NCBI GenBank assembly: GCA_036722795.1
Contig: DAIMIK010000001.1
Location: forward strand, 13 to 64,012
Direction: 5' to 3'
From: Acidimicrobiales bacterium
GTDB taxonomy: Bacteria; Actinomycetota; Acidimicrobiia; Acidimicrobiales; RAAP-2
Length of the DNA stretch: 64,000 bases
In this document: in pieces, positions 1-64,000 of the stretch
How the letters are laid out: each line of letters begins with the position of its first letter
Position numbering within the stretch: the first letter of the stretch is position 1
Position numbers and translations under genes: made by a program
Notes under the pieces: generated by a model
Seen by the model: only the letters and a program-made list of their open reading frames with translations
Database searches by the model: none
Told to the model about the DNA's origin: nothing

Positions 1-768
1 TCGAGCTCGACCCCCACCACGAGTAGCGGGTCGTCAGCCAGTGGGAGCACGACCCCGCGGCAGTTCCCCGGCGCGTCCGGCACGATCGCCGCCATCAACG
101 GAACGTCCCTGGAGGTCCAGAACCCCACAACCGGTCAGGTCACTGTCAACTACACGTCGACCACCACCTTCCGCCAGACGGTGACCGCCCCTGCCTCCGA
201 AGTGACCGTGGGCTCGTGCATCTCGGCATTCGGAAAGCCGACCTCCGGCTCCTCTTCGGGCAAGAGCGCCTTCGGCAACCCGGTGACGGCGACGACGGTG
301 TCCGTCTCGCAGCCGGTCTCGGGTACCTGCTCGGGCGGATTCGGCGGCAGGGCCGGGGGAGCCACACCCGGTGGGGGAGGCGGGTTCACCCCGGGTACCG
401 GTACCCGGCCGGCAGGTGCCAGCCGGTTCGGCAACGGTCAGTTCGGGGCCGCATCCGGAGTGGTGACTGCGGTCAACGGTTCGGCGGTGACCATCAACGA
501 GACCAACCCGACCACCAAGGCGGCGTCCAGCGTGGCCGTCACTCTGACATCCACGACGACCTTCACCACGACCGGTACGGCGTCCTCGACCGACCTGGCG
601 GTGGGCAAGTGCGCTCGCGCCAACGGCAGTGCAGACACCACGGGGGCCATCACTGCGCAGTCGATCACCATCTCCACGCCAGGCCCCAATGGATGCACCA
701 GCGGGTTCGGCGGATTCCGAGGTGGCGCCGGCGGGACCGGCGCCGGGGGTGCCGGAGCCAGTGCCTGA
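1..768 (+). CDS. Secreted Thr/Ser/Gly-rich repeat protein with two DUF5666-like beta modules (5' end lies outside the window)
   Basis: Frame 1 is open from nt 1, so the listed ORF 181..768 is only the tail of this gene. Two ~90-aa modules share the pattern G-x-(I/V)-x-A-(I/V)-NG...TSTTTF...VGxC...C(S/T)GGFGG. Stop codon is TGA at 766-768. Confidence 0.6.
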   Translation, partial: SSSTPTTSSGSSASGSTTPRQFPGASGTIAAINGTSLEVQNPTTGQVTVNYTSTTTFRQTVTAPASEVTVGSCISAFGKPTSGSSSGKSAFGNPVTATTVSVSQPVSGTCSGGFGGRAGGATPGGGGGFTPGTGTRPAGASRFGNGQFGAASGVVTAVNGSAVTINETNPTTKAASSVAVTLTSTTTFTTTGTASSTDLAVGKCARANGSADTTGAITAQSITISTPGPNGCTSGFGGFRGGAGGTGAGGAGASA

Positions 769-799
769 CCTGGCCGGGTCGGTCGCCGTCCCACCGGTC

Positions 800-2626
800 G
801 TGGGAGAGGACGGAGGAGTCGCGTCGGGCGCCGACGGTGGTGTGAGCCGGGCCGGCCCCGGCATCCACCACCGGCCGGGATGGTTCTCGCCGTCCCGCCT
901 CGTCATCGTCATCGTCCTGGTGGCGGCGTCCGTGACCGCCTGGCTTCTCACCCGCCCTTCCGCTCCTGCCTATCGGACGGCCGTCGTGGGAACGGGCACG
1001 GCAGTGGCGTCGCTGAACTCGGTGGGGACGATCGCCCCCGTCAATCAGGCAAGCCTCGACTTCAACGTGTCGGGGACGGTCGGTGCGGTCGATGTCGCGG
1101 TGGGTCAGCAGGTGTCGGCCGGCGAGGTGGTCGCGTCGCTCGAGTCCACACCGCTCGAGAACAGTGTCGTGACAGCCCAGGCGAGCCTGGCCTCCGCGCA
1201 GGCCACTTTGGCGGGCGACGAGGCGAGCCAGGCTGCGGCGGCGACCACCGCGTCGGCGACTCCGTCGACCACCACCACCACCACGTCGACGACGGTGCCC
1301 TCCACGGGAACGGGGTCATCGGGCCAGGGCAATCAGGAGATCGCCAAGTTGCAGGCAACCCTGGTGGCTGATCAGAAGCTGCTAGACGGTGATTCGGCTG
1401 CGGCGAGCGGTGCCCTGACGGAGGCCGCCACCGTGTGCAACTCCCCGGCGCCGACGGCCGCCGCACAGCCCGGCTTCACTCCGCCGCCCCCGGGCGCGCC
1501 CACGACCACGACCACCGTGCCCGGTGGATCGGGGACGCCCCCGTCCTGCTCGCAGGCGCTGAGCCTGGCATCCGCGGCCCAGGCGAAGGTCTCCGCCGAC
1601 GTCAAGACGGTGAATCAGGATCTGTCGGCGCTCACTTCCGCGCTGGGGCCGTCGGGGTCCGGTTCCGCATCGGGCTCCGCTGGATCGGGCAGTTGGACCG
1701 GAGGTGCGGGTTCGGGCACCTCGTCGTCCTCCGGAGGGGCGAAGGGCACGTCGGTCGGATCGGGCACCACGTCTCCGGCCGTAGCCGCTGCGGGCTCCGG
1801 TGCGACCGGTGGGAGCGCTGTGGCGGGCACTGGGTCGACGAGTTCCAAGGCCAGGGTGGTGACCCCCCAGAAGCTGGACCTCGACCAGGCATCCATCGAT
1901 GTCGCCCAGGCCGATCTGACCAACGCGCAACAGGCCGTCGGCGCGGCCACTCTCGTCAGCACGATCTCGGGGACCGTCGGCTCGGTGACCATCACTCCGG
2001 GGACGACGGTGACGGCGGGAGCGACCACCAGCACGCCACAGGTCGTGGTGATCGGCTCGGGCTCCTCCTACCAGGCGGCGACCACCGTCCCTGTGGCCAA
2101 GATCGGCCAGGTCGCCGTAGGGCAGCAGGTGCTCGTCACCCCGGACTCCACCGGCACCGTGCTGAACGGGACCGTGACGGCCATCGGGGTGTTGGCAACG
2201 TCCGGGTCGACGTCGACGGTGTATCCGGTCACGGTGACCCTCGAGGCGTCGAGCCTCGGTCTCTACTCCGGTGCGGAGGCCCAACTCGCGATCGTCACCG
2301 GGAGGGCGGTCGGAGCCACGACCGTTCCCACGTCGGCCGTTCGGACCGTCGGTTCGCAGCACGTGGTGACGGTGGTCGACGGTGCCACGACCAAAGCGGT
2401 CCGGGTCACGCTCGGAACGGTGGGCACCCTCCTGACCCAAGTGACCTCGGGGGTGAAGACGGGGCAGCTGGTCACCCTGGCCAGCCTGGACGAACCGGTA
2501 CCCTCCTCGTCGACCACCAGCACCCGGACCGGCCTGGGCGGCTTCGGTGGGACGGGCGGAGCAGGTGGGACGGGAGGCTTCGGCGGCGGCGCGGGCAGCT
2601 TCCGGAGTGGCGCCCTCGGCGGGTGA
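800..2626 (+). CDS. HlyD / membrane-fusion-protein type periplasmic adaptor subunit with a low-complexity insert
   Basis: Lies within ORF 629..2626. Has an N-terminal TM helix (LVIVIVLVAASVTAWLL). MFP-like strands are present (VSGTVGAVDVAVGQQVSAGEVVASL; ISGTVGSVTITPGTTV), with coiled-coil stretches between them. The start is uncertain: GTG at 800 or 842, while ATG at 689 would overlap the upstream gene. Confidence 0.7.
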   Translation: MGEDGGVASGADGGVSRAGPGIHHRPGWFSPSRLVIVIVLVAASVTAWLLTRPSAPAYRTAVVGTGTAVASLNSVGTIAPVNQASLDFNVSGTVGAVDVAVGQQVSAGEVVASLESTPLENSVVTAQASLASAQATLAGDEASQAAAATTASATPSTTTTTTSTTVPSTGTGSSGQGNQEIAKLQATLVADQKLLDGDSAAASGALTEAATVCNSPAPTAAAQPGFTPPPPGAPTTTTTVPGGSGTPPSCSQALSLASAAQAKVSADVKTVNQDLSALTSALGPSGSGSASGSAGSGSWTGGAGSGTSSSSGGAKGTSVGSGTTSPAVAAAGSGATGGSAVAGTGSTSSKARVVTPQKLDLDQASIDVAQADLTNAQQAVGAATLVSTISGTVGSVTITPGTTVTAGATTSTPQVVVIGSGSSYQAATTVPVAKIGQVAVGQQVLVTPDSTGTVLNGTVTAIGVLATSGSTSTVYPVTVTLEASSLGLYSGAEAQLAIVTGRAVGATTVPTSAVRTVGSQHVVTVVDGATTKAVRVTLGTVGTLLTQVTSGVKTGQLVTLASLDEPVPSSSTTSTRTGLGGFGGTGGAGGTGGFGGGAGSFRSGALGG

Positions 2627-2823
2627 TCACTCGGCCCCGTGGGGTGAAGAGGGCGGGGACCGCCCCGCCCGGCGGCGGGCCGCCGGGCTGCGGGCGGCTT
2701 GTCCTCGGCGCCGGTCGGGTGCAGAGTACGGAGGGGACACCGACCCGCCACTCCTTCGGCCACGCCGGCATGCCTCCCACCGGCACAGGACACGACCCCC
2801 GGGGGTGGCAGAGACGAGCGACC

Positions 2824-3510
2824 ATGACCGACCGACCGATCGGGCCGGCGAGCATCACCATCACCGAGAACGGCCCGTACCTGGCCACCGGGGGCCTGCC
2901 GGTGGTCCGGCGTCGCATGGTGGCGTCGGAGCATGGGGAGCCCATGACCTGGGAGACCACAAGTGCTGTGGACGCCCCTGATGCGGTGGCGCTGTGCCGG
3001 TGCGGGCAATCGGACGACAAGCCGTTCTGCGATGGATCGCACGTGGCGGCCGGCTTCGACGGGACGGAGACAGCGGAGGCTTCGACGTACGACCAGCGTC
3101 AGACGACCTACCCGGCCACCGGAATCGTGATGAGGGACGATCGCTCGATCTGCCAGCATGCGGGCTTCTGCGGCAATCGGATCACCAATGTGTGGAAGAT
3201 GGTCCGTGGCGACGACACGGAGGACACGGTGACGCGGGCCCACCTGATGGCCATGATCGAACGATGCCCGTCGGGTGCGCTGACCTTCCGATTGGCCGAG
3301 GGCGGGGCCGACATCGAACCGGAGCTCCGGTCGGAGATCGGCGTGGTCGACGACGGGCCACTGTTCGTCACCGGAGGGGTACCCGTGCGCCGGGCGGATG
3401 GGCAGGAGATGGAAGCCCGGAACCGGATGACGCTGTGCCGGTGCGGGGGATCGGGCAACAAGCCGTTCTGTGACGGCTCGCACAAGGAGAATGGATTCGC
3501 GGACTCCTGA
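2824..3510 (+). CDS. CDGSH iron-sulfur domain protein (CDGSH, divergent 4Fe-4S mono-cluster-like domain, CDGSH)
   Basis: This is the C-terminal 228 aa of ORF 1435..3510, starting at ATG 2824 (MTDRPIGP). It carries two CRCGxSxxKPFCDGSH motifs. Between them is a central CQHAGFC...ERCPSGAL segment. Confidence 0.85.
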   Translation: MTDRPIGPASITITENGPYLATGGLPVVRRRMVASEHGEPMTWETTSAVDAPDAVALCRCGQSDDKPFCDGSHVAAGFDGTETAEASTYDQRQTTYPATGIVMRDDRSICQHAGFCGNRITNVWKMVRGDDTEDTVTRAHLMAMIERCPSGALTFRLAEGGADIEPELRSEIGVVDDGPLFVTGGVPVRRADGQEMEARNRMTLCRCGGSGNKPFCDGSHKENGFADS

Positions 3511-3613
3511 CCGTGGACCCCACCCCGGGACGGCCGACGGGGGTGGTCGCCCGGCGGGGCACGATCCGCGTCCGTGCGCCGGGATCGGTCGACCACCTGC
3601 ACCCCCGAGCACC

Positions 3614-4153
3614 GTGGACGGTAGCGTTCCCACCGTGATCGACGACCCGCTGGTGGCCGAAGCAGTGCATGACACCGGTATCCGACGGCTCCAGCATGCC
3701 TACGCCGACGTCGTCAATCGCCGGGCATGGCCCGAGCTGGAGCGGCTGTTCCTCAACGACGCCCCCGTCGTCATCGACCGGCATGCCGGCGAGCCGCTCC
3801 GACTTGTCGGAGCACTGGCGCTCGGCGAGTTCATCGGGTCGTCCATCGAGCAGTTCGAGTTCTTCGAGTTCGTCGTCCTCAACGCCCACATCGCCTTCCC
3901 CCAGGGGGCGGAGGCCGGCACCGCCGTGTGCCGCCTCTTCATGTGCGAGATCCGCCAGCACCAGGCCAGCGGTCGGTGGACGAACGCGTATGGCCTCTAC
4001 CACGACCGCTATGCGTTTACCGCGAGTCGCTGGTGGTTCGCCGAACGGAGGTACCACTCCCTGGCCCGCCACGGGAACGAACTGGAGGTCTTCCCGTTTC
4101 CCCGTCAACCGGGCATCGAGGTGCCGGGGATGGGACCGACGGGCGATCGCTAG
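3614..4153 (+). CDS. SnoaL-like / NTF2-family protein
   Basis: Lies within ORF 3470..4153. The size and pattern (IRRLQHAYADVVNRRAWPELERLF...RWWFAERRY) are typical of SnoaL_4-like proteins. The start is uncertain (GTG at 3614 or 3635). Confidence 0.5.
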   Translation: MDGSVPTVIDDPLVAEAVHDTGIRRLQHAYADVVNRRAWPELERLFLNDAPVVIDRHAGEPLRLVGALALGEFIGSSIEQFEFFEFVVLNAHIAFPQGAEAGTAVCRLFMCEIRQHQASGRWTNAYGLYHDRYAFTASRWWFAERRYHSLARHGNELEVFPFPRQPGIEVPGMGPTGDR

Positions 4154-4232
4154 GCCATCCCCGGCCGGCGGGTCCCCGGGGCCGGGCACTGCATCATCGA
4201 CGGAGGCCCGCCGTCATGGGAGCATCGTGGCC

Positions 4233-4706
4233 ATGCCGCTCCTCTTGGTCCGCCATGCCAACGCCGGGCGCCGAAGCGCCTACACGGGCGACGACCGCGT
4301 GCGCCCGCTGTCCTCGAGGGGGCTGGCCCAGGCTGATGGGCTGGTGCCCCTGTTGAAGGGCTATCGGCCCCGGCGGATCCTGAGCAGTCCCTACGTCCGC
4401 TGCTGCGAGACGGTGCGCCCCCTGTCCGAGGCCCTGGCCCTGCCCGTCGAGACCGTGGACGCGTTGGCCGAAGGACACGGGTCCGAGACGCTGCGACTGA
4501 TGGACCGGATGGCCGGCGAGTCGGCGGTCCTGTGCACCCACGGGGACGTCGCCCTCGAGGTGCTGGACGCCCTCGCCGGGCAGCGACCGGCAAAGGTGCG
4601 TCAGTCGCTTCGGCTCCAGAAGGGCGAGGTGTGGGTGGTCCAGTCGGCGGGCACCTCGCTCTCCATCGTCGAGCACCTCCCGCAGGTGGCCGGCAGGGAC
4701 CGGTAG
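4233..4706 (+). CDS. Histidine phosphatase family protein (SixA-like)
   Basis: Tail of ORF 3669..4706. The N-terminus LLLVRHANAG carries the RHG-type catalytic motif, and a second His sits in CTHGDV. Length is 157 aa. Confidence 0.7.
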   Translation: MPLLLVRHANAGRRSAYTGDDRVRPLSSRGLAQADGLVPLLKGYRPRRILSSPYVRCCETVRPLSEALALPVETVDALAEGHGSETLRLMDRMAGESAVLCTHGDVALEVLDALAGQRPAKVRQSLRLQKGEVWVVQSAGTSLSIVEHLPQVAGRDR

Positions 4707-4762
4707 CCGGCGCCGGGCCACCGGCCGCCGCTCGGGGCACCGGCCGCTACGCTCAGGGCGCG

Positions 4763-6124
4763 ATGAACGACCAGAACCGGTTCGACCCGGGCTCCGTCGG
4801 CACGTTCCGGGTGCTCGACCGATCGTTCGACCGTGCATCGAGGACGCTCTCGCTCGGGTACGCCCTCGACGATGTCGTTTCGTTCACCGAGACCATCACC
4901 TTCGAGACGCCGCCCGGTGCCGAGGGGGGTACCGACGCCACAGGATTCGATCGGGCGCTCTTGCATCTCCACATTGCTGCCGGGACCAGCTACTACAAGG
5001 CTGCCGCCCCCCCGGTGATCCTGCTGGAGCACGAAGGGCTGACCGCCGCAGAGCAGGAGTTCCATCGGAGCCTCTACGACCACGGGCTCCGGGAGTTCGC
5101 GGTGGCGAACGGCCTCCCCGTGCCCCGTGCGGTGGAGATCGAGCAGCGCTCGACCGCCGTCGAGCCGCCCCGGCCGACGGACCCCCGGCGACCCGGGGGC
5201 CTGCTGGTCCCGATCGGGGGTGGCAAGGACTCGATGGTGCTCATCGAGGCGGTACGGGACCTGGCCCCCAGGCTGTTCGCGGTCAATCCCCATCCCCTGG
5301 TGCTCGAACTGGCCCGCCAGACCGGGCTCGAGCTCATCGTCGTCCGCCGCCGGCTCTCCCCGGAGTTGGCCGCACTCAACCGTGCCGGTGCCCTCAACGG
5401 CCATGTCCCGATCACCGCCATCGTGTCCCTCGTCGCGGTAGCCGGGAGCTTCCTCTACGGGTACGACACCATCGCCATGGCCGTCGAGCGCTCTGCCAGC
5501 GAGGAGACGGTGGTGGTGGGCGGTGTGCCGGTCAACCACCAGTACTCGAAGAGCCTCGACTTCGAGCACCTGCTGCAAGGCCTGATCGCCGGGACCATCG
5601 ACCCCGGCCTGATCTATGGTTCGGCCCTGCGGCCCTACTCCGAGCTGGCCATCGCCCGTACCTTCGCCGGGCTCACCGGGTATCACGCCACCTTCTGCAG
5701 CTGCAACACCGTGTTCCGCCAGTCGGCGGGAGCCGACGACGGGTGGTGCGGGGACTGCCCGAAATGCCGCTTCGTGGCACTGATGCTGGCGCCGTTCCTG
5801 AGCCCCGAGGCGGTGACGGCGATCATCGGCCGCGATCTGTTCGCCGATCCCCTCCAGGTGGCCGGGTTTGCCGCCCTCATGAGCGACCGGGACAAGCCGT
5901 TCGAGTGCGTCGGGGAGCGGCGGGAGTCGGCCGCGGCCATGAGGGTCCTGAACGGGCTGCCACCGTGGAGGGAGACGGTGGTCGTGTCCTCGCTGGGCCG
6001 GGTGGCTGCGGACATGGTGTCGGACCGGGAGGTCACCGCCTTGTTGACCCCCGACTCGGCACTGGCGTTCCCGGACCCGGAGGTGGCGGCCGCGGTGGGT
6101 CGCCTGTTGACGGCGACGCCGTGA
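4763..6124 (+). CDS. murL: PP-loop ATPase-like protein, candidate MurL (UDP-MurNAc-L-Ala-L-Glu epimerase) homologue
   Basis: ATG at 4763 within ORF 4532..6124. Has a PP-loop-like LLVPIGGGKDS and a C-terminal Cys cluster (FCSCN...WCGDCPKCRF). Its stop overlaps the GTG start of a MurD-type ligase (GTGA at 6121-6124). The family assignment rests on memory of the Xanthomonas MurD2/MurL pair and was not searched. Confidence 0.5.
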   Translation: MNDQNRFDPGSVGTFRVLDRSFDRASRTLSLGYALDDVVSFTETITFETPPGAEGGTDATGFDRALLHLHIAAGTSYYKAAAPPVILLEHEGLTAAEQEFHRSLYDHGLREFAVANGLPVPRAVEIEQRSTAVEPPRPTDPRRPGGLLVPIGGGKDSMVLIEAVRDLAPRLFAVNPHPLVLELARQTGLELIVVRRRLSPELAALNRAGALNGHVPITAIVSLVAVAGSFLYGYDTIAMAVERSASEETVVVGGVPVNHQYSKSLDFEHLLQGLIAGTIDPGLIYGSALRPYSELAIARTFAGLTGYHATFCSCNTVFRQSAGADDGWCGDCPKCRFVALMLAPFLSPEAVTAIIGRDLFADPLQVAGFAALMSDRDKPFECVGERRESAAAMRVLNGLPPWRETVVVSSLGRVAADMVSDREVTALLTPDSALAFPDPEVAAAVGRLLTATP

Positions 6125-7518
6125 CCCTCGACGAGCTGGTCACCTGTCGGGTGGCGGTCTGGGGCCTCGGGCAGGAGGGCCTGGCCATGGTCGCACTCCT
6201 CCGAGACCGAGGGGTGGAGCCGGTGCTGATCGACGACCATCCGGAGATCGCCACCGACCGGGTGGCCCGCCGGCCGGCCGGCCCGGCGGACGTGGTCACC
6301 CCCGCCTCGATGCGGTGGGCCGATGTGGACGTGGTGGTCCGTTCCCCGGGGGTGAGCCGGTATCGCCCGGAACTGCTGGGCGCCGAGGGATCCGGCGTGT
6401 CGGTGACCACGGCCATGGCCCTCTGGCTCGAGGACTTCGCCGACGCCCGGGTGGTGGCCATCACCGGCACCAAGGGGAAGAGCACCACCGCTGCGCTCAT
6501 CGCGGCGATCCTCGGGCACGACGGATCGGAGGTGGCCCTGTGCGGCAACATCGGGGTCCCGGTCACCGAGATGTACGGCCGGCCCCCGGCCGACGCCTAC
6601 GTCGTCGAGGTCTCCTCGTACCAGGCGGCCGACGTCACGGTCACCCCCGGGGTGTGCGTGCTGACCAGTCTGGCTGCCGATCATCTCGACTGGCACGGCG
6701 GTGAGGAGTCGTACTACCGCGACAAGCTGCGGTTGCTCGAGGCCGGTCCCCCGGGGGAGCTGGCGGTGAGCGCGGCGAGCCCTGAGGCGCTGAAGCGCAC
6801 GGAAGGCCATCCCCACCGTACGCTCTACGGCCCCGCCGGCCGGGTGCGGCTGGCTCCGTCCGGAATGGTGGAGCTCGACGGCGAGCCGTTGGTCGAAGCC
6901 GGGATGCTGCGCACGCCGGGCCGCCACAATGTGTGGAATCTGTGCGGTGCGATCACGGCCACGTTGCTGCTGGACGGGCATGCCCCGTCCACATGGGCGG
7001 TGGCGGCGGCCGTGGACGGGTTCGCCGGGCTGCCCTCGCGCTGTCATACCATCGGTGAGCGCCACGGGCTCACCTTCGTCGATGACGCCCTGGCATCGAA
7101 TCCGTTCGCTGCGGCGGCCTCGGTCGACGCCTACCCCGGCCGTGAGCTGACGGTGATCCTGGGTGGCGCCGACCGTGGCGTGGACCCTGCAGTGCTGGTG
7201 GATGCGCTGGTCGACCGGATACCGGCTCCCCGGGTGATCGTCCTCCCCCCGGACTCGCGACGGCTGGTCGACGCCATCACCTCCGCCGCTGGTGGGGGCC
7301 GACCCACGGCGACGGTGCACACGGCAGAGGATCTCGACGCCGCGGTGCGGGCGGCGGCGGCGTCGACCCCGGTCGGGGGAGTGGTGCTCTTCTCCCCCGG
7401 TGCCCCCACTCCCGAGGGTGGGGGGGGATTCGGCGAGCGCAGCCGCCAGTTCGCGGAAGCCGCCGGGCTGGCCGGCCCGGAGCGTCGCCCGCGCCCCGAC
7501 GCATCGGGGGTGGGTTGA
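6121..7518 (+). CDS. murD: MurD-type Mur ligase (UDP-MurNAc-L-Ala:glutamate ligase; MurD2-like given the partner gene)
   Basis: GTG at 6121 within ORF 5743..7518. The N-terminus is Rossmann-like (VAVWGLGQEG). The P-loop is AITGTKGKSTT. The C-terminus (FSPGAPTPEGGGGFGERSRQF) resembles the MurD SPAxASxDxFxNxxxRG region. Confidence 0.8.
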   Translation: MTLDELVTCRVAVWGLGQEGLAMVALLRDRGVEPVLIDDHPEIATDRVARRPAGPADVVTPASMRWADVDVVVRSPGVSRYRPELLGAEGSGVSVTTAMALWLEDFADARVVAITGTKGKSTTAALIAAILGHDGSEVALCGNIGVPVTEMYGRPPADAYVVEVSSYQAADVTVTPGVCVLTSLAADHLDWHGGEESYYRDKLRLLEAGPPGELAVSAASPEALKRTEGHPHRTLYGPAGRVRLAPSGMVELDGEPLVEAGMLRTPGRHNVWNLCGAITATLLLDGHAPSTWAVAAAVDGFAGLPSRCHTIGERHGLTFVDDALASNPFAAAASVDAYPGRELTVILGGADRGVDPAVLVDALVDRIPAPRVIVLPPDSRRLVDAITSAAGGGRPTATVHTAEDLDAAVRAAAASTPVGGVVLFSPGAPTPEGGGGFGERSRQFAEAAGLAGPERRPRPDASGVG

Positions 7519-7568
7519 CAGCGGCCGGGAGCCACGGCAACGGTGGGGACGGAACCGGGAGGAGCGTC

Positions 7569-8624
7569 GTGACCCAGATCACCATCACCGCCGAGGGGGT
7601 GCGGACCGTCGAGGCGACGCCCGACCCGGCTCGTGGCACGTTCCTCATCGATGCCGACCGGCTCCCCGATGTCCTCGGGTGGGAGTTGAAGCCGAGCGGC
7701 CTGTGCCGGGAGGGCACCTGCGTGCCGGTGGCCGACGTCGGCTCGTTGACGGTGGGGGAGCGGCTCGACGTGGCTGCGGTCGCAGGCGCGCTCGGCCGGC
7801 CGGCTGTCGTCGACGTCGGTGCGGGGCTGATGGCGGTCGCTCTGCCCGCCGGGCTGAGGCGGCAGGCGCTCGAGGATCTTCGCGCCCCGGCGTTCGAGCT
7901 GCCCGGCCTCGACGGGAGGCTGCACCGGTTGGACGAATGGATCGGGACGAAGAAGCTGCTGGTCACCTTCGCGAGCTGGTGTGGCTGTCGCTACGACCTG
8001 CCGGGCTGGCAGGCCCTCCACGACGAGTTGCGCCCGTTCGGGTTCACGGTCGTCGCGGTGGCCATCGACCACAGTGCGGACGATGTCCGGCCGTTCGCGG
8101 ACGGGATTACCATGCCGGTCCTCTACGACCCCAACCATGTGCTGACCGAGTTGTACGCCATCTCCAACGTGCCCACCGTGGTGTGGATCGACGAGGAGGA
8201 TCGCATCGCACGGCCCAACGGAGAAGCCTTCGGCACTGACACGTTCTCCGACTTCACCGGCGTGAAGGCCGCCCCCCACCTCGACGAGGTCCGGCGGTGG
8301 GTGCGGGAGGGAGTGGTCCCGGTCACCGAGGAGGAGGCCCGCCACGCCGTGGGTGATCTCTCCGAAGACGAGGTGGTGGCGCGCCTCCACTTCCGGGTGG
8401 CCGCCGAGGCGCACCGCCGGGGGAACGAGGAAGCCACCCGGCGCCACGTGGCGCGGGCCTCGGAGCTGGCACCGGACGATCTGACCATCTGGCGGGCGGG
8501 CATGGCGCTGGTCGGCGAGGACCCGTTCGGCGATGCCTTCTTCGTCAGGTACGAGGAGTGGAGGCAGAAGGGGAGCCCGTTCCACGGCCTCCCCGCGGTC
8601 AGTGGTCCCGAGCCCGCGACCTGA
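7569..8624 (+). CDS. Thioredoxin-fold (TlpA/ResA/redoxin-like) protein with an N-terminal Cys-containing domain and a helical C-terminal domain
   Basis: Lies within ORF 7515..8624. GTG at 7569 is preceded by GGGAGGAG. The redoxin core is LLVTFASWCGCRYD...VVAVAID...NVPTVVWID, and the active-site motif is CGC rather than CxxC. An alternative TTG start at 7515 overlaps the murD stop. Confidence 0.7.
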   Translation: MTQITITAEGVRTVEATPDPARGTFLIDADRLPDVLGWELKPSGLCREGTCVPVADVGSLTVGERLDVAAVAGALGRPAVVDVGAGLMAVALPAGLRRQALEDLRAPAFELPGLDGRLHRLDEWIGTKKLLVTFASWCGCRYDLPGWQALHDELRPFGFTVVAVAIDHSADDVRPFADGITMPVLYDPNHVLTELYAISNVPTVVWIDEEDRIARPNGEAFGTDTFSDFTGVKAAPHLDEVRRWVREGVVPVTEEEARHAVGDLSEDEVVARLHFRVAAEAHRRGNEEATRRHVARASELAPDDLTIWRAGMALVGEDPFGDAFFVRYEEWRQKGSPFHGLPAVSGPEPAT

Positions 8625-8706
8625 TCCCGGGCGCCGGGGACGCCGACCCGGTCCCCCGGCCCGCTCCGGTGGACGGGTCTGCGCCGTCGGTGCGGCGGCA
8701 GGGGGC

Positions 8707-9189
8707 CTACTGCAGGGTCCGCCGGGCGTGTTGCAGCACGAATTCGAGGATCTCGATGTGCTTGGCCGTGTCCATCTCCATCAGCTTGACCAGCAGCTGC
8801 CACAGGGTGGTGTCCTTGACCTCCCTCAGGTGGCTGACCAGGCGACGCAATTCCTTGGCGTCGGCACGTTCCCGCTCCAGGAGTTCCTCGGTCGTCCGGA
8901 CGACGTGGGCCGTGTCCGGCCCCCAGTGATCGAGGCGGGGCACCACCGGCTCCTCGGGACGCAGCTCGGCATCCGTCTTCAGCGCGGATGCCAGCTCCAC
9001 GAACACCCGATGGTGGCGGATCTCGTCCTCGACGATGAGGGCGCTGAGATAGCGGAATGCGCTCGACCCGGAGCTTGTGGCGGCCTCCTGGTACTCGTCC
9101 AGCACCTCACGCTCGCTCTGCTCGTGAGAGGTGAGGAACTCGTACAGCTCCTCTTCCCAAACGCTCGCGCCTACCAGCTTCGTCGCCAC
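8707..9189 (-). CDS. Ferritin-like / four-helix-bundle domain protein
   Basis: C-terminal 160 aa of ORF 8707..9393. GTG at 9189 is preceded by GGAGGAGG. Has paired E...EDEIRHH and MEMDTAKHIE motifs reminiscent of di-iron ferritin-like folds. Confidence 0.45.
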   Translation of the reverse strand: MATKLVGASVWEEELYEFLTSHEQSEREVLDEYQEAATSSGSSAFRYLSALIVEDEIRHHRVFVELASALKTDAELRPEEPVVPRLDHWGPDTAHVVRTTEELLERERADAKELRRLVSHLREVKDTTLWQLLVKLMEMDTAKHIEILEFVLQHARRTLQ

Positions 9190-9228
9190 GGGTCCTCCTC
9201 CATCCGGTCTCGAGGGATCGTAGCCGCC

Positions 9229-9260
9229 CTGGCCCACGACGATACGGGCTGATGGGCCAG
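9229..9260. promoter_or_regulatory. Inverted repeat CTGGCCCA-N16-TGGGCCAG
   Basis: It lies in the divergent region between the ferritin-like gene (start 9189) and the ferredoxin gene (start 9362). Confidence 0.25.
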
Positions 9261-9361
9261 TTGTCGGCGGTGGTGAACGGATGGAGCGCCGGTGGGGGAA
9301 TCCCCGGTTCCCGTGTCCGGGCTGGCTAGCGTCCGCGGGGAGGGGACACAAGGAGCGCGAG

Positions 9362-9571
9362 ATGCAGGTCCGGATCGACATGGAGAAGTGCACGGGACAT
9401 GGACGGTGCTACACCTTGGCGCCCTCCGTGTTCGGCTCCGATGACAGCGGGTTCGGGAATCTCCTCCACGAGGGGGATCTCGATCCTTCAGTGGAGCGCG
9501 AGGCCGAGCTGGCCGCTGCCAACTGCCCCGAGGGTGCCGTGGAGCTCCGTGCCACACCTCAGGACGGGTGA
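9362..9571 (+). CDS. Small single-cluster ferredoxin (3Fe-4S/4Fe-4S, P450-partner type)
   Basis: ATG at 9362 follows AAGGAG. The cluster motif is MEKCTGHGRC...CPEGAV. Length is 69 aa. Confidence 0.8.
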   Translation: MQVRIDMEKCTGHGRCYTLAPSVFGSDDSGFGNLLHEGDLDPSVEREAELAAANCPEGAVELRATPQDG

Positions 9572-9605
9572 TCCCACCTCGGCCGATCCGACCGAGAGGC
9601 GAGGA

Positions 9606-10796
9606 CTACCGGATCCGAGGTTCCCGGGGGAGTCCAAGTCCCAACTCGGCCACGATGTTGAGGTTGATCTCGGTGGTCCCTCCGGCGATTGTGGTCTGGC
9701 AGGCTGCAGCCATGTTGTAGGCCCACTGACCGGAGGCACCCACACCGAGCATATCCAGGGCGAGCGAGGCAAGGCGCTGCTCGGCCCGACCCCAGGCCAG
9801 TTTGGCCAGGCTGCCGTCCACCCCGGTGGGCTCGTTGTTGCGCATCCGGGCAAACGAGCGGTTCGCCATCCATCGCATGCAGGCGATGTCGGCGTACACG
9901 GCCGACACGCGATCGCGGAATCTCGTATCACGGAGCGCAGTGGCGGCAGCCGGCTCGGCCAGCAGGTGGTCGAGCTTTCGGGACAGACCGAGGTGGAGGC
10001 GGGCCACACCGGCTCGTTCGAAGCTCAATGTGGTCATCGCCACCTTCCAGCCACCGTGGAGTGGACCCAGCAATGACGAAGCGGGCACGCGGGCATCGGT
10101 GAAGAACAGCTCGCTGAACGACTGCTCGCCGGTGATGGTCTGTAGCGGACGGGCCTCGATGCCGGCGGTCCGGAGGTCGACGAGCAGGCAGCTGATGCCC
10201 TTGTGATCGGGGACGGAGGGGTCGGTTCGGACGTAGAGCTGGCACCAATCGGCGAGATGGCCGAGGCTGTTCCAGGTCTTCTGGCCATTGATGACGAACT
10301 CGTCGCCGTCGGCGACGGCGGTGGTGCGCAGCGACGCGAGATCCGATCCGGCGTCGGGCTCGGACATGCCCTGGGACCAGATCTCGTCCCCACGTAACAT
10401 CGGGTGCAGGAATCGCCTCTGTTGTTCACCGGTCCCGTACGCCATGATCGCCGGCGCGATATTGGACACCCCGATGACATTGAGGGGGCCGGGGGCGGAG
10501 GCCGCGCTCATCTCCTCCATGTAGGCGAGCTGCTCTTCGATGCCAGCGCCGCGGCCACCGTGCTCCACGGGCCAGGCCGGCGCAGCCCAGCCGGCATCGG
10601 CGAGGCGGTGGTTCCACTCCCGTTGGAGTTCGAGGCTCGCCGCGTCAGGGGCGCCATGGGCGGACTCCGACAACTCGGGCGTCAGTTCGGCGGACAGCCA
10701 GGAGCGCAGGGAGGACCGGAACTCATCGACCGACGCGAATTGCTCACGGGAAGGAGCGTGCGGGTCAGGAGTCGATCGGGGCGCTTGGTCGGGCAT
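9606..10796 (-). CDS. Acyl-CoA dehydrogenase family protein
   Basis: ATG at 10796 within ORF 9606..11396. Motifs include WPVEHGGRGAG, QGMSEPDAGSDLASL and a C-terminal GGTTEINLNIVAE. It is a paralogue of the ACADs at 29347 and 46119. Confidence 0.85.
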   Translation of the reverse strand: MPDQAPRSTPDPHAPSREQFASVDEFRSSLRSWLSAELTPELSESAHGAPDAASLELQREWNHRLADAGWAAPAWPVEHGGRGAGIEEQLAYMEEMSAASAPGPLNVIGVSNIAPAIMAYGTGEQQRRFLHPMLRGDEIWSQGMSEPDAGSDLASLRTTAVADGDEFVINGQKTWNSLGHLADWCQLYVRTDPSVPDHKGISCLLVDLRTAGIEARPLQTITGEQSFSELFFTDARVPASSLLGPLHGGWKVAMTTLSFERAGVARLHLGLSRKLDHLLAEPAAATALRDTRFRDRVSAVYADIACMRWMANRSFARMRNNEPTGVDGSLAKLAWGRAEQRLASLALDMLGVGASGQWAYNMAAACQTTIAGGTTEINLNIVAELGLGLPREPRIR

Positions 10797-11128
10797 GGCG
10801 GTCGAGCTCCTTGAACGGGGCGCTGTCCGGCCTTCCGACCGAACCGGCGAGAGTACGCCTCTACCCGGGCAAGAGTAGTCTTCGCCGACTGATCGGCACC
10901 GTGCTTCGACAGCGCGTCCACTGCCCGGCATGGGGGCCGGTTGGGAGCTGCCGCCGGGTGCGGACAGCGCCCGAGGGCCGCAGCCGTAGCCAGGTCGCCT
11001 TGCTGGGAGCTTCCCCTGGCACTGCTCGCGCCTGCATCTTCTCGACGCCGGCCGAGCCATCACAGCCGGTACGCCGCCGGTACGCTCTGCATGCCGATTC
11101 GTTCCTACGGCCGGAGGAGTCCACCACG

Positions 11129-11983
11129 ATGACGGAGATCGACGCCCTGCTGGCGACACTCGCCCTCGAGCCGACAAGCGGGGGCTCGTACCGCGGAACG
11201 AGCATCGTCTTCGGAGCTGCGCCGGTCGTCTTCGGCGGCCAGTTGCTGGCACAGTCGATCGTGGCGGGTGCGGCGGTCGATCCGACCAAGGAGGTGAAGT
11301 CGATCCACACCGTGTTCGCCCGGGGAGCATCGACTGATGCACCCCTCGAGTTCGACGTGGATGTGCTTCAGACCGGACGCTCGTTCGCCAGTGCATCGGT
11401 CACGGCTCGCCAGGGCAGCCGCCTGTGCACGCGGTCGCTGGTGCTCCTCCACCAGCCGGAGCCCGACCTCATCCGCCACCAGCCGGACCGGCGTGGAGGG
11501 ACGCCGCCCATGGACGCCCCGAGATCCGAGCACTCGAGCGGGTTCTGGGAGGTGCGCGTGGTCGACGGGGTCGACGTTTCCGACCCAGGGGCCGTCGGTC
11601 CTGCGGAACTCGATGTCTGGACACGATTCATCGGTGCCCCGGCCGACGCCACCATCAACCAGGCCCTTCTGGCGTTCGCCTCTGACGGCTTCCTGATCGG
11701 GACGGCCATGCGGCCGCATGCCGGGATCGGCCAGTCCATGGCCCATGTATCGATTTCGACCACCGTCATCACCCATACGCTCGTATTTCATGAGTCGGTG
11801 GACGCCGGCAGCTGGATGCTCCTCTCGCACGAGAGCCCGGCAGCGGGGCGTGGCCGCAGCTACGGTCGGGCCCATGTGTTCTCGGAGGACGGCGGGCTGG
11901 TGGCATCATTCGCGCAAGAGAACATGATCCGTCATTTCACGCCCGATCAGGCACCACAGCCCGGTCGGCGATCCGCCCATTGA
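11129..11983 (+). CDS. tesB: Acyl-CoA thioesterase II (double hotdog)
   Basis: ATG at 11129 follows GGAGGAG. Length is 284 aa. Motifs typical of TesB are present: VFGGQLLAQS, IHTVFARGAS, LQTGRSFASASV and a C-terminal GLVASFAQENMIR. Confidence 0.75.
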   Translation: MTEIDALLATLALEPTSGGSYRGTSIVFGAAPVVFGGQLLAQSIVAGAAVDPTKEVKSIHTVFARGASTDAPLEFDVDVLQTGRSFASASVTARQGSRLCTRSLVLLHQPEPDLIRHQPDRRGGTPPMDAPRSEHSSGFWEVRVVDGVDVSDPGAVGPAELDVWTRFIGAPADATINQALLAFASDGFLIGTAMRPHAGIGQSMAHVSISTTVITHTLVFHESVDAGSWMLLSHESPAAGRGRSYGRAHVFSEDGGLVASFAQENMIRHFTPDQAPQPGRRSAH

Positions 11984-12298
11984 GGGCTCCGCCGATGGGA
12001 TCGGGCCGGCGGAACGAGCAGCTTGGCAGACCGACAAGGATGCTCTACCGTGGTGGCAACCCTGTTTCCGGCGCGACGGGTACACAGGTCGACGAGCGTG
12101 AGTGAGAGCGAGTCCTTGGAGGGGAAACAATGGGCGCTGTGCATCGGGTGCCGGTGACCTCGTGCGGCCACGGCGGTGGTCGTTCCAACCGGTTGCCCGG
12201 CCGCGACGACGGCCGTGGACGAGAGGCGCGGTACAACGTCCCCACGCGTACGTTCCGCATCGTTCGGATCTGTGGGTATCCAGTTGGGAGGGAACGTA

Positions 12299-13123
12299 GT
12301 GGATGACGTACTGCAATATGCCGGAACGACGGTTGTCGTCACGGGTGCCGCCTCGGGCATGGGTGACGCCACCGCCCGACTGCTCACCGAGCTCGGCGCC
12401 AAGGTGATCGGGCTCGATCGAGCGCCTGTCGCTGCGCCTGTCGAGCAACGGATCCATGTGGACCTTCTCGATGCCGAGTCGATCAGTGCCGCCGCCGACC
12501 AGATCGATGGGGAGGTCGATGGGTTCTTCAACTGCGCGGGCCTTCCCGGTCCACCTTTCTCCGACCTCGACGTGATGCTGGTCAACTTCGTGGGTGGCCG
12601 CGCACTGATCGAACGGACGGTGCCGAAGATGCCGGTTGGCTCCTCGATCGTCTACGTCGCATCCGCGGGCGGCATCGGCTGGCAACAGAACCTCGGGACG
12701 TACATGGAGCTGTTCGCCACCGACGACTTCGCCTCGGGCAAGCAGTGGCTCGAGGCCAACCCCGCGGTGTGGAGCGGTAATGCCTACGCGGCCTCCAAGC
12801 AGGCGATCAATGCCTGGACGGCATGGCGGTCGGTCGGGCTGATGAAGGACCACCGCATACGTCTGAACTGCACCAATCCCGGCCCGACCACGACTGCGAT
12901 GATGCCGTACTTCCACGATGCAGTCGGAAAGGAACTCGTCGACGCCGCCCTGGGGCCGGTGGGTTCGTACTCCACCCCCGAGGAGCAGGCATGGGCAATG
13001 GTGCTGGTCGGAAGCCCTCGGGCGAGCTATGTCGTCGGTGAGTCGTTCTACGCCGACGGCGGGTTCTTCGCCGCCTTGCAGACCGGCCAGATCGATTTCT
13101 CCCAACTGATGCCCTCCGAGTAG
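12299..13123 (+). CDS. SDR family oxidoreductase
   Basis: GTG at 12299 follows GGGAGGGA. Has the cofactor-binding motif VVVTGAASGMG and the catalytic YAASK. Confidence 0.8.
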   Translation: MDDVLQYAGTTVVVTGAASGMGDATARLLTELGAKVIGLDRAPVAAPVEQRIHVDLLDAESISAAADQIDGEVDGFFNCAGLPGPPFSDLDVMLVNFVGGRALIERTVPKMPVGSSIVYVASAGGIGWQQNLGTYMELFATDDFASGKQWLEANPAVWSGNAYAASKQAINAWTAWRSVGLMKDHRIRLNCTNPGPTTTAMMPYFHDAVGKELVDAALGPVGSYSTPEEQAWAMVLVGSPRASYVVGESFYADGGFFAALQTGQIDFSQLMPSE

Positions 13124-13129
13124 CGGCCG

Positions 13130-14167
13130 ATGGAGCTTCGTCCGAGCGAAGAGCAGCAGCAGCTGATCGACGCGTATGCAACCTTGTATGCCAAGGAGTC
13201 TTCATCGGGGCGGGTGCGAGCCGCCGAGCCGCTCGGCTTCGATCCGAACCTGTGGTCCCAGCTGGTCGGGATGGGGACGGTGAGCATGGCCGTCGACGAG
13301 GTCCACGGAGGCTGGGGCGCCTCCATGCTCGATCTCGCCCTTGTCGCTCAGGAGCATGGGCGGGCGCTCGGCTCCGCACCGCTCATCGAGATGCTGGTCG
13401 CGTGCCGGTTGCTGGCCCGGGTCGGCGGTGTGGCCGCGGGCGAGTTGCTGGGCTCCGCCCTCGCCGGTGACCGCCTGGTGGCGGTGGCACTCCGCCCACC
13501 TCGTGGGGGGGTCGCCCGTTTGGTTCCTGCAGGGGCGATTGCAACCGACCTCGTCGTACTGCACGACCGTGACCTCGTGGCGGTACCGGTCGGGGATGAC
13601 CGGGTCGTGCCCGAGAACGTCGGTTCGATGCCGCTGGCAGACATTCCCTTGTCGGGGTCGGCAATGGCTGCAGCCGTTACCCTCAGCCGTGGTGAGGATG
13701 CGTCCGCAGCGGTCGACGCCGCACTTGATGATTGGCTGGTGCTCACCGCCAATGCGCTGGCCGGCATCGCCCGTCGATCGGTCCAGATCGGCGTCGAGTA
13801 TGCCAAGGACCGTGAGGCGTTCGGCCAGAAGATCGGAGGGTTCCAGGCGGTGGGCCACCGTCTTGCCGACTGCGCGACGTCGGCCGCCGGTGCCGAGTTG
13901 CTGGCGCGTGAGGCAGCCTGGGCGGCGAGTGAGGAGCCCGATCGATTCGCCGAGCTGGCGGCGATGGCATTCGCGTTCGCCGCTGAGACAGCCCGCGACG
14001 CGAGCGATGCCGCCCTCCACTTCCACGGTGGCTACGGTTTCATGCTCGAGTACGACATCCAGCTCTACTACAGGCGGGCTCGGGCGTGGGCCAATGTGGT
14101 CATGAGCCCGGCGGCGGCATGCCAGCGAGTGGCCGACCGGCGTTACGGGCCGCGAGGTGCACCATGA
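13130..14167 (+). CDS. Acyl-CoA dehydrogenase, short (beta-type) subunit of a probable heteromeric ACAD
   Basis: Length is 345 aa. ACAD C-terminal motifs are present (YAKDREAFGQKIGGFQAV, HGGYGFMLEYD). Its stop overlaps the next ACAD start (ATGA at 14164-14167). Confidence 0.8.
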   Translation: MELRPSEEQQQLIDAYATLYAKESSSGRVRAAEPLGFDPNLWSQLVGMGTVSMAVDEVHGGWGASMLDLALVAQEHGRALGSAPLIEMLVACRLLARVGGVAAGELLGSALAGDRLVAVALRPPRGGVARLVPAGAIATDLVVLHDRDLVAVPVGDDRVVPENVGSMPLADIPLSGSAMAAAVTLSRGEDASAAVDAALDDWLVLTANALAGIARRSVQIGVEYAKDREAFGQKIGGFQAVGHRLADCATSAAGAELLAREAAWAASEEPDRFAELAAMAFAFAAETARDASDAALHFHGGYGFMLEYDIQLYYRRARAWANVVMSPAAACQRVADRRYGPRGAP

Positions 14168-15333
14168 TGGATTTCCGTCTCGGTGAAGCAAGCGACGAGC
14201 TCCGGGCCGAGGTCCGGGCGTTCCTCGAAGAGCGGGTGACCCGTGAGCTCGAGGAGCAGGTCTACCGAAGCGGGGTATCACACGATCCGGAGTTCACCCG
14301 GGCACTGGTCGAACGGGGGTGGATGGCACCCGGGTGGCCGGTCGAGCTCGGGGGTCGCGGACTCGATCCCATCGAGATGCTCGTCATCGGCGAGGAGCTG
14401 CGGTTCGCCGATGCTCCGACCTACGGCATCGGCACCACCATCATGGTGGCCACGGTCATCAGGCTGGCGGGTACCGAGGCCCAGAAGTCCGAGATCATCC
14501 CGAAGGCCCTCGCCGGTGAGATCGTGATGGTGCTGGGCTACAGCGAGCCCGAAGCAGGCTCGGACGTCGCCGCTGCAGCCACGAGGGCGGTGCGCGACGG
14601 CGACGAATGGGTGATCAACGGCCAGAAGATGTTCACCACCAATGCACAGATCGGCGACTACGTCTTCTTGCTGACCCGCACCAACCCGGATGTGGCCAAG
14701 CACAAAGGGCTGACGATGTTCCTCGTGCCCATGGACCAGCCAGGGGTGGAGGTACAGGCGGTGTACACGCTCTCGGGTGAACGCACCAACATCACCTACT
14801 ACAACGATGTTCGCGTCTCGGACGCTTGGCGCGTTGGAGAGGTCGACGAGGGTTGGACGACGATGACGGTGGCCCTGGCCACCGAGCACGCCGCCGGGTT
14901 TGCCGCTGCCATCGAGCGCCTCCTGGTCGAGGCCGAGGCGTGGGCCGCCGAGGCAGTGGACGATGACGGGGCCTCCCGCCTCGATGACGGAGCGGTGCGG
15001 GAGACCCTCGGCCGCATGGCCATCGATCTCGAGGTGTCCCGCCTGCTGCAGCGGCGGGTTGCCTGGATGGCCGAAGCCGGGGTCCCCGTCACCGCCGAAG
15101 GCCCGATGTCGAAGCTGTTCAGCTCCGAGGCGCTCAAGAAGCGGGCGCAGGAGATCGTGGAGATCGTGGGACCCGATGCCCTGCGCAGTTACTTCGATCC
15201 GACAGCACCCTCCCACGGCATCCTCGAGTACATGCTTCGCCACTCGGTTGGTACCACGATCTATGCGGGCACCAGTGAGATCCACCGGAACATGATCGCC
15301 CAGCGCGGGCTTGGCCTTCCCCGTACACGATGA
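14164..15333 (+). CDS. Acyl-CoA dehydrogenase (alpha-type partner)
   Basis: ATG at 14164 within ORF 14086..15333. Motifs include GYSEPEAGSDVAA, WVINGQKMFTT and IYAGTSEIHRNMIA. Its stop overlaps the thiolase start (ATGA at 15330-15333). Confidence 0.85.
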   Translation: MMDFRLGEASDELRAEVRAFLEERVTRELEEQVYRSGVSHDPEFTRALVERGWMAPGWPVELGGRGLDPIEMLVIGEELRFADAPTYGIGTTIMVATVIRLAGTEAQKSEIIPKALAGEIVMVLGYSEPEAGSDVAAAATRAVRDGDEWVINGQKMFTTNAQIGDYVFLLTRTNPDVAKHKGLTMFLVPMDQPGVEVQAVYTLSGERTNITYYNDVRVSDAWRVGEVDEGWTTMTVALATEHAAGFAAAIERLLVEAEAWAAEAVDDDGASRLDDGAVRETLGRMAIDLEVSRLLQRRVAWMAEAGVPVTAEGPMSKLFSSEALKKRAQEIVEIVGPDALRSYFDPTAPSHGILEYMLRHSVGTTIYAGTSEIHRNMIAQRGLGLPRTR

Positions 15334-16523
15334 ATGGAGCATCCATGACCGATGCAATGATCCTTTCTGGCTGCCGCACCGCCATCGGCACCGCATACCG
15401 CGGCAGCCTGACCGAGACCTCGGCATTCGACCTGGCCGAGGTCGTCGTCGCCGACTCTCTCCGACGCTCCGGGCTCGAACCCACCGACGTCGACGACGTC
15501 GTACTCGGTGAGGGACTCTACGGCGGTGGCGTGATCGCACGGCATGCCGCCATTACCGCCGGGTTGGGGCATGTCCCGGGACTGGCCGTCAACCGGCATT
15601 GCGCGGCGGGTCTTGCCGCCGTGCAGGTGGCTGCGTCGGCGATCCTGTCCGGAATGGCCGACTCGGTGATCGCCGGTGGGACCAACTCGCAGTCGACCGC
15701 GCCGATGAGCCGTTACCGGACACCGGGCACCGAAGAATGGCTGGACGGATGGCTCCCCCCGAGCCATCCGGAGACACCCGATGCTCCCTGCGCCGACATG
15801 TCCATCACGGTCGGATGGAACACTGCGGAAGAAGCCGGAGTCAGCCGCGAAGCAATGGACGCTTGGGCGCTACGGTCCCATCAGCGGGCCATCGCAGCCA
15901 TCGACGACGGGCGGTTCGTCGATGAGATCGTTCCGATGAAGATCACCCGAAAGGACGGAGAGGTCGTCCAGTGGGAACGCGACGAGCATCCCCGGCGTGA
16001 GAGTACGGCGGAGAAGATGGCGTCACTGAAGCCACTGCACTCCGAGATCGCCGGTTTCTCGATCACCGCCGGCAACGCCGCCGGCTTGAACGACGGGGCC
16101 GCGGCCCTCTGCCTGGCATCGGGTGCCTTGGCCGGGCAACGGGGACTCGAGCCGCTGGCGACCGTTCGGTCATGGGCGTCGGTGGGGGTCGAGCCGGCGC
16201 GGACCGGGCTTGCGCCCACCGAGGCGATTCCGAGAGCACTGGCCAAGGCCGGGCTCTCCGTGGGCGACGTGCACCTGTTCGAGATCAACGAGGCCTTCGC
16301 CTCGGTCAGCGTGGCCAGCTGCCGAATGCTCGGGCTTGACGAGGAGATCGTGAACGTCAGCGGGAGCGGGTGCAGCCTCGGGCATCCCATTGCGGCAACG
16401 GGAGCACGCATGCTGGTGACGTTGATCTACGAGCTCCGGCGCCGGGGCGGTGGGATCGGGGTGGCATCCATGTGCGCCGGTGGTGGGATGGGATCCGCCA
16501 CCGTCATCGAGGTCGCCGGCTGA
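15330..16523 (+). CDS. Acetyl-CoA C-acyltransferase (thiolase, FadA-type)
   Basis: Contains the NRHCAAGL nucleophile Cys, GHPIAATGARM, and a C-terminal CAGGGMG. Confidence 0.9.
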   Translation: MNGASMTDAMILSGCRTAIGTAYRGSLTETSAFDLAEVVVADSLRRSGLEPTDVDDVVLGEGLYGGGVIARHAAITAGLGHVPGLAVNRHCAAGLAAVQVAASAILSGMADSVIAGGTNSQSTAPMSRYRTPGTEEWLDGWLPPSHPETPDAPCADMSITVGWNTAEEAGVSREAMDAWALRSHQRAIAAIDDGRFVDEIVPMKITRKDGEVVQWERDEHPRRESTAEKMASLKPLHSEIAGFSITAGNAAGLNDGAAALCLASGALAGQRGLEPLATVRSWASVGVEPARTGLAPTEAIPRALAKAGLSVGDVHLFEINEAFASVSVASCRMLGLDEEIVNVSGSGCSLGHPIAATGARMLVTLIYELRRRGGGIGVASMCAGGGMGSATVIEVAG

Positions 16524-16537
16524 CCGAGTGCCTCCCG

Positions 16538-17206
16538 TCAGACCGTTTCGACCGTCCCCGCCATCACGCCGGACAGGCACCAGCGCACCATGTCGTCGGT
16601 GGTCACTGCCTCGTCGTTGAGATTCACTCCGAGCACGCGCATGTCGAGGATCGAGACCAGTGTGTGGATGACGAGGCTTGCCAGCACGGGCACGCTGATG
16701 TCGGTGCGGAAGGTTCCCGCCGCCGCGCCAGCCTCGAGGATCTCCATGACGATGTCGACGTAGGGTGAGAACGAGGCAGCGAACTCGTCGGTGCGCGAGC
16801 CGGCCAGGTGCCACTGGAAGAGGACGAGCCCGCGTGAGGCGGGATCGTCGGTCTCTTCGCTGCCGAACATGGAGGTCAAGAGGACCCGGAGCTTGACGAC
16901 AGGGTCGGATTCGGCCTCGACCTGCTTCCGGGCCGATCCGACGTGACGCTGCACGGTCTCCTCCACCAGGGCCAGAAGCAGGTCGTCCTTCGTGGCGAAG
17001 TGATGGTAAAAGGACCGAAGGGACATGCCCGAGTGGTCGACGACTTCCTGCACGGTGAAGTCCGGCTTTCCCGTGGTCCGCAGTAGCTCGACAGCCGCGG
17101 CGATGAACATGCTTCCCCGAGAGATGGCCCGTTGCCGGGCCGCCTTCAGCGAACGTTCGACCGTGCGCTCCTGCCATTGGGTCGTTCCGGAACTCTCGTC
17201 TTTCAT
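16538..17206 (-). CDS. TetR/AcrR family transcriptional regulator
   Basis: The N-terminal HTH region reads TVQEVVDHSGMSLRSFYHHFATKDDLL. It is divergent from the hyuA-like gene. Confidence 0.85.
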   Translation of the reverse strand: MKDESSGTTQWQERTVERSLKAARQRAISRGSMFIAAAVELLRTTGKPDFTVQEVVDHSGMSLRSFYHHFATKDDLLLALVEETVQRHVGSARKQVEAESDPVVKLRVLLTSMFGSEETDDPASRGLVLFQWHLAGSRTDEFAASFSPYVDIVMEILEAGAAAGTFRTDISVPVLASLVIHTLVSILDMRVLGVNLNDEAVTTDDMVRWCLSGVMAGTVETV

Positions 17207-17425
17207 GAACGGGCCTCGAAGCTAGCGTAGGTCGCGGGACGCCGGAGCTCGTGGGACGGGCGCCGTGCGGAGTGCCGGTTATCCGAGTATAGGGGCGGGC
17301 CCGGATCGCATCGTGCTGGTCACATGATCAAGAGTGGGCTTCTTTCGGCCCCTGTCGGTAGGCACCGTTGCCGGTAGGATCCCTTTCTGAGCGATGCCGG
17401 GGGGCGCGCTGTGGTTGGGAGGGTG

Positions 17426-19309
17426 ATGAGCTATCGATTCGGAATCGACGTCGGTGGGACGTTCACCGACTGTGTGCTCCTTCGGCCCGACGGGTCAGTG
17501 CTCCTGGAGAAGGCGCCCACCACTCCCGAGGACCAGAGCGTCGGGGTGCTGGCCGGGCTGGCGCAGCTCGCGGTGGCCGAAGGGCTCACCGTGGAGCAGA
17601 TGATGGCGCAGGCGCGGACCATCGTCCATGGGACGACGACCGGGGACAACACGATGATCCAGATGTCTGGAGCGCCGACCGGGCTGCTGGTCACCGAAGG
17701 GTTCCGCGATGAGATCGAGTTCCGGCGTTGCTACAAGGAGGAGATCTGGGATCCGGCGTTCCCCCCGCCCGACCCGATCGCCCGCAGGCGGGTTCGCCTC
17801 GAGATCCCGGAGCGGATGACCGCCGAGGGAGAGGTCGAAACAGCTCTCGACGAGCAGGCAGTGCGCAAGGCCGTTGCTCGGCTCCGAGCCTTCGGTGTCA
17901 CGTCGATTGCCGTCAGCTTTCTGCATTCCTACCTGAATCCCGCCCACGAGCTGCGGGCCGGCGAGCTGATCGTCGAGGAGTTTCCCGATGTCGAGATGGT
18001 CTCGCTGTCGCACCAGGTGCTACCCAAACCCCCGGAGTTCGAGCGGACCTCGACGACCCTGGTGAATGCCTACGTCGGACCGCCGATCGCCCGCTACCTG
18101 GGCAGGCTCTCCGATCGGCTGGCATCGCTCGGCTTCGATAGCGACCTGTTGGTGGCCACATCGGCGGGCGGCGTGGCCACCGCGGCAGCCGCCGCCCAGC
18201 GGGCGGTGGCGACCATCGGATCCGGTCCGACCGGTGGCGTCAATGCGGCAGCGCGCGCGGCCGCATCGACCGGGTTGGGTGACGTGGTGAGTGTCGACAT
18301 GGGAGGCACGAGCTACGACTTGTGCCTGATCCGGAATGGGCGTCCCGAAGTCAAGATGGATTGGAACTGGAGGCACCGGTACTGCATCGGCATACCCATG
18401 GTCGACATCTCGTCGGTCGGGGCCGGAGGAGGATCGATCATCTGGGTCGACGACGGGGTGCTCCAGGTCGGACCCCAGTCGGCGGGGAGCTCACCGGGGC
18501 CGGTCTGCTATCAGAGGGGAGGCACCCAACCGACGATCACCGACGCCGACCTCGTGCTCGGCCGACTCGAGCCCGGTGGATTCGCCAACGGCCGCATGGA
18601 ACTCGACCGAGAAGGTGCGCGGGCTGCGCTGGCCGAACTCGGCGGGCCACTCGGCATGAATGCCGAGGAGACGGCCGTCGCCGCCGTGCGTCTGGTGGAC
18701 GCCCACATGACGGATGCGGTCCGGCGGGTCCTGTCCCTTGCCGGTGCCGATCCGAGGTCACTCGATCTGGTTGCGTTCGGCGGAATGGGTGCGGTCCATG
18801 CCACGACGCAGGCTGCCGCGCTCGGGATGGCACACGCCCTCATTCCGCGTGGCGCTGCCGGCCTATCGGCGCTCGGGCTGCTCACTGCCGATCATGTGGT
18901 CGACGAGTCCCGGGGCTATGTGGTGCCATGGCAAGAGGCCGATCCCTCCCTACTCGAGCGGATGGCCGATGAGCTCAGCAGTGTCGCCACCGATGAGTTG
19001 CGGGTCGCAGGTGTGCCCGATGACAAGGTGCGCCTCCAGTGGTCGCTGCTGATGGTCTATCCCGGCCAGACCTTCGACGTCGCCATCCCGGTCGACTCGC
19101 CCACCGACGTCGAGGCTGCCGTAGGTGAGTTCCATCGGCGCAATGAGGAAGCCCGTCTCATCGAGGCCCGGGCGCAGGAGCCGGTGCTCCGCGGACTTCG
19201 ACTGACCGCCATCGGTGAGGTCGAGAAGATGGCGCCATCGTCCCTCGATCGATCCGACGATGAGCCCGCGCCCATCGGTCACCGGAGGATGTGGGTGGCG
19301 GGGGAGTAG
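17426..19309 (+). CDS. hyuA: Hydantoinase/oxoprolinase A-type subunit (HyuA family), truncated by an in-frame TAG
   Basis: ATG at 17426 follows GGGAGGG. The N-terminus is FGIDVGGTFTD. The ORF ends at TAG 19307-19309, and the same frame continues with family-like sequence (see next feature). Confidence 0.75.
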   Translation: MSYRFGIDVGGTFTDCVLLRPDGSVLLEKAPTTPEDQSVGVLAGLAQLAVAEGLTVEQMMAQARTIVHGTTTGDNTMIQMSGAPTGLLVTEGFRDEIEFRRCYKEEIWDPAFPPPDPIARRRVRLEIPERMTAEGEVETALDEQAVRKAVARLRAFGVTSIAVSFLHSYLNPAHELRAGELIVEEFPDVEMVSLSHQVLPKPPEFERTSTTLVNAYVGPPIARYLGRLSDRLASLGFDSDLLVATSAGGVATAAAAAQRAVATIGSGPTGGVNAAARAAASTGLGDVVSVDMGGTSYDLCLIRNGRPEVKMDWNWRHRYCIGIPMVDISSVGAGGGSIIWVDDGVLQVGPQSAGSSPGPVCYQRGGTQPTITDADLVLGRLEPGGFANGRMELDREGARAALAELGGPLGMNAEETAVAAVRLVDAHMTDAVRRVLSLAGADPRSLDLVAFGGMGAVHATTQAAALGMAHALIPRGAAGLSALGLLTADHVVDESRGYVVPWQEADPSLLERMADELSSVATDELRVAGVPDDKVRLQWSLLMVYPGQTFDVAIPVDSPTDVEAAVGEFHRRNEEARLIEARAQEPVLRGLRLTAIGEVEKMAPSSLDRSDDEPAPIGHRRMWVAGE

Positions 19310-19492
19310 CTCGACGTGCCGGCCTTCGACGCCGAGTCGATCCGTCCCGGAATGGTCATCGTCGGTGCTGCGGTGGTGACGAGCCCGTTCACCACGTTGG
19401 TGCTTCGACCGGGGGATCGTTGCCAGATGACGTCGGAAGGCGGCTTCCTGGTGGCGGTCGAGCCAGAGGAGGGAACCACGTCGGAGCAGTAG
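19310..19492 (+). pseudogene. hyuA: In-frame continuation of hyuA after the TAG; encodes the expected HyuA C-terminal segment
   Basis: Translation in the hyuA frame gives LDVPAFDAESIRPGMVIVGAAVVTSPFTTLVLRPGDRCQMTSEGGFLVAVEPEE, ending at TAG 19490-19492. It resembles the usual ...W.DTPVY.R..L.PG..I.GPAI.E....T.V..PG tail. Confidence 0.6.
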
Positions 19493-19549
19493 GCTCTCAC
19501 AGGAGAACGCCCCGTTCAGCCCGGGGCCTTCGGGACAAGGACAGGAAAC

Positions 19550-21025
19550 GTGAGTGCAGGGATCCTTTCGTGGGGGGCATATCTCCCGTATTGGCGACTG
19601 CAGCGAGCCGCCATCGGTTCGAGCCTCGGTGTGCCGTCCGGCCGGGGCACGCGATCGGTGGCCTCGTACGACGAGGACACGACCACGATGGGTGTCGAGG
19701 CTGCGCGGCGCGCCCTTGCCGACCTCGGGGGCCCGGTCCCGGCGGACCTCTTCTTCTCCACACCGGCGCCCGCGTATCTCGACAAGACCAACGCCACGGC
19801 GATCCATGCTGCGCTCGAATTGCCGATCTGGACCTCCGCCTACGACCTCATCGGTTCGGTCCGTTCGGCAGCCGGTGCACTCCGATCGGCTCATGCGATG
19901 GCCGGTGAGCAGCGGACCTTGGCAGTGGTGTCCGATCTGCGGACCGGCCTGGCTGGTGGGCCCGAAGAACGAGACAGTGGCGATGGTGCGGTGGCATTCG
20001 TGTTCGGAGACGGCACTGGTGGCGACAGGGTCGCCGCCGAACTGCTCTCCCACGCCGCCACCACCGCGGAGTTCCTCGATCGCTGGCGGACCCCAGGCGA
20101 TGATGACTCCCAGCTGTGGGAGGAGCGGTTCGGCCAAGAGGTATACGTGCCGTTGGTGGAGTCGGCCTGCACCGAAGCGCTGAAGAGGGCCGGCATTGTG
20201 GCATCGGAGGTGGATCACCTGGTGATCGCCGGACTGCACCAGCGGGCGGTGCAGGCATCGCGGACAGGGCTCGGCATCCGACCCGAGGCCACGATTGCCG
20301 ATCACGCGCCGTCCATCGGCAACCTGGGTGCCGCGCAGCCAGGGCTGATGCTGGCGGACATTCTCGAGCAGGCTGAGCCCGGAGCGCTGATCGCGGTGGT
20401 CGTGGTGGCCGACGGAGCGGACGTGTTCCTGTTCCGGACCACCTCGGAGCTTCCTTCGCTCCGCGCTGCACGAGGGGAGCGCGGCGTCCCGACCATCTCC
20501 GAGCTTGCTTCGGGAGGCGGCGACGATCTCCCCTACGCCCGGTTCCTCACCTGGAGGGGAGAGCTCCGCCGGGAGCCGCCTCGCCGTCCCGATCCCCAGC
20601 GACCTGGGGCACCGGCGACGTGGCGGTCGACCTCATGGAAGAGTGGGTTCGAGGCCAGCGACTGCATCGCCTGCGGCTTCCGTCACCTCCCTCCGGCCCG
20701 GGTGTGCCTCCGGTGCCGGGCCATCGACCAGATGGAGCGTGTTCGATTGGCCGACGCCGGTGGTCGGGTTGCGACGTTCACCGTCGATCGGCTGGCGTAC
20801 AGCCTGTCGCCACCGGTGGTCGGTGCCGTGGTGGACTTCGACGGTGGTGGCCGATTTCGCTGCGAGATGACCGATGTGGACCCCGACACCATGCGGGTGG
20901 GCTCGAGGGTCCAGATGGTGTTCCGTCGGCTCAACACCGCACAAGGCGTGCACAACTACTTCTGGAAGGCCCGGCCGGTCGAGACCGGGGGGTCCGTCGA
21001 GGGCATCGGTGGCGATCGGTCGTGA
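19550..21025 (+). CDS. HMG-CoA synthase-like (thiolase-fold) domain fused to a DUF35 Zn-ribbon/OB-fold domain
   Basis: The N-terminal ~330 aa align by eye to HMGS (SYDEDTTTMG, DSGDGAVAFVF, LDRWRTPG, IGNLGAA). There is no Cys at the nucleophile position. The C-terminus has CIACGFRHLPPARVCLRC followed by an OB-like region. Confidence 0.7.
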   Translation: MSAGILSWGAYLPYWRLQRAAIGSSLGVPSGRGTRSVASYDEDTTTMGVEAARRALADLGGPVPADLFFSTPAPAYLDKTNATAIHAALELPIWTSAYDLIGSVRSAAGALRSAHAMAGEQRTLAVVSDLRTGLAGGPEERDSGDGAVAFVFGDGTGGDRVAAELLSHAATTAEFLDRWRTPGDDDSQLWEERFGQEVYVPLVESACTEALKRAGIVASEVDHLVIAGLHQRAVQASRTGLGIRPEATIADHAPSIGNLGAAQPGLMLADILEQAEPGALIAVVVVADGADVFLFRTTSELPSLRAARGERGVPTISELASGGGDDLPYARFLTWRGELRREPPRRPDPQRPGAPATWRSTSWKSGFEASDCIACGFRHLPPARVCLRCRAIDQMERVRLADAGGRVATFTVDRLAYSLSPPVVGAVVDFDGGGRFRCEMTDVDPDTMRVGSRVQMVFRRLNTAQGVHNYFWKARPVETGGSVEGIGGDRS

Positions 21026-22224
21026 GCAGCAACGGGATCCGCGACAGAGTGGCAATCGTCGGTATGGGATGCACGCCGTTCGGCGAGCGCTGGGACAAGG
21101 GAGTGGACGACCTGCTGATCGACGCAACCAAGGACACCATCGCCTCGGCCGGGGTCACCGTCGACGACATCGATGCGTTCTGGTTGGGAACCATGGCTTC
21201 CGGGGTTTCCGGGGTGACGCTGTCCAAGCCGTTGAAGATCGACTACAAGCCGGTATCGAGGCTCGAGAACTTCTGTGCCACCGGATCGGAGGCATTCCGC
21301 AATGCCTGCTATGCGGTGGCATCGGGGGCGTACGACCTGGCCATGGCCATCGGGGTCGAGAAGTTGAAGGACTCGGGCTTCTCGGGACTCACCGGTGTCC
21401 GGCCGATCGGGGACGGAACCGATGCGGCACTGTCGTCCCCTGCTGCCTTTTCGTTCCTCGTACCGGCCTACTGTCACAAGTACGGCGTCGATCCCGATGA
21501 GCTCAAGCAGGTGATGAGTCGCATCGCTTGGAAGAACCACTGCAACGGCGCGGTGAACCCTCGTGCCCAGTACCGGAAAGAGGTGTCGATCGAGACGATC
21601 ACGAAGTCGCCGCTGATCGCCGGTCAACTCGGTGTGTTCGACTGCAGCGGGGTGAGCGACGGCTCGGCCGCCGCCATCGTCTGTAGGGTCGAGGACGCGT
21701 ACCGCTACACCGATCACCCTTTGTTCGTGAAGGCGCTGAGCTTCGTGGCCGGCCCCGGCGGTGGAGCGATGGATCCGGACTACGACTACACGACCTTTCC
21801 GGAGGTGGTGAGATCGGCCGAGGACGCCTACCGCCAGGCCGGCATCAGCGATCCGAGGTCGACGCTGGCCATGGCTGAGGTGCATGACTGCTTCACGGCA
21901 ACCGAGTTGGTGCTGATGGAGGACCTCGGCTTTTCCGAGCGGGGGCTGGGATGGAAGGATGTCCTGGCCGGCACGTTCGATCGCAACGGCGAACTGCCGG
22001 TGAATCCTGACGGAGGACTCAAGAGCTTCGGACACCCGATCGGAGCGTCAGGCCTGCGCATGCTGTTCGAATGCTGGCTGCAGCTGCGCGGCGAGGCTCC
22101 GCCGGAGCGGCAGATCGACTCGTTGGCACGGGGCCGGACGCTCGGGTTGACCCACAACCTCGGCGGTGCGCCGGGGGAGTGCGTCAGCTTCGTGTCGATC
22201 GTCGGGCCGGAGCCGTCGTCCTGA
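21022..22224 (+). CDS. SCP-x / archaeal-type thiolase (thiolase domain protein)
   Basis: GTG at 21022 overlaps the upstream stop (GTGA). Motifs include VAIVGMGCTPFG, the ENFCATGSEAF Cys, EVHDCF and FGHPIGASGLRM. Confidence 0.8.
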   Translation: MSSNGIRDRVAIVGMGCTPFGERWDKGVDDLLIDATKDTIASAGVTVDDIDAFWLGTMASGVSGVTLSKPLKIDYKPVSRLENFCATGSEAFRNACYAVASGAYDLAMAIGVEKLKDSGFSGLTGVRPIGDGTDAALSSPAAFSFLVPAYCHKYGVDPDELKQVMSRIAWKNHCNGAVNPRAQYRKEVSIETITKSPLIAGQLGVFDCSGVSDGSAAAIVCRVEDAYRYTDHPLFVKALSFVAGPGGGAMDPDYDYTTFPEVVRSAEDAYRQAGISDPRSTLAMAEVHDCFTATELVLMEDLGFSERGLGWKDVLAGTFDRNGELPVNPDGGLKSFGHPIGASGLRMLFECWLQLRGEAPPERQIDSLARGRTLGLTHNLGGAPGECVSFVSIVGPEPSS

Positions 22225-22227
22225 TCC

Positions 22228-22256
22228 GACCGGTGCTGCGGGCAGCGCGGCCGGTC
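22228..22256. terminator. Imperfect GC hairpin between convergent genes
   Basis: An outer stem GACCGG...CCGGTC encloses an inner GCTG/CAGC stem. It lies between the stops at 22224 and 22272. Confidence 0.25.
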
Positions 22257-22271
22257 AACGCGCCGACGGGG

Positions 22272-23468
22272 TCAGACGGAGACGGGGACGGGGACCCCCA
22301 TGAGACCGGCGAGGTTGCCGCCCATGATCTTGCGGACCACCTCGTCAGGCATCCCCTGCAGCTCATCGACGTAGGCGATGGGATCGCGTAGGCCCTCAGG
22401 GTGGGGGTAGTCGCTGCCGAACAGGACGTGATCGGCGCCCACGAGGTCCACCAGTGTGCCCAGGTCGTCCTCCCAGAACGGGTTCACGTACACGTTGCGG
22501 AGAAACGCGGCCACTGGATCCTCGGGGAACTCCTGGGGCATCTTGGCGTAGACATCGCCCAGGTCGTGGAGCAGATGGCCGACCCAATTGGCGCCGTTCT
22601 CGACTGCGGCGACCTTGAGGTCCGGGAACCGGGTGAATGCACCGTGGCAGACCAATGCGGTCATGGTGTCGCAGATGGGGCGTTTCCCCTGGGAGATCAT
22701 CCGGAAGGCGGAGGGTCGGAACGGGAGGAATTCCGAGCTCTCCTCCCACCAGTTGGCGATCTCGCTGTAGCCGCTGTCCGACGCGTGCATCCCCACCAGG
22801 ACCCCCGCATCCTGGATGCGGGACCAGATGGGATCGAACTCCGGAAGGCCCGGCGACCTGGTACCACGCAGGCCCGGAACCGGTGCCGGTCGGATGAGCA
22901 CGCAGCGGGCACCCCGCTCGAGGACCCATTCGAGCTCGGCAAGGGCCTTGTCGACGATCCCCATGCTGATGACCGGGGTGGCGAAGATCCGATCCTGGTA
23001 GTCGAACGTCCACGTCTCGTACATCCACTCGTTCAGGGCATGAACCACGGCGAGGATGAGGTCGGGGTCGTCCTTCATGCGCTCTTCGATGAGGCTGGCC
23101 AGGGTCGGGAACATGAGCGCCCGATCGATGCCGAGCTCGTCCATCAACCCGATGCGTGGTTCCGGGGACCGGAAGCCGGGGTGGCACTTGATGGGGTCAC
23201 CGATGATCTCCCGGTAGGACTTCCCCTCGGGATTACCGTGCCGGTAGTACTCCTCCTGCGCACCGGGGGCAGCGACGACATCGAAGGTGGGGTTGGGGAT
23301 GTAGTCGCTGATCGTCCCCCGGACCACGATCTTGGTCCGGCCGCGGACGTCGACGTAGTCGATCGCCTTCGCATACTGCTTGGGCAGGAACTTGGTCAGC
23401 GCCTCGCGGGTCTCGTACATGTGGTTGTCCGCATCGAAGACCGGAAAGTCGAGCGTTCGAGATGGCAC
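22272..23468 (-). CDS. Amidohydrolase-2 family metal-dependent hydrolase/decarboxylase-like protein
   Basis: GTG at 23468 follows AGGGGA, within ORF 22272..23693. The N-terminus has FDADNHMYE, and the C-terminus has LFGSDYPHPEG. Confidence 0.75.
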   Translation of the reverse strand: MPSRTLDFPVFDADNHMYETREALTKFLPKQYAKAIDYVDVRGRTKIVVRGTISDYIPNPTFDVVAAPGAQEEYYRHGNPEGKSYREIIGDPIKCHPGFRSPEPRIGLMDELGIDRALMFPTLASLIEERMKDDPDLILAVVHALNEWMYETWTFDYQDRIFATPVISMGIVDKALAELEWVLERGARCVLIRPAPVPGLRGTRSPGLPEFDPIWSRIQDAGVLVGMHASDSGYSEIANWWEESSEFLPFRPSAFRMISQGKRPICDTMTALVCHGAFTRFPDLKVAAVENGANWVGHLLHDLGDVYAKMPQEFPEDPVAAFLRNVYVNPFWEDDLGTLVDLVGADHVLFGSDYPHPEGLRDPIAYVDELQGMPDEVVRKIMGGNLAGLMGVPVPVSV

Positions 23469-23587
23469 AGGCTGTCCCCTTTGCTTCCCCCGGGGGCTTG
23501 CCAGGGACCGGTGGGCCCCGCAAACCACCTTGTTCCGAGTGTGACGTTCCGAGTGCGAGCCGCATAGAGCATCTCTCGAAACGAGAA

Positions 23588-23606
23588 TCACGTTATCACT
23601 ACGTGA
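23588..23606. promoter_or_regulatory. Inverted repeat TCACGT-N7-ACGTGA in the most AT-rich spot of a divergent intergenic region
   Basis: It sits between the amidohydrolase (minus, start 23468) and the small ORF (plus, start 23783). I read it as a candidate operator. Confidence 0.3.
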
Positions 23607-23782
23607 CGCCTGTCTCAACCGTCGATGACCGGGGTGGTGGCCGGGTCGGTGCCGTCCGGAATTGCGCCTTCGCCAGTCGTGCGCGGCCCCCACCTGGGCT
23701 GTTCCCCTATGGTACGGTCGCTGTGCTCGAGCACCGGTCGTTCGACGGAGCCGGGACTGTTCGGTGACGGGGGAGTTGCGAC

Positions 23783-24088
23783 TTGCAACTGAAGCCAGGG
23801 ATGCGATTTCGAAGCCAGGTCTGCCAGACCGAGGTCGTGGTGGTCAAGGCCGCGCAGGACGGGCTGCTGACCTGCGGGGGCGTCCCGGTCGTCCCCCTCG
23901 ACCGATCCGTCGATCCCGATGCGGTCCTGTCCCTGGGGCACTCGGGGGGGACACTGCTCGGGAAGCGGTACACCGACGATTCCAACGGCGTCGAGATCCT
24001 GTGCGTGAAGGCCGGTGAGGGCTCGCTCGGCCTCGACGGCGAGCAGTTGACCATCAAGACGGCAAAGGCGCTTCCGTCGTCGGATTGA
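23783..24088 (+). CDS. Small hypothetical protein (101 aa) with an internal duplication
   Basis: Two similar halves are present (RFRSQVCQTEVVVVKAAQDGLLTCGG and KRYTDDSNGVEILCVKAGEGSLGLDG). The start is TTG at 23783 or ATG at 23801. Confidence 0.45.
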   Translation: MQLKPGMRFRSQVCQTEVVVVKAAQDGLLTCGGVPVVPLDRSVDPDAVLSLGHSGGTLLGKRYTDDSNGVEILCVKAGEGSLGLDGEQLTIKTAKALPSSD

Positions 24089-24122
24089 ACGTCCCCAGTG
24101 GGATCGTCCCGGGTGGACGCGG

Positions 24123-25016
24123 TCAGGCCTCCGTCTTGAGCGCAGGCCCAACCGGTGGCGCGGCCCGCCAATCCTGAATCCCGTCCTCCACTGTGGCAAT
24201 GGGCATTCCGTCAGCATGGACCTCGGCCCAGTGCGCGTGGTTCAGCTCATGAAGCGTGAAGCAGGCGTTGAGCGAGTTGTAGAAGCCCATGTTGTCGACC
24301 GTCTGGTTGACGGACTCCTTGATGAGCAGCGCAGTCATCGTGGGCAGCTCGGCAATGCGACGGGCGAATGCGACTGTCCGGGCACCGAGCTCGGCGGCCG
24401 GGAACACCTTGGAGACCATGCCGAGACGGTGTGCTTCATCCACGTCGAGTGAGTCACCGGTCAACATCAGCTCCTTGGTCTTGCGAGGGCCGAACTCCCA
24501 GGGGTGTGCGAAGTACTCGACTCCGCACATGCCCAAACGGGTGCCTACGACGTCGGCGAAGGAGACGTCGTCAGCCGCCACGATGAGGTCGCATGCCCAC
24601 ATGAGCATGAGGCCGGCGGCATAGACCGTGCCGTGTACCTGGGCAATGGTGATCTTACGGAGGTTCCGCCACCGGCGGGTGTTCTCGAAGTAGTAGTGCC
24701 ATTCCTGCAACATCCGCTGCTCGGCACCGTTGCGGGTACCGCCGTTGACGAGGCGCGACGGGTGCGGATTGTCGGAGCTCCATTCGGCCATGGCGACCTT
24801 CGAGCCCATGTCGTGCCCAGCCGAGAACATCGGCCCCATGCCGCCGAGGATCACGACCCGGACGGCATCATCGGCCTCGGCCCGCAGAAAGGCCGCGTCG
24901 AGCTCGACCAGGAGTCCCCGGTTTTGGGCATTGCGGGCCTCAGGCCGGTTGAGCATGATCCTTGCGATCCGGCCGTCGTCGAGGGTTTCATAGGTCACGA
25001 ATTCTTCGGACATCAC
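24123..25016 (-). CDS. Enoyl-CoA hydratase/isomerase (crotonase) family protein
   Basis: Motifs include IMLNRPEARNA, FSAGHDMG and AQVHGTVYAAGLMLMWACD. The start overlaps the PaaI stop. Confidence 0.85.
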   Translation of the reverse strand: MMSEEFVTYETLDDGRIARIMLNRPEARNAQNRGLLVELDAAFLRAEADDAVRVVILGGMGPMFSAGHDMGSKVAMAEWSSDNPHPSRLVNGGTRNGAEQRMLQEWHYYFENTRRWRNLRKITIAQVHGTVYAAGLMLMWACDLIVAADDVSFADVVGTRLGMCGVEYFAHPWEFGPRKTKELMLTGDSLDVDEAHRLGMVSKVFPAAELGARTVAFARRIAELPTMTALLIKESVNQTVDNMGFYNSLNACFTLHELNHAHWAEVHADGMPIATVEDGIQDWRAAPPVGPALKTEA

Positions 25017-25615
25017 TGCTCCTGGCTGTATTCGTCGCCGGCGTGCCGGCGATCATGGTGGGTGTGCTGACGGATCGGTCGGGACGCCGGCTGGTCGGAG
25101 GCCGGTGGCGCCGGGCGCCACTCGTGAGATGACCGGGGGAGTCCGTTGGCGGGGGCGATGGAGAATGTAAGGGTGGAGACGGCACACAGCATGCCGGTAG
25201 CCACATCGATCACGTCGACGGTCACCACGGCCAGGCTGCGCCCCCGGCGAACGACGTGTGCCTCAGCCCGTGCAGGGCCCTGGGTGACCCCTCGCAGGTA
25301 GTGGATGGGGAGATCGGCGGTGGCGACCCTGTCGGTGGGCCCGACCCCGTTGAGAACCGCTCGGCCGGCGGCCACGTCGACCAACGTGGCCATCAGCCCG
25401 CCCTGCAACCCGCCTCGGGGGTTCTTCACCCGGGCATCGAGGTCGAGCTCGATGGCGAGGTCCGCGTCGGTGTCGGTGACATCGCGGAAGGACATCTGTT
25501 GGAGGAGATGCTCACCGGCCGCGATGACCCGACCGTGCTCGGCCTGCGCCCCGGGGGCGCCGTCCGGATCCGGCGAGACCACAGGCGAGGAGTCGACGGT
25601 GCCGGAGCCGATCAT
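25013..25615 (-). CDS. PaaI-family hotdog thioesterase
   Basis: Has GGLQGGLMATLVDVAAG and a hotdog-type C-terminal strand pattern. ATG at 25615 overlaps the ALDH stop (ATGA). Confidence 0.7.
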   Translation of the reverse strand: MIGSGTVDSSPVVSPDPDGAPGAQAEHGRVIAAGEHLLQQMSFRDVTDTDADLAIELDLDARVKNPRGGLQGGLMATLVDVAAGRAVLNGVGPTDRVATADLPIHYLRGVTQGPARAEAHVVRRGRSLAVVTVDVIDVATGMLCAVSTLTFSIAPANGLPRSSHEWRPAPPASDQPASRPIRQHTHHDRRHAGDEYSQEQ

Positions 25616-27105
25616 CGACTGCCGGCGATGGTCTTGGTCTCGAGGTACTGCTCGAAGCCCTCGGTGCCGTTCTGGCGTCCGATCCCACTGGCCTTGTATC
25701 CGCCGAAGGGAGAGCCGGCGCTGTAATAGATCCCACCATTGACGCTGACCGTGCCGGCCCGGATTCTGCGGGCCACTGCGAGGGCGCGCTCCTCGGATGC
25801 CGACGTGACGCCACCGGAGAGCCCGTACTCACTGTCGTTTGCGATCCGCACGGCGTCGTTCTCGTCGCGAAACGGGATCATCACCACGACGGGCCCGAAG
25901 ATCTCCCGTCGGGCAATGGTCATCGAATTGTCGACATCGGCGAAGAGCGTCGGCTCGACGTAGTAGCCCTTCTCGAGGTGGGCAGGACGACCCCCGCCGG
26001 TCACGAGGCGAGCGCCCTCTTCGACGCCCTTGTCGATGTAGCCCAGGACCCGCTCGCGCTGGAGTGCACTGATCAGAGGACCCTGGATGTTGGCCGGATC
26101 GGTCGGGTCACCGTAGGCGACGCTCTCCATGGACGCCTTGGCCAACTCGACAGCCTCGTCGTAGCGCTCCTGATGGATCAGGTAGCGGGTCAGCATGGCG
26201 CAGCCCTGGCCGGCATGCATGCAGGTGAAGCCCAGGAACGCCATCTTGGTTTCGAGATCGCCATCCTCGAGAATGATGTCGGCCGACTTGCCACCGAGTT
26301 CGAGAAACAGACGCTTCAGGGTGGGCGCCCCGGCGGCCATGATGCGCCGTCCGGTGGCCGTGGATCCGGTGAACGAGATCAGGTCGACTCGAGGGTCCAC
26401 GACGAGTTGCTCGCCGACCATGTGGTCCGACGATGGGACGATGTTGACGACACCGGCGGGGATGTCGGTGTGCTCGCTGATCAATCGTCCGATTCGAGTG
26501 GCACTCCACGGGGTGTCGGGTGCAGGCTTGATGACCATCGTGTTGCCGGTGGCCAGGGCCTGGCCGAGCTTTCCGAGGATGATCTCGAAGGGGTAGTTCC
26601 AGGGGATGATGGCACCCACGACGCCGACCGGTTCCTTGACGACCCGCTGCCAGCTCGGGATGCCGAAGGCGCTGTTGTCCGGGAGAGCACGCTCCCACTC
26701 GAAGTGGTCGATGTTCTCCGCTGGCCACAGCAGGCCTTCTGCCAGGGGCGCATCGAGTTGGGCGAAGTAGGTGACGGCGATCGGACAACCCACCTCGGCG
26801 ACGAGCTCGGCCCGGAAGAGCTCCTGTTCGGCGACGATGGCGTCGTGGAGTTGGCGGAGGCACCGCTGACGGAGCACGCGATCGATGGACCATTCCGTCT
26901 CGTCGAATGCGCGTCGTGCCGCGGCGATGGCCCGATCCATGTCGACCGTCGTCGCGTCGGTGGTCTGGCCGAGCACTTCCTCGGTGGCCGGGTTGATGTT
27001 GTCGAACTGGCCACCCTCGGCTGCTTCGACCAGCACGCCGTCAACGAGCATGCGGAATTCACCGCCGGAAATGACCTGGGTTCCTGTCGGCGCGGTGGTC
27101 GTCAT
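25612..27105 (-). CDS. NAD(P)-dependent aldehyde dehydrogenase
   Basis: ATG at 27105 follows AGGAG, within ORF 25612..27246. Motifs include LELGGKSA, the GQGC catalytic Cys region, and EIFGPV. Confidence 0.9.
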   Translation of the reverse strand: MTTTAPTGTQVISGGEFRMLVDGVLVEAAEGGQFDNINPATEEVLGQTTDATTVDMDRAIAAARRAFDETEWSIDRVLRQRCLRQLHDAIVAEQELFRAELVAEVGCPIAVTYFAQLDAPLAEGLLWPAENIDHFEWERALPDNSAFGIPSWQRVVKEPVGVVGAIIPWNYPFEIILGKLGQALATGNTMVIKPAPDTPWSATRIGRLISEHTDIPAGVVNIVPSSDHMVGEQLVVDPRVDLISFTGSTATGRRIMAAGAPTLKRLFLELGGKSADIILEDGDLETKMAFLGFTCMHAGQGCAMLTRYLIHQERYDEAVELAKASMESVAYGDPTDPANIQGPLISALQRERVLGYIDKGVEEGARLVTGGGRPAHLEKGYYVEPTLFADVDNSMTIARREIFGPVVVMIPFRDENDAVRIANDSEYGLSGGVTSASEERALAVARRIRAGTVSVNGGIYYSAGSPFGGYKASGIGRQNGTEGFEQYLETKTIAGSR

Positions 27106-27210
27106 GCTGCGACTCCTGTCGAGTGCGGGGCGGATCTGCTGAGTCCAGGATGGGAGGGACGAGGTGGAGGGCGGCCGATCGGACAGGTCCCCGGGTGCTC
27201 CGCCGGCGAT

Positions 27211-27251
27211 GTTCCCCTGGGCCAACCGGAAGTTCCCCCTGGCCAACCGGA
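27211..27251. repeat. Two tandem near-identical 20-nt repeats, 21 nt apart
   Basis: The copies are GTTCCCCTGGGCCAACCGGA at 27211-27230 and GTTCCCCCTGGCCAACCGGA at 27232-27251. They lie 106-146 nt upstream of the ALDH start. Confidence 0.6.
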
Positions 27252-27280
27252 TCGTAACGAGAGGTCACCTGGACGGTCAA
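27251..27280 (-). promoter_or_regulatory. Candidate promoter of the ALDH-PaaI-ECH operon
   Basis: The minus strand reads TTGACC-N18-TACGAT. The tandem repeats begin immediately downstream. Confidence 0.4.
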
Positions 27281-27349
27281 GGGGCGCGCTCCGAGACCGA
27301 GCACTGGCCCGAGCGGCTCCGCGCCGGAGAGGGGCTCCGCTGCAGCGCG

Positions 27350-29103
27350 TCACTGCTCGCGGCGATGCTTGCGCTCTGCTGCCGTCGCCGCGGCATCGAT
27401 GTCCACGGTCATGCCCTCCAGGGAGCCGACGATCACGACGCCGTAGTCGCGAAGCGCGCCTTCGATCGAGACATACTCGTCCCAGACGTCGTCGAGGACC
27501 GCCTGTGGATCGCGGTCGAGCAGGTCCCCCCATCCGCCGCCGCCCCCGAACTCGTAAACCAGTTGTTCGCCCGTCTCGAGCAGCAGATTGGCAACCGAGG
27601 GCGCCACCTCGACCGTCCCCTTCAGCACGCAGCGGTCAGGAGCACCGCTCAGGCCGCCGGCGATGCCGGGGTGGAGATGATGCTGGTTGACCACGTGCTG
27701 GTTCACATAGGTAGGGGTGCGGGCCTCCTTGACGAACAGGCTGCCGCAGGCACCGCGCCATTGACCCGGCCCCCCGAGTCCGTTCGATGGTTCCGGCCGC
27801 GGATGAAGTGGGGGAATAGGCCCTCGTTGAACTCGGCGGTGGCCTTGATGAGATTGCCCGAGGAGGCCGACAGCGCCCCCGACCCGTCGACACCCTTCAC
27901 GGCGATCACCAACCCGGCAGAGACCTCGCCCCCGTGGTCGAAGAAGGACCTCCCGGTCCGAGGGTCGAGGTCCCCCCACATCTGGCGCGGGCTACCGAAC
28001 TTGTAGGTCTGGGGGCTGCACCTCTCGGGGATGACGGCACTCAGCGCCACGGCGATGGCGTCGCTCACTTCGACTCCGGGGTGGTGGGTGCTGCTGGACA
28101 CCGGTTTGCCTTCCGTGGGATTCACGCAGCAGCCGAGCGGGGCGATGATCTCGATCGAGTCGAAGAACCCCTCGTTCTTGGCGATCGTCGGGTCCACCAT
28201 GCTGGCCAGTTGGGCCACGATATTGCCCCGAGTGTTGCCGAACGTCGACCACGCCTGGATCTCAGGGCGGTCGTCCGACCCGGTGAAGTCGACCACGAAG
28301 TGAGCGCCGCTCACGGTGCTGACATGGACCAAGATGTCGGTGTTCCCGGCAGGATCCGCGTCGAAGTAGGTGTCTGCCTCGTAGACGCCATCCGGCCATC
28401 GCTCGATCTCCCGCTGGAGCCTCCGGCGCGAGTCGTCGATCGACCATTCGACCGTGGCCCGTACGGTGTCCGCGCCGTGGTGGCGGGCGATCTCGTGGAG
28501 GCGGGCCACCCCGAGCTGTGCCGCCCCGACCTGTGAGCGGAGATCTCCGATGAAGCCGGACAGCCGGTTGTTGGCCCGCATGAGGGCAACGACGTCGCGG
28601 CGCCCCTTCCCACCGTCGATGATCTTGAGCGCAGGGTAACGGGTGCCCTCGGACCAGATGTCCTTGGCGAACACGTTGTACCCACCGGCCATTGCTCCGC
28701 CGGTGTCACCGTGATGGCACTGGATCGATGGGATGAGCAGCAGGGCACCGTCATCGTCGAAGACCGGCGCGAACACGTTGAAGTCGGGGAGGTGACCACC
28801 GCCGTGGTAGGGGTCGTTGGCCACGATCACGTCGCCAGGTGTCAGGTCGTCGCCGAAGAGGTCGAGGGCGTACTTCACCGGGAGGGTGCTGGACAGCATG
28901 AACTGGGGGATCCCGACGGACAGTGCCGCCAACCGGCCGGCGGCGTCGAGGATGGTGGCGTTCCGCTCGTTCGACTGGTTGAGAATGGGTGTCGTGGCGG
29001 TCCGCGAGATGTAGGTCGCCATCTCGAAGCAGACCGTCTCCATCGCCGAGCGGACGACCTCGGCTGTGATCGGGTCGATGTCCATCGCTGTCGAAGCGGC
29101 CAT
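27350..29103 (-). pseudogene. hyuB: Hydantoinase B/oxoprolinase (HyuB family) with a -1 frameshift
   Basis: The N-terminal ~445 aa lie in the frame of ORF 27703..30228, starting at ATG 29103 after GGAGG (MAASTAMDIDPITAEV). The C-terminal ~140 aa lie in the frame of ORF 27350..27979 (GPGQWRGACGS...GGGGWGD). The two frames join at a C6 run at 27770-27775. Total length is not a multiple of 3. Confidence 0.75.
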
Positions 29104-29288
29104 GGTCGTCCTCCGTGGTCCGTGCCCGCACCCCGTGCCCTCACCCCGTGCACCGGTACTCCTCCGGTGAGTATGGCACGAACCCCCGCAACCTGTCGGC
29201 ACGGCCGCCCGGATTGCGCTACAACGTTGTGGCATGTCGTCCACCGTCATCAGGGCCTCCGGGCCGGCCGTGGCCGGAGCGGGACGCG

Positions 29289-29316
29289 CCCGCCCGCCCG
29301 CAGTCGGGCGGGCGGG
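29289..29316. promoter_or_regulatory. Perfect 12-bp GC-only hairpin, (CCCG)3 cagt (CGGG)3
   Basis: CCCGCCCGCCCG at 29289-29300 pairs with CGGGCGGGCGGG at 29305-29316. It ends 30 nt upstream of the ACAD GTG at 29347. Confidence 0.4.
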
Positions 29317-29346
29317 GTGCCACCCGGTCCCGGCGGGGAGGTGGAC

Positions 29347-30507
29347 GTGAACCTCTCCCTCACCTATGACGAGCGCCGCTTCCGGGACGAGATCCGGTCC
29401 TGGCTGGAGGCCAACGTGGAGCCCGCTCCAGAATTCGAGTCGTTCGACCACGAGTTCGAGTGGGGCCGCCGGTGGCAGGCCAGGCTGGCGGCCGACCGGT
29501 GGGTCGGCATCCACTGGCCCACTGAGTACGGCGGACGCGGCGCCTCTCCGCTCGAGGGGGCCATCTTCAACTTGGAGTACGCCCGCTCGCGCGCACCCCA
29601 ACCGGTCAACCGCACCGGGGTGAACCTCGTCGGCCCGACGCTGCTGGCCCACGGCGACGACGTCCAGCGTGACCGGTGGCTGCGGGGCATCCTCAGCGCC
29701 GAAGAGATCTGGTGCCAGCTCTTCAGTGAGCCGGGTGCCGGATCCGACCTGGCCTCGCTCACCACCCGGGCGACCGAGGTGGACGGTGGATGGCTGCTCG
29801 ACGGCCAGAAGGTGTGGACGAGCTATGCACAGTACGCACGGTGGGGCCTCGCCCTGGTGCGCACCGACCCCGACGCACGGCGCCACCGGGGCATCTCGTG
29901 TGTGGTGGTCGACATGGAGGCCCCCGGCATCGAGGTGCGACCGCTGATGACGATGACCACCGAGGCCGAGTTCAACGAGGTGTTCTTCGAAGAGGCGTTC
30001 GTACCCGCCGACCATGTCATCGGCGGCCTGCACAACGGGTGGTCGGTCGCCAACACCACGCTGGCCCACGAGCGTGGCACCACGTTCCCCTTCAAGGAGC
30101 AGGTGGTGCACGAGGTCTACCTCGAGCAGCTCCTCGACCTGGCCGCGGTATCGGGCGCGCTCGACGACGAGCTCGTGGCCGACCAGCTGGTCGACGCCTA
30201 CGTGAGGCTCCGGGTCCTCCGGCTCCACAATTGGAGGACGATGACTCGCCTGGGCCGGGGCATCGAGCCGGGGCCGGAGTCGAGCGTGGTCAAGCTGACA
30301 TGGACCGACATGACCCAGCAGCTCTCCGATGCCGGACTGGCGGTGCTCGGAGACGCGTCACCGCTGTGGGGGCCCGCCGAGGCCAACCCGGCGCGGGGCA
30401 AGTGGCAGCGACAGTGGCTGTGGAGCAAGGCGGCGTCCATCGCCGGGGGGACCTCGGAGATCCAGCGCACCATCATCGGCGAGCGGATCCTCGGCCTGCC
30501 CCGATGA
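29347..30507 (+). CDS. Acyl-CoA dehydrogenase family protein
   Basis: GTG at 29347 follows GGGGAGG, within ORF 28711..30507. Motifs include WPTEYGGRGAS, FSEPGAGSDLASL and GGTSEIQRTIIGE. Confidence 0.85.
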   Translation: MNLSLTYDERRFRDEIRSWLEANVEPAPEFESFDHEFEWGRRWQARLAADRWVGIHWPTEYGGRGASPLEGAIFNLEYARSRAPQPVNRTGVNLVGPTLLAHGDDVQRDRWLRGILSAEEIWCQLFSEPGAGSDLASLTTRATEVDGGWLLDGQKVWTSYAQYARWGLALVRTDPDARRHRGISCVVVDMEAPGIEVRPLMTMTTEAEFNEVFFEEAFVPADHVIGGLHNGWSVANTTLAHERGTTFPFKEQVVHEVYLEQLLDLAAVSGALDDELVADQLVDAYVRLRVLRLHNWRTMTRLGRGIEPGPESSVVKLTWTDMTQQLSDAGLAVLGDASPLWGPAEANPARGKWQRQWLWSKAASIAGGTSEIQRTIIGERILGLPR

Positions 30508-30537
30508 CCGCCCGCCCCCCGGCCTTCCTCCGTCCGA

Positions 30538-30566
30538 TTGACGGCCCACGGGGGACCGAGTAGAAC
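30538..30566 (+). promoter_or_regulatory. Promoter-like motif TTGACG-N17-TAGAAC upstream of the ALDH
   Basis: The spacer is GCCCACGGGGGACCGAG. It matches the 35796 motif at 21 of 29 positions in identical geometry. Confidence 0.3.
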
Positions 30567-30609
30567 TCAACCGGCCGATGCCCGGATGGGCACCACAGGA
30601 GACCAGTTC

Positions 30610-32052
30610 ATGCGGCACTATCCGCGACTCTTCATCGGTGGGGCGTGGATCGAGCCGGCATCATCGGACACCTTCGACGTCATCGAGGCCCACACCGAGC
30701 TGGTGCTGGGCCGAGTGCCGGCCGCAGGACCGGCGGACGTCGACCGGGCGGTGGCCGCGGCCCGGCAGGCCTTCGACCGGTCGGACTGGTCCCGGTTGCC
30801 CGTGGACGAGCGGATCGCACCGGTGCGGCGGGTCATCGCCGAGTTCACCCGGCGGTCCGAGGAGATGGCCCGGACGATCAGCTCCGAGAACGGTGCTCCG
30901 ATCGGGTTCTCGCGCCTTGGCCAGGTGGGTGCCCCGCTCGACATCATGGAGTCGATGGTCGAGGTGGCGGCGCGGACCCCGTGGGAGGAGCGTCGGACGG
31001 GCCGGTACGCCGAGTACCTCGAGCGTCGGGAGCCGGTTGGCGTCGTCGGCGCCGTCGTGGCCTGGAACGTCCCCCAGGTCCTGATCGCCACCAAGCTCAC
31101 CCCGGCGCTGCTGGCCGGCTGCACGGTGGTGGTCAAGGCCGCCCCCGAGGCGGCGTTGGATGCCATGATGCTGGCCGAGATCGTCGACGTGGCCGGACTG
31201 CCTGCGGGCACGGTCTCCATCCTCACCGGAGGGGTCGAGGCCGGTCGGGCACTGGTGGCGCACCCCGGCGTCGACAAGGTCGCCTTCACCGGGTCGACGG
31301 CGTCCGGCCGCGAGATCGGGGCCCGCTGCGGTGAGGCGGTCAAGCGGGTGAGCCTCGAGCTGGGCGGCAAGTCGGCTGCGGTTGTCCTGGAGGACGCCGA
31401 CCTCGACGTGACGGCCAAGGGTCTCCGATACGCGTCGTTCGTCAACAACGGTCAGGCCTGTGCCGCCCAGACCCGCATCCTCGCCCCCCGTTCGAGATAC
31501 GACGAGGTGGTCGAGATGGTGGCGTCACTGGCGGACGGTCTCACGGTGGGCGACCCGTTGGCCCGTGAGACGAAGATCGGGCCGATGGTGAGTGAGCGCC
31601 AGCAGGACCGCGTGCGCGGCTACATCGACGTCGGATGCGCCGAGGGCGCCCGGTTGGTCACCGGCGGCACCGCTCCTCCCCCGGGGCAGCCGGTCGGCTG
31701 GTTCGTCCGACCGACGGTCTTCGCCGATGTGGACAACCGGATGCGCATCGCCCAGGAGGAGATCTTCGGCCCGGTGCTGAGCGTGATCCCCTATGACGAC
31801 GACACCGACGCGGTCCGGCTGGCCAACGACTCGCGTTACGGCCTGGCCGGCTCGGTGTGGACCGCGGATGTCGACCGGGGCCTTGGCGTCGCCCGGTCGG
31901 TCCGGGCCGGTACCTTCGGGATCAACGGCTATGCGCCCGATCCGCTGGCGCCCTTCGGTGGCTACAAGGAGTCGGGGATCGGGCGCGAGTGGGGAGCTGC
32001 CGGCCTCGACGAGTACGTCGAGCGCAAGGCCATCAACGGGATCGGTGGGTAA
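30610..32052 (+). CDS. NAD(P)-dependent aldehyde dehydrogenase
   Basis: ATG at 30610 follows CAGGAG. Motifs include LELGGKSA, FVNNGQACAAQTR and EEIFGPV. Confidence 0.9.
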   Translation: MRHYPRLFIGGAWIEPASSDTFDVIEAHTELVLGRVPAAGPADVDRAVAAARQAFDRSDWSRLPVDERIAPVRRVIAEFTRRSEEMARTISSENGAPIGFSRLGQVGAPLDIMESMVEVAARTPWEERRTGRYAEYLERREPVGVVGAVVAWNVPQVLIATKLTPALLAGCTVVVKAAPEAALDAMMLAEIVDVAGLPAGTVSILTGGVEAGRALVAHPGVDKVAFTGSTASGREIGARCGEAVKRVSLELGGKSAAVVLEDADLDVTAKGLRYASFVNNGQACAAQTRILAPRSRYDEVVEMVASLADGLTVGDPLARETKIGPMVSERQQDRVRGYIDVGCAEGARLVTGGTAPPPGQPVGWFVRPTVFADVDNRMRIAQEEIFGPVLSVIPYDDDTDAVRLANDSRYGLAGSVWTADVDRGLGVARSVRAGTFGINGYAPDPLAPFGGYKESGIGREWGAAGLDEYVERKAINGIGG

Positions 32053-33185
32053 TGCCGGATCCGCTGCGGGGCGACCGCTTCGACGCCGGTGTCGAGCACT
32101 ACCCGATGTCGGGCCTGGACGAGTTCCTCATCCACAACCACCCCAATCCCGTCCGGGTGATGTGGACGTCGGACGTGCAGGCCTACGAGCGCATGTGGTT
32201 CACCTGCCAGGACCGCACGGGGGACCTGCTCGTCGTCGCCGGCATGGGGATCTACCCCAACCTGGGGACGGCCGAGGCGTTCGCCATCGTCAACCACCGG
32301 GGACGGCACACCACGGTCCGGGCCCATCGCAAGCTCGGGCTTAACCGCATGGACATGACGGTCGGCCCGCTGGGCTTCGAGGTGGTCGAGCCGTTCCGAC
32401 AGTGGCGTCTGCGACTGGACGGCAACGACCACGGGATCGGCTTCGACATCTCGTGGTTCGACACCAAGCGGCCGGTCTACCGCAACCTCGGTAGTGGGAT
32501 GTTCGTCGGAACCCGGCCCTTCGCCGGTGTGGCCGGCTACGACGGATTCGGCCGGCAGTCGGGATGGGTGGCCAGCGGTGGCCGGCGATTCGAACTGACG
32601 ACCGACGCCTTCCTCGGTACCCGGGACCACCACTGGGGCACCCGCGACGGCGTCGGCGGGCCGGCGCTGTGGAGCGGGCGCCAGCACCCCCACTCGGGGG
32701 AGTGGGTCGAATTCGAGGAGTACGGCATCTGGGGGGACCACGTGCTCTACAACCTCGGCGACGAGCGGCGGGGCAGTGGCACCCTGCGCGACCGGCGCTA
32801 CCGGCTCCGATTCGAGCCCGACACCCACCTGCTGCTCTCCGGCGAGATCGACTACGTCTTCTCCGGGGGGGAGGAGCGCACCGCCACGTTCGAGCGCCTC
32901 GGCAACCAGATCGCCTTCCTGCGCTGTGGGATGTACGGCGGACCCAACGGTGGGACGCCCGTCGGTGACATCTGGCACGGTATGGACGTAGGTGACGGGG
33001 TGGTCACCGGCGAGACCTACGACGTCAACGACCCGGCCGTCCGGTCCCACATCTGCGGCCTCGATCAACACCATGCGCGTTTCGTCAGCGAGGGCGAGAC
33101 GACCTACGGCATCGTCGAACCGTACGACACCCTCTGCCACGAGATGGCCGAGCGCGGGGTGGGTGGCTTCTCGATGCTCGGCTGA
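32052..33185 (+). CDS. Conserved-looking hypothetical protein (377 aa, probably all-beta), function unknown
   Basis: ATG at 32052 shares one base with the ALDH stop (TAATG). The protein is Trp/Gly/His-rich with no motif I can assign. Confidence 0.6.
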   Translation: MPDPLRGDRFDAGVEHYPMSGLDEFLIHNHPNPVRVMWTSDVQAYERMWFTCQDRTGDLLVVAGMGIYPNLGTAEAFAIVNHRGRHTTVRAHRKLGLNRMDMTVGPLGFEVVEPFRQWRLRLDGNDHGIGFDISWFDTKRPVYRNLGSGMFVGTRPFAGVAGYDGFGRQSGWVASGGRRFELTTDAFLGTRDHHWGTRDGVGGPALWSGRQHPHSGEWVEFEEYGIWGDHVLYNLGDERRGSGTLRDRRYRLRFEPDTHLLLSGEIDYVFSGGEERTATFERLGNQIAFLRCGMYGGPNGGTPVGDIWHGMDVGDGVVTGETYDVNDPAVRSHICGLDQHHARFVSEGETTYGIVEPYDTLCHEMAERGVGGFSMLG

Positions 33186-33187
33186 GG

Positions 33188-33220
33188 GGCCGGCACCGGT
33201 CGGGCCGACCGGTGCCGGCC
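33188..33220. terminator. Perfect 33-bp palindrome (16-nt arms) between convergent genes; candidate bidirectional terminator
   Basis: The arms are GGCCGGCACCGGTCGG and CCGACCGGTGCCGGCC, separated by a single g. It begins 3 nt after the TGA at 33183-33185. There is no U-tract. Confidence 0.45.
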
Positions 33221-33243
33221 CGGTGCCGGCCCGGTACGGTCGC

Positions 33244-34791
33244 TCACACGATGCGGGAGGAGCGCCCCTCCCAGTAGGGCTCGCGGAGCAGCCGCTTGAA
33301 GAGCTTGCCACTGGGGTCCCGGGGCATCTGGGCGACTGTGTCGACGGATCGGGGGCACTTGTATCGGGCCAGATGCTCGCGGCACCACCGGAGGAGCTCG
33401 TCCTCGCCGACGGCGACGTCGCGATCGGCAAGTTGGACCACCGCCTTGACCGACTCTCCCATCTCGTCGTCCGGCACCCCGAAGACGGCGGCGTCCAGTA
33501 CCGCCGGATGGGCAAGCAACACCTGCTCGGCCTCACGCGGGTAGATGTTGACCCCGCCGGACACGATCATGTCGGCCGACCGGTCGGTGAGGTAGAGGTA
33601 GCCGTCCTCGTCGACGTACCCGACGTCACCCAGCGTTCTCCATCCGTGTCGGTTCTGGATGGCCGCCGTCTTGTCCGGGTCGTTGTGGTACGAGAACTCC
33701 CGGCCGCCGGCGAAGTAGACCGTCCCCGTCTGGCCGGTCGGAACCTCCTCGCCGTCATCGCCGACGATGTGCATCTCGCCCATGGGTCGGCCGACCGAGC
33801 CGGGGTGGGCCAGCCACTCGTGGGGACCGATGAACGAGGACCCGACGTCCTCGGTTCCCGCGTAGTACTCGTAGATGATGGGGCCCCACCACTCGAGCAT
33901 GCGCCGTTTGACCGGAACCGGGCACGGCGCCGCCGCGTGCACCACGTAGCGGAGGCTGGAGATGTCGTGCGCGAGGCGCTGCCGGTCGGGCAGGCGCAAT
34001 ATGCGGGTGAACATGGTGGGCACGAACTGGGCGTGCGTCACCCGGTAGCGCTCGATGGCGGCCAGGCAGGTTTCGGGGTCGAAGGACTCCATGACCACCG
34101 AGGTGGCACCGAGCCGGTGCATGGCCATCGAGTACACCAGCGGCGCGGAGTGGTAGAGCGGTGCCGGTGAAAGGTAGACGGTTTGGTCGTCGATGCCCAT
34201 GGCGGCGATGCCTTCGACGATCACCACCGAGGGTGCCCTCGGATCGCCGGGAGAGGTGACGCCCAGTGCCTTGCGCACGCCCTTGGGCACCCCCGTGGTC
34301 CCCGACGAGTAGAGCATCTCGCGGCCCTCGGCCTCGTCGGCGATGGACGACGGACGTCCCCGGGCCAGGACGTCCTCGTAGCGCGAGAACCCGGGGACCT
34401 CGCCACCGGCCGAGATGAGCAGGGGGACGCGGTCCAGGTCCAGCGAGGCGGCCACCTCGGCGAGCCCTGCCGTGATGACCAGGGCCACGGCCCCGCAGTC
34501 GTCGAGGATGTACTGCGCCTCGTCGCGCCGGAGGTGACCGTTCAACGCTGTGTAGTAGAGCCCGGCGCGCTGGGCGGCCCAGGCCACTTCGAGGAGGGGG
34601 GAGCCGTTCTCCATCATCAGGGCCAGATGGTCGCCGACCTGCAGGCCGGCCTGCCGGAACACGTGGGCCAGGCGGTTCGATCGCTCGTCCAGCTCACGAT
34701 ACGTGGTCGCCTCGCCCGATCCGACCATGATCACCGCCGTTCGGTCGGGATGCTCCTTCGCCTGGGCTCCCAGGTGGCGGTGGTGGGTCAT
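33244..34791 (-). CDS. AMP-dependent acyl-CoA synthetase/ligase
   Basis: ATG at 34791 within ORF 33244..34893. Motifs include LYSSGTTGVPKGV, YAGTED and GDVGYVDEDGYLYLTDR. Confidence 0.85.
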   Translation of the reverse strand: MTHHRHLGAQAKEHPDRTAVIMVGSGEATTYRELDERSNRLAHVFRQAGLQVGDHLALMMENGSPLLEVAWAAQRAGLYYTALNGHLRRDEAQYILDDCGAVALVITAGLAEVAASLDLDRVPLLISAGGEVPGFSRYEDVLARGRPSSIADEAEGREMLYSSGTTGVPKGVRKALGVTSPGDPRAPSVVIVEGIAAMGIDDQTVYLSPAPLYHSAPLVYSMAMHRLGATSVVMESFDPETCLAAIERYRVTHAQFVPTMFTRILRLPDRQRLAHDISSLRYVVHAAAPCPVPVKRRMLEWWGPIIYEYYAGTEDVGSSFIGPHEWLAHPGSVGRPMGEMHIVGDDGEEVPTGQTGTVYFAGGREFSYHNDPDKTAAIQNRHGWRTLGDVGYVDEDGYLYLTDRSADMIVSGGVNIYPREAEQVLLAHPAVLDAAVFGVPDDEMGESVKAVVQLADRDVAVGEDELLRWCREHLARYKCPRSVDTVAQMPRDPSGKLFKRLLREPYWEGRSSRIV

Positions 34792-34810
34792 GGGACCACG
34801 CTCCTCTGCT

Positions 34811-35572
34811 TCACCGACCGACGAATCGGGGCGAGCGCCTCTCCATGAATGCGGCGGCGCCCTCGGCCGCGTCCTCGCTCCGGAGGACGGCATCGGCCTG
34901 CTCGGCGGTGGCCCGGCCGGCGTGTGGTCCGACGGTGACCGTGTCCCGCATGAGCCGCTTGGTGAGCTGCACGGCCAGGGGCCCGTTGGCCGCGATCTCG
35001 CCGGCCAGGGCGGTGGCCGCCCCGAGCAGCTCGTCGGCGGGCACGACCTGGTTCACCAGTCCGACGGCAACGGCGCGGTGGGAGTCGATCAGTCGTCCGG
35101 TCATCCCCATCTCCAGGGCCAGGGCCAGGGGGACCCGGGTGGACAGCAGGGTCCCGCCGCCGGCGGGGTACAGCCCCCGTTTGACCTCGGGGAGCCCGAA
35201 GCGGGCGTGCTCGGCGGCCACGGTCAGGTCGCAGCCGAGCATCAGCTCGAGCCCGCCACCGACGGCCGCGCCGTTGACCGCGGCGATCAGGGGCCTGGGG
35301 AAGGAGCCCTCCATGAATGCGGTCATGACCTCGCCACCCGGCTGGTCGCCGGCGGCACTCCAGTCACCCAGTGCGGCGAGGTCCATGCCGGCGCAGAAGA
35401 CTCGTTCGCCGGCGCCGGTGATCACCACCGCCCGGACGTCGGCGTCCTCGAGGATCTCCCCCAGGGCCGCGCCGAGCTCGGCCATCAGGGGCGGGTTGAG
35501 CGAGTTGGCCGCCTCCGGCCGGTTGAGGGTGAGGACCTCGACCCGATCGATGCGCTCTCTGATCACCAGCAT
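34811..35572 (-). CDS. Enoyl-CoA hydratase (crotonase family)
   Basis: ATG at 35572 within ORF 34811..35638. Motifs include LTLNRPEAANS, FCAGMDL and AAVNGAAVGGGLELMLGCD. Confidence 0.85.
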   Translation of the reverse strand: MLVIRERIDRVEVLTLNRPEAANSLNPPLMAELGAALGEILEDADVRAVVITGAGERVFCAGMDLAALGDWSAAGDQPGGEVMTAFMEGSFPRPLIAAVNGAAVGGGLELMLGCDLTVAAEHARFGLPEVKRGLYPAGGGTLLSTRVPLALALEMGMTGRLIDSHRAVAVGLVNQVVPADELLGAATALAGEIAANGPLAVQLTKRLMRDTVTVGPHAGRATAEQADAVLRSEDAAEGAAAFMERRSPRFVGR

Positions 35573-35795
35573 CTCGTGAGTCTCCTGGTCCGGGGTGGCC
35601 GCCCCACGGCTGCGGCAAGGTGGTCGGTTGTCGGCCACCCGGACTCTAAGCGACGGGGCGTGGGCTCGTCATGCCCGAGGCGACCCCGGCGGGGCGGCGC
35701 GGACTTCGGGTCGGGCCAACGGTGCGCAGCGCCGCGACCGCCGGTTGGTCCCCGGCGGGGAGGCCGGCGTCGCCGACCTGCGGACCGGCTGCGGA

Positions 35796-35824
35796 TTGAC
35801 ACGCCACGGGGGGCGCTGTACAAC
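35796..35824 (+). promoter_or_regulatory. Promoter-like motif TTGACA-N17-TACAAC upstream of the P450
   Basis: The spacer is CGCCACGGGGGGCGCTG. The motif ends 72 nt before ATG 35896. A near-copy lies at 30538..30566. Confidence 0.3.
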
Positions 35825-35895
35825 GGTGCTGGTTGCTGCAGGGCGCCCCCGGTCGGGTGGGGATGTGGGCGCGCCGAGCCCGGGGGAGGCCACGC

Positions 35896-37095
35896 ATGGA
35901 TGGACGAGAGCCGGGCGGCCCGGCGTTGCGTCTGGGCACACCCGGGTTCTTCCTCCGGCCCGACTACTACGACGTGCTGGCGAGGCTCCGGCGCGACGCA
36001 CCGGTGCAACCGACGGTCGACGGGATGGTGGCCCTCAGTCGCTATGAGGACGTCCGGGCGGTCAGCCGCGACCCGACGCGCTTCGTGTCCGGCCGCGGGG
36101 TGCTCGTCAACGACCCGTTGCGGGACCCGGAGGGCACCGGGCAGCGCGCCTTCTCCATCCTCCACCTCGACCCGCCGATGCACGCCGCCTATCGGTCGGT
36201 GGTCAATCGGCAGTTCACGCCCCGGGCGTTGGCCCCACTCGAGGCCCGCATCCGCACGGTCGTCCAGGTGGCCCTCGACGCCGTTCCGGCAGACGAGCCG
36301 GTCGACCTGGTCGAGGCCCTGGCCGCGCCGATCCCGATCGCGGTGATCGCAGAGATGCTGGGCGTCGTCGGGGCCGACCGTGCGCAACTCCGTCGGTGGT
36401 CGGACGCAGCCATCGAGAGCACCGACAGCACGTCCGCGGAGCAGGCCGAGCAGCTGGGCCAGTTGGCCGGCTTCCTGATGGGGCACGTCCGGTCGCCCCA
36501 CACCGACCGGGTCGATCTGCTCGGGCTGCTCAAGACGACGCCGGTGAGTGATCGGCTGCTCGACGAGGCCGAGATCATGGGGTTCTGCCTGACCCTGCTG
36601 GTGGCCGGGAACGAGACTACTCGGACGTTGATCTCGGGCGGGGCCGAGGCCCTCGCCCGCCACCCGGAGCAGCGGGCGGCGCTGGCCTCGGACGCGGCGC
36701 TGGTGCCCGGGGCCGTCGAGGAGATGCTCCGCTGGGTGACGCCGATCCAGGCCTTCGGCCGGACCGCGGCGATCGACACGGAGATCGCCGGGTGTGAGGT
36801 GCCGGCCGGGACGTTCGTCGTCATGCTGTACGCGTCGGCCAACCGGGACGAGTCGGTGTTCGGCGCCACGTCCGACCAGTTCGACGTCGGGCGCCCGGTC
36901 CATCCGACCCATCTCGCCTTCGGCTTCGGCGAACACAGCTGCCTGGGAGCGAGTCTGGCCCGGCTCGAGTCCCGCATCTTCTTCGAGGAGCTCCTGGCTC
37001 GGTACCCGAGGTACCGACTCCACGGTGAGCCGAGCTACACGGCGTCGACGCTGGTCAACGGGGCCCGGTTCATGCCCGTGTTGTTGAGCGGTTGA
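35896..37095 (+). CDS. Cytochrome P450
   Basis: ATG at 35896 follows GGGGGAGG. Has the I-helix LLVAGNETT, EEMLRW, and the heme loop FGFGEHSCLGASLAR. Confidence 0.9.
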   Translation: MDGREPGGPALRLGTPGFFLRPDYYDVLARLRRDAPVQPTVDGMVALSRYEDVRAVSRDPTRFVSGRGVLVNDPLRDPEGTGQRAFSILHLDPPMHAAYRSVVNRQFTPRALAPLEARIRTVVQVALDAVPADEPVDLVEALAAPIPIAVIAEMLGVVGADRAQLRRWSDAAIESTDSTSAEQAEQLGQLAGFLMGHVRSPHTDRVDLLGLLKTTPVSDRLLDEAEIMGFCLTLLVAGNETTRTLISGGAEALARHPEQRAALASDAALVPGAVEEMLRWVTPIQAFGRTAAIDTEIAGCEVPAGTFVVMLYASANRDESVFGATSDQFDVGRPVHPTHLAFGFGEHSCLGASLARLESRIFFEELLARYPRYRLHGEPSYTASTLVNGARFMPVLLSG

Positions 37096-37104
37096 ACGGC
37101 TCGG

Positions 37105-38775
37105 TCAGCCGGACAACAGGTTGATCCGGCCGTTGGCGAGGAACTCCTCCCGTAGTGCGGCGATGTCTGCCGGTGTCATCGGGGTGTACCCGCCCTGCCG
37201 GTCGATCCGCTGCCAGTAGGGATCCGACGACGCCCACTGCTCCGAGCGGAGCGGTGCCTTGTCGATCTTGTCGGTGCCGGTCACCGGCAGCGCGGACACG
37301 ATGCGGAGGTACCGGGGTGCCCACTTCGTGCCCAGGTCGGGCTGATCGGCAAGGAATGCCGCGAAGGCGACCGGATCGAACCGGCTCGGCCGCTCGAGCT
37401 CCAGTGCCGCCATGACCTGGTCACCGGTCCGGCTGTCGGGGACCGCGTAGACGGCGACGCCCCGCAGCCCGGGGAGACGGCCGAGGATCCGCTCGATCGG
37501 CGCCGCCGTGAAGTTCTCGCTGTCGACCCGGAGCCAGTCGCCCGACCGCCCGGCGAAGTAGAAGATGCCGTCCTCGTCTCGGTAGGCGAGGTCGCCCGAC
37601 CAGTACCAACCGTCGCGGATCCGCTCGGCCTCGGCTTCGGGGTTCTTGTAGTAGCCCTCGAACACCGACGTCGTGCTCCGTCCGATCAGCTCGCCGATGG
37701 CTACCGTGGGATTGGTCAGCCTGCCGTGCCGGTCGAAGGTCCCCGCTGGGCACTCCTCGCCGGTGGCGTGATCGACGACCCGGACCTCCGCGCCGCGGGG
37801 CGCCCGGCCCAGGGCGCCCGGCCGCGCCCCGGCGACGGGGAGGAGCACGATCGCGCCCTCGCTCGATCCGTATCCCTCGATCAACGGGACGCCGAATCGC
37901 CGGGTGAATTCGACCTTGTCGGGGCCCGACGTCTCCGGCCCGAGGACGAAGCGGAGCTTGTGGTCACGGTCGTGGTCGGTCGGCGGTGTGGCCACGATGT
38001 GGGCGATGGCCCGCCCCACGGTGTTGACGAAGGTGGCCCCCGTGTCGCGGATGTCGGGGAGGAATCCCGACGCCGAGAACCGCCGACGGAGGGCCAGGGT
38101 CGCCCCACCTGCCAGCCAGGGGAAGACCGCCGAGGACAGGGCGTTGCCGTGGAACAGGGGCATGGCCGCGTAGAGCACGTCGTCCGGGGCGAACGGCATG
38201 CGGGTCCCGGCGAGCGCGGCTCGCCTCTGGGTCATGCGCACCGCCTTGGGGACACCGGTGGAGCCCGAGGTGAAGATGAGGAGGTAGAGGTCCTCGGGGC
38301 CAGGGGTCCGGGCCGGTGGCGCACGGTGTCCCGCTGCGTCGAGTCGTGAGCGGTACCCGTCTCCGTCGGTCACCAGGGTCCGTTCGGCTCCCAGGCCGAG
38401 GTCGAGCCCGTCGAGCCGCATCCGTTGGATCGAGTCGGTGATCACCAGCCGGCAGTCGGTGCTGCGGATGTCGCGGGCCAGCTCCTCGCCCCGGCGGGTC
38501 GGGTTGAGCCCGACGATGACGGCACCGGCCAGGGCGGCACCGGCCAGCAGAAAGAGGTACTCGTCGGTGTTCTCGAGCAGGACGCCGACGTGGAACGGGC
38601 CGTCGTCACGGAACTCCCGGAGGAGACGGGAGCGGACGCCCGCTTCGGCCACCACCTCGCGCCACGACCACTCCGCCCCCTCGAACAACAGGGCCCGGCG
38701 GTCGTTGTCGGCCTGCAGTCGGACAAGTTCGGACGCGGTGGCGGCGGCCGGCGTGGCGAGCTCCTCCGAGCGCAT
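37105..38775 (-). CDS. AMP-dependent (long-chain type) acyl-CoA synthetase
   Basis: Motifs include IFTSGSTGVPKAV, GYGSSEG and GDLAYRDEDGIFYFAGR. Confidence 0.85.
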   Translation of the reverse strand: MRSEELATPAAATASELVRLQADNDRRALLFEGAEWSWREVVAEAGVRSRLLREFRDDGPFHVGVLLENTDEYLFLLAGAALAGAVIVGLNPTRRGEELARDIRSTDCRLVITDSIQRMRLDGLDLGLGAERTLVTDGDGYRSRLDAAGHRAPPARTPGPEDLYLLIFTSGSTGVPKAVRMTQRRAALAGTRMPFAPDDVLYAAMPLFHGNALSSAVFPWLAGGATLALRRRFSASGFLPDIRDTGATFVNTVGRAIAHIVATPPTDHDRDHKLRFVLGPETSGPDKVEFTRRFGVPLIEGYGSSEGAIVLLPVAGARPGALGRAPRGAEVRVVDHATGEECPAGTFDRHGRLTNPTVAIGELIGRSTTSVFEGYYKNPEAEAERIRDGWYWSGDLAYRDEDGIFYFAGRSGDWLRVDSENFTAAPIERILGRLPGLRGVAVYAVPDSRTGDQVMAALELERPSRFDPVAFAAFLADQPDLGTKWAPRYLRIVSALPVTGTDKIDKAPLRSEQWASSDPYWQRIDRQGGYTPMTPADIAALREEFLANGRINLLSG

Positions 38776-38781
38776 CCCTGA

Positions 38782-39207
38782 TCAGTGCTCCCTGGCTGCC
38801 AGGAGCTCGAGCAGCTGGCCGTCGGGATCGCGGACCATGACGGCCACCCCGACACTCGTCTCTTCGAGCACCTGGCCGCCCAGGGCCGGCACCCGGGCCA
38901 GGGTGGCCTCGAGGTCGGCGGTGGTGAGTGACAGATGGGTGAGGCCCGGCTCGGTCATCGGTCGCTCCCGGGCCGGAGGATTGCCGGTCCGCCCGAACTG
39001 CAGCAGCTCGAGGACGAAGTCGCCGTGCGTGAGGTAGACGGCGGTGAGTCCGACCGGCAGCTCCACGCCGAGCAGCGTGCTGCACACCCCGTCCGGTGGC
39101 TGCAGCGAGCGTTCGTAGCGGAACCCGAGCGCCTCCTCGTAGAACCGACGCGAGCGGTCGAGGTCCGTGACGCAGAGACCGATGTGGTTCACCGTGACCG
39201 CAGCCAT
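38782..39207 (-). CDS. VOC / glyoxalase-bleomycin resistance family protein
   Basis: C-terminal 141 aa of ORF 38782..40701. The N-terminus reads VNHIGLCVTDLDRSRRFYEEALGF. Confidence 0.7.
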   Translation of the reverse strand: MAAVTVNHIGLCVTDLDRSRRFYEEALGFRYERSLQPPDGVCSTLLGVELPVGLTAVYLTHGDFVLELLQFGRTGNPPARERPMTEPGLTHLSLTTADLEATLARVPALGGQVLEETSVGVAVMVRDPDGQLLELLAAREH

Positions 39208-39236
39208 CGGGCGGACGCTACCCGACGGTCCTCCGT

Positions 39237-40136
39237 TCACGATCGTGCTGTGTCCTGGGAGAGCCCGGCCGGCATGACCATCCCGACGGCCTGCAGGTGC
39301 TGGCCAAGCATGGTGTCGAACTGCTCGGCCACGGACTCGGTGTCCCAGCCCCCGTCCTTGTTCATCCAGGCGATCTGCTTCGGGTGTCGGAAGAGGGTGT
39401 AGCTGAAATCGGTGCGGCCGAAGACCTGGCCGTTGACGTGGGCCGCACGCTCCGAGGCCAGGAAGGCGACGAGCGGGGCGTTCATCGCCGGATCGAGGCG
39501 AGGGTCCGGCTCGGCGTCCGACGCCCCCAGCGAGGCGGTCATGCGGGTGGCACCGGCCGGGGCGATGGCATTGACGGTGATCCCGGCCCTCGCCAGCTCC
39601 AGGGCCCACACGAAGGTCATGCCCATGATGCCCGCCTTGGCGGCGCCGTAGTTGGTCTGTCCGAAGTTGCCCCGAAGACCGGCCGACGAGGTCACGTTGA
39701 CCACCCGTCCGTAGCCCGCCTCCCGCATCACCGGCACCGCATGGCGCGTGCAGTTGAAGGTGCCCTTCAGGTGGGTGGCCACGACGGCGTCGAAGTCGTC
39801 CTCGGTCATCTTTACCAGCGTGCGGTCCCGCACGATTCCGGCGTTGTTGACGAGGATGTCGAGGCGACCGAAGGTGTCGACCGCCGTGGCCACGATCCGG
39901 GCGGCCGCCTCGAAGTCCGTCACCGACTCGTGCGACGGCACGGCGTGGCCCCCGATCGCCTCGATCTCGGCGCAGACCGACGTCGCCGGGTCCCCCTCCG
40001 ACGCCTCGCCCCGGAGGCCCACCCCAAGGTCGTTGACCACGACCGAGGCCCCCTGGCGAGCGAGTTCCAATGCGAATTGGCGACCGATGCCCCGCCCAGC
40101 TCCGGTCACGATGGCCACGCGGTCGTTCAACAGCAT
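39237..40136 (-). CDS. SDR, MFE-2 / Hsd4A-type 3-hydroxyacyl-CoA dehydrogenase-like
   Basis: Motifs include VAIVTGAGRGIGR, NNAGI and the catalytic YGAAK. GAGGAG lies upstream of ATG 40136. Confidence 0.8.
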   Translation of the reverse strand: MLLNDRVAIVTGAGRGIGRQFALELARQGASVVVNDLGVGLRGEASEGDPATSVCAEIEAIGGHAVPSHESVTDFEAAARIVATAVDTFGRLDILVNNAGIVRDRTLVKMTEDDFDAVVATHLKGTFNCTRHAVPVMREAGYGRVVNVTSSAGLRGNFGQTNYGAAKAGIMGMTFVWALELARAGITVNAIAPAGATRMTASLGASDAEPDPRLDPAMNAPLVAFLASERAAHVNGQVFGRTDFSYTLFRHPKQIAWMNKDGGWDTESVAEQFDTMLGQHLQAVGMVMPAGLSQDTARS

Positions 40137-40204
40137 GCAGCTCCTCGGATGGATGATTCACAGCGTGCAGCCGGGCCACCGGGCACGAATGGCGATGGAA
40201 TAGT

Positions 40205-41467
40205 ATGACACCACCATTTCGTCGGCCAGAAAGTCGGATCGTCGTGTCCAGTGCAAGAGGTTCGGATCCGTTCGCCGAGAGCGAGGACCAGAGCGCGTTG
40301 CGCAGCCTGGCCAGGGAGGTCGGCCGTCGTGCCGTGGCCCCCCACGCCCGGCAGGGTGACAGCACCGGTGAGCTGCAGGCGGAGGCGGTCGGGGCCTTGG
40401 CGGCCGCCGATCTGTTCCGGATCACCATCGGTGAGCGGTGGGGCGGCCTTGGGTTGGGCGACGTGGAGGCCGCCGTCGTCCTGGAGGAGATCGCCCGCCA
40501 CGACGTGTCCACCGCCATCTGCTGCCAGCTCGCCTTCAACGGCCCTTCGCGGGGGATCGAGCATCTCGGTGGAGATGCCCTGAAGGACCGGTGGCTACCG
40601 GCGGTGGCCGACGGTGACGCCATCGTCAGCATCGGCATCACCGAGCCGGACGCCGGGTCCGCGGTCCAGAACATGCGGAGTGCCCTGGTGCCCGACGGCA
40701 TCGGCCGTTGGCGTCTGGACGGCTACAAGAACTACTCGACACTCGGGCATGTCGCCCGGGGGATCCTGGTGTGGTGCCGGTGGCCCGGTGGCCACGGCGC
40801 CGACGGCATCGGTGCCGTGGTCGTCCCGATGGACCGCGACGGCGTGGAGATCACCGGCCGGCACCAGGGCATGGGGATCCATGCTGCCACCGAGGCCGAG
40901 GTGGCCTTCGACGGTGTCGCCGTCGGCGGGGACGACGTGCTCATCGCCGGTGACGCGGCGAACAGCGACGCCTTCAAGGTCCTGCTGGGCCACCTCAACC
41001 ACGAGCGGTGCGGCAACGCGGCGATGTGCATCGGTGCCGCGCAGGGTGCGCTCGAGCACGCGGTGCGCTACATGAACGAGCGGGAGGTCGGGGGCCGTCC
41101 CATCGCCGAGCTGCAGGGGCTTCGATGGAAGCTGGCCGACATGGCCGCCCAGCTCGAGGGCGCCCGCCTTTTGCTCACCCGGGCCGTTCACCTGGCCGGC
41201 CCGGGAGGCACGCCCCCGCCGCTGGAGACCGCGCTGGCCAAGGCGGCGGCGAACCTGGCCGCCAAGTTCGTGTGCGACGAGGCCATCCAGATCCACGGTG
41301 GCTACGGCTACAGCCACGAGTACCCCGTGGAGCGTGCGTATCGGGACGTTCGGGGGTTGTGCATCGGGGCCGGGACCGTCGAGGCCCAGCGCAACTACAT
41401 CGGGGCGGCGGTCGCCGCCGGCCGCTCGACGGTCTCGCCGGGCTGGCTCGACGCCCTGGCGGAGTGA
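40205..41467 (+). CDS. Acyl-CoA dehydrogenase
   Basis: Motifs include GITEPDAGSAV, ERCGNAAMCIGAAQGALE and IHGGYGYSHEYPVERAYRD. The start is uncertain: ATG 40205 overlaps a TAGTAT box, and GTG 40244 is the alternative. Confidence 0.8.
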   Translation: MTPPFRRPESRIVVSSARGSDPFAESEDQSALRSLAREVGRRAVAPHARQGDSTGELQAEAVGALAAADLFRITIGERWGGLGLGDVEAAVVLEEIARHDVSTAICCQLAFNGPSRGIEHLGGDALKDRWLPAVADGDAIVSIGITEPDAGSAVQNMRSALVPDGIGRWRLDGYKNYSTLGHVARGILVWCRWPGGHGADGIGAVVVPMDRDGVEITGRHQGMGIHAATEAEVAFDGVAVGGDDVLIAGDAANSDAFKVLLGHLNHERCGNAAMCIGAAQGALEHAVRYMNEREVGGRPIAELQGLRWKLADMAAQLEGARLLLTRAVHLAGPGGTPPPLETALAKAAANLAAKFVCDEAIQIHGGYGYSHEYPVERAYRDVRGLCIGAGTVEAQRNYIGAAVAAGRSTVSPGWLDALAE

Positions 41468-41480
41468 GCCGGCGCTTGGG

Positions 41481-43166
41481 CTAGGCGTCGGGCCGGAGGA
41501 ACCGGCCCTGGGGGTCCCATCGGCGGAGCATCTCGATGTGAGCGGGGTCCGGCGGGTCGAGTTCGCCCACCGGGTCGGCGATCCGGAGGTCCCACGGGCA
41601 GAGCGACCGCACCCGTTCGATGCGCTCGCCCGGGCTGCCCTCCCCAGGCGCCACCGCGGTGAGGGCCAGCTCGTCGGCACCGGCCTTCTCGAAGACGGCG
41701 AGATCGGTGATGAGTGCACGCACCCGCCGGCCGACCGAGGTGACGTAGGGAACGTCGGCCACGGCCCGGCGCGGGGTGAGCGTGGACATCACGACCACCT
41801 CGTCGGCCGTCGACGCGACGTCGTTGCCCCCACCCGCGCCCACCAGAAACACCTTGCCGGGGATGACCGTCGAATTGATGTTGCCGTGGCGGTCGACCTG
41901 GGCCGCACCCAGGCAGGCGAGGAGGGTCGTGCCCGGGCCGCCGACCAGGCTACCGAGGACCTGGTCGGCATCGCCCAGCATGGTGGCGGTCGGGAAGCTC
42001 CGGTGGTTGAAGACGAAGGGGTCGGCCGGGGTGGGACGGTAACCCCACAGCCCCAGCTCGGCGGTGAGTACCACGTCGGAGCCACGGCCCCTTGCCAGTT
42101 CGACGGCGAGCCAGGCGGCCAGGTTGGCCACGCCGGCCCCGGCCAGGACGGCATCGGCGTCGAGGGCGAGCACCCGGTCGGCCAGATAGCGGGCGCCGTG
42201 GACCGCGGCGATCTCCCACGAAGCGGGCGCTGCGGTCAGGTCCGGGGGGAAGGAGGCCTCGTCGTCGCGCCACGAGTCGGCCTCCGCCCGCCGCCGCAGG
42301 CGCGCCGTGCGCTGTGGGCCCAGGCGCTCGAGGTACTCCTGCTGGGTGGCGGGGCCGAGCACCCACTGTTCGATCCACTCGTCGAAGTCCGGCCCGTGGC
42401 TGGCCGTGCGGACCTCGGACCAGAACTCGAGGTCCTCGCCGTAGGGAGGCACCGGGGTGTCGCGGGAGAAGAGCCCACCGGGATGGGCCCCCATCGGGGA
42501 CTCGGCCACGGCCAGCACGCGGTGGGCCGGGACCTGGACGAGGTGGGACCAGGGCCGGATGTCGTCCACCACCCGCTCTACGGTGGCGACGACCCCCCGC
42601 CGGGCCGCCAATGCCCCCCACACGCCTTCGAGGCGGGGGGCGTTGAAGGCCAGGTTTCCGTGCCGGTCGGCGATCGGCGCATGGAGGAGGGCGATATCGG
42701 GTGCGTAGGCCTCCAGCAGCCCGACCTCGCCGAACGGCGTCTCCACTCGGGCGTATCCCGGGTTCGAGGCCATCGAGGACCCGTCCAGGGAGCCGGTGGT
42801 GACCGCGGGGAGTCCACGGGCTGCCGCCTCCAGCCGTTGGAGGAAGGTGAGGAAGGACCAGTGCTCCACTTCGACCTCCCCGCGCAGGTACGCGTCGGCG
42901 AACCAGGGGTTGGGAGAGAAGTTGGGGAAGATGTCGCCGGAGTAGCCGGTGACCACCTTCTTGACCAGGTTGCCCCGGAAGAACAACGCTCCGAGGCTCG
43001 AGAGGCTCAGCATGACGAGGGTGAAGCCGGGGTCCTGCCCCCACCAGCGCCGGACGAGGTGGCGGGCTGCGGCCGTCCACCGCGAGTGGTTGGTCACGAT
43101 GTGGACGGCGTCGCCGGCCCGCACGTGGTCCACCGCGTCGTCCAGCGAGCAGACCTTGTCGGACAT
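41481..43166 (-). CDS. Class I CoA-transferase with fused A-like and B-like halves (glutaconate-CoA-transferase / IpdAB-like)
   Basis: ATG at 43166 within ORF 41481..43193. The N-terminal half reads SLDDAVDHVRAGDAVHIV. The C-terminal half has LAGAGVANLAAW...TAELGLWGY, which is (S)ExG-like. Length is 561 aa. Confidence 0.65.
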   Translation of the reverse strand: MSDKVCSLDDAVDHVRAGDAVHIVTNHSRWTAAARHLVRRWWGQDPGFTLVMLSLSSLGALFFRGNLVKKVVTGYSGDIFPNFSPNPWFADAYLRGEVEVEHWSFLTFLQRLEAAARGLPAVTTGSLDGSSMASNPGYARVETPFGEVGLLEAYAPDIALLHAPIADRHGNLAFNAPRLEGVWGALAARRGVVATVERVVDDIRPWSHLVQVPAHRVLAVAESPMGAHPGGLFSRDTPVPPYGEDLEFWSEVRTASHGPDFDEWIEQWVLGPATQQEYLERLGPQRTARLRRRAEADSWRDDEASFPPDLTAAPASWEIAAVHGARYLADRVLALDADAVLAGAGVANLAAWLAVELARGRGSDVVLTAELGLWGYRPTPADPFVFNHRSFPTATMLGDADQVLGSLVGGPGTTLLACLGAAQVDRHGNINSTVIPGKVFLVGAGGGNDVASTADEVVVMSTLTPRRAVADVPYVTSVGRRVRALITDLAVFEKAGADELALTAVAPGEGSPGERIERVRSLCPWDLRIADPVGELDPPDPAHIEMLRRWDPQGRFLRPDA

Positions 43167-43209
43167 GCTGTGCAAGCTAGCGGACGGTACCACCCGATAG
43201 CATCCGGCG

Positions 43210-44013
43210 ATGATCCGATACGAGGTCGGTGGCGATCACGTCGGCCGGATCACCCTCGATCGCCCGGATGCCCGGAATGCGCTGACCGTCTCCATGCGGG
43301 ACGACCTGGTCGACGTGGTCCGGCAGGCCCGGGACGACGACGGGGTGCGATCGCTGCTCGTCACCGGAGCGGGTGACTCGTTCTGCTCCGGCATGGACCT
43401 GCGTGCCTCCACCGTGAGCCAGGCGGGCTCGGCCGGGTTCAACCCGCGTTCGACCAGCGAGGCGCTCCGGAAGGGGGTCCAGACCTTCATCCGGGAGCTA
43501 TGGGAGTTGGACAAGCCCACGGTGGCCGCAGTCAACGGCACCGCTGTCGGCCCTGGCGCCCACCTGGCCCTGGCCTGTGACTTCGTGTTGGTGCAGCCGG
43601 CCACGAAGTTCATCTGGTCGTTCGCACGGTGGGGCCTGGTCGTCGATGCCGGGGGGGCCTACCTGCTGCCCCGGCTGGTGGGGCTGCCGCGGGCGAAGGC
43701 GATGGTGATGCTGGGGGAGGAGCTGGTCGGCGCCGAGGCCGTGGCGTCGGGGCTGGCCTACCGGTGCCTCCCATCGGTCGACGAGCTCATGGTCGTTGCC
43801 GGTGAGCTGGCCGCCCGCCTGGCCGCAGGGCCCACCCGGTCACTGGGGCTGTCCAAGCAGCTCCTGAACGCCACCTTCGAAACGGCCCTCCCACTGTCAC
43901 TGGACCGGGAGGCCCAGTCCCAGGCGCTGGCCGCGACGTCGCAGGAGATGGCCGAGGGCATGGCGGCGTTCAAGGAGCGGCGCCCACCCCGGTTTGCCGG
44001 GTCCGACTCCTGA
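43210..44013 (+). CDS. Enoyl-CoA hydratase (crotonase family)
   Basis: Motifs include ITLDRPDARNA, FCSGMDL and AAVNGTAVGPGAHLALACD. Confidence 0.85.
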   Translation: MIRYEVGGDHVGRITLDRPDARNALTVSMRDDLVDVVRQARDDDGVRSLLVTGAGDSFCSGMDLRASTVSQAGSAGFNPRSTSEALRKGVQTFIRELWELDKPTVAAVNGTAVGPGAHLALACDFVLVQPATKFIWSFARWGLVVDAGGAYLLPRLVGLPRAKAMVMLGEELVGAEAVASGLAYRCLPSVDELMVVAGELAARLAAGPTRSLGLSKQLLNATFETALPLSLDREAQSQALAATSQEMAEGMAAFKERRPPRFAGSDS

Positions 44014-44028
44014 GTCGTTCCGGCACGT

Positions 44029-45309
44029 TCAGATCACGCCGTTCCGGCGATGGAGGTCCACTTCGGCCTCCGAGAGTCCGACCATCGTCTGCCACACCTC
44101 GTCGTTGTGCTCGCCCAGGCCGGGAGCGGGTCGGGGTGCAGCGGGCCGACGGCCGTCCAGCCGGGGGAAGGGTGCCTGCTGGCGGTGCGGCCCGGCCACG
44201 GGGTCGTCCACGGTCACCAGGTCGCCGCGGGCCGCGAAGTGGGGGTCGCCCAGGATGTCCAGCGCGCTGTAGGCGGTTCCCACCGGGACCTCGTGGGCGA
44301 TGCACGCCGCCTCGACCTCGGCGGCGGTGAGCGTCGACGTCCACTCGGCCACCAGGTCGTTGATCTCGTCGGACCGCTCGGCCCGTCGCTCCAGCGTGCT
44401 CCACTGCGGGTCGTCGGCCAACCCGGGGCGCCCCATGGCGGCACACAGCCTGCGGAAATTGGCGTTCGATCCGGCCACCACGCAGACGTAGGCTCGGTCG
44501 GCGGTGGGGTAGTTGTCGATCGGAGCGGACGTCGCCATCCGGTTCCCCTCCCGTTGGCGCGTCGTGCCCAGGCGATCCTGCGCGGCCACGGTCCACTCGA
44601 GGATCCGCAGTATCGAGCCGTACAGCGGCGCGTCGACGACCCCCCCGCGTCGGGTTCCCCCCGGCCCGTCCCGCCGGTAGAGCGCGCCGGCCACCGCGGC
44701 GGCGGCGAAGGTGCCAGTGAGGTAGTCGGACACCGAGACGCCGGGTCGCACCGGGGGCCGGTCCGGGTACCCGGTCAGGTGGAGCAGGCCGCCGTACGCG
44801 ATGCCCATCCGGTCCAGTCCGGTTCGGCCCGAGTAGGGACCGTCCTGGCCGAACACGCTGATCCGCGCCCACGTCAGGTGGGGATCGCAGTCCTCGGGGC
44901 CGATGCCCCACTGCTCCATCGCTCCCGGCCGAAAGTTCTCGCACACCACATCGGCGGTGGCCGCCAGGCGCCGGAACAACTCCTGGCCTGCGGGCTCGCG
45001 CAGATTGCAGGTGATCCCCCTGCGACCCCGGCCTTCCACGGCCCACCACAACGAGTACCCGGGGCTTTCGTCGTCGGTCGGCACGAAGGGCCCGATCGAA
45101 CGCATGAAGTCGCCCCCCCGTGGATCCTCGATCTTGATGACCTCGGCCCCCATCTCCCCGAGCAGGCCAGCACAGAACGGCGCACTGATCCGAGTGCCGA
45201 CGTCGACGACCCGGATGCCCGCCAGCGGAGGGCTGTCCGCTGGTCGTGGCCCCCCGGACGGGCCGAGCGGCTCGCCCCCTCGAACCGAGGCGCCCGTCGG
45301 CTCAGTCAC
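44029..45309 (-). CDS. Family III CoA-transferase (CaiB/BaiF; racemase-like)
   Basis: The N-terminal region reads IRVVDVGTRISAPFCAGLLGEMGAEVIKIEDPRGGD. The GTG start overlaps the upstream ECH stop by 8 nt. Confidence 0.85.
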   Translation of the reverse strand: MTEPTGASVRGGEPLGPSGGPRPADSPPLAGIRVVDVGTRISAPFCAGLLGEMGAEVIKIEDPRGGDFMRSIGPFVPTDDESPGYSLWWAVEGRGRRGITCNLREPAGQELFRRLAATADVVCENFRPGAMEQWGIGPEDCDPHLTWARISVFGQDGPYSGRTGLDRMGIAYGGLLHLTGYPDRPPVRPGVSVSDYLTGTFAAAAVAGALYRRDGPGGTRRGGVVDAPLYGSILRILEWTVAAQDRLGTTRQREGNRMATSAPIDNYPTADRAYVCVVAGSNANFRRLCAAMGRPGLADDPQWSTLERRAERSDEINDLVAEWTSTLTAAEVEAACIAHEVPVGTAYSALDILGDPHFAARGDLVTVDDPVAGPHRQQAPFPRLDGRRPAAPRPAPGLGEHNDEVWQTMVGLSEAEVDLHRRNGVI

Positions 45310-46126
45310 GATGCTCGGCGAAGACCTCGGACATGGACTGCTTCTCCCGACGGGCCCGGAGTGCCGAGGTGGCCGTCTCGGTGTTGTGCATCCAGTGATG
45401 GGCCATGAAGTGGTATTTCCACGACGCCTCCTTGCCCATGAGCGCCGCCGTGTTGTTGAGCGAGTCCTTGACCACCTGCGCGGTCGCCGGCGGGACCAGG
45501 GCCACTCGGTCGGCCAGCTCGTTGACCCGCTCGGTCAGTTCGCGGCGCGGGACGACCCGGTTGACCAGGCCGAGCCTCCACGCCTCCTGCGCGTCGAGCT
45601 TCTCACCCGTCCACAGGAACTCCTTGGCCTTACGAATGCCGAGCTCCCAGGGCTCGACCAGCAGCTCGACGCCGGCACCGGTCATTCGGAGCACAGGATT
45701 CTGGAAGGTGGCGTCGTCGGCCGCCACGATCAGGTCGCACATGCAGGCCAGCATCAGCCCGGCCGCCACGCAGGCTCCCTGCACGGCGGCGATGGTCGGC
45801 TTGCGGAACGAGTAGATCCGCTTGCAGCGCTCGTAGTACATGACCTGCTCGTGCCGGAACTTCCCCTCAGGCGTCTCGCGCATCAGCCGCCACTCGTCGG
45901 GCTCGGTGTCGCCGACCAGCGCCTTCAGGTCGTGGCCGGCGGAGAAGTGCCTGCCGTTGCCGGCCAGCACGACGACTCGGACCTCGTCGTCGGCGTCCGC
46001 CCGGTCGAGCGCGGCGTCGATGCCGTCGATCAGGGCGGTGTCCTGGGCGTTGGCCACCTCCGGGCGGTTCATGGTGATCGTGGCCACATGGCCACGGGTC
46101 TCGTAGAGGACAACCGGCTCATCCAT
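45302..46126 (-). CDS. Enoyl-CoA hydratase (crotonase family)
   Basis: ATG at 46126 within ORF 45302..46321. Motifs include ITMNRPEVANA, FSAGHDL and AAVQGACVAAGLMLACMCD. Confidence 0.85.
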   Translation of the reverse strand: MDEPVVLYETRGHVATITMNRPEVANAQDTALIDGIDAALDRADADDEVRVVVLAGNGRHFSAGHDLKALVGDTEPDEWRLMRETPEGKFRHEQVMYYERCKRIYSFRKPTIAAVQGACVAAGLMLACMCDLIVAADDATFQNPVLRMTGAGVELLVEPWELGIRKAKEFLWTGEKLDAQEAWRLGLVNRVVPRRELTERVNELADRVALVPPATAQVVKDSLNNTAALMGKEASWKYHFMAHHWMHNTETATSALRARREKQSMSEVFAEHRD

Positions 46127-47360
46127 GGGACGACACTCTCCTCTCGGGCGAACGTGCAGCTCCGTCGCCCGGTGGTCCCGGGCGACTCGGTCGTGGGAGG
46201 CCGAGCACCTGCTCGGCCAGGATGGTGCGTTGGATCTCGTTGGTCCCGGCCCAGACGGAGGACGCCTGGTAATAGAGCCACGACCGCTGCCACTCGCCGT
46301 CACCCGGCGTGTGGGCCGCACCCTTCCACAGCGGTGCAGACTCGCCGAGAACCGCCATGGTGGTGTCGTGCAGCCGCTTGCTCATCTCGCTCCAGTAGAG
46401 TTTGAGCGCGCTGCCCTCCGGCCCCGGGTCGAGCCCCTTGGCCAGTCGGCTGATGCTGCGGAGGTTGTGGAGCTGGAAGAGCCGGACCTCGACGTAGGCC
46501 TGGGCCAGTCGTTGCCGGAGGCGCGCGTCGTCGATGCTGCCGTTGGCGACGGCCATGCGCAGGAGCTCGTCGAGCAGCTGCATGTGGATCACCAGCTGGC
46601 GCGGATTGGTCCCCCGCTCGTGGGAGAGCGTCGAATTGGCGACCATCCATCCTTCGTGCTCGGGCCCGACCAGCTGGTCGACGGGCACGAATACCTGGTC
46701 CAGGAAGACCTGGTTGAACTCGGCCTCCCCGGTCAGCTGCAGCAGGGGACGCACGTCTACGCCCGCCGCGTGCATGTCGACGACCAGATAGGACAGGCCG
46801 TGATGCTTCGGCGCCTCGGGATCGGTGCGGGCGAGGCACACACCCCAGTCGGCGAACTGGGCGTAGGAGGTCCACACCTTCTGCCCGTCGAGCACCCAGC
46901 CGCCGTCCACGGCGGTGGCCCGGGTGGCCACACTGGCCAGGTCGCTCCCCGCTCCCGGCTCGCTGAACAGCTGGCACCACATCTCCTCGGCCCTCAGGAT
47001 CTTGGGCAGCCAGCGGACCCGCTGGTCCTCGCGGCCGTGGGCCAGGAGCGTGGGCCCGGCCAGATTGACCCCGATCCGGCCGACGATCTCCGGCGCCCGG
47101 GCCCGGGCCAGCTCCTCCTGCACGATGAAGTACTCGGTCGGTCCTGCGCCCCGCCCCCCGTAGGTCTCGGGCCAGGTCACGCCCACCCACCGGTCCTCGG
47201 CCAGCGATGCCTGCCACCGTCGGCCGAATGCGACCTCGTCAGCGAGGTCGTCGAACCGGTGGGGGAGGCCCTTTCCGTACTCCCAGGGAAGGTGCTCGTG
47301 CAGCCACGAGCAGATGTCGGATCGGAGGGCGAGCTCGGCACCGCTCGAACTCAGGTCCAT
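46119..47360 (-). CDS. Acyl-CoA dehydrogenase (alpha-type) with a short C-terminal extension
   Basis: ATG at 47360 (alternative GTG at 47369). Motifs include WPETYGGRGAG, FSEPGAGSDLASV and AGTNEIQRTILAE. Its tail overlaps the ECH start by 8 nt. Confidence 0.85.
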   Translation of the reverse strand: MDLSSSGAELALRSDICSWLHEHLPWEYGKGLPHRFDDLADEVAFGRRWQASLAEDRWVGVTWPETYGGRGAGPTEYFIVQEELARARAPEIVGRIGVNLAGPTLLAHGREDQRVRWLPKILRAEEMWCQLFSEPGAGSDLASVATRATAVDGGWVLDGQKVWTSYAQFADWGVCLARTDPEAPKHHGLSYLVVDMHAAGVDVRPLLQLTGEAEFNQVFLDQVFVPVDQLVGPEHEGWMVANSTLSHERGTNPRQLVIHMQLLDELLRMAVANGSIDDARLRQRLAQAYVEVRLFQLHNLRSISRLAKGLDPGPEGSALKLYWSEMSKRLHDTTMAVLGESAPLWKGAAHTPGDGEWQRSWLYYQASSVWAGTNEIQRTILAEQVLGLPRPSRPGPPGDGAARSPERRVSSHG

Positions 47361-47403
47361 TGGCCCCACTGATTCGGCGGCATCCGCGTCATACTATCCA
47401 GCA

Positions 47404-48483
47404 ATGGACTTCGATCTGTCGGCCGATCAACGGGCGCTTCAGGAAGGAGCCCGCCAACTCCTCGACCGCTACTCGGGCCCTCCGCAGGTCCGCGCCCACC
47501 TGGCCGGCGGTGCTCCCTACGACCACGTGCTGTGGGACGCCATGGTCGACCAGGGTTGGATCGCCGTCGCCGTACCGGAGCGGGAAGGTGGCCTCGGACT
47601 CGGGTGGGTCGAGGCGGCCGTGCTGCTCGAAGAGGCCGGGCGTCACCTGGCCCCGGTCCCCTTCGCCCCGCAATTGATCACACTGGCGGCACTGGCAGGA
47701 CGCACCGACCACCGCGAGGTGACGGCCGGACTGCTTGAGGGTTCGTCGATGGGCGCGGTGGCCTGGACGGCCAGGCCCGATGCGCTGCAGTGCTCCGGCG
47801 ACGGCGACCAGGTGCTCCTGACCGGTCGGTTGGGTCCCGTCGAGGGTGCCTCCGTCGCCGATGTCGCGGTGGTGGTCGTGCCCGATGCTGTCTACCTGGT
47901 CGACCTGGCCGAGGTGGGCCGCCCACCGGCCGAGCCGGCTATGGACCTCACCCGCACGTTGTCGTGGCTCACCATGGACCGAACGCCGGCGGTGCGCCTC
48001 GGTGGGGCGGCCGAGGCGGCGCGCCTCGGTGGCCTCGGGGCGGTGGCCACGTCGGCCGAGCTGCTGGGGGGCGCAGACCGCGTGCTGGAGCTGGCGGCCC
48101 AGTACGCCAAGGATCGGATTCAGTTCGGCGTGCCCATCGGGAGCTTCCAGGCGGTGAAGCACCGGTGTGCGGACATGCTGGTCGATGTCGAGGGCATGCG
48201 CTCGACGACGTGGTACGCCGCTTGGGCGGTCTCCACCGCGGAGCCGGGGTGGTCGCTGGCGGCCGCGACGGCGAAGGTGTGGTGCGCTGACGCGTCCAAG
48301 CGGGTGATGTCCTCGGGCCTGCAGGTGCACGGGGGGATCGGGTTCACCTGGGAGCACGACCTCCACCTCTACATCAAGCGGGCCCAGTTCTCCCAACTCG
48401 ACTACGGCGACGCGTCCTGCCACCGGGCCGCACTGGCCGCCGAGCTCCGGTCGTCGGTGCTGGCCGGCACACCTGTCATGTGA
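47404..48483 (+). CDS. Acyl-CoA dehydrogenase, short (beta-type) subunit
   Basis: ATG at 47404 within ORF 47314..48483. Length is 359 aa. Motifs include YAKDRIQFGVPIGSFQAV and HGGIGFTWEHD. It is similar to the 13130 gene. Confidence 0.8.
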   Translation: MDFDLSADQRALQEGARQLLDRYSGPPQVRAHLAGGAPYDHVLWDAMVDQGWIAVAVPEREGGLGLGWVEAAVLLEEAGRHLAPVPFAPQLITLAALAGRTDHREVTAGLLEGSSMGAVAWTARPDALQCSGDGDQVLLTGRLGPVEGASVADVAVVVVPDAVYLVDLAEVGRPPAEPAMDLTRTLSWLTMDRTPAVRLGGAAEAARLGGLGAVATSAELLGGADRVLELAAQYAKDRIQFGVPIGSFQAVKHRCADMLVDVEGMRSTTWYAAWAVSTAEPGWSLAAATAKVWCADASKRVMSSGLQVHGGIGFTWEHDLHLYIKRAQFSQLDYGDASCHRAALAAELRSSVLAGTPVM

Positions 48484-48493
48484 GGGCCCGGTC

Positions 48494-50206
48494 ATGACGT
48501 CCTCATCTGCGGGAGCGGCCCCGGCCCTGGGCCAGGCCGCCCTGCCGGCCGAGAGCGCGGCCGCCCTGCTCCGGCGCAACGCCGCGGACCCGGCGATCCG
48601 GGATCGGCCCGCGGTGCGCTTCGACGACCTGGTCATCAGCCACGCCGAGTACTACCGGGCCTCGTGCCGGTGGGCGAACCTCTTCCTCCGGTCGAAGCGG
48701 CCCGACCGGCCGCTCCATGTGGGCGTGCTGCTCGACAACGTGCCCGAGTACCTCTACGCGTTCGGAGGGGCGGCCCTGGCCGGGGCCGCGATCGTCGGCG
48801 TCAACCACACGCGCAGTGGTGAGCACCTGCTCCACGACGTGCGCCACACGCACTGCGACCTGGTGGTGTACGAGCCCGGGCACTACGGACTCATCGCCCC
48901 GGTCCTCGGCGAGCTGGACAACGTGCTGGTGGTGGGGGAGTCTCTCGATGACACCCTCTCCTCGGAGCCCGACAGCGATCCCCACGCCGAGGTCGGTCTG
49001 GAACAGCCGTGGGCCCTGATCTTCACCAGTGGGACCGCGGCTGCCCCCAAGGCGGTCATCTGCTCGCAGCGTCGCATCCTGGTGACCGGGAACCGCATGG
49101 CCCAGATGATGGGGATCGGCCTGGACGACGTCGGCTACGTCTCGATGCCGCTGTTCCACTCCAACTCGGTGATGGTCGGGTGGGCCCCGTCCATCGTGGT
49201 GGGAGCGTCAGTGGGCCTGGCCCGGAAGTTCACCGCGTCCGGGTGGCTGGGTGACGTCCGTCGCTACGGTGCGACCTACTTCAACTACACCGGCAAACCG
49301 CTGGCCTACATCCTGGCGCAGCCGGAGGGCGCGGACGACGCCGACAACACCCTGCGGGTGGCCTACGGGAACGAGGGCGCACCCCAGGTGGTCGGGGCCT
49401 TCGCCGAACGCTTCGGCGTCCACGTCATCGATGCCTTCGGTGCCACCGAGGGGGGTCTCGCCGTCACCCGGATCGAGGACGCCCCGCCGGGCTCGGTGGG
49501 CCGGGCCGGGCCCGAGCTCAAGATCTTCGGCGAGGACGGGCGAGAGCTGCCCCGGGCCACCTTCGACGACTCCGGCACCCTGGTCGACCCGGTTGCGTGC
49601 GTCGGAGAGATCGTCAACACCTCGGGCATCGGGGTGTTCGAGGGCTACTACAACAACGAGGAGGCGAACCAGCGGGCGACCCGCAACGGCTGGTACTGGA
49701 GCGGTGATCTCGGGTACCTCGACGCCGAGGGCTTCCTCTACTTCGCCGGCCGGACCGCCGACTGGATACGGGTCGACGGGGAGAATTTCCCGGTGGGACC
49801 CATCGAGACCGTGGTGGCCCGACATCCCGACGTGCTGGTCTGCGTCGCCTACGGGGTGCCCGACCCCGAGGCCGGCGACCGGGTCATGATGACGCTGGTC
49901 ATGCGGTCCGGCGCCGCGTTCGATCCGGTGGAATTCGCCGCATGGATCGACGGGCAGGCCGATCTCAGCCCGAAGTGGCGGCCGACGCACATCCGGGTCT
50001 CGACCGCCGTCCCCACCTCACCCACCAACAAGGTGCTGACCCGCACGCTGGTCCACCAGAAGTACCGGCCGGACCGCACCGCGGGTGACGAACAGTGGGT
50101 CCGCACCAGGGGTGACGCCGCTTACCGCGTATTCGGCCCGGCGGAGGCCGACGAGCTCCACCGGCAACTGAGGGAGTCCGGGCGCGAGCGGTTCTGGGAC
50201 CTCTGA
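48494..50206 (+). CDS. AMP-dependent acyl-CoA synthetase
   Basis: Motifs include IFTSGTAAAPKAV, AFGATEG and GDLGYLDAEGFLYFAGR. Confidence 0.85.
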   Translation: MTSSSAGAAPALGQAALPAESAAALLRRNAADPAIRDRPAVRFDDLVISHAEYYRASCRWANLFLRSKRPDRPLHVGVLLDNVPEYLYAFGGAALAGAAIVGVNHTRSGEHLLHDVRHTHCDLVVYEPGHYGLIAPVLGELDNVLVVGESLDDTLSSEPDSDPHAEVGLEQPWALIFTSGTAAAPKAVICSQRRILVTGNRMAQMMGIGLDDVGYVSMPLFHSNSVMVGWAPSIVVGASVGLARKFTASGWLGDVRRYGATYFNYTGKPLAYILAQPEGADDADNTLRVAYGNEGAPQVVGAFAERFGVHVIDAFGATEGGLAVTRIEDAPPGSVGRAGPELKIFGEDGRELPRATFDDSGTLVDPVACVGEIVNTSGIGVFEGYYNNEEANQRATRNGWYWSGDLGYLDAEGFLYFAGRTADWIRVDGENFPVGPIETVVARHPDVLVCVAYGVPDPEAGDRVMMTLVMRSGAAFDPVEFAAWIDGQADLSPKWRPTHIRVSTAVPTSPTNKVLTRTLVHQKYRPDRTAGDEQWVRTRGDAAYRVFGPAEADELHRQLRESGRERFWDL

Positions 50207-50269
50207 GGCTGCGGGTCCCCCGCCCCCACGGCGGCTGGCCCCAGTGGCACCGATCCCACGGCGGCGGGC

Positions 50270-50731
50270 CTACTGGTCGAAGTAGTAGCGCAGGATGAGC
50301 TCGGCGACACAGGCAGGCTTGGGCGCGCCGTCGAGCTCGAAGGTCAACTCGACGCGGGCCTGCACCCCACCGCCGCCCAGGTCTTCGGCCTCCAGCAGGA
50401 CGGCGCCGAGTCGCACCCGGGACCCGACGGGCACCGGGCTGGGGAACCGGACCCGGTTCAGCCCGTAGTTCACCCCCATCCTGATGTTCTGCCAACTCAG
50501 GAGGTCGTGGAGCAGCAACGGCCCGAGGGACAGCGTCAGGTAGCCGTGGGCGATGGTGCCGCCGAAGGGCCCTCCTGCCGCCCGCGCGACGTCCACATGG
50601 ATCCACTGGCGGTCACCGGTGGCCTCGGCGAAGTTGTCCACCCGCTGCTGGGTGATCTCCAAATAGTCGCTGAAGCCGAGGTGGCGGCCGACGTGGGAGG
50701 TGAGGTCCTCGAGCGAGGCGATTGCTATCAT
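50270..50731 (-). CDS. MaoC-like (R)-specific enoyl-CoA hydratase (hotdog fold)
   Basis: ATG at 50731 within ORF 50270..50839. Motifs include FAEATGDRQWIHVD and GGTIAHGYLTLS. Confidence 0.8.
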   Translation of the reverse strand: MIAIASLEDLTSHVGRHLGFSDYLEITQQRVDNFAEATGDRQWIHVDVARAAGGPFGGTIAHGYLTLSLGPLLLHDLLSWQNIRMGVNYGLNRVRFPSPVPVGSRVRLGAVLLEAEDLGGGGVQARVELTFELDGAPKPACVAELILRYYFDQ

Positions 50732-50861
50732 GCGCGAGCGTATCCGGCAGCGGGAGTGGGCCACCTGCCGACCCGCCGGCATCCGCGCACGCCCGTGGGG
50801 CGGCGACGTGACCGAAGCGACGACACAGCGACGAGGCAAGGACGAGGCGGTGTGACGCCAG

Positions 50862-51746
50862 GTGAACGGGCCGGAGTTCTTTCTCTACCTTCCCCAGATG
50901 CGGATGGGCGTCGGGGCGATCACCGAGCGGGCGATGGCCGCCGAGGCCAGCGGATTCGGCGGCATCGCGTTCATGGACCACCTGGCGCCCCCGTTGAGCG
51001 AGTCGGCTCCCATGTTCGAGGCCATGACCCTGGCCGCCTGGGTGGCGGCGCGTACCACCGACCTCGTCGTGGGCCACCTCGTGCTGTGCGACGCCCTGCG
51101 CCACCCGGCAATGCTGGCCCGCCAGGCGGTGACCCTGGACCACGCCTCGGGTGGACGGTTCGAGCTGGGTCTGGGGTCGGGGTCGGTCCCCGACGAGCTG
51201 GTGTCCTATGGCGTCACCGTGGATCGAGCCGACCGGCGCGTGCAGCGACTCGGCGAGAGCCTCGAGCTGATCGAGGCGCTCTGGGGTGGCGAGCCCGTCG
51301 TCCACCGGGGGGAGTCTTTCACGGTCGACTGCGCCGGTCAGCAGCCCACGCCGCTCACCCGGATCCCCATCGTCGTCGGTGGACTAGGCCCCCGGACCCT
51401 GCAGTTGGTCCGACGGCACGCCGACTGGTGGAACCTGCCGGTCCACGCGCTCGATCGCCTGGGGGAACTGCGGCCCCAGGTCGGCTCGGCCCGGGTGTCG
51501 ACCCAGCATCTGGTGGGGTACATCCCCGTCGAGTCGCAGCGTGACCAGATCGAGGGCGTGGCCCGTCGGAGGTTCGGCGGGATGACCAGCCGGCTGATGG
51601 TCGGGGACGCGGACGAGCTCATCGAGCACTTCACCGGCTACCACCGCCAGGGCGTCGACCGATTCTACGTGTGGTTTACCGACTTCGCCCCGCCGTCGAC
51701 GCTCGAGTCCTTCGGCCGGAAGGTGATCGGCCCGCTCACCGGCTAG
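50862..51746 (+). CDS. LLM-class (luciferase-like) flavin/F420-dependent oxidoreductase
   Basis: Motifs include AEASGFGGIAFMDHL, GRFELGLGSG and IVVGGLGPRTL. Its 3' end overlaps the convergent ACS gene by 11 nt. Confidence 0.7.
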   Translation: MNGPEFFLYLPQMRMGVGAITERAMAAEASGFGGIAFMDHLAPPLSESAPMFEAMTLAAWVAARTTDLVVGHLVLCDALRHPAMLARQAVTLDHASGGRFELGLGSGSVPDELVSYGVTVDRADRRVQRLGESLELIEALWGGEPVVHRGESFTVDCAGQQPTPLTRIPIVVGGLGPRTLQLVRRHADWWNLPVHALDRLGELRPQVGSARVSTQHLVGYIPVESQRDQIEGVARRRFGGMTSRLMVGDADELIEHFTGYHRQGVDRFYVWFTDFAPPSTLESFGRKVIGPLTG

Positions 51747-53295
51747 CCATTCCGGGTCCCACCGGTGGCGTCGCCGGGGCGCCGGCATCGGGTGCAGACA
51801 GGCGGTCGCGCACCACCCGTCGGAGGACCTTGCCGGTGGCGGTGGCCGGCAGCTCGTCGAACACGTCCACCCGTACCGGCGCCTTGAACGACCCGAGCTG
51901 CTCGCGCACCCAGGTCATGAGCGCCTCGGCGATCTGATCCGGGCCGGGCCCGTCCGGTCGCTGCTCGACTACCACGGCCGCGGCCACCGTCTCGCCCCAC
52001 TCGGGATCGGGGATGCCGACCACGGCGGCGGCCTGCACCGAGCCGTGCCGCAGCAGCACGTCCTCGATCTCCGAGGGCGAGAGGTTCTCCCCACCCTTGA
52101 TGATCACATCGTCGGCCCGGCTCTCGACGAACAGGTATCCGTCGTCGTCGACGAACCCCACGTCGCCGGTCACCAGCCATCCGGCCCGGTCGAGGCCGGA
52201 CTCCGTGTCGAGGTACTCACCTCCGACCTGCGGCCCTCGGACCCGGATCGGTCCGGGCACCCCCGGCGGGGCCGGCCGGTCGTCGACGCCGACGACGGCC
52301 ACCTCGACGCCGGGCAGCGGCCGCCCGACCGAGCGGAGCCGGCGACGCACGTCCGGGTCGGCGCTGGCCAGGGCCTCCCGATGCTCCTCGGGGCCGAGCA
52401 CGGCGACGGTCGACGAGGTCTCGGTCAGCCCGTAGGCGTTGACGAAGTCAACATCGGGGAACAGCTGGAGGGCCCGTTCGAGGATCGGCATGGCCATTCG
52501 GGAACCGCCGTAGGAGATCAAGCGAAGGGTCGGCACCCGCAGCCCCGGATCGGACTGCATGACCTGGACTATGCGGGCCAGCATGGTGGGCACGAGAAAG
52601 GCGTGGGTCGCACTGCGGGCACGGGCCTGGCGCAGCCAGCCCTCGGGTGTGAACCCGGCCAGGGGCAGCAGTCGGCGCCCCGAGTACACGGAAGTGAGGA
52701 CGGCCGCCACGCCGGCGATGTGGAACGGTGGCGCAGCCAGCATCAGGGCCTCGTCGGCGCCCGCGCCGGCGAACTCCACCGTCTCCATGACGTAGGACAG
52801 CAGATTCTCGTGGGACAGCAACGCGGCCTTGGGCGCCCCCGACGAACCGCTGGTGAACAGGATCACCGCGGCGCCCTCCGGCTCGGGCCGGTATGCGGCC
52901 TCCGACGTGCCCGTCGAGGACCGGATCCCGCGCTCCCACTCGACCGACGACTGGCTCGACGCGTCGCCGATCCGGCCGGACAGCTCGGTCGACGTGACGG
53001 TGACCGGGTGGTCGAGGCGGGCGACCTGGGCGTTCAGGGAGTCGGGCGGCAACCGGAAGTTGAGCGGGGCGTAGGCGGCCCCGGCCCAGGCGGCCCCGAA
53101 CAGCGCGGCCGGGACGGCCGCCGAATTCACGTCGGCGAAGGCCAGCGTGCGGCCCCCCCGTTCGGAGAGCCGCGCTCCGGCCGACCGGGCGAGGGCCCGC
53201 ATCTCCACGTAGGTGAGGTCACCGGACTCGTCGGTGAGCGCGGTGCGGTCGCCGAGGGTGTCGGCCGCGAGGTCGAGCAGGAGTGCGATGTTCAA
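51736..53295 (-). CDS. AMP-dependent acyl-CoA synthetase
   Basis: TTG start at 53295. Motifs include LFTSGSSGAPKAA, AYGLTETS and GDVGFVDDDGYLFVESR. Confidence 0.85.
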   Translation of the reverse strand: MNIALLLDLAADTLGDRTALTDESGDLTYVEMRALARSAGARLSERGGRTLAFADVNSAAVPAALFGAAWAGAAYAPLNFRLPPDSLNAQVARLDHPVTVTSTELSGRIGDASSQSSVEWERGIRSSTGTSEAAYRPEPEGAAVILFTSGSSGAPKAALLSHENLLSYVMETVEFAGAGADEALMLAAPPFHIAGVAAVLTSVYSGRRLLPLAGFTPEGWLRQARARSATHAFLVPTMLARIVQVMQSDPGLRVPTLRLISYGGSRMAMPILERALQLFPDVDFVNAYGLTETSSTVAVLGPEEHREALASADPDVRRRLRSVGRPLPGVEVAVVGVDDRPAPPGVPGPIRVRGPQVGGEYLDTESGLDRAGWLVTGDVGFVDDDGYLFVESRADDVIIKGGENLSPSEIEDVLLRHGSVQAAAVVGIPDPEWGETVAAAVVVEQRPDGPGPDQIAEALMTWVREQLGSFKAPVRVDVFDELPATATGKVLRRVVRDRLSAPDAGAPATPPVGPGMASR

Positions 53296-53429
53296 GGTCG
53301 AGGCCCCTTACCGATCGCGGGGAGGGCTGCACGCTGGAATCCGGCCGTGCCGGCGTGGTCGAGGACGTCGGGCCGCACGTACTGCCCGACCTGCCCCGGC
53401 GCAAGGATGGTAACCCGGCACTGTCCCGG

Positions 53430-54446
53430 TCACCCGGACACCTCGTCCACCAGCCCCCAGTCGAGCGCGGTGGCGGCATCGACCGATTGGACGGCAAGGG
53501 CCAGTAGCAGGGTCCGGTGACGGCCGATGCGGCGCGGCAGGCTCACCGTCCCCCCGGCCCCGGGGATCAGCCCGAGCCGCACCTCGGGGAGGGAGAGGCG
53601 TGTGGAACGGGCCGCCACCACCCGGTGGGCGAACGCGGCTAATTCGACACCGGACCCGACGACGTCGCCGTGGAGGTGGGCCACCGTGCGGTCGGCCAGC
53701 TCGGCAATCGTCCTCGCGGGGTTGCGGAGCAGGCGCACGAGGTGGGCGGACGGGGGATCGGACCGTGTGCCGAACTCTTGGAGATCACCCCCGCTGCAGA
53801 ACGAGGGGCCGGCCCCGTCGAGGTGCACCGAGGTGATGGAGGGGTCCATCACGGCGACATGGAGGGCGGTTTCCAACTCGTCACGCATCGCCGAGTCGAG
53901 CGCGTTGAGGACCCGGGGCCGATTGAGGGTGACCCACAGCTCGTCGTCCCGCCGTCGGACGAGGACCGCCGGCCCGTCGCCGGTCGCCCGGTGGCGTACG
54001 GACCGCCCGCTCCGCCAGCGGGCGAACTCCGGGCCACCCTGGAGGAGCCCGTAGGCGGTGGACTCGGCCAGCAGCCCTTCGGGGATCGACCGTGCCCCCC
54101 CGGACCGGAGCAGCACGGCCAGCACGGTGGCCGCCTGAGGGTTGGCCCGGACGGCGGAGCGGACGGCAACCAGGCGCGGGTCGTCCGCCGCGAGCACGAG
54201 ATCGGCCCAGTCGGGTCGGCGGTCCGGGTTGCGGATGACGGCGACGATCACGGCCGGCAGCGTGACGAGGCGTCCCGTCGCGTCGCTCCCGAGGGCGTCG
54301 GGCAGGTCGTCGCCGTCGACCAGCACCAGATGCCCGTCGCTGCCGGCGAGCTCCTCGAAGGCCTCGCCGCTGTCCAGGACCTGGGCGAAGTCGGGCCCGG
54401 CGACGACGGTGGGGTGCATGACATGAGGGTAGTGTTTTGCCGCCAT
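53430..54446 (-). CDS. Atypical crotonase-fold protein: the catalytic core is at the C-terminus, preceded by a ~150-aa region resembling the crotonase C-terminal helical part
   Basis: The C-terminal half carries VTLNRPRVLNA, FCSGGDL, GSGVELAAF and LPEVRLGLIPGAGGT, and ends at GLVDEV. The N-terminal half carries NPQAATVLAVLLR...EGLLAESTAYGLL..PEFARW. An alternative leaderless start lies at ATG 54419. Confidence 0.6.
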   Translation of the reverse strand: MAAKHYPHVMHPTVVAGPDFAQVLDSGEAFEELAGSDGHLVLVDGDDLPDALGSDATGRLVTLPAVIVAVIRNPDRRPDWADLVLAADDPRLVAVRSAVRANPQAATVLAVLLRSGGARSIPEGLLAESTAYGLLQGGPEFARWRSGRSVRHRATGDGPAVLVRRRDDELWVTLNRPRVLNALDSAMRDELETALHVAVMDPSITSVHLDGAGPSFCSGGDLQEFGTRSDPPSAHLVRLLRNPARTIAELADRTVAHLHGDVVGSGVELAAFAHRVVAARSTRLSLPEVRLGLIPGAGGTVSLPRRIGRHRTLLLALAVQSVDAATALDWGLVDEVSG

Positions 54447-54466
54447 GGGCCACGGGGGCGGTTGAC

Positions 54467-55675
54467 GTGAGTGGGGGATGCCCGGCGCCCGACGTCGGGC
54501 CGGAGCCGGCCGACACGCTGACGGCGTGGGCGGCGTCCGGGCTGATGATGCTCACCGGTCGGCCTGATGGTCCGGGGCTCGGGCCGCCGCCGGGCCTGGT
54601 CCCCGGCGTGCGGCGCCTGGCCACGGAGATCGCCCGTCGCTCGGGACGACTGGGGCGGCCGGTGGTGGTCGATCCCCTGGCGGTCATGGCTGAGCGCGCC
54701 GTGCTCGGTCGGATGCGTCGGGGTGGAGCTGTGAGCTGCAGCCGGGCCTCCCGGCTGGTCCGCGCCGGCGACGGGTGGATCGGGGTGAGCCTGGCCCGTC
54801 CGAGCGACTGGGACCTGGTCGCCGCCTGGCTGGGGCTCGACGGGCCGGTGGGCCGCAGCGACTGGGCCACGGTCGCCGCGGAGGCGGAGCGTCACGGCGT
54901 GGTCGGGCTCCTCGAGCGCTCGACGCTGCTCGGCCTGCCGGTGGCCCGGGTGGGGGAGCGCCGACGGGAAGCCGCGGCGCCGGGGGGATCGGACGGCCAC
55001 GTCACCGGGATCCGGACGCGCCGGTTGGGAGCGGGTGCGCCGGCGGTACCGATGACCCGGCTGGTGGTTGCCGACCTGTCGGCCCTGTGGGCGGGCCCAC
55101 TGGTGGGGGCGCTTCTCCGCCGGGCCGGCGCCGCGGTGGTCAAGGTCGAATCGGCGTCACGGCCGGACGGCGCCCGACGGGGGCAGCCCGACCACTATCG
55201 ATCGCTCAACGGGGGCAAGACGTCCACGGTCGTCGAGTTCGGGTCGTCCGAAGGCCAACGCACGCTGCGGAGCGTCGTGGAGGGGGCCGACGTGGTCATC
55301 ACGGCGGCACGGCCGCGGGCGCTCGAGCAGCTCGGCCTCGATCCCGAGTCGACGGTCCGTGACCATCGGCCGCGGATCTGGCTGTCGATCAGCGGGTACG
55401 GCAGCTCGGCCGGCTCCGGGGGGCGGGTGGCCTTCGGCGATGACGCCGCGGCAGCCGGTGGCCTCGTCGTCTGGGACGAACGAGGACCGTGCTTCTGCGC
55501 CGACGCCGTCGCCGACCCGGTGACGGGGCTTGCGGCGGCGTCGGCCGTGTTCACCGCTCTCGAGGAAGGCGGCGATCACCTGATCGAGGCGTCGATGGCT
55601 GATGTGGCCGGTGGCCTGGTCCAGCCCACGCCAGCCGTCGACGGGTCGGCACGCCTGGCACCCAGGCCCCGATGA
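54467..55675 (+). CDS. Family III CoA-transferase-like protein with permuted segment order
   Basis: Lies within ORF 54437..55675, with GTG at 54467 after GGGGGCGG. The usual N-terminal motif (LVVADLSALWAGPLVGALLRRAGAAVVKVE) begins near residue 200. The putative catalytic Asp sits in AVADPVTG near the C-terminus. The first ~200 aa resemble the small-domain/C-terminal part of the family (RLVRAGDGWIGVSLARPSDWDLVAAWLG). Confidence 0.6.
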   Translation: MSGGCPAPDVGPEPADTLTAWAASGLMMLTGRPDGPGLGPPPGLVPGVRRLATEIARRSGRLGRPVVVDPLAVMAERAVLGRMRRGGAVSCSRASRLVRAGDGWIGVSLARPSDWDLVAAWLGLDGPVGRSDWATVAAEAERHGVVGLLERSTLLGLPVARVGERRREAAAPGGSDGHVTGIRTRRLGAGAPAVPMTRLVVADLSALWAGPLVGALLRRAGAAVVKVESASRPDGARRGQPDHYRSLNGGKTSTVVEFGSSEGQRTLRSVVEGADVVITAARPRALEQLGLDPESTVRDHRPRIWLSISGYGSSAGSGGRVAFGDDAAAAGGLVVWDERGPCFCADAVADPVTGLAAASAVFTALEEGGDHLIEASMADVAGGLVQPTPAVDGSARLAPRPR

Positions 55676-56972
55676 CGGCGCTCCTGGTGCGCGACGTCGA
55701 ACTGGCCGGCGGCCGGGTGGACATCCGCTGCGCCGGCGGCCTCGTCTGCATCTGATGGCCATGGCGGCCAAGTCGACGTCGGTCGACGTCGGCGGGGGCG
55801 CCGCGTCGGGACCGGGTGACCTTCGCCGGTTGCTGCGCGAGTCAGATTCGCGGCTGGCGCCGGGCGCCTGGCTCCGTGCCGTCGGGTACGACGGGACGTC
55901 CGGCGACCGGCTCGACCGGTGGGTGCTCGACGACATGGTGCCGGACCGACCGGTGCGGGTGCAGCATCGCTCGGGACATCAGTGGCTACTCAACTCGGCG
56001 GCTGTGCAGAGCTCGGGGTCGGGGGCGACCGGTCCGAGGGCGTAGAGCGGGACGGGCGTGGTGTGCCGACGGGCCGGCTGTTCGACCGGGACGACTCGCT
56101 CGCCGCACGCCTCCCCCGGGGCTGGTCACCCGACCTCGGTGTCGTGAGCCGTCGGCTCGCCTCCTATGGCGTGACCGGGGTGACCGATGCCACGCCGACC
56201 CGGACCGCGGCCGACCTCGAGGCCCTGGCCGCGGCCTCTCGCTCCGGCGCCGTCGTCCAGCGGGTGGGGGCCATGGGCGCCGCCGAGGCCCGGGTGCCGG
56301 AGGGGCTCGACCTCGGACCGGCCAAGGTGATGGTCTCCGACGGGCGGTGCCCCGGTGTCGACGGGCTGGCCGGACAGCTCGAAGCGGTGCACCGGTCCGG
56401 CCGGTGGCCCTGCACTGCGTGACCAGGGTCGCATCGGTCCTGGCCGTGGCCGCCTGGGAGCAAGTCGGGGCCCGGGCCGGCGACCGGATGGAGCACGGCG
56501 GGGTCCTGCCACCCGACCTGGTGGAGCGTCTGGCCGGCATGGGGATCACGGTGGTCACCCAGCCGTCGTTCCTCCTCGAACGGGGCGACGACTACCTGGT
56601 GGAGGTGGAGGCGGACGACCTCCCCCACCTCTACCGGTGCGCCAGCCTGGAGCGGGCGGGAGCGGGCCTGGGCGGGAGCACGGACGCCCCGTTCGGACCG
56701 GAGGACCCGGGGTGGCCATGACCGCGGCCGTGCGACGCCTTACCCGTTCTGGTCGTCCGATGGGGCCAACCGAGCGGCTGAGCCCCGGGCGCGCCCTCCG
56801 GCTCTTCCTCTCCGGTGGCGGGTCGCCCGGCGGGCCACCCCGCACCATCGGTCCCGGGGCGCGGGCCGATCTCTGCCTCCTCGACTGCGACCACCGCCGA
56901 TCGCTCGAGGATCTGGATTCCGGACACGTGGTGGCCACCGTGGTCGGCGGGCGCCTCGTGCACGAGGCGTGA
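55672..56972 (+). pseudogene. Amidohydrolase-3-like gene decayed by at least four frameshifts and an internal deletion
   Basis: Family-like pieces occur in successive frames. These are 55672-55755 (MTALLVRDVELAGGRVDIRCAGGLVCI, then stop), to 56045 (AWLRAVGYD...DRPVRVQHRSGHQWLLNSAAV), to 56422 (GVPTGRLFD...GPAKVMVSD), to 56721 (VALHCVT...EHGGVL...GGSTDAPFG), and to 56972 (GPGARADLCLLD...VVGGRLV). Confidence 0.7.
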
Positions 56973-57165
56973 CCCGAGGCCCGAACGGAACTCGAACCGG
57001 CGGCCGGCCCGGTGGTGGCGGCGACGGGTCCGGCCCGGCTGGGCCCCGGCGCTGCGACAGCCCCGTTCTCCTCCTGGGTCTGTGCGGTTAGCGCCGCGTG
57101 AGATGACAGCCACCAAAGGGTCTGCCAGAATCACCGTGTCCACGCCATGGGGCCAGAGGGGGAGC

Positions 57166-58455
57166 ATGCCGATGGAGATCAACGAGATGGTGATGGTGAG
57201 CGTCGACGACCACGTCGTCGAGCCCTCAGGCATGTTCGACGGCCGCCTGCCCGCCAAGTACGTCGACCTGGCCCCCCGGTTCATCACCAACGAGGACGGG
57301 ACCAACGCCTGGCTCTACGAGGGCCAGGTGCTCACGAACGTCGCGCTCAATGCCGTCGCCGGCCGCCCTCGTGAGGAGTACGGGCTCGAACCCACCTCCT
57401 TCGACCAGCTCCGCCCCGGCTGCTACGACATCGACGAGCGGGTCAAGGACATGGATGCGAACGGCATGGTCGGCTCGTTGTGCTTCCCGTCGTTCCCCCA
57501 GTTCTGCGGACAGCTGTTCGCCCGCACCGAGGACAAGGACGTGGCACTGGCCATGGTCCGCGCCTACAACGACTGGCACATCGACGAGTGGTGTGGCACC
57601 CACCCGGGTCGCTTCATCCCGTGCGCCCTGCCGGCCATCTGGGACCCGGAGGTCATGGCCGCCGAGGTGCGCCGCACCGCGGCGAAGGGGGCCCATGCGG
57701 TGACCTTCTCGGAGAATCCGTCCAAGCTCGGGTGGCCCAGCATCCACACCGACCACTGGGATCCGTTCTGGAGGGCGTGCAGCGAGGAGGAAGTGGTCGT
57801 GTGCATGCACATCGGTTCGTCGTCCGAACTGGTGATCACTTCACCCGATGCCCCGATGGACTGCCTGATCACGCTCACCCCAATGAACATCGTGAAGGCG
57901 GCCACCGACCTGGTGTGGTCGCCGGTCCTGCGGAGCTTCCCCGACCTCAAGGTGGCCCTGTCCGAGGGCGGAATCGGCTGGATTCCCTACTTCCTCGAGC
58001 GGATCGATTACAACTACGACCGCCACCACGCCTGGACCGGGCAGGACTACGGGAACCAGCTGCCGAGCGAGGTGTTCAACCGGAACGTGCTCACCTGCTT
58101 CATCGACGACCACTTCGGTGTAGCCAGCCGCGAGTACCTCGAGATGGACAACGTGATGTGGGAATGCGACTACCCCCACTCCGACTCGACCTGGCCGACC
58201 GCACCGGAGACCCTGGCCGCCAACCTCTCGGGCATCTCCGACCACGACCTCGACCGCATCACCCACCTGAACGCCATGCGCCACTTCCACTACGATCCGT
58301 TCGCCGCCCTGGGCGGTCGGGAGCGGTGCACGGTGGGTGCGCTGCGGGCGCAGGCGGCGGGCCACGACGTCTCGATCCGGTCGACGGCACGCGAAGGGAT
58401 CGCCAAGCGCGGCACGCTGGCCACCGACCTGCTCTCGGTCGGCCAGTCTGACTGA
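57166..58455 (+). CDS. Amidohydrolase-2 family metal-dependent hydrolase
   Basis: ATG at 57166 follows GGGGGAG, within ORF 56815..58455. Motifs include MVSVDDHVVEP, CMHIGSS and MWECDYPHSDSTWP. Confidence 0.8.
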   Translation: MPMEINEMVMVSVDDHVVEPSGMFDGRLPAKYVDLAPRFITNEDGTNAWLYEGQVLTNVALNAVAGRPREEYGLEPTSFDQLRPGCYDIDERVKDMDANGMVGSLCFPSFPQFCGQLFARTEDKDVALAMVRAYNDWHIDEWCGTHPGRFIPCALPAIWDPEVMAAEVRRTAAKGAHAVTFSENPSKLGWPSIHTDHWDPFWRACSEEEVVVCMHIGSSSELVITSPDAPMDCLITLTPMNIVKAATDLVWSPVLRSFPDLKVALSEGGIGWIPYFLERIDYNYDRHHAWTGQDYGNQLPSEVFNRNVLTCFIDDHFGVASREYLEMDNVMWECDYPHSDSTWPTAPETLAANLSGISDHDLDRITHLNAMRHFHYDPFAALGGRERCTVGALRAQAAGHDVSIRSTAREGIAKRGTLATDLLSVGQSD

Positions 58456-58542
58456 TCGTCCCGTCGACCGTCCGCTCACGACACTTCTGCCCCTGCGGTC
58501 GACCCTCAAGACGGCGGCCACCCGAGAAAAGGATCAGCCAGA

Positions 58543-59760
58543 ATGGCGAACGCACTGTCCGGATATCGAGTCCTCGAAGTGGCGGCGTGGACGTTCGTCC
58601 CGGCGGCCGGGGCGGTCCTGGCCGACTGGGGCGCCGACGTGATCAAGGTCGAGCATCCCCAGACCGGCGATCCCCAGCGGGGCCTTGTCTCCATGGGCCT
58701 GATCCCGGGCGGGGAGAACGCCGTGAACTACATCATGGAACAGCCCAACCGGGGCAAGCGGAGCATCGGCATCGACATCTCCACGGATGCCGGGAGAGAC
58801 CTCCTCTACAAGCTGGTCGAGAGCTCCGACGTGTTCCTGACCAGCTTTCTGCCGGCTGTCCGCCAGAGGCTGAAGATCGACGTCGAGCACATCCGGGCCG
58901 TCAACCCCAACATCGTCTACGCCCGTGGCTCGGGCCAGGGGCCCCTTGGCGCGGACCGGGAGAAGCCCGGCTACGACGGTTCCGTCTACTGGGGGCGCGG
59001 GGGGGTGGCCCATGCGTTGACTCCGCCCGACGCCAAGTTCCCGATCGGGGGACGGGCAGCCTTCGGCGACCTGGCCGGTGGCATGGCCATCGCCGGGGGG
59101 GTCGCCGCCGGCCTCCTCCAGCGTGCCACCACCGGAGAGGCCCCGATCATCGACGTGTCGCTGCTCGGCCTGGCCATGTGGGTGCTGTCGCCCGACATAG
59201 TGGCCTCCGGCCTCTACGGGGGGGATCCGATGCCCAAGTTCAATCGGAGCGCCTCCCCGAATCCTCTCGTCGGGAGCTACCGCACGAGTGACGACCGCTT
59301 CATCACGCTGATGATGCTGCAGGCGGACCGGTTCTGGCCGGAGTTCTGCACCTGCATCGGTCGGCCGGACCTCATCGACGATCCGAGGTTCGTCGACGGT
59401 GCCAGCCGCTTCACCAACCGCGAGGCCTGTGTCAAGGCGATCGACGAGGTGTTCGCCTCCCGGACCTACGAGGAGTGGAAGACGGCACTGGCCGACCTGT
59501 CGGGGGCGTGGGCCCCGGTGCAGATGGCCAGTGAGCTGGTCGACGATCCCCAGGTGGGGGCCAACGGCTATCTGGCGCACGTGGAGCGCGGGGACGGCCG
59601 CGAGTACGACCTCGTGGCCAACCCGGTGCAGATGAACGAGGAGGCCGACCACCTGCTGCCCGCTCCGGAGCACGGGCAGCACACCGAGGAGATCCTGCTC
59701 GAACTGGGCCTGGACTGGGACGCGATCATCGCCCACAAGGAGACCGGGGCCATCCTCTGA
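58543..59760 (+). CDS. Family III CoA-transferase (CaiB/BaiF)
   Basis: The N-terminus reads YRVLEVAAWTFVPAAGAVLADWGADVIKVEHPQTGDP. The segment order is canonical, so it serves as an internal reference for the 54467 gene. Confidence 0.85.
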   Translation: MANALSGYRVLEVAAWTFVPAAGAVLADWGADVIKVEHPQTGDPQRGLVSMGLIPGGENAVNYIMEQPNRGKRSIGIDISTDAGRDLLYKLVESSDVFLTSFLPAVRQRLKIDVEHIRAVNPNIVYARGSGQGPLGADREKPGYDGSVYWGRGGVAHALTPPDAKFPIGGRAAFGDLAGGMAIAGGVAAGLLQRATTGEAPIIDVSLLGLAMWVLSPDIVASGLYGGDPMPKFNRSASPNPLVGSYRTSDDRFITLMMLQADRFWPEFCTCIGRPDLIDDPRFVDGASRFTNREACVKAIDEVFASRTYEEWKTALADLSGAWAPVQMASELVDDPQVGANGYLAHVERGDGREYDLVANPVQMNEEADHLLPAPEHGQHTEEILLELGLDWDAIIAHKETGAIL

Positions 59761-59806
59761 CCCCGCACCGACGCGACCGCGGCGCCGGGAGCCGGGGCCT
59801 CGCGGC

Positions 59807-60571
59807 CTACTTGGGCGGGAAGCGCAACGCGCCGTCGAGCCGGATGTTCTCCCCGTTGAGGTAGGGGTTGGTCACGATGCTCTCCACCAGGCGGGCGAAC
59901 TCGTCGGGCTCACCCATCCGCCGGGGGAACACGATGTTCTCCACCAGCTTGGCCTGCATCTCCTCGGGGGCGCTCTGCATGAGGGGTGTTCCCATCGTGC
60001 CCGGGGCGATGGCGCACACCCGGATGCCGACGGGCGCCAGGTCGCGGGCCAGCGGGAGGCTCATCCCCAGGATCGCCGCCTTGGCCGCGGCGTAGGCGAC
60101 CTGCCCGGTCTGACCCTCGTAGCCGGCGATCGACGCGGTGTTGACCACCACGCCGCGCTGCCCGGTCTCGTCTGGGGCATTGGCGGCCATCCGGGCCGCG
60201 GCCAATCGGGTGACGTTGAAGGTGCCGAGGGCGTTGAGCTCCATGGTCGCCCGGAACGCGTCCATGGAGAGCGGTGTGTTGTCCCTGGACAGCGTGCGCC
60301 CACCCATGCCGCCGCCGGCCACGTTGACCAGCACCCCGAGCGGGGCCATTGCGGCGGCCGCGTCGAGGGCGGTGGCCACGTCGACGTCGTCGTTGACGTC
60401 CCCCCCAACGGCGGTGCCGGACCCCAGGTCGCGGACGAGCGCCTCGCCGGCCTCGAGCGCCCGGTCGAAGACCACGACCCGCAGGCCCAGGGCGGTCAGG
60501 CGGCGGACCGTGGCGGCCCCGAGGCCGCCGGCCCCGCCGGTCACGATGGCGGAGTGCTGACTCAAGTCCAT
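59807..60571 (-). CDS. SDR, 3-hydroxyacyl-CoA dehydrogenase type-2-like
   Basis: ATG at 60571 within ORF 59807..60895. Motifs include AIVTGGAGGLG and the catalytic YAAAK. Confidence 0.8.
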   Translation of the reverse strand: MDLSQHSAIVTGGAGGLGAATVRRLTALGLRVVVFDRALEAGEALVRDLGSGTAVGGDVNDDVDVATALDAAAAMAPLGVLVNVAGGGMGGRTLSRDNTPLSMDAFRATMELNALGTFNVTRLAAARMAANAPDETGQRGVVVNTASIAGYEGQTGQVAYAAAKAAILGMSLPLARDLAPVGIRVCAIAPGTMGTPLMQSAPEEMQAKLVENIVFPRRMGEPDEFARLVESIVTNPYLNGENIRLDGALRFPPK

Positions 60572-60665
60572 GGCTGCTCCTGTCGTGGTGTCGGTTCGGT
60601 GCGCGGGGATGGGCCGGCGGACGGGACGGGGGAACGGTGCCACTCGGCTGCCGGTCCGGAACGGC

Positions 60666-61868
60666 TCAGGTGGCGGCGGTGAACACCATCGGGAAATGGT
60701 CGATCGACCGGATCGACGGGGTGTAGACGAGGGTGTGGCCTTCCGCGACCTCGTACTCGGGGATCCGGCGGTGCCACTCCCGCACGGCGACGCGGAGCTC
60801 CTGGCGGGCCAGATGCGACCCGAGGCACCGGTGCACGCCCCCGCCGAAGGCCACGTGCCGGTTGACCTCGCGGTCGAACCGGACGACGTCGGCATCGGGC
60901 AGGTCGGCCTCGTCGGTGTTCACCGAGCCGAGCATGATCATCACCCCGTCACCCTTGTGCACCGGGCAGCCACCGACCTCGGTGTCCCGGACGGCGACCC
61001 GGGCCACACCCATGACCGGCGTCTCCCACCGGAGCAGCTCTTCGATGGCGGCCGGGATGATCGAAGGGTCCTCTGCGATCAACCTCCGCTGATCGGGATG
61101 GGTGGCGAGGTAGCCGAAGATGCAGTCGAGCGTGGCGGTGACGGTGTCGAGCCCGGCGATCAGGAAGAGGAAGCAGATGTCGAGGATGTCCTCGCGAGAG
61201 AGCTCCTGGCCGTCCACGGTGGCGTCGAGGAACCGGCTGAGCAGGTCGTCCTGTCGCTGCTCCTCCCTCTGGTCGAGCACCACGTTGAAGTAGTCGTAGA
61301 TGGAGTCGGCCGTTTTCTTCTGGTACTCCTGCATCGCCTCGCTGCCGTAGGGCTCGCCGATGACGATGTGGGGCCGGATGATCCCGTCCTTCATGGCCAG
61401 AAAGCGCGGCAGCTCCTCGAGCGGGAGCCCGAGGAGGCTCAGGAAGACCCGGGTCGGGAACGGCACGGAGAACTCCTTGGAGAAGTCGACTGCGCCGTCG
61501 TCGATGAAGCGGTCGATCAGCTCATTGACCGCCCGGGTGAGGGGCTCCTCGAGGTGGGCCACCTCGCGGGGGGCGAAGATGGGATCGAGCAGCTTCCGGA
61601 ACTTCTTGTGCTCCGGCGGGTCGATCTGCAGCGGGATCAGCGGCCGGATGTTCTTCAGGTCCACCGCGTCCGTGTTCGACGAGAAGATCTCGGGATGGCG
61701 CAGGACCTCGTCGACGTCCAGCTTGCGGGTGAGGACCACACCCATGCCCTCGACCGGCATGACCGGCACGGTGTCCCGCAGCACCTTGAACATGGGCTGC
61801 GGGTTGGCCGCCATTTCGGGGTCCATCGCCGCGAACGGGTCGTCGTCGCGTGCCGGCGGATTGTCCAT
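60666..61868 (-). CDS. Cytochrome P450
   Basis: ATG at 61868 follows GAGGAG, within ORF 60666..61904. Motifs include FLIAGLDTV, EELLRW and the heme loop FGGGVHRCLGSHLAR. Confidence 0.9.
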   Translation of the reverse strand: MDNPPARDDDPFAAMDPEMAANPQPMFKVLRDTVPVMPVEGMGVVLTRKLDVDEVLRHPEIFSSNTDAVDLKNIRPLIPLQIDPPEHKKFRKLLDPIFAPREVAHLEEPLTRAVNELIDRFIDDGAVDFSKEFSVPFPTRVFLSLLGLPLEELPRFLAMKDGIIRPHIVIGEPYGSEAMQEYQKKTADSIYDYFNVVLDQREEQRQDDLLSRFLDATVDGQELSREDILDICFLFLIAGLDTVTATLDCIFGYLATHPDQRRLIAEDPSIIPAAIEELLRWETPVMGVARVAVRDTEVGGCPVHKGDGVMIMLGSVNTDEADLPDADVVRFDREVNRHVAFGGGVHRCLGSHLARQELRVAVREWHRRIPEYEVAEGHTLVYTPSIRSIDHFPMVFTAAT

Positions 61869-61979
61869 GTGTGCTCCTCGATGGCGTGAATCGATCATTC
61901 TCATGTTGGCACATACGCCGTTATCGGCGGACTCAACATTGAATCGGGTCCCGGCGCCCGACCGGCCCGTCGGCCACGG

Positions 61980-63002
61980 TCAGGACAGCCGGCCCCGGAG
62001 CAGGTCGAGAATCGGGTTGTCGTCGATCGGCAGAAGCAGGGGCCGGCCGGCGTCCCGCTGCAGGTAACCCAGGCGGGTCATCACCGCCGTGCTCCGGACC
62101 ATGGCCAGCGTCTCGTACCAGGCGAGGTGCTCGACCGGGCGGCCGCAGTGGCCCTCGAACAGGGCGATGGTCTCGGCCCTGTCGGGAAACCCGGCGGTCC
62201 GCTCGCCGAACAGGTGGCCCATGGTGAGGTCGAGGCCGGTGAACCAGGCCAGGTCGTGCTCGGGTGCCCCAATGGAGGTCATGTCCCAGTCGAGCACGGC
62301 CCGGACCCGGAGGTCGTCGCCGATCACCGCGTTCTCGAGCCGGGCGTCCCCCCACAGCAGGGCCGGCTCCGGCTCGGCGGCCGGCCGGTGGTCGCGGCAC
62401 CACCCGAGGGCGTCGACCAGGGTGGCCACGGGCGACCCGCCGCTCGACCATGTCAGATAGGCGTCCCAGTGGTCGAGCTCGGCCCCGTTGTCGCGACGAG
62501 GGATGGCGGAGTCGAGGGGGACGTCGGACCGGTGGATCCGGGAGAGCACGGCGACGAAGTCGCGGTAGAGGGCACCCCGGGCCGAGTCGTCCAGGGTGAG
62601 CAGCCACCGGTCCCGATGGGTGACCCCGCCCACCAGGTGGCCCTCCACCCGGGGCATCAAGAGGAACGGGGTGCCGATCCACCCTGTTCCGGGCTCGAGC
62701 ACGGGGTCGGCGACGGGCACCCCGGCGGCGACGGCGGCCTGCTGGGCCTGCCACTGCACGGTCAGGTCGTAGTGCGGGAACGTGCCGTCCCCCGGGGGCG
62801 CCATGCGGAGCACGAGCGCCCGCTCGTGCCGGGCACCGTCGGACGTCCATGCCGCGTCGAAGAAGACCGTGTCGCTCGAGAAGCCCGCGGACGGGCGTTG
62901 GAACCCCGTCAGTTCCACCCCGGGAAGGTCGTGGTGGTGAGCGAACCATCGGGTGAGCCCGGCGGCCAGTGTCGCATCGTCTCGTCCGGAGCCGTCGGTC
63001 AT
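61980..63002 (-). CDS. Phosphotransferase (APH/choline-kinase-like) family protein
   Basis: Motifs include LLWGDARLENAV and LDWDMTSIGAPEHDLAW (Brenner/APH-type catalytic and DxD-like motifs). Confidence 0.75.
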   Translation of the reverse strand: MTDGSGRDDATLAAGLTRWFAHHHDLPGVELTGFQRPSAGFSSDTVFFDAAWTSDGARHERALVLRMAPPGDGTFPHYDLTVQWQAQQAAVAAGVPVADPVLEPGTGWIGTPFLLMPRVEGHLVGGVTHRDRWLLTLDDSARGALYRDFVAVLSRIHRSDVPLDSAIPRRDNGAELDHWDAYLTWSSGGSPVATLVDALGWCRDHRPAAEPEPALLWGDARLENAVIGDDLRVRAVLDWDMTSIGAPEHDLAWFTGLDLTMGHLFGERTAGFPDRAETIALFEGHCGRPVEHLAWYETLAMVRSTAVMTRLGYLQRDAGRPLLLPIDDNPILDLLRGRLS

Positions 63003-63339
63003 GGGTCTCCCTCACTGTGCCCGGGCGTCCGCTGCCGGTCGGCCCGCACCCGGACCGGATCATCGCGCCGGTGCCACGGCGGCGTCGATCCGCGGGTGGC
63101 GGCGTCGGCACCTGGCGCCGGTCCCCACCGTTGGGGGAGGCATCGAGAGTTGCCCTATGGTGGCACCGGTCGCTCCGGAGGGGTCCGGAGTGCCAACGGA
63201 CCATCGGCGACGGAGGAGGGACCGTGCGAGGACGGGTGGTCGTGTGCGGCCGTGCTGGCCGGATCCCTCGGTGCCGACCCGTCCGCCGGGGACTGCCCGG
63301 GGCACCCGCCGCCGGGCGACGGGGGTGGTCGGGGTGCCC

Positions 63340-64000
63340 GTGAGGCTCCGGGCCTCGTACCGCCAACGCGGGTCCGCGCAGTACCGGCTGCCGGGGGGTG
63401 CCTGGGATGTCCCGACACTGGACCGGCTGCTGTCCACTCCGCGGTCACCCGGTGCCCTGGCGGTGGTGGACGGGGATGTCCGGATCGATACCGGCACGCT
63501 CGATCGCCTGGCGGCGTCGGTGGCCGGTGGGCTGCGGGCGCTCGGCGTCCGACATCGCGACGTGGTGGCCTGGCAGCTCCCCAACTGGTGGGAGGCGCTG
63601 GTTCTCTTCCATGCGTGCTGGCGTTGTGGGGCGGTCGCGGCGCCGATCCACCATCAGGTTGGAGCGTCGGAAGTGGAGCGGATGCTGACGGATCTGGAGC
63701 CGGAGGTGGCCCTGAGCGCCGGCGGCCTGCCCCTGGCCGACGTCGTGGACGCCATCGGCGTGCGCAGCGGTGACCCCCGGTTCGAGGCCCTGCTCGGCGG
63801 CCGACCCGTACCTGCCGGCCACCCCCGGGGGTCCGACCTGGCGGTCGTGCTCTTCACCTCGGGCTCGACCGGGTACCCGAAGGCGGTGCTCCACTCCCAC
63901 CGGGGCCTGGCCTACAAGGCCCACAGCATGGCCGCCGCCCACGGGCTGGGCGATGGGGACGTGGCCCTGATGCCGTCGCCGCTGGCCCATGTGTCCGGCC
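63340..64000 (+). CDS. AMP-dependent acyl-CoA synthetase (3' end lies outside the window)
   Basis: This frame-1 ORF runs off the window end and is absent from the ORF track. It contains VLFTSGSTGYPKAV. The start is uncertain (GTG at 63325, 63334 or 63340). Confidence 0.7.
   Translation, partial: MRLRASYRQRGSAQYRLPGGAWDVPTLDRLLSTPRSPGALAVVDGDVRIDTGTLDRLAASVAGGLRALGVRHRDVVAWQLPNWWEALVLFHACWRCGAVAAPIHHQVGASEVERMLTDLEPEVALSAGGLPLADVVDAIGVRSGDPRFEALLGGRPVPAGHPRGSDLAVVLFTSGSTGYPKAVLHSHRGLAYKAHSMAAAHGLGDGDVALMPSPLAHVSG

Follow-up and report, generated by a model that had tools for sequence, protein, structure and literature searches.

The window (the whole stretch of 64,000 nucleotides from an uncultured Acidimicrobiales bacterium that was analysed) carries two overlapping genes on the forward strand, a putative murL and a putative murD2. 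Their features are as follows, with residues of the ligase paired with those of E. coli MurD and Xanthomonas oryzae MurD2.

4763..6124, + strand: putative murL, ATG at 4763, TGA at 6122-6124, 453 aa (P0001)
5216..5233, + strand: GGGKDS, PP-loop-type nucleotide-binding motif (residues 152-157), family-invariant, with its K in at least 90%
5693..5767, + strand: Cys cluster FCSCN...WCGDCPKC; C314, C329, C332 and C335 are invariant in the MurL alignment
6121..6124, + strand: GTGA overlap, the murD2 GTG start and the murL TGA stop in four bases
6121..7518, + strand: putative murD2, GTG at 6121, TGA at 7516-7518, 465 aa (P0002)
6679..6681, + strand: Asp187 (E. coli MurD D182, X. oryzae MurD2 E197), canonical-type residue
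7090..7092, + strand: Leu324 (E. coli MurD K319), Lys lost, by alignment
7174..7176, + strand: Arg352 (E. coli MurD K348, X. oryzae MurD2 R358), by alignment
7405..7413, + strand: Pro429-Thr430-Pro431 (E. coli MurD A414-S415-L416, Glu-binding loop), by alignment

A sequence-only reading of this DNA had described a 453-aa ORF coupled through GTGA at 6121-6124 to a MurD-type ligase. We found its coordinates, lengths and junction to be right, as were the motifs it named, which lie at residues 152-157 (GGGKDS), 311-315 (FCSCN) and 328-335 (WCGDCPKC) of the first protein and 15-20 (GLGQEG), 116-122 (GTKGKST) and 425-444 (SPGAPTP...FGERSRQF) of the ligase. The junction GTGACCCTCGACGA recurs in seven other Acidimicrobiales loci (one base is different in two of them), therefore the overlap is not due to chance, and judged from the sequence it is a translational coupling of murL to murD2. 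The neighbours encode a CDGSH Fe-S protein, a SnoaL-like protein, a histidine phosphatase, a redoxin, a ferredoxin and acyl-CoA enzymes; cell-wall or division genes do not flank the pair, which was correctly placed outside a dcw context from the start. The histidine phosphatase and the unusual redoxin are syntenic with the pair across its clade. A scan of positions 3400-9400 found no promoter or terminator, a result that is uninformative at the 70% GC of this actinobacterium.

Family and predicted fold of the 453-aa protein

When the profile comparison proposed with the initial claim was run, the MurL model NF041275 was the sole NCBIfam/Pfam match of the 453-aa protein (E 5.6e-112, residues 9-437 on model positions 4-436 of 447), with a score of 374 bits that lies below the equivalog cut-off of 700 bits of a model whose name points to Xanthomonadales. 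The local copy of Pfam gave no match; PF26298 and PF26299, apparently newer Pfam models, are precomputed for an identical database protein. In an alignment of 31 MurL sequences, 33-64% identical to it, the protein retains 40/40 invariant columns, including the family-invariant elements GGG.DS, NGH.P, E242, NHQ.SK, SCN, WC..C.KC and C..G...E, and its N-terminus (MNDQNRFDPGS) agrees with those of its homologues. Among 80 murL loci spanning Actinomycetota, Pseudomonadota, Chloroflexota and others, a murD homologue lies immediately 3' of murL in nearly all where the flank suffices, and fusion proteins with the MurL part N-terminal occur in other lineages.

The AF2 model (pLDDT 93.7) finds as its top structural matches QatC of the QatABCD defence system (9y01_B, probability 1.0, 430 aligned columns), which we take to be QueC-like, and the tRNA sulfurtransferase TtuA, with TM-scores of just 0.42-0.44. 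The MurL family profile aligns GGGKDS with the SGGKDS PP-loop of TtuA PH0300, a marginal match (E 0.0036), while a single-sequence search of PDB with the protein returned no match. PADLOC gave no match either, so there is no sequence-level kinship with QatC, and across Pfam, NCBIfam and PADLOC no sequence-level match to QueC, a TtuA-type or any other non-MurL family was found. Predicted fold and weak TtuA profile match thus agree with the original idea of a PP-loop protein, and no PP-loop family fits this protein better than MurL. The SGGxDS-type loop is common to MurL and QatC/TtuA; by analogy with the known enzymes, MurL would act on a UDP-muramyl dipeptide and would epimerise it instead of amidating or thiolating it. 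QatC and TtuA belong to the PP-loop or adenine nucleotide alpha-hydrolase enzymes, which turn ATP into AMP through an adenylated substrate and some of which have a Cys-rich metal site; on the analogy of QueC/TtuA-type enzymes, the Cys cluster of MurL is probably a metal site, Zn or Fe-S. The predicted PP-loop-like fold fits an AMP-forming chemistry and the ATP-to-AMP stoichiometry reported for the MurL reaction (PMC8788868, PMC5808125).

Glutamate pocket of the ligase

The ligase has the Pfam domains MurD-like_N, Mur_ligase_M and Mur_ligase_C, and by alignment the equivalents of the catalytic residues K115, N138, E157, H183 and K198 are all conserved. Against the murD equivalog TIGR01087 it scores 240 bits (cut-off 212), and full-length canonical Acidimicrobiia MurDs reach 324-411 bits; this model fails to tell MurD from MurD2. 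In a quick ML tree, which includes congeners and relatives of the assayed enzymes in place of the exact assayed sequences, the ligase sits in a murL-linked clade with Micromonospora, Dyella, Rhodanobacter, Frateuria and Pseudoxanthomonas (SH-aLRT 98), and canonical Acidimicrobiia MurDs together with E. coli MurD form a separate clade (SH-aLRT 98). The ligase thus groups away from canonical MurD in this tree, and inside the murL-linked group its own clade branches apart from Micromonosporaceae.

We compared 62 murL-linked ligases with 23 canonical MurDs in E. coli numbering. Position K319 has I, L or F in 62/62 murL-linked ligases and K in 23/23 canonical ones, position K348 has R in 62/62 and K in 23/23, and position A414 has Pro in 59/62 and Ala in 23/23. 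Mutation K319T permits E. coli MurD to use L-Glu, and R358, at the K348 position, is an L-Glu determinant of X. oryzae MurD2 (PMC8788868). Position D182 is less uniform, with Glu in 51/62 murL-linked ligases, Asp in the window's clade and in family f1, and Cys in family f23; therefore Glu at the X. oryzae E197 position is not universal among murL-linked ligases, and of the two L-Glu determinants that have been published, the ligase of the window is without one, having Asp where X. oryzae MurD2 has Glu. Other changes in the Glu pocket of its clade covary (T321S, S415T and Pro416), and the Thr430-Pro431 pair occurs in this Acidimicrobiales clade alone. We also considered that both L-Glu determinants were missing from the ligase and rejected this, as the full alignment puts Arg352 at K348; the motif DDALASN aligns with E. 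coli MurD K319/T321, not K348.

In X. oryzae MurD2, E197D alone alters stereospecificity toward D-Glu, and E197D with R358K switches it completely to D-Glu (PMC8788868). Together with the natural Asp (Cys in f23) at position 182 and the covarying pocket residues, these mutants could indicate a MurD2 of relaxed or dual stereospecificity that accepts both L- and D-Glu, with MurL rescuing only the L-Glu product. However, the ligase keeps Arg348 and still lacks Lys319, the genome searches turned up no source of free D-Glu, and the pocket changes may be compensatory so that strict L-Glu use is preserved; we consider relaxed specificity unlikely. The sequence-only reading had called the pair MurL and an L-Glu-type MurD2, a call borne out by the family match, synteny and fusions, the tree, the Arg/Leu/Pro signature and the lack of murI, racemase and Dat described below, and weakened at one point, the replacement of the published Glu determinant by Asp. 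By analogy with the characterised enzymes, we infer that the ligase is a UDP-MurNAc-L-Ala:glutamate ligase specific for L-Glu.

D-Glu supply in the genome and in Acidimicrobiia

The assembly has no murD other than the ligase of the window, so that the initial description of this ligase as a second, non-dcw copy was wrong. The dcw cluster lies on another contig (C83) in the order pbp-murE-mraY-ftsW-murG-murC-murB, and has no murD in the usual mraY-murD-ftsW slot, where at most 69 bp separate mraY and ftsW. Profile searches of the contigs of this genome gave 0 matches to murI (TIGR00067), 0 to the Asp/Glu racemase superfamily (PF01177) and none above the cut-off to D-amino-acid transaminase (Dat, TIGR01121); murI, the transaminase and a canonical dcw murD, which the sequence-only reading had proposed to look for, were thus not found in an assembly that is 75% complete. 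At this completeness the absence of murI from one genome is a weak argument, therefore our case is carried mainly by complete relatives and by the empty slot in the dcw cluster.

Among 151 Acidimicrobiia genomes, murI is missing from 8/8 that match MurL strongly and present in 102 others. Three complete relatives (97-99% complete) repeat the pattern, and pair-bearing relatives that are 91-99% complete are likewise without the D-Glu-forming enzymes MurI and D-amino-acid aminotransferase. In the six MurL genomes for which a ligase was listed, the single murD adjoins murL and scores 177-286 bits on TIGR01087; indeed, every sampled Acidimicrobiia genome with a murD listed has one murD. All 30 canonical Acidimicrobiia murD loci that we fetched have mraY adjoining murD, with ftsW on the other side in 28/30; the two loci without a visible ftsW are truncated. 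A search of the small f13 genomes without murI for a divergent MurL found none.

These data also bear on whether an ordinary D-Glu MurD has simply moved out of the dcw cluster, with the 453-aa PP-loop enzyme serving another role (nucleoside or tRNA modification, QueC-like) and D-Glu supplied by a racemase whose gene lies in the 25% of the genome that is not assembled. Such a relocation would suit the 75% completeness, a ligase score above the murD equivalog cut-off, the Asp retained at position 182 and the QatC and TtuA folds nearest to the 453-aa protein. It is opposed by the match of this protein to no family but MurL, by the near-complete pair-bearing relatives that also lack murI, by the existence of MurL-MurD fusion proteins, and by the place of the ligase in the murL-linked group with Arg348, Leu319 and Pro414, which are absent from the 23 canonical MurDs; we regard it as very unlikely. 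Another view would have the pair make a different glutamyl conjugate, for example in secondary metabolism or in a polymer other than peptidoglycan, as its operon stands among redox and lipid-metabolism genes instead of wall genes and keeps the histidine phosphatase and redoxin as syntenic companions. But its ligase is the only murD in a genome with murB, murC, murE, mraY, murG, ftsW and a PBP, so the wall pathway would be broken without it, and we give this view almost no weight.

We therefore presume, with a probability of roughly 0.88, that the pair is a translationally coupled murL-murD2 operon and the only route of this organism to the D-Glu of the peptidoglycan stem peptide. It very probably encodes the "alternative" D-Glu route, an L-Glu ligase followed by an ATP-using epimerase, substrates and chemistry being inferred from the enzymes of X. 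oryzae, Micromonospora and Salinispora. In this route MurD2 would add L-Glu first and epimerisation would come after: MurL, through its PP-loop fold, would adenylate the alpha-carboxylate of the terminal L-Glu, converting one ATP to AMP, a step that is purely hypothetical here as in the literature. MurE, encoded in the dcw cluster, would act next. The pair would thus have taken over from both glutamate racemase (MurI) and the canonical dcw murD.

Relation to known MurL/MurD2 systems

Since it replaces the usual glutamate racemase and the standard MurD, the system is real but of an already described kind (Feng et al. 2017), to which the locus adds a member with a variant pocket; the pathway concept is unchanged. 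The bypass, described in 2017, was presented as confined to few genera, mostly Xanthomonadales and Micromonosporaceae, and for that reason as a narrow-spectrum drug target. Our results indicate a wider host range, in which several uncultured Acidimicrobiia lineages depend on the bypass alone for D-Glu. The surveys, with 1067 cluster representatives at E <= 1e-30 and 586 genome loci, show that it is also frequent among Solirubrobacterales and in numerous other MAGs. IMG already gives the name of this epimerase to some metagenome homologues, and 'endonuclease domain-containing protein' is the label of some MurL homologues; the murD equivalog model labels murL-linked ligases as D-Glu ligases. For enzymology, the natural variation at position 182 and the invariant pair of Arg348 and non-Lys319 sharpen the rule for specificity that had been drawn from mutants of the X. 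oryzae enzyme. It is possible, if doubtful, that the Glu197/Arg358 rule is not general, that Asp and Cys lineages have a differently built pocket with perhaps relaxed L/D selectivity, that the universal signature is Arg348 with loss of Lys319, and that a MurL PP-loop enzyme with a Cys4 metal site is the structural basis for ATP-to-AMP epimerisation.

In X. oryzae MAFF311018 the system consists of MurL (XOO_1319) and MurD2 (XOO_1320) (Feng et al. 2017; reviews PMC8788868, PMC5808125). As in the window, murL and a murD-like gene are adjacent there in a genome without murI or Dat, and R358 and P433 of X. oryzae MurD2 are matched by Arg and Pro in the ligase of the window, which the tree places together with MurD2 relatives from Xanthomonadales/Lysobacterales. 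The two differ in that the window has Asp for Glu at E197 and Pro for Phe at F435, overlapping stop and start codons, and a host in Actinomycetota, class Acidimicrobiia, outside the published host list; identity with Xanthomonadales relatives is about 40-45% for MurL and 33-40% for the ligase.

The actinobacterial orthologues of MurD2/MurL that have been verified in vitro, from Micromonospora sp. and Salinispora tropica (PMC8788868), belong to the same phylum as the window. The ligase of Micromonospora genome L081 resembles that of the window in its murL-linked clade and in Leu319, Arg348 and Pro414, whereas Micromonospora has Glu182, Thr321 and Ser415 where the window has Asp, Ser and Thr, and in Micromonospora sp. 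NPDC018662 murL and murD2 are divergent, not overlapping. Canonical MurD working with MurI, as in E. coli and most Acidimicrobiia, shares three-domain architecture, catalytic residues and pathway step with the ligase of the window, but its mraY-murD-ftsW position, its 324-411 bits and its K319/K348/A414 are all absent from that ligase.

The gene pair and its MurL protein

Two open reading frames were read from the sequence, and they share four bases:

4763-6124, + strand: P0001 (MurL), 453 aa, from ATG 4763 to TGA 6124
6121-7518, + strand: P0002 (MurD-type ligase), 465 aa, from GTG 6121 to TGA 7518
6121-6124, + strand: GTGA overlap, with the P0002 start and the P0001 stop in the same four bases

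Every motif named for the two proteins in the sequence-only reading was found where expected, and no wall or division gene flanks the pair. The GTGA junction was kept in 7 close loci. Of 80 loci drawn from many phyla, nearly all those with a flank of sufficient length had a murD homologue downstream of murL. Moreover, three long proteins were MurL-MurD fusions whose domain order is that of the operon. A histidine phosphatase gene (4206-4706) upstream and a thioredoxin-fold (AhpC/redoxin) gene (7515-8624) downstream were syntenic in 8 and 5 close Acidimicrobiales loci, respectively (cited loci L008, L010, L011, L012, L019), and the TTG start of the redoxin ORF (7515) overlaps the murD2 stop.

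P0001 had no match in the local Pfam copy and matched one NCBIfam model only, MurL (NF041275, E 5.6e-112), over essentially its whole length; the score was below the 700-bit cut-off of this model, whose name points to Xanthomonadales. Its homologues are plentiful: among the candidates scored, 5898 clusters were at E 1e-5 or better, and with clustering at 50% identity 1067 representatives were at E 1e-30 or better. P0001 has all 40 residues that are invariant across 31 diverse aligned members of the family. MAGs assigned by label to Acidimicrobiales or Acidimicrobiaceae gave the nearest homologues, and the isolate names of several of them contain bog or palsa. An AlphaFold2 model built on the family alignment (pLDDT 93.7, pTM 0.94) had as its best Foldseek match in the PDB QatC of QatABCD (E 8.6e-5, probability 1.0; TM 0.42-0.44; 430 columns), a QueC-like PP-loop protein, followed by the PP-loop sulfurtransferases TtuA and TrmU. 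GGGKDS in the MurL family profile aligned with the SGGKDS PP-loop of TtuA (E 0.0036), and these matches together support the PP-loop fold proposed from the sequence. The predicted fold fits AMP-forming adenylation chemistry and, by analogy with such PP-loop enzymes, the invariant C314, C329, C332 and C335 likely form a metal site. Several MurL homologues (e.g. P0005, P0021, P0032, P0041, P0112) carry the NCBI name "endonuclease domain-containing protein", apparently through misannotation. In addition, the representative search returned an aspartate kinase-MurL fusion (P0237, 918 aa, MurL at residues 478-916), which may be a real fusion tying the DAP/lysine branch to stem-peptide synthesis or a gene-calling artefact.

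Type of the partner ligase

P0002 has the three MurD domains and exceeds the cut-off of the murD equivalog TIGR01087 (240 vs 212 bits), a model that labels the partner ligase of MurL as a D-glutamate ligase. We aligned it with 62 murL-linked ligases, 22 canonical Acidimicrobiia MurDs and E. coli MurD; catalytic K115, N138, E157, H183 and K198 (E. coli numbering, used throughout) were common to all.

Residues at four positions of the ligase alignment (position; murL-linked; canonical; P0002)
K348; Arg 62/62; Lys 23/23; Arg352
K319; Ile, Leu or Phe 62/62; Lys 23/23; Leu324
A414; Pro 59/62; Ala 23/23; Pro429
D182; Glu 51/62, Asp 11/62; Asp 23/23; Asp187

In P0002 and its clade, Asp at 182 covaries with Ser321, Thr415 and Pro416; Asp also occurs there in the other genomes of the window's GTDB family (f1), and Cys in family f23. 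The four Cys-182 ligases of f23 (L122-L125) were below the equivalog cut-off or undetected at the search threshold, and one of them (genome G044) has Ser, not Arg, at the K348 position. In a quick ML tree P0002 was placed among the murL-linked ligases, in a clade (SH-aLRT 98) that also contains Micromonospora and Xanthomonadales relatives, whereas E. coli MurD and the other MurDs of Acidimicrobiia formed a separate, canonical clade (98); therefore, the ligase was not inherited as the ordinary murD of the class.

D-Glu supply in this genome and across Acidimicrobiia

Neither murI nor any member of the Asp/Glu racemase superfamily was found in the window's assembly (2.37 Mb, 148 contigs, 69.7% GC, estimated completeness 75%), and its only class-IV aminotransferase scored far under the Dat cut-off. 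P0002 was the single murD-class match over the cut-off; the remaining Mur-ligase matches were murC and murE on the dcw contig C83, a MurF-like gene on C37 and a weak match on C34. The order on C83 is pbp-murE-mraY-ftsW-murG-murC-murB-ftsQ, and mraY and ftsW are at most 69 bp apart, which leaves no room for murD in its usual place: in the canonical Acidimicrobiia loci fetched, mraY adjoined murD in 30 of 30 and ftsW lay on its far side in 28, the other two being truncated. Therefore P0002 is the only murD of the assembly and not, as had been proposed, a second copy outside dcw. This dcw cluster (C83 about 5230-8297) also has no murF between murE and mraY; in the sole MurF-like gene (C37:18288-20977) the ligase domain appears to be preceded by a long extension at the N-terminus that contains hydrophobic, membrane-like segments.

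Among 151 Acidimicrobiia genomes, a strong MurL match was found in 8 (the window's genome, three others of f1 and four of f23), and in none of these 8 was murI found, while it was found in 102 of the remaining genomes; a ninth had a weak (80-bit) MurL match and murI as well. Every genome with a listed murD had one copy (in one case split over two rows). Full-length canonical murDs scored 324-411 bits on TIGR01087, and the ligases above the search threshold in 6 MurL genomes, directly adjoining murL, 177-286 bits; the ligases of two f23 genomes were under that threshold and were later recovered beside murL. MurL and MurD2 of the three other f1 loci (L119-L121) shared only 34-38% identity with P0001 and P0002, and identity reached 64-89% in MAGs labelled Acidimicrobiaceae or Acidimicrobiales, a spread which suggests that the pair has evolved fast, or was acquired more than once, within the family. 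Ten genomes of 1.0-1.1 Mb (f13/g26; L126-L128) had a single short murD (about 400 aa, canonical K319/K348) and an extra class-IV aminotransferase with 125-145 bits on the Dat model (cut-off 277); murI was not found in them, and neither was MurL, even with the family profile taken to E 1e-3. Nor was a murI or MurL match found in G079 (f6, 100% complete) and G147 (f7, 97%), both of the window's order and with a canonical-type murD (K319/K348).

Comparison with the published MurL/MurD2 system

In X. oryzae, MurL (XOO_1319) converts the L-Glu added by MurD2 into D-Glu in one direction only, at the cost of one ATP and with release of AMP, and the hosts of the system are without murI and Dat (PMC8788868); MurL was described as having no known domains, and substrate adenylation was proposed (PMC5808125). 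The stereospecificity of X. oryzae MurD2 is set by E197 and R358 (E. coli D182 and K348) and not by P433 or F435, and K319T in E. coli MurD led to a gain of L-Glu use (PMC8788868). The NF041275 match, the invariant residues, synteny, the tree, Arg348/Leu319/Pro414 and the lack of murI, Asp/Glu racemase and Dat matches support the proposed MurL and MurD2 pairing. We predict, with a probability of about 0.88, that the two genes form a murL-murD2 operon which provides the D-Glu of the stem peptide and has replaced murI and the dcw murD.

The published hosts are several Xanthomonadales genera, Devosia, Pelagibacterium, Parvularcula, Micromonospora, Actinoplanes, Verrucosispora and Salinispora, a list from which Acidimicrobiia are absent (PMC8788868). 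Some MurL homologues within this class are already auto-annotated as MurL-type epimerase. The system type is already known and the host class is new relative to that list; the sole unusual feature of the locus is the variant residue at position 182 of the ligase, where Asp would be compatible with a glutamate pocket that is built differently or discriminates less strictly.

Follow-up and report, generated by a model that had tools for sequence, protein, structure and literature searches.

The gene pair analyzed here encodes, with a probability that we put at about 0.7, a degradative 3-ketoacyl-CoA thiolase with a fused, non-catalytic scaffold partner. We confirmed that it consists of an intact thiolase (gene B) and a catalytically dead HMGS-like domain fused to DUF35 (gene A), located in a 64-kb window (64,000 nucleotides, the whole stretch of DNA analyzed) of an Acidimicrobiales-like actinobacterium. 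The breadth of the fusion family, its conservation, and its catabolic context point to an established catabolic thiolase. The pairing is very common in bacteria and one member was characterized biochemically in 2026, hence the arrangement is real, yet not new.

Results

Organization of the gene pair

The features of both genes are listed in Table 1. The codon-position GC of gene A was 0.71/0.56/0.79, Shine-Dalgarno-like AAGGA and AGGA sequences lie at 19537-19546, upstream of its GTG, and the homologs of 488-491 aa found in the homolog search covered 100% of its length. The two genes are probably translationally coupled via the GTGA overlap. The first-pass annotation had described an HMGS-like domain fused to DUF35, with an intact SCP-x type thiolase as its coupled partner; the domain matches and ORF coordinates agree with that description.

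Table 1. Positions of the gene pair, its domains, and its diagnostic residues in the window
Feature	Position	Strand	Details and basis
Gene A, HMGS-like-DUF35 fusion protein	19550..21025	+	491 aa, GTG start; ORF
Catalytically degenerate HMGS-like domain (thiolase fold), residues 1-298	19550..20443	+	NCBIfam, phmmer, Foldseek
Pro72, at catalytic Glu position	19763..19765	+	E82 of M. thermolithotrophicus HMGCS, GSES motif; MAFFT; STPAP in gene A
Val104, at nucleophile Cys position (C114)	19859..19861	+	Alignment with 6esq_I
Ala227, at catalytic His position (H238)	20228..20230	+	Alignment
Asn258 (IGNLGAA), at N270 position	20321..20323	+	Alignment
Linker, residues 299-356	20444..20617	+	Conserved segment Y329, L333, W335, R346, P347
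DUF35 module (zinc ribbon and OB fold), residues 357-478	20618..20983	+	phmmer, Pfam
Zinc-ribbon motif C372-x2-C375-x10-C386-x2-C389	20663..20716	+	Sequence
GTGA overlap, gene B start codon and gene A stop codon	21022..21025	+	Sequence
Gene B, SCP2-type thiolase	21022..22224	+	400 aa, GTG start; ORF
Nucleophile Cys85 (ENFCATG)	21274..21276	+	Aligned with the 6esq_A active-site Cys (veaaCasg)
H288-D-C-F motif (SCP2-type and archaeal thiolases)	21883..21894	+	Aligned with HDCF of 6esq_A
G337-H-P motif (catalytic His)	22030..22038	+	Aligned with GH of 6esq_A and 7yvy_A

Loss of catalytic tetrad residues in the HMGS-like domain

The N-terminal ~300 residues of gene A matched the NCBIfam model PRK04262 (117 bits, E 7e-34) and the archaeal HMGS chain 6esq_I in the PDB (phmmer, E 8.6e-14), with further phmmer matches that included 9skh_A and 5m3k_A. 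The structural model of the domain, with pLDDT mostly 80-97, also had 6esq_I as its top Foldseek match (TMt 0.79, where TMt is the TM-score normalized to the target). All curated HMGS models scored below their cut-offs (PRK04262, 117 of 244 bits; TIGR00748, 57.7 of 353; TIGR01835, 18 of 360), and we rejected a genuine HMG-CoA synthase (EC 2.3.3.10) because both these models and the tetrad argue against it.

In a MAFFT alignment, E82, C114, H238, and N270 of the archaeal HMGCS correspond to P72, V104, A227, and N258 of gene A; three of the four tetrad residues, the nucleophile and both acid/base residues, are gone, and Asn258 alone is kept. The numbering was validated with PhlA, which has C/G/Q/D at those columns, matching the mut4 mimic in PMC12960953. 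The replacement of the nucleophile by Val and the lack of any Cys in the first ~200 residues, both reported earlier, were borne out, as Val104 aligns with Cys114 of 6esq_I and the first Cys anywhere in the protein is residue 207. The reading of IGNLGAA as HMGS-like also held, given that its Asn aligns with N270, and the proposal that the HMGS half is catalytically dead was extended beyond the Cys by the loss of the catalytic His. The catalytic Glu, on the other hand, had been mis-assigned to SYDEDTTT, and its column is occupied by Pro72.

All four former catalytic positions vary among 93 diverse representatives of the fusion family, and Glu, Cys, and His are each absent (0/93) from their respective columns, which shows that no family member can act as an HMGS. 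Position 72 is Pro in 45/45 close relatives and Thr, Ala, or Ser in the wider family. At position 104, Leu (49 of the 93) is followed by Val (10), Pro (7), and others, with Val in 38/45 close relatives, and position 227 is mostly Ser (24), Ala (22), or Tyr (20). Asn258 is found in all 45 close relatives and in only 29/93 sequences across the family. His230, three residues after Ala227, was considered as a substitute for the catalytic His and rejected; its column holds H, N, S, or R and aligns with an Asn of HMGS.

The family-conserved residues of the domain (D41-E42-D43, D99, R105, D129, E140, W179-R180, R193, and G257) are common to real HMGS and/or PhlA, suggesting structural inheritance and not a new active site, and no family-specific constellation of conserved polar residues was found when the family alignment was compared with HMGS and PhlA. 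An alignment of 40 sequences that are 30-81% identical to the query (alignment A1) contained 20 invariant positions in the HMGS-like domain, a sign of clear purifying selection, which fits a scaffold and is also compatible with a ligand-binding role.

Linker, DUF35 module, and thiolase

Model confidence was low over residues 335-363, and the median identity of the linker across the family is 35%. Residues 357-477 matched the DUF35 chain 6esq_E (phmmer, E 1.1e-6) as well as PhlB (5m3k_B), and Pfam OB_ChsH2_C (PF01796) was found at residues 404-459 (44.9 bits, cut-off 27.1). The first-pass annotation was right about the four Cys and the OB fold and wrong about the spacing between the Cys pairs, which is x10 and not x11. 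Among 94 diverse sequences, 87-88% keep each of the ribbon Cys, all of which are invariant in alignments A1 and A3. The zinc-ribbon family PF12172 is recorded for several homologs and is not reported by Pfam for the gene A protein.

Gene B matched NCBIfam PRK06157 over positions 2-398 of its 400 (591.6 bits, cut-off 403) and Pfam Thiolase_N and Thiolase_C_1, and its best PDB matches (7yvy_A, 4yzo_A, and 6esq_A) were nearly tied at ~1e-52. Cys85 is conserved in 61/61 syntenic thiolases, HDCF in 55/56 of those aligned, and GHP in 54-56, so that gene B combines the fold, the Cys, the HDCF, and the GHP of the SCP2-type thiolases (HDCF class). The earlier identification of the Cys and the HDCF His was upheld by the motif alignment with 6esq_A, and that of the GTGA start by the ORF.

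Relation to characterized complexes

The structures nearest to the pair are subunits of the three solved HMGS-like/DUF35/thiolase complexes (archaeal, PhlACB, and MucABC). The proposed kinship with the archaeal thiolase/HMGCS/DUF35 complex (PDB 6ESQ/6ET9) is supported by the 6esq chains among the best matches: both by sequence and by fold, the HMGS-like and DUF35 modules match this complex best, while its thiolase, one of the three best matches of gene B, has identical Cys, HDCF, and GH motifs. Unlike gene A, in which a dead domain is fused to DUF35, the archaeal complex is made of three separate polypeptides with an active HMGCS (E82, C114, H238, and N270) and channels acetoacetyl-CoA to mevalonate synthesis.

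PhlACB (PpATase 5M3K/5MG5; CsATase 9SKH) and MucABC (SmaATase 9VBO/9VBT) resemble the pair in having a dead HMGS-like subunit and a DUF35 bridge; PhlA has Gly115 for Cys and Cys83 for Glu. In both, the thiolase-like subunit is the sole catalyst and every subunit is required for activity: PhlA and PhlB are non-catalytic yet needed (PMC6392133), and MucA is non-catalytic in the solved complex (PMC12960953). Their subunits are separate, whereas the HMGS-like and DUF35 modules are fused in gene A; PhlC and MucB have lost HDxF, acetylate carbon acceptors, and are encoded in polyketide/NRPS clusters, whereas gene B keeps HDCF in a beta-oxidation setting.

The characterized system most like the pair is an ACAT/HMGS-DUF35 fusion complex that was described from Pseudomonas fluorescens in 2026 (Nat Commun, PMC12960953) and which cleaves acetoacetyl-CoA, forms neither HMG-CoA nor acetoacetyl-CoA from acetyl-CoA, and loses all activity upon the thiolase mutation H294Y in the HDxF motif. 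[quoted passage not shown] Judged by its published features, PfACAT/HMGS-DUF35 has in common with our pair the fused HMGS-like-DUF35 protein, the tetrad loss, a thiolase with Cys/HDxF/GHx, and the lack of PKS/NRPS genes. The two differ in that PfACAT/HMGS-DUF35 lost all four tetrad residues and gene A three, in gene order (the P. fluorescens complex is written thiolase first, whereas here the fusion comes first with a 4-nt overlap), and in host. The novelty implied for the fusion was largely lost, as a complex with equal diagnostic features was already characterized. Beyond PMC12960953, we found no literature on the physiological role of the fused family.

More distant likenesses involve thiolases that depend on DUF35 alone or on other fusions. 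The benzoylsuccinyl-CoA thiolase BbsAB (7PXP) is also SCP2-type, has HDxF, depends on a DUF35 zinc finger, and cleaves an unusual 3-ketoacyl-CoA by degradative thiolysis, but BbsAB and other SCP2-type thiolase/DUF35 pairs are without the HMGS-like module; identity with BbsAB was rejected at 114 bits against the BbsB model (cut-off 750). In Ltp2-ChsH2(DUF35) and Sal-Shy, a thiolase fold is docked on a DUF35 fused to a partly inert partner in a lipid catabolic cluster, but Ltp2 and Sal are retro-aldolases in which the thiolase residues have been repurposed, and the fusion partner of their DUF35 is a MaoC hydratase and not an HMGS-like domain. We rejected an aldolase of this type, as gene B keeps the thiolase Cys in an intact triad and matched 6ok1 weakly (1.3e-17).

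Family breadth and genomic neighborhood

At E<=1e-30 the fusion family comprised 588 clusters (50% identity) from Actinomycetota, Proteobacteria, Firmicutes, Chloroflexi, and haloarchaea, including a haloarchaeal plasmid. Proteobacterial members were found in Variovorax (35.6% identity), Achromobacter, and Novosphingobium, and the top 120 matches of a Variovorax-seeded homolog search listed Achromobacter, Phreatobacter, and Xanthobacteraceae and no named Pseudomonas. We analyzed 80 loci found from a 13-sequence alignment, a set biased to relatives at least 52% identical and mostly from Actinomycetota, with distant members sampled through plasmid records only. The thiolase adjoins the fusion (within ~400 nt) in at least 74/80 loci and lies no more than 60 nt downstream of it in 53/80; adjacency was counted by tblastn, and GC3-based gene calling missed the pair in ~20/80 loci. 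The thiolase is better conserved than the fusion (median identity 75% versus 57%).

Within 8 kb on either side of the pair, the 80 loci contained ACAD (38), acyl-CoA synthetase (28), SDR (27), and enoyl-CoA hydratase (18) genes, although these genomes are rich in beta-oxidation genes and part of this signal could be background. Other neighbors were CoA ligases, CoA transferases, transporters, and TetR/LysR regulators, located on catabolic megaplasmids. The Variovorax locus reads SDR-MaoC-fusion-thiolase-ACAD-CoA transferase, and further annotated catabolic neighborhoods were seen in Rhodococcus DK17 and Natrialba. Amidohydrolase_2 genes lie near the pair in 15/80 loci and, in our window, at 22272-23693. 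Pfam scans of 46 further ORFs, picked by length and codon-position GC and covering most of the window, found no PKS or NRPS gene; the families present included acyl-CoA metabolism, hydantoinase, ALDH, P450, and similar.

Discussion

Judging from homologs and synteny, the products of genes A and B would assemble as a two-protein thiolase complex, with a putative stoichiometry of about 4+4. Gene B would be the only catalyst, using Cys85 as nucleophile, HDCF as acid/base loop, and the GHP histidine, and would cleave a 3-ketoacyl-CoA with CoA as the last reaction of a catabolic pathway resembling beta-oxidation. With Pro, Val, and Ala in place of the tetrad Glu, Cys, and His, gene A would by itself be incapable of Claisen chemistry. 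The zinc-ribbon/OB module probably clamps the thiolase dimer onto the HMGS-like-domain dimer, the role that DUF35, PhlB, and MucC have in the solved complexes, and the HMGS-like domain may serve structurally by holding the thiolase in a soluble, properly shaped state, probably forming one wall of a common CoA/substrate chamber. Thiolysis without HMG-CoA synthesis is expected by analogy with the P. fluorescens relative, and, given the neighborhood, the natural substrate might be a 3-ketoacyl-CoA with a bulky or branched chain.

We consider it very unlikely that the complex is biosynthetic, with the thiolase condensing acyl-CoA and acetyl-CoA (reverse beta-oxidation or fatty-acid/polyketide-like synthesis) and the fusion recruiting downstream enzymes. 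The archaeal (Sulfolobus) KT/DUF35 does act in synthesis, with DUF35 recruiting a reductase and a dehydratase (bioRxiv 10.1101/2024.07.05.601840), the nearest thiolase structures are archaeal acetoacetyl-CoA-forming enzymes, and SDR genes frequently adjoin the pair. However, without an active HMGS no exergonic step would pull the unfavorable condensation, the P. fluorescens complex cleaved acetoacetyl-CoA without making any from acetyl-CoA, the neighbors described above are catabolic, and the examined neighborhoods contained neither an enoyl-CoA reductase nor biosynthetic genes. A PhlACB/MucABC-type C-acyltransferase, acting without cofactor as a Friedel-Crafts acylase on a phenolic or tetramic-acid acceptor, would explain the identical three-module architecture with a dead HMGS-like subunit, the significant PDB matches to PhlA, PhlB, and PhlC, and the recurrent Amidohydrolase_2 genes, whose family has phenolic-acid decarboxylases among its members. 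This seems highly improbable to us, as PhlC and MucB not only lost HDxF but gained specialized acceptor-binding residues, gene B and its relatives keep HDCF, gene B is far closer to archaeal thiolases (~1e-52) than to PhlC (~1e-22), and the ORFs scanned in the window included no PKS or NRPS gene.

The first-pass annotation had suggested a scaffold or a new activity for the dead domain. The scaffold fits the variable tetrad columns and the analogy with PhlA and MucA, but no family-specific polar constellation pointed to a new activity, and we regard a new ligand-binding or catalytic role of the HMGS-like domain, for instance in holding bulky acyl groups, in gating the chamber, or in a Cys-independent reaction such as hydrolysis or decarboxylation, as quite unlikely. 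In its favor, the domain is kept without decay over a very wide phylogenetic range, the charged residues R105, R131, D129, E140, and D145 are conserved in segments that form the HMGS active-site region, the Acidimicrobiales clade shows no variation at Asn258 or Pro72, and in PhlACB the active site of PhlC and the cavity of PhlA form one contiguous space (PMC6392133). Against it, HMGS and/or PhlA also have nearly all of the conserved residues, the ancestral GDGA strand motif among them, the family shows free variation at the four former catalytic positions, and PhlA and MucA make no catalytic contribution in the solved complexes (PMC6392133, PMC12960953). More narrowly, the former active-site cavity might now be a chamber or gate for bulky alicyclic, aryl, or branched acyl groups and be kept across thousands of lineages for that reason, an idea that we find unlikely. 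In that case the fusion would determine which substrates an otherwise generic thiolase accepts, and the pair would be a widespread, unrecognized 'specificity-by-pseudoenzyme' thiolase class in xenobiotic, terpenoid, or steroid catabolism and not an evolutionary leftover.

Under our preferred reading of a degradative thiolase with a scaffold partner, the term 'evolutionary intermediate' given to the P. fluorescens complex (PMC12960953) fits the family poorly, as its breadth, the near-invariant pairing with the thiolase, and the recurrent beta-oxidation setting argue against an unrecruited intermediate. The practical value of these findings is in annotation. Public names for the fusion include 'hydroxymethylglutaryl-CoA synthase' (JGI), 'HMG-CoA synthase family protein', 'FabH C-terminal domain protein', and 'OB-fold domain-containing protein', while the partner thiolase is named 'acetyl-CoA acetyltransferase', and such names combined can yield a false start of the mevalonate pathway in metabolic reconstructions of MAGs.

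The HMGS catalytic positions in gene A

Residues 2-297 of gene A, the HMG-CoA synthase (HMGS)-like part of the fusion, match PRK04262, the model for archaeal HMG-CoA synthase, at 117 bits (E 7e-34), far under its 244-bit cut-off, with the remaining HMGS and FabH models much lower. The top sequence match among solved structures is 6esq_I (8.6e-14), which is HMGCS in the thiolase/HMGCS/DUF35 complex of Methanothermococcus thermolithotrophicus, followed by the PhlA-type chains 9skh_A and 5m3k_A. When an AlphaFold2 model of gene A (mean pLDDT 78, HMGS-like core mostly 80-97) was searched with Foldseek, 6esq_I was again the top match (TMt 0.79, the TM-score normalised to the target), ahead of PhlA (9skh, 5mg5, 5m3k) and MucA (9vbo, 9vbt), and then bacterial MvaS and FabH.

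The E-C-H-N tetrad of HMGS was located in an alignment of gene A with 93 diverse full-length family representatives, archaeal HMGCS and PhlA, and residues were also counted in a close set of 45 sequences at least 59% identical, query included (see table). The numbering was checked independently, as the PhlA residues in these columns (C/G/Q/D) equal the substitutions in the quadruple mutant E82C/C114G/H238Q/N270D of the archaeal HMGS (PMC12960953). The replacement of the nucleophile Cys by Val, proposed in the first-pass annotation, was confirmed down to the codon, as was the lack of Cys in the first ~200 residues, the first being residue 207. The catalytic Glu had been thought to persist in SYDEDTTT, but that residue, E42, is not the counterpart of E82 and sits in a DED motif common to HMGS, PhlA and the fusion family. 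The catalytic His is also gone, and the tetrad positions vary across the diverse family.

A new activity for the dead HMGS-like domain had been raised as one option, and a new active site was sought among its family-conserved residues (D41-E42-D43, D99, R105, D129, R131, E140, G144-D145, W179-R180, R193, G257 and G260). With few exceptions they are shared by HMGS and/or PhlA or are part of the thiolase fold's ancestral GDGA strand motif, and so reflect mostly HMGS/PhlA inheritance and lend no support to a new activity. The domain could still have a ligand-binding or gating role.

In the C-terminal part, residues 357-477 match the DUF35 chain 6esq_E of the archaeal complex (1.1e-6) and PhlB, and Pfam OB_ChsH2_C (PF01796) spans residues 404-459, over its gathering score. 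The two CxxC pairs described for the zinc ribbon are present, at a spacing of x10 instead of x11. A linker of ~58 residues (299-356) joins the two domains and contains a conserved segment (Y329, L333, W335, R346, P347), and model confidence is low over residues 335-363. DUF35 is the best conserved of the three parts, with a median identity to the query of 44% among the 93 representatives, ahead of the HMGS-like domain (37%) and the linker (35%).

Genes, codons and reading frames discussed in the text, with window positions
Feature	Position	Strand	Description	Diverse family (n = 93)	Close set (n = 45)
Acyl-CoA dehydrogenase pair	13130-14167, 14086-15333		adjacent genes		
Hydantoinase/oxoprolinase A-type gene	17411-19492	+	in-frame TAG at 19307-19309; ends TAG 19490-19492		
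Gene A (HMGS-DUF35 fusion)	19550-21025	+	GTG start, 491 aa		
Pro72 (archaeal E82)	19763-19765			Thr 68, Ala 12, Ser 10, 0 Glu	Pro 45
Val104 (archaeal C114)	19859-19861			Leu 49, Val 10, Pro 7 and others, 0 Cys	Val 38
Ala227 (archaeal H238)	20228-20230			Ser 24, Ala 22, Tyr 20 and others, 0 His	Ala 29
Asn258 (archaeal N270)	20321-20323			Asn 29	Asn 45
Zinc ribbon of gene A			C372-x2-C375-x10-C386-x2-C389	kept in 87-88% (n = 94)	
Gene B (thiolase)	21022-22224	+	GTG start, 400 aa		
Hydantoinase B-like gene	27703-29079	-			
ORF holding the B-like gene	27703-30228	-	841 aa		
Overlapping ORF	28711-30507	+			

An intact thiolase partner and its known relatives

The pair lies in high-GC DNA (66-75%) whose nearest relatives are uncultured Acidimicrobiales. 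The GTG start of gene A is supported by homologs of 488-491 aa that cover it at 100%, and SD-like AAGGA and AGGA sequences lie directly 5′ of it. The TGA stop of gene A and the GTG start of gene B share the tetranucleotide GTGA, and the gene B start is fixed by the alignment of NCBIfam PRK06157 to positions 2-398 of 400.

Gene B exceeds the PRK06157 cut-off (591.6 against 403 bits), contains the Pfam domains Thiolase_N and Thiolase_C_1, and has archaeal-type thiolases as its top structural relatives (~1e-52), the 6ESQ thiolase among them. The expectation of an intact thiolase with its Cys and His motif held, as Cys85 (ENFCATG), H288-D-C-F and G337-H-P are the aligned counterparts of the catalytic elements in 6esq_A, and these motifs are essentially invariant among 55-61 syntenic partners. 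PhlC is a far weaker match (~1e-22), and the BbsB model reaches 114 bits against a 750-bit cut-off.

In the Friedel-Crafts acylase PhlACB, PhlA is an HMGS-like subunit without the Cys (Gly115) or the Glu (Cys83), catalysis falls to Cys88 of PhlC alone, and PhlB (DUF35) links the dimers of PhlA to those of PhlC, the whole being a Phl(A2C2)2B4 dodecamer in which all three subunits are required (PMC6392133). The study that reported the MucABC structure counted 1,030 bacterial loci in which HMGS, ACAT and DUF35 genes lie together, 1,001 of them without adjacent secondary-metabolism genes, and characterized one such locus, from Pseudomonas fluorescens (PMC12960953, Nat Commun 2026). Its fused HMGS-DUF35 protein lacks the E-C-H-N tetrad and its ACAT has the Cys, HDxF and GHx; the complex forms neither HMG-CoA nor acetoacetyl-CoA from acetyl-CoA but cleaves acetoacetyl-CoA, H294Y in HDxF abolishes cleavage, and lone thiolase subunits of such complexes are insoluble or inactive (PMC12960953). 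Compared by description only, the window pair has every sequence-level feature described for the P. fluorescens complex, and it is a further example of an already described fusion/thiolase type, not a new kind.

A large family coupled to thiolase genes

When all 1.84 billion representatives clustered at 50% identity were scanned, 3,102 proteins passed E ≤ 1e-3 and 588 passed E ≤ 1e-30, the best 150 being mostly full-length fusions of 450-500 aa, and a word-indexed homolog search returned at least 7,973 candidates at E ≤ 1e-5 among its best 8,000. The evidence points to a very large family under purifying selection. Actinobacterial carriers are Acidimicrobiia, Streptomyces, Frankia, Mycobacteriales and Rhodococcus, and the fusion also occurs in Rokubacteria, Chloroflexi, Verrucomicrobia, Burkholderiales, Sphingomonadales, Bacillales (Falsibacillus, Effusibacillus) and one deltaproteobacterium. 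The Natrialba magadii plasmid pNMAG02 (3814-8670) encodes a fused homolog of 481 aa (26% identity, labelled 'zinc ribbon domain-containing protein') in the order thiolase, fusion, 3-hydroxyacyl-CoA dehydrogenase, acyl-CoA dehydrogenase (ACAD). Its tetrad positions are Ser/Thr/Gln/Asp, and this dead-tetrad fusion on a haloarchaeal plasmid means that the fusion exists in Archaea too. Source records name the fusion 'OB-fold domain-containing protein', 'hydroxymethylglutaryl-CoA synthase (family protein)' or 'FabH C-terminal domain-containing protein', and we flag the systematic mis-annotation as HMG-CoA synthase.

Of 80 genome loci, a set biased towards relatives at least 52% identical and mostly from Actinomycetota, at least 74 have a gene B homolog directly 3′ of the fusion, and contig ends account for three of the loci without a downstream thiolase. 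The thiolase is the better conserved partner, with a median identity of 75% versus 57% for the fusion. The neighbourhood beyond the pair varies, yet a beta-oxidation-like setting recurs. After clustering of the called genes within 8 kb on either side and annotation of the representatives, the raw counts, for families that are abundant in such genomes in any case, were 38/80 loci for ACAD, 28 for acyl-CoA synthetase, 27 for SDR, 18 for enoyl-CoA hydratase, 15 for Amidohydrolase_2, 13 each for a second thiolase and a branched-chain-type ABC transporter, and 11 for aldehyde dehydrogenase.

The row in Variovorax paradoxus reads SDR, MaoC hydratase, fusion, thiolase, ACAD and CoA transferase, and on pDK3 of Rhodococcus sp. 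DK17 the order is fusion, thiolase, thiolase, SDR, crotonase. On the Mycobacterium avium plasmid pP7a (1685-11542) the pair stands last in an operon, after three enoyl-CoA hydratase genes, one CoA ligase gene and the genes for both subunits, alpha and beta, of a ring-hydroxylating dioxygenase; a second thiolase belongs to it as well. The operon is reminiscent of the ibuprofen ipf cluster (CoA ligase, dioxygenase, SCPx thiolase, DUF35), an analogy that hints at aryl-substituted acyl-CoAs as possible substrates of some fusion-family members.

Proposed roles of the two proteins

In the best-supported account, gene B would be the sole catalyst, a degradative 3-ketoacyl-CoA thiolase, and gene A its non-catalytic partner. 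The DUF35 module would dock the thiolase, and the HMGS-like domain would make up the remaining half of the assembly and probably also part of a shared CoA chamber, as in the archaeal, Phl and Muc complexes. The scaffold option of the first-pass annotation fits this account; complex formation, its stoichiometry and the scaffold role are what we infer for the pair, and the activity profile would be that described in the literature on its relatives. What we add is modest, namely the family size, the purifying selection, the thiolase coupling and the catabolic gene setting, and these features suit an established catabolic enzyme more than they do the 'evolutionary intermediate not yet recruited' that had been suggested in the case of the Pseudomonas complex.

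Surroundings of the pair in the window

By Pfam annotation, positions 9600-60000 are exceptionally dense in acyl-CoA metabolism genes, with at least eight ACADs, including an adjacent pair like heteromeric alpha/beta ACADs, four AMP-dependent ligases, two family-III and one family-I CoA transferases, several hydratases and SDRs, a P450, a luciferase-like monooxygenase, two aldehyde dehydrogenases and two amidohydrolase_2 genes. It has the look of a large catabolic region of the lipid, terpenoid or steroid type, and Pfam scans of the pair and 46 further ORFs, spread over most of the window, found no PKS or NRPS gene. GC is 0.66-0.68 over ~8-30 kb (8001-30000) versus 0.70-0.75 on either side, and this lower-GC block, which holds the thiolase pair and its catabolic neighbours, may be a horizontally acquired island.

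Past the in-frame TAG of the hydantoinase A-type gene directly upstream of gene A, the frame stays open for 61 more codons with a conserved C-terminus, and an 81%-identical ortholog in another locus (L050) has Trp (TGG) at the matching codon. Possible causes of the TAG are a nonsense mutation that would make this a pseudogene, an error in sequencing or assembly, and read-through; the longer reading leaves a gap of 57 nt to gene A. The hydantoinase A/B-like family includes acetone and acetophenone carboxylases, and its A and B genes are usually adjacent. Here the A-like and B-like genes flank the thiolase pair, ~8 kb apart on opposite strands. HyuA homologs occur near the pair in only 2 of the 80 loci and HyuB in 6, so the link is local; a putative route from ketone carboxylation to 3-ketoacyl-CoA thiolysis is conceivable. 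Within the 841-aa ORF, the Hydantoinase_B match is confined to the C-terminal 460 residues, and the upstream part overlaps an ORF on the other strand whose C-terminal 380 residues are an ACAD; the true gene starts of both lie well inside these mechanical ORFs.
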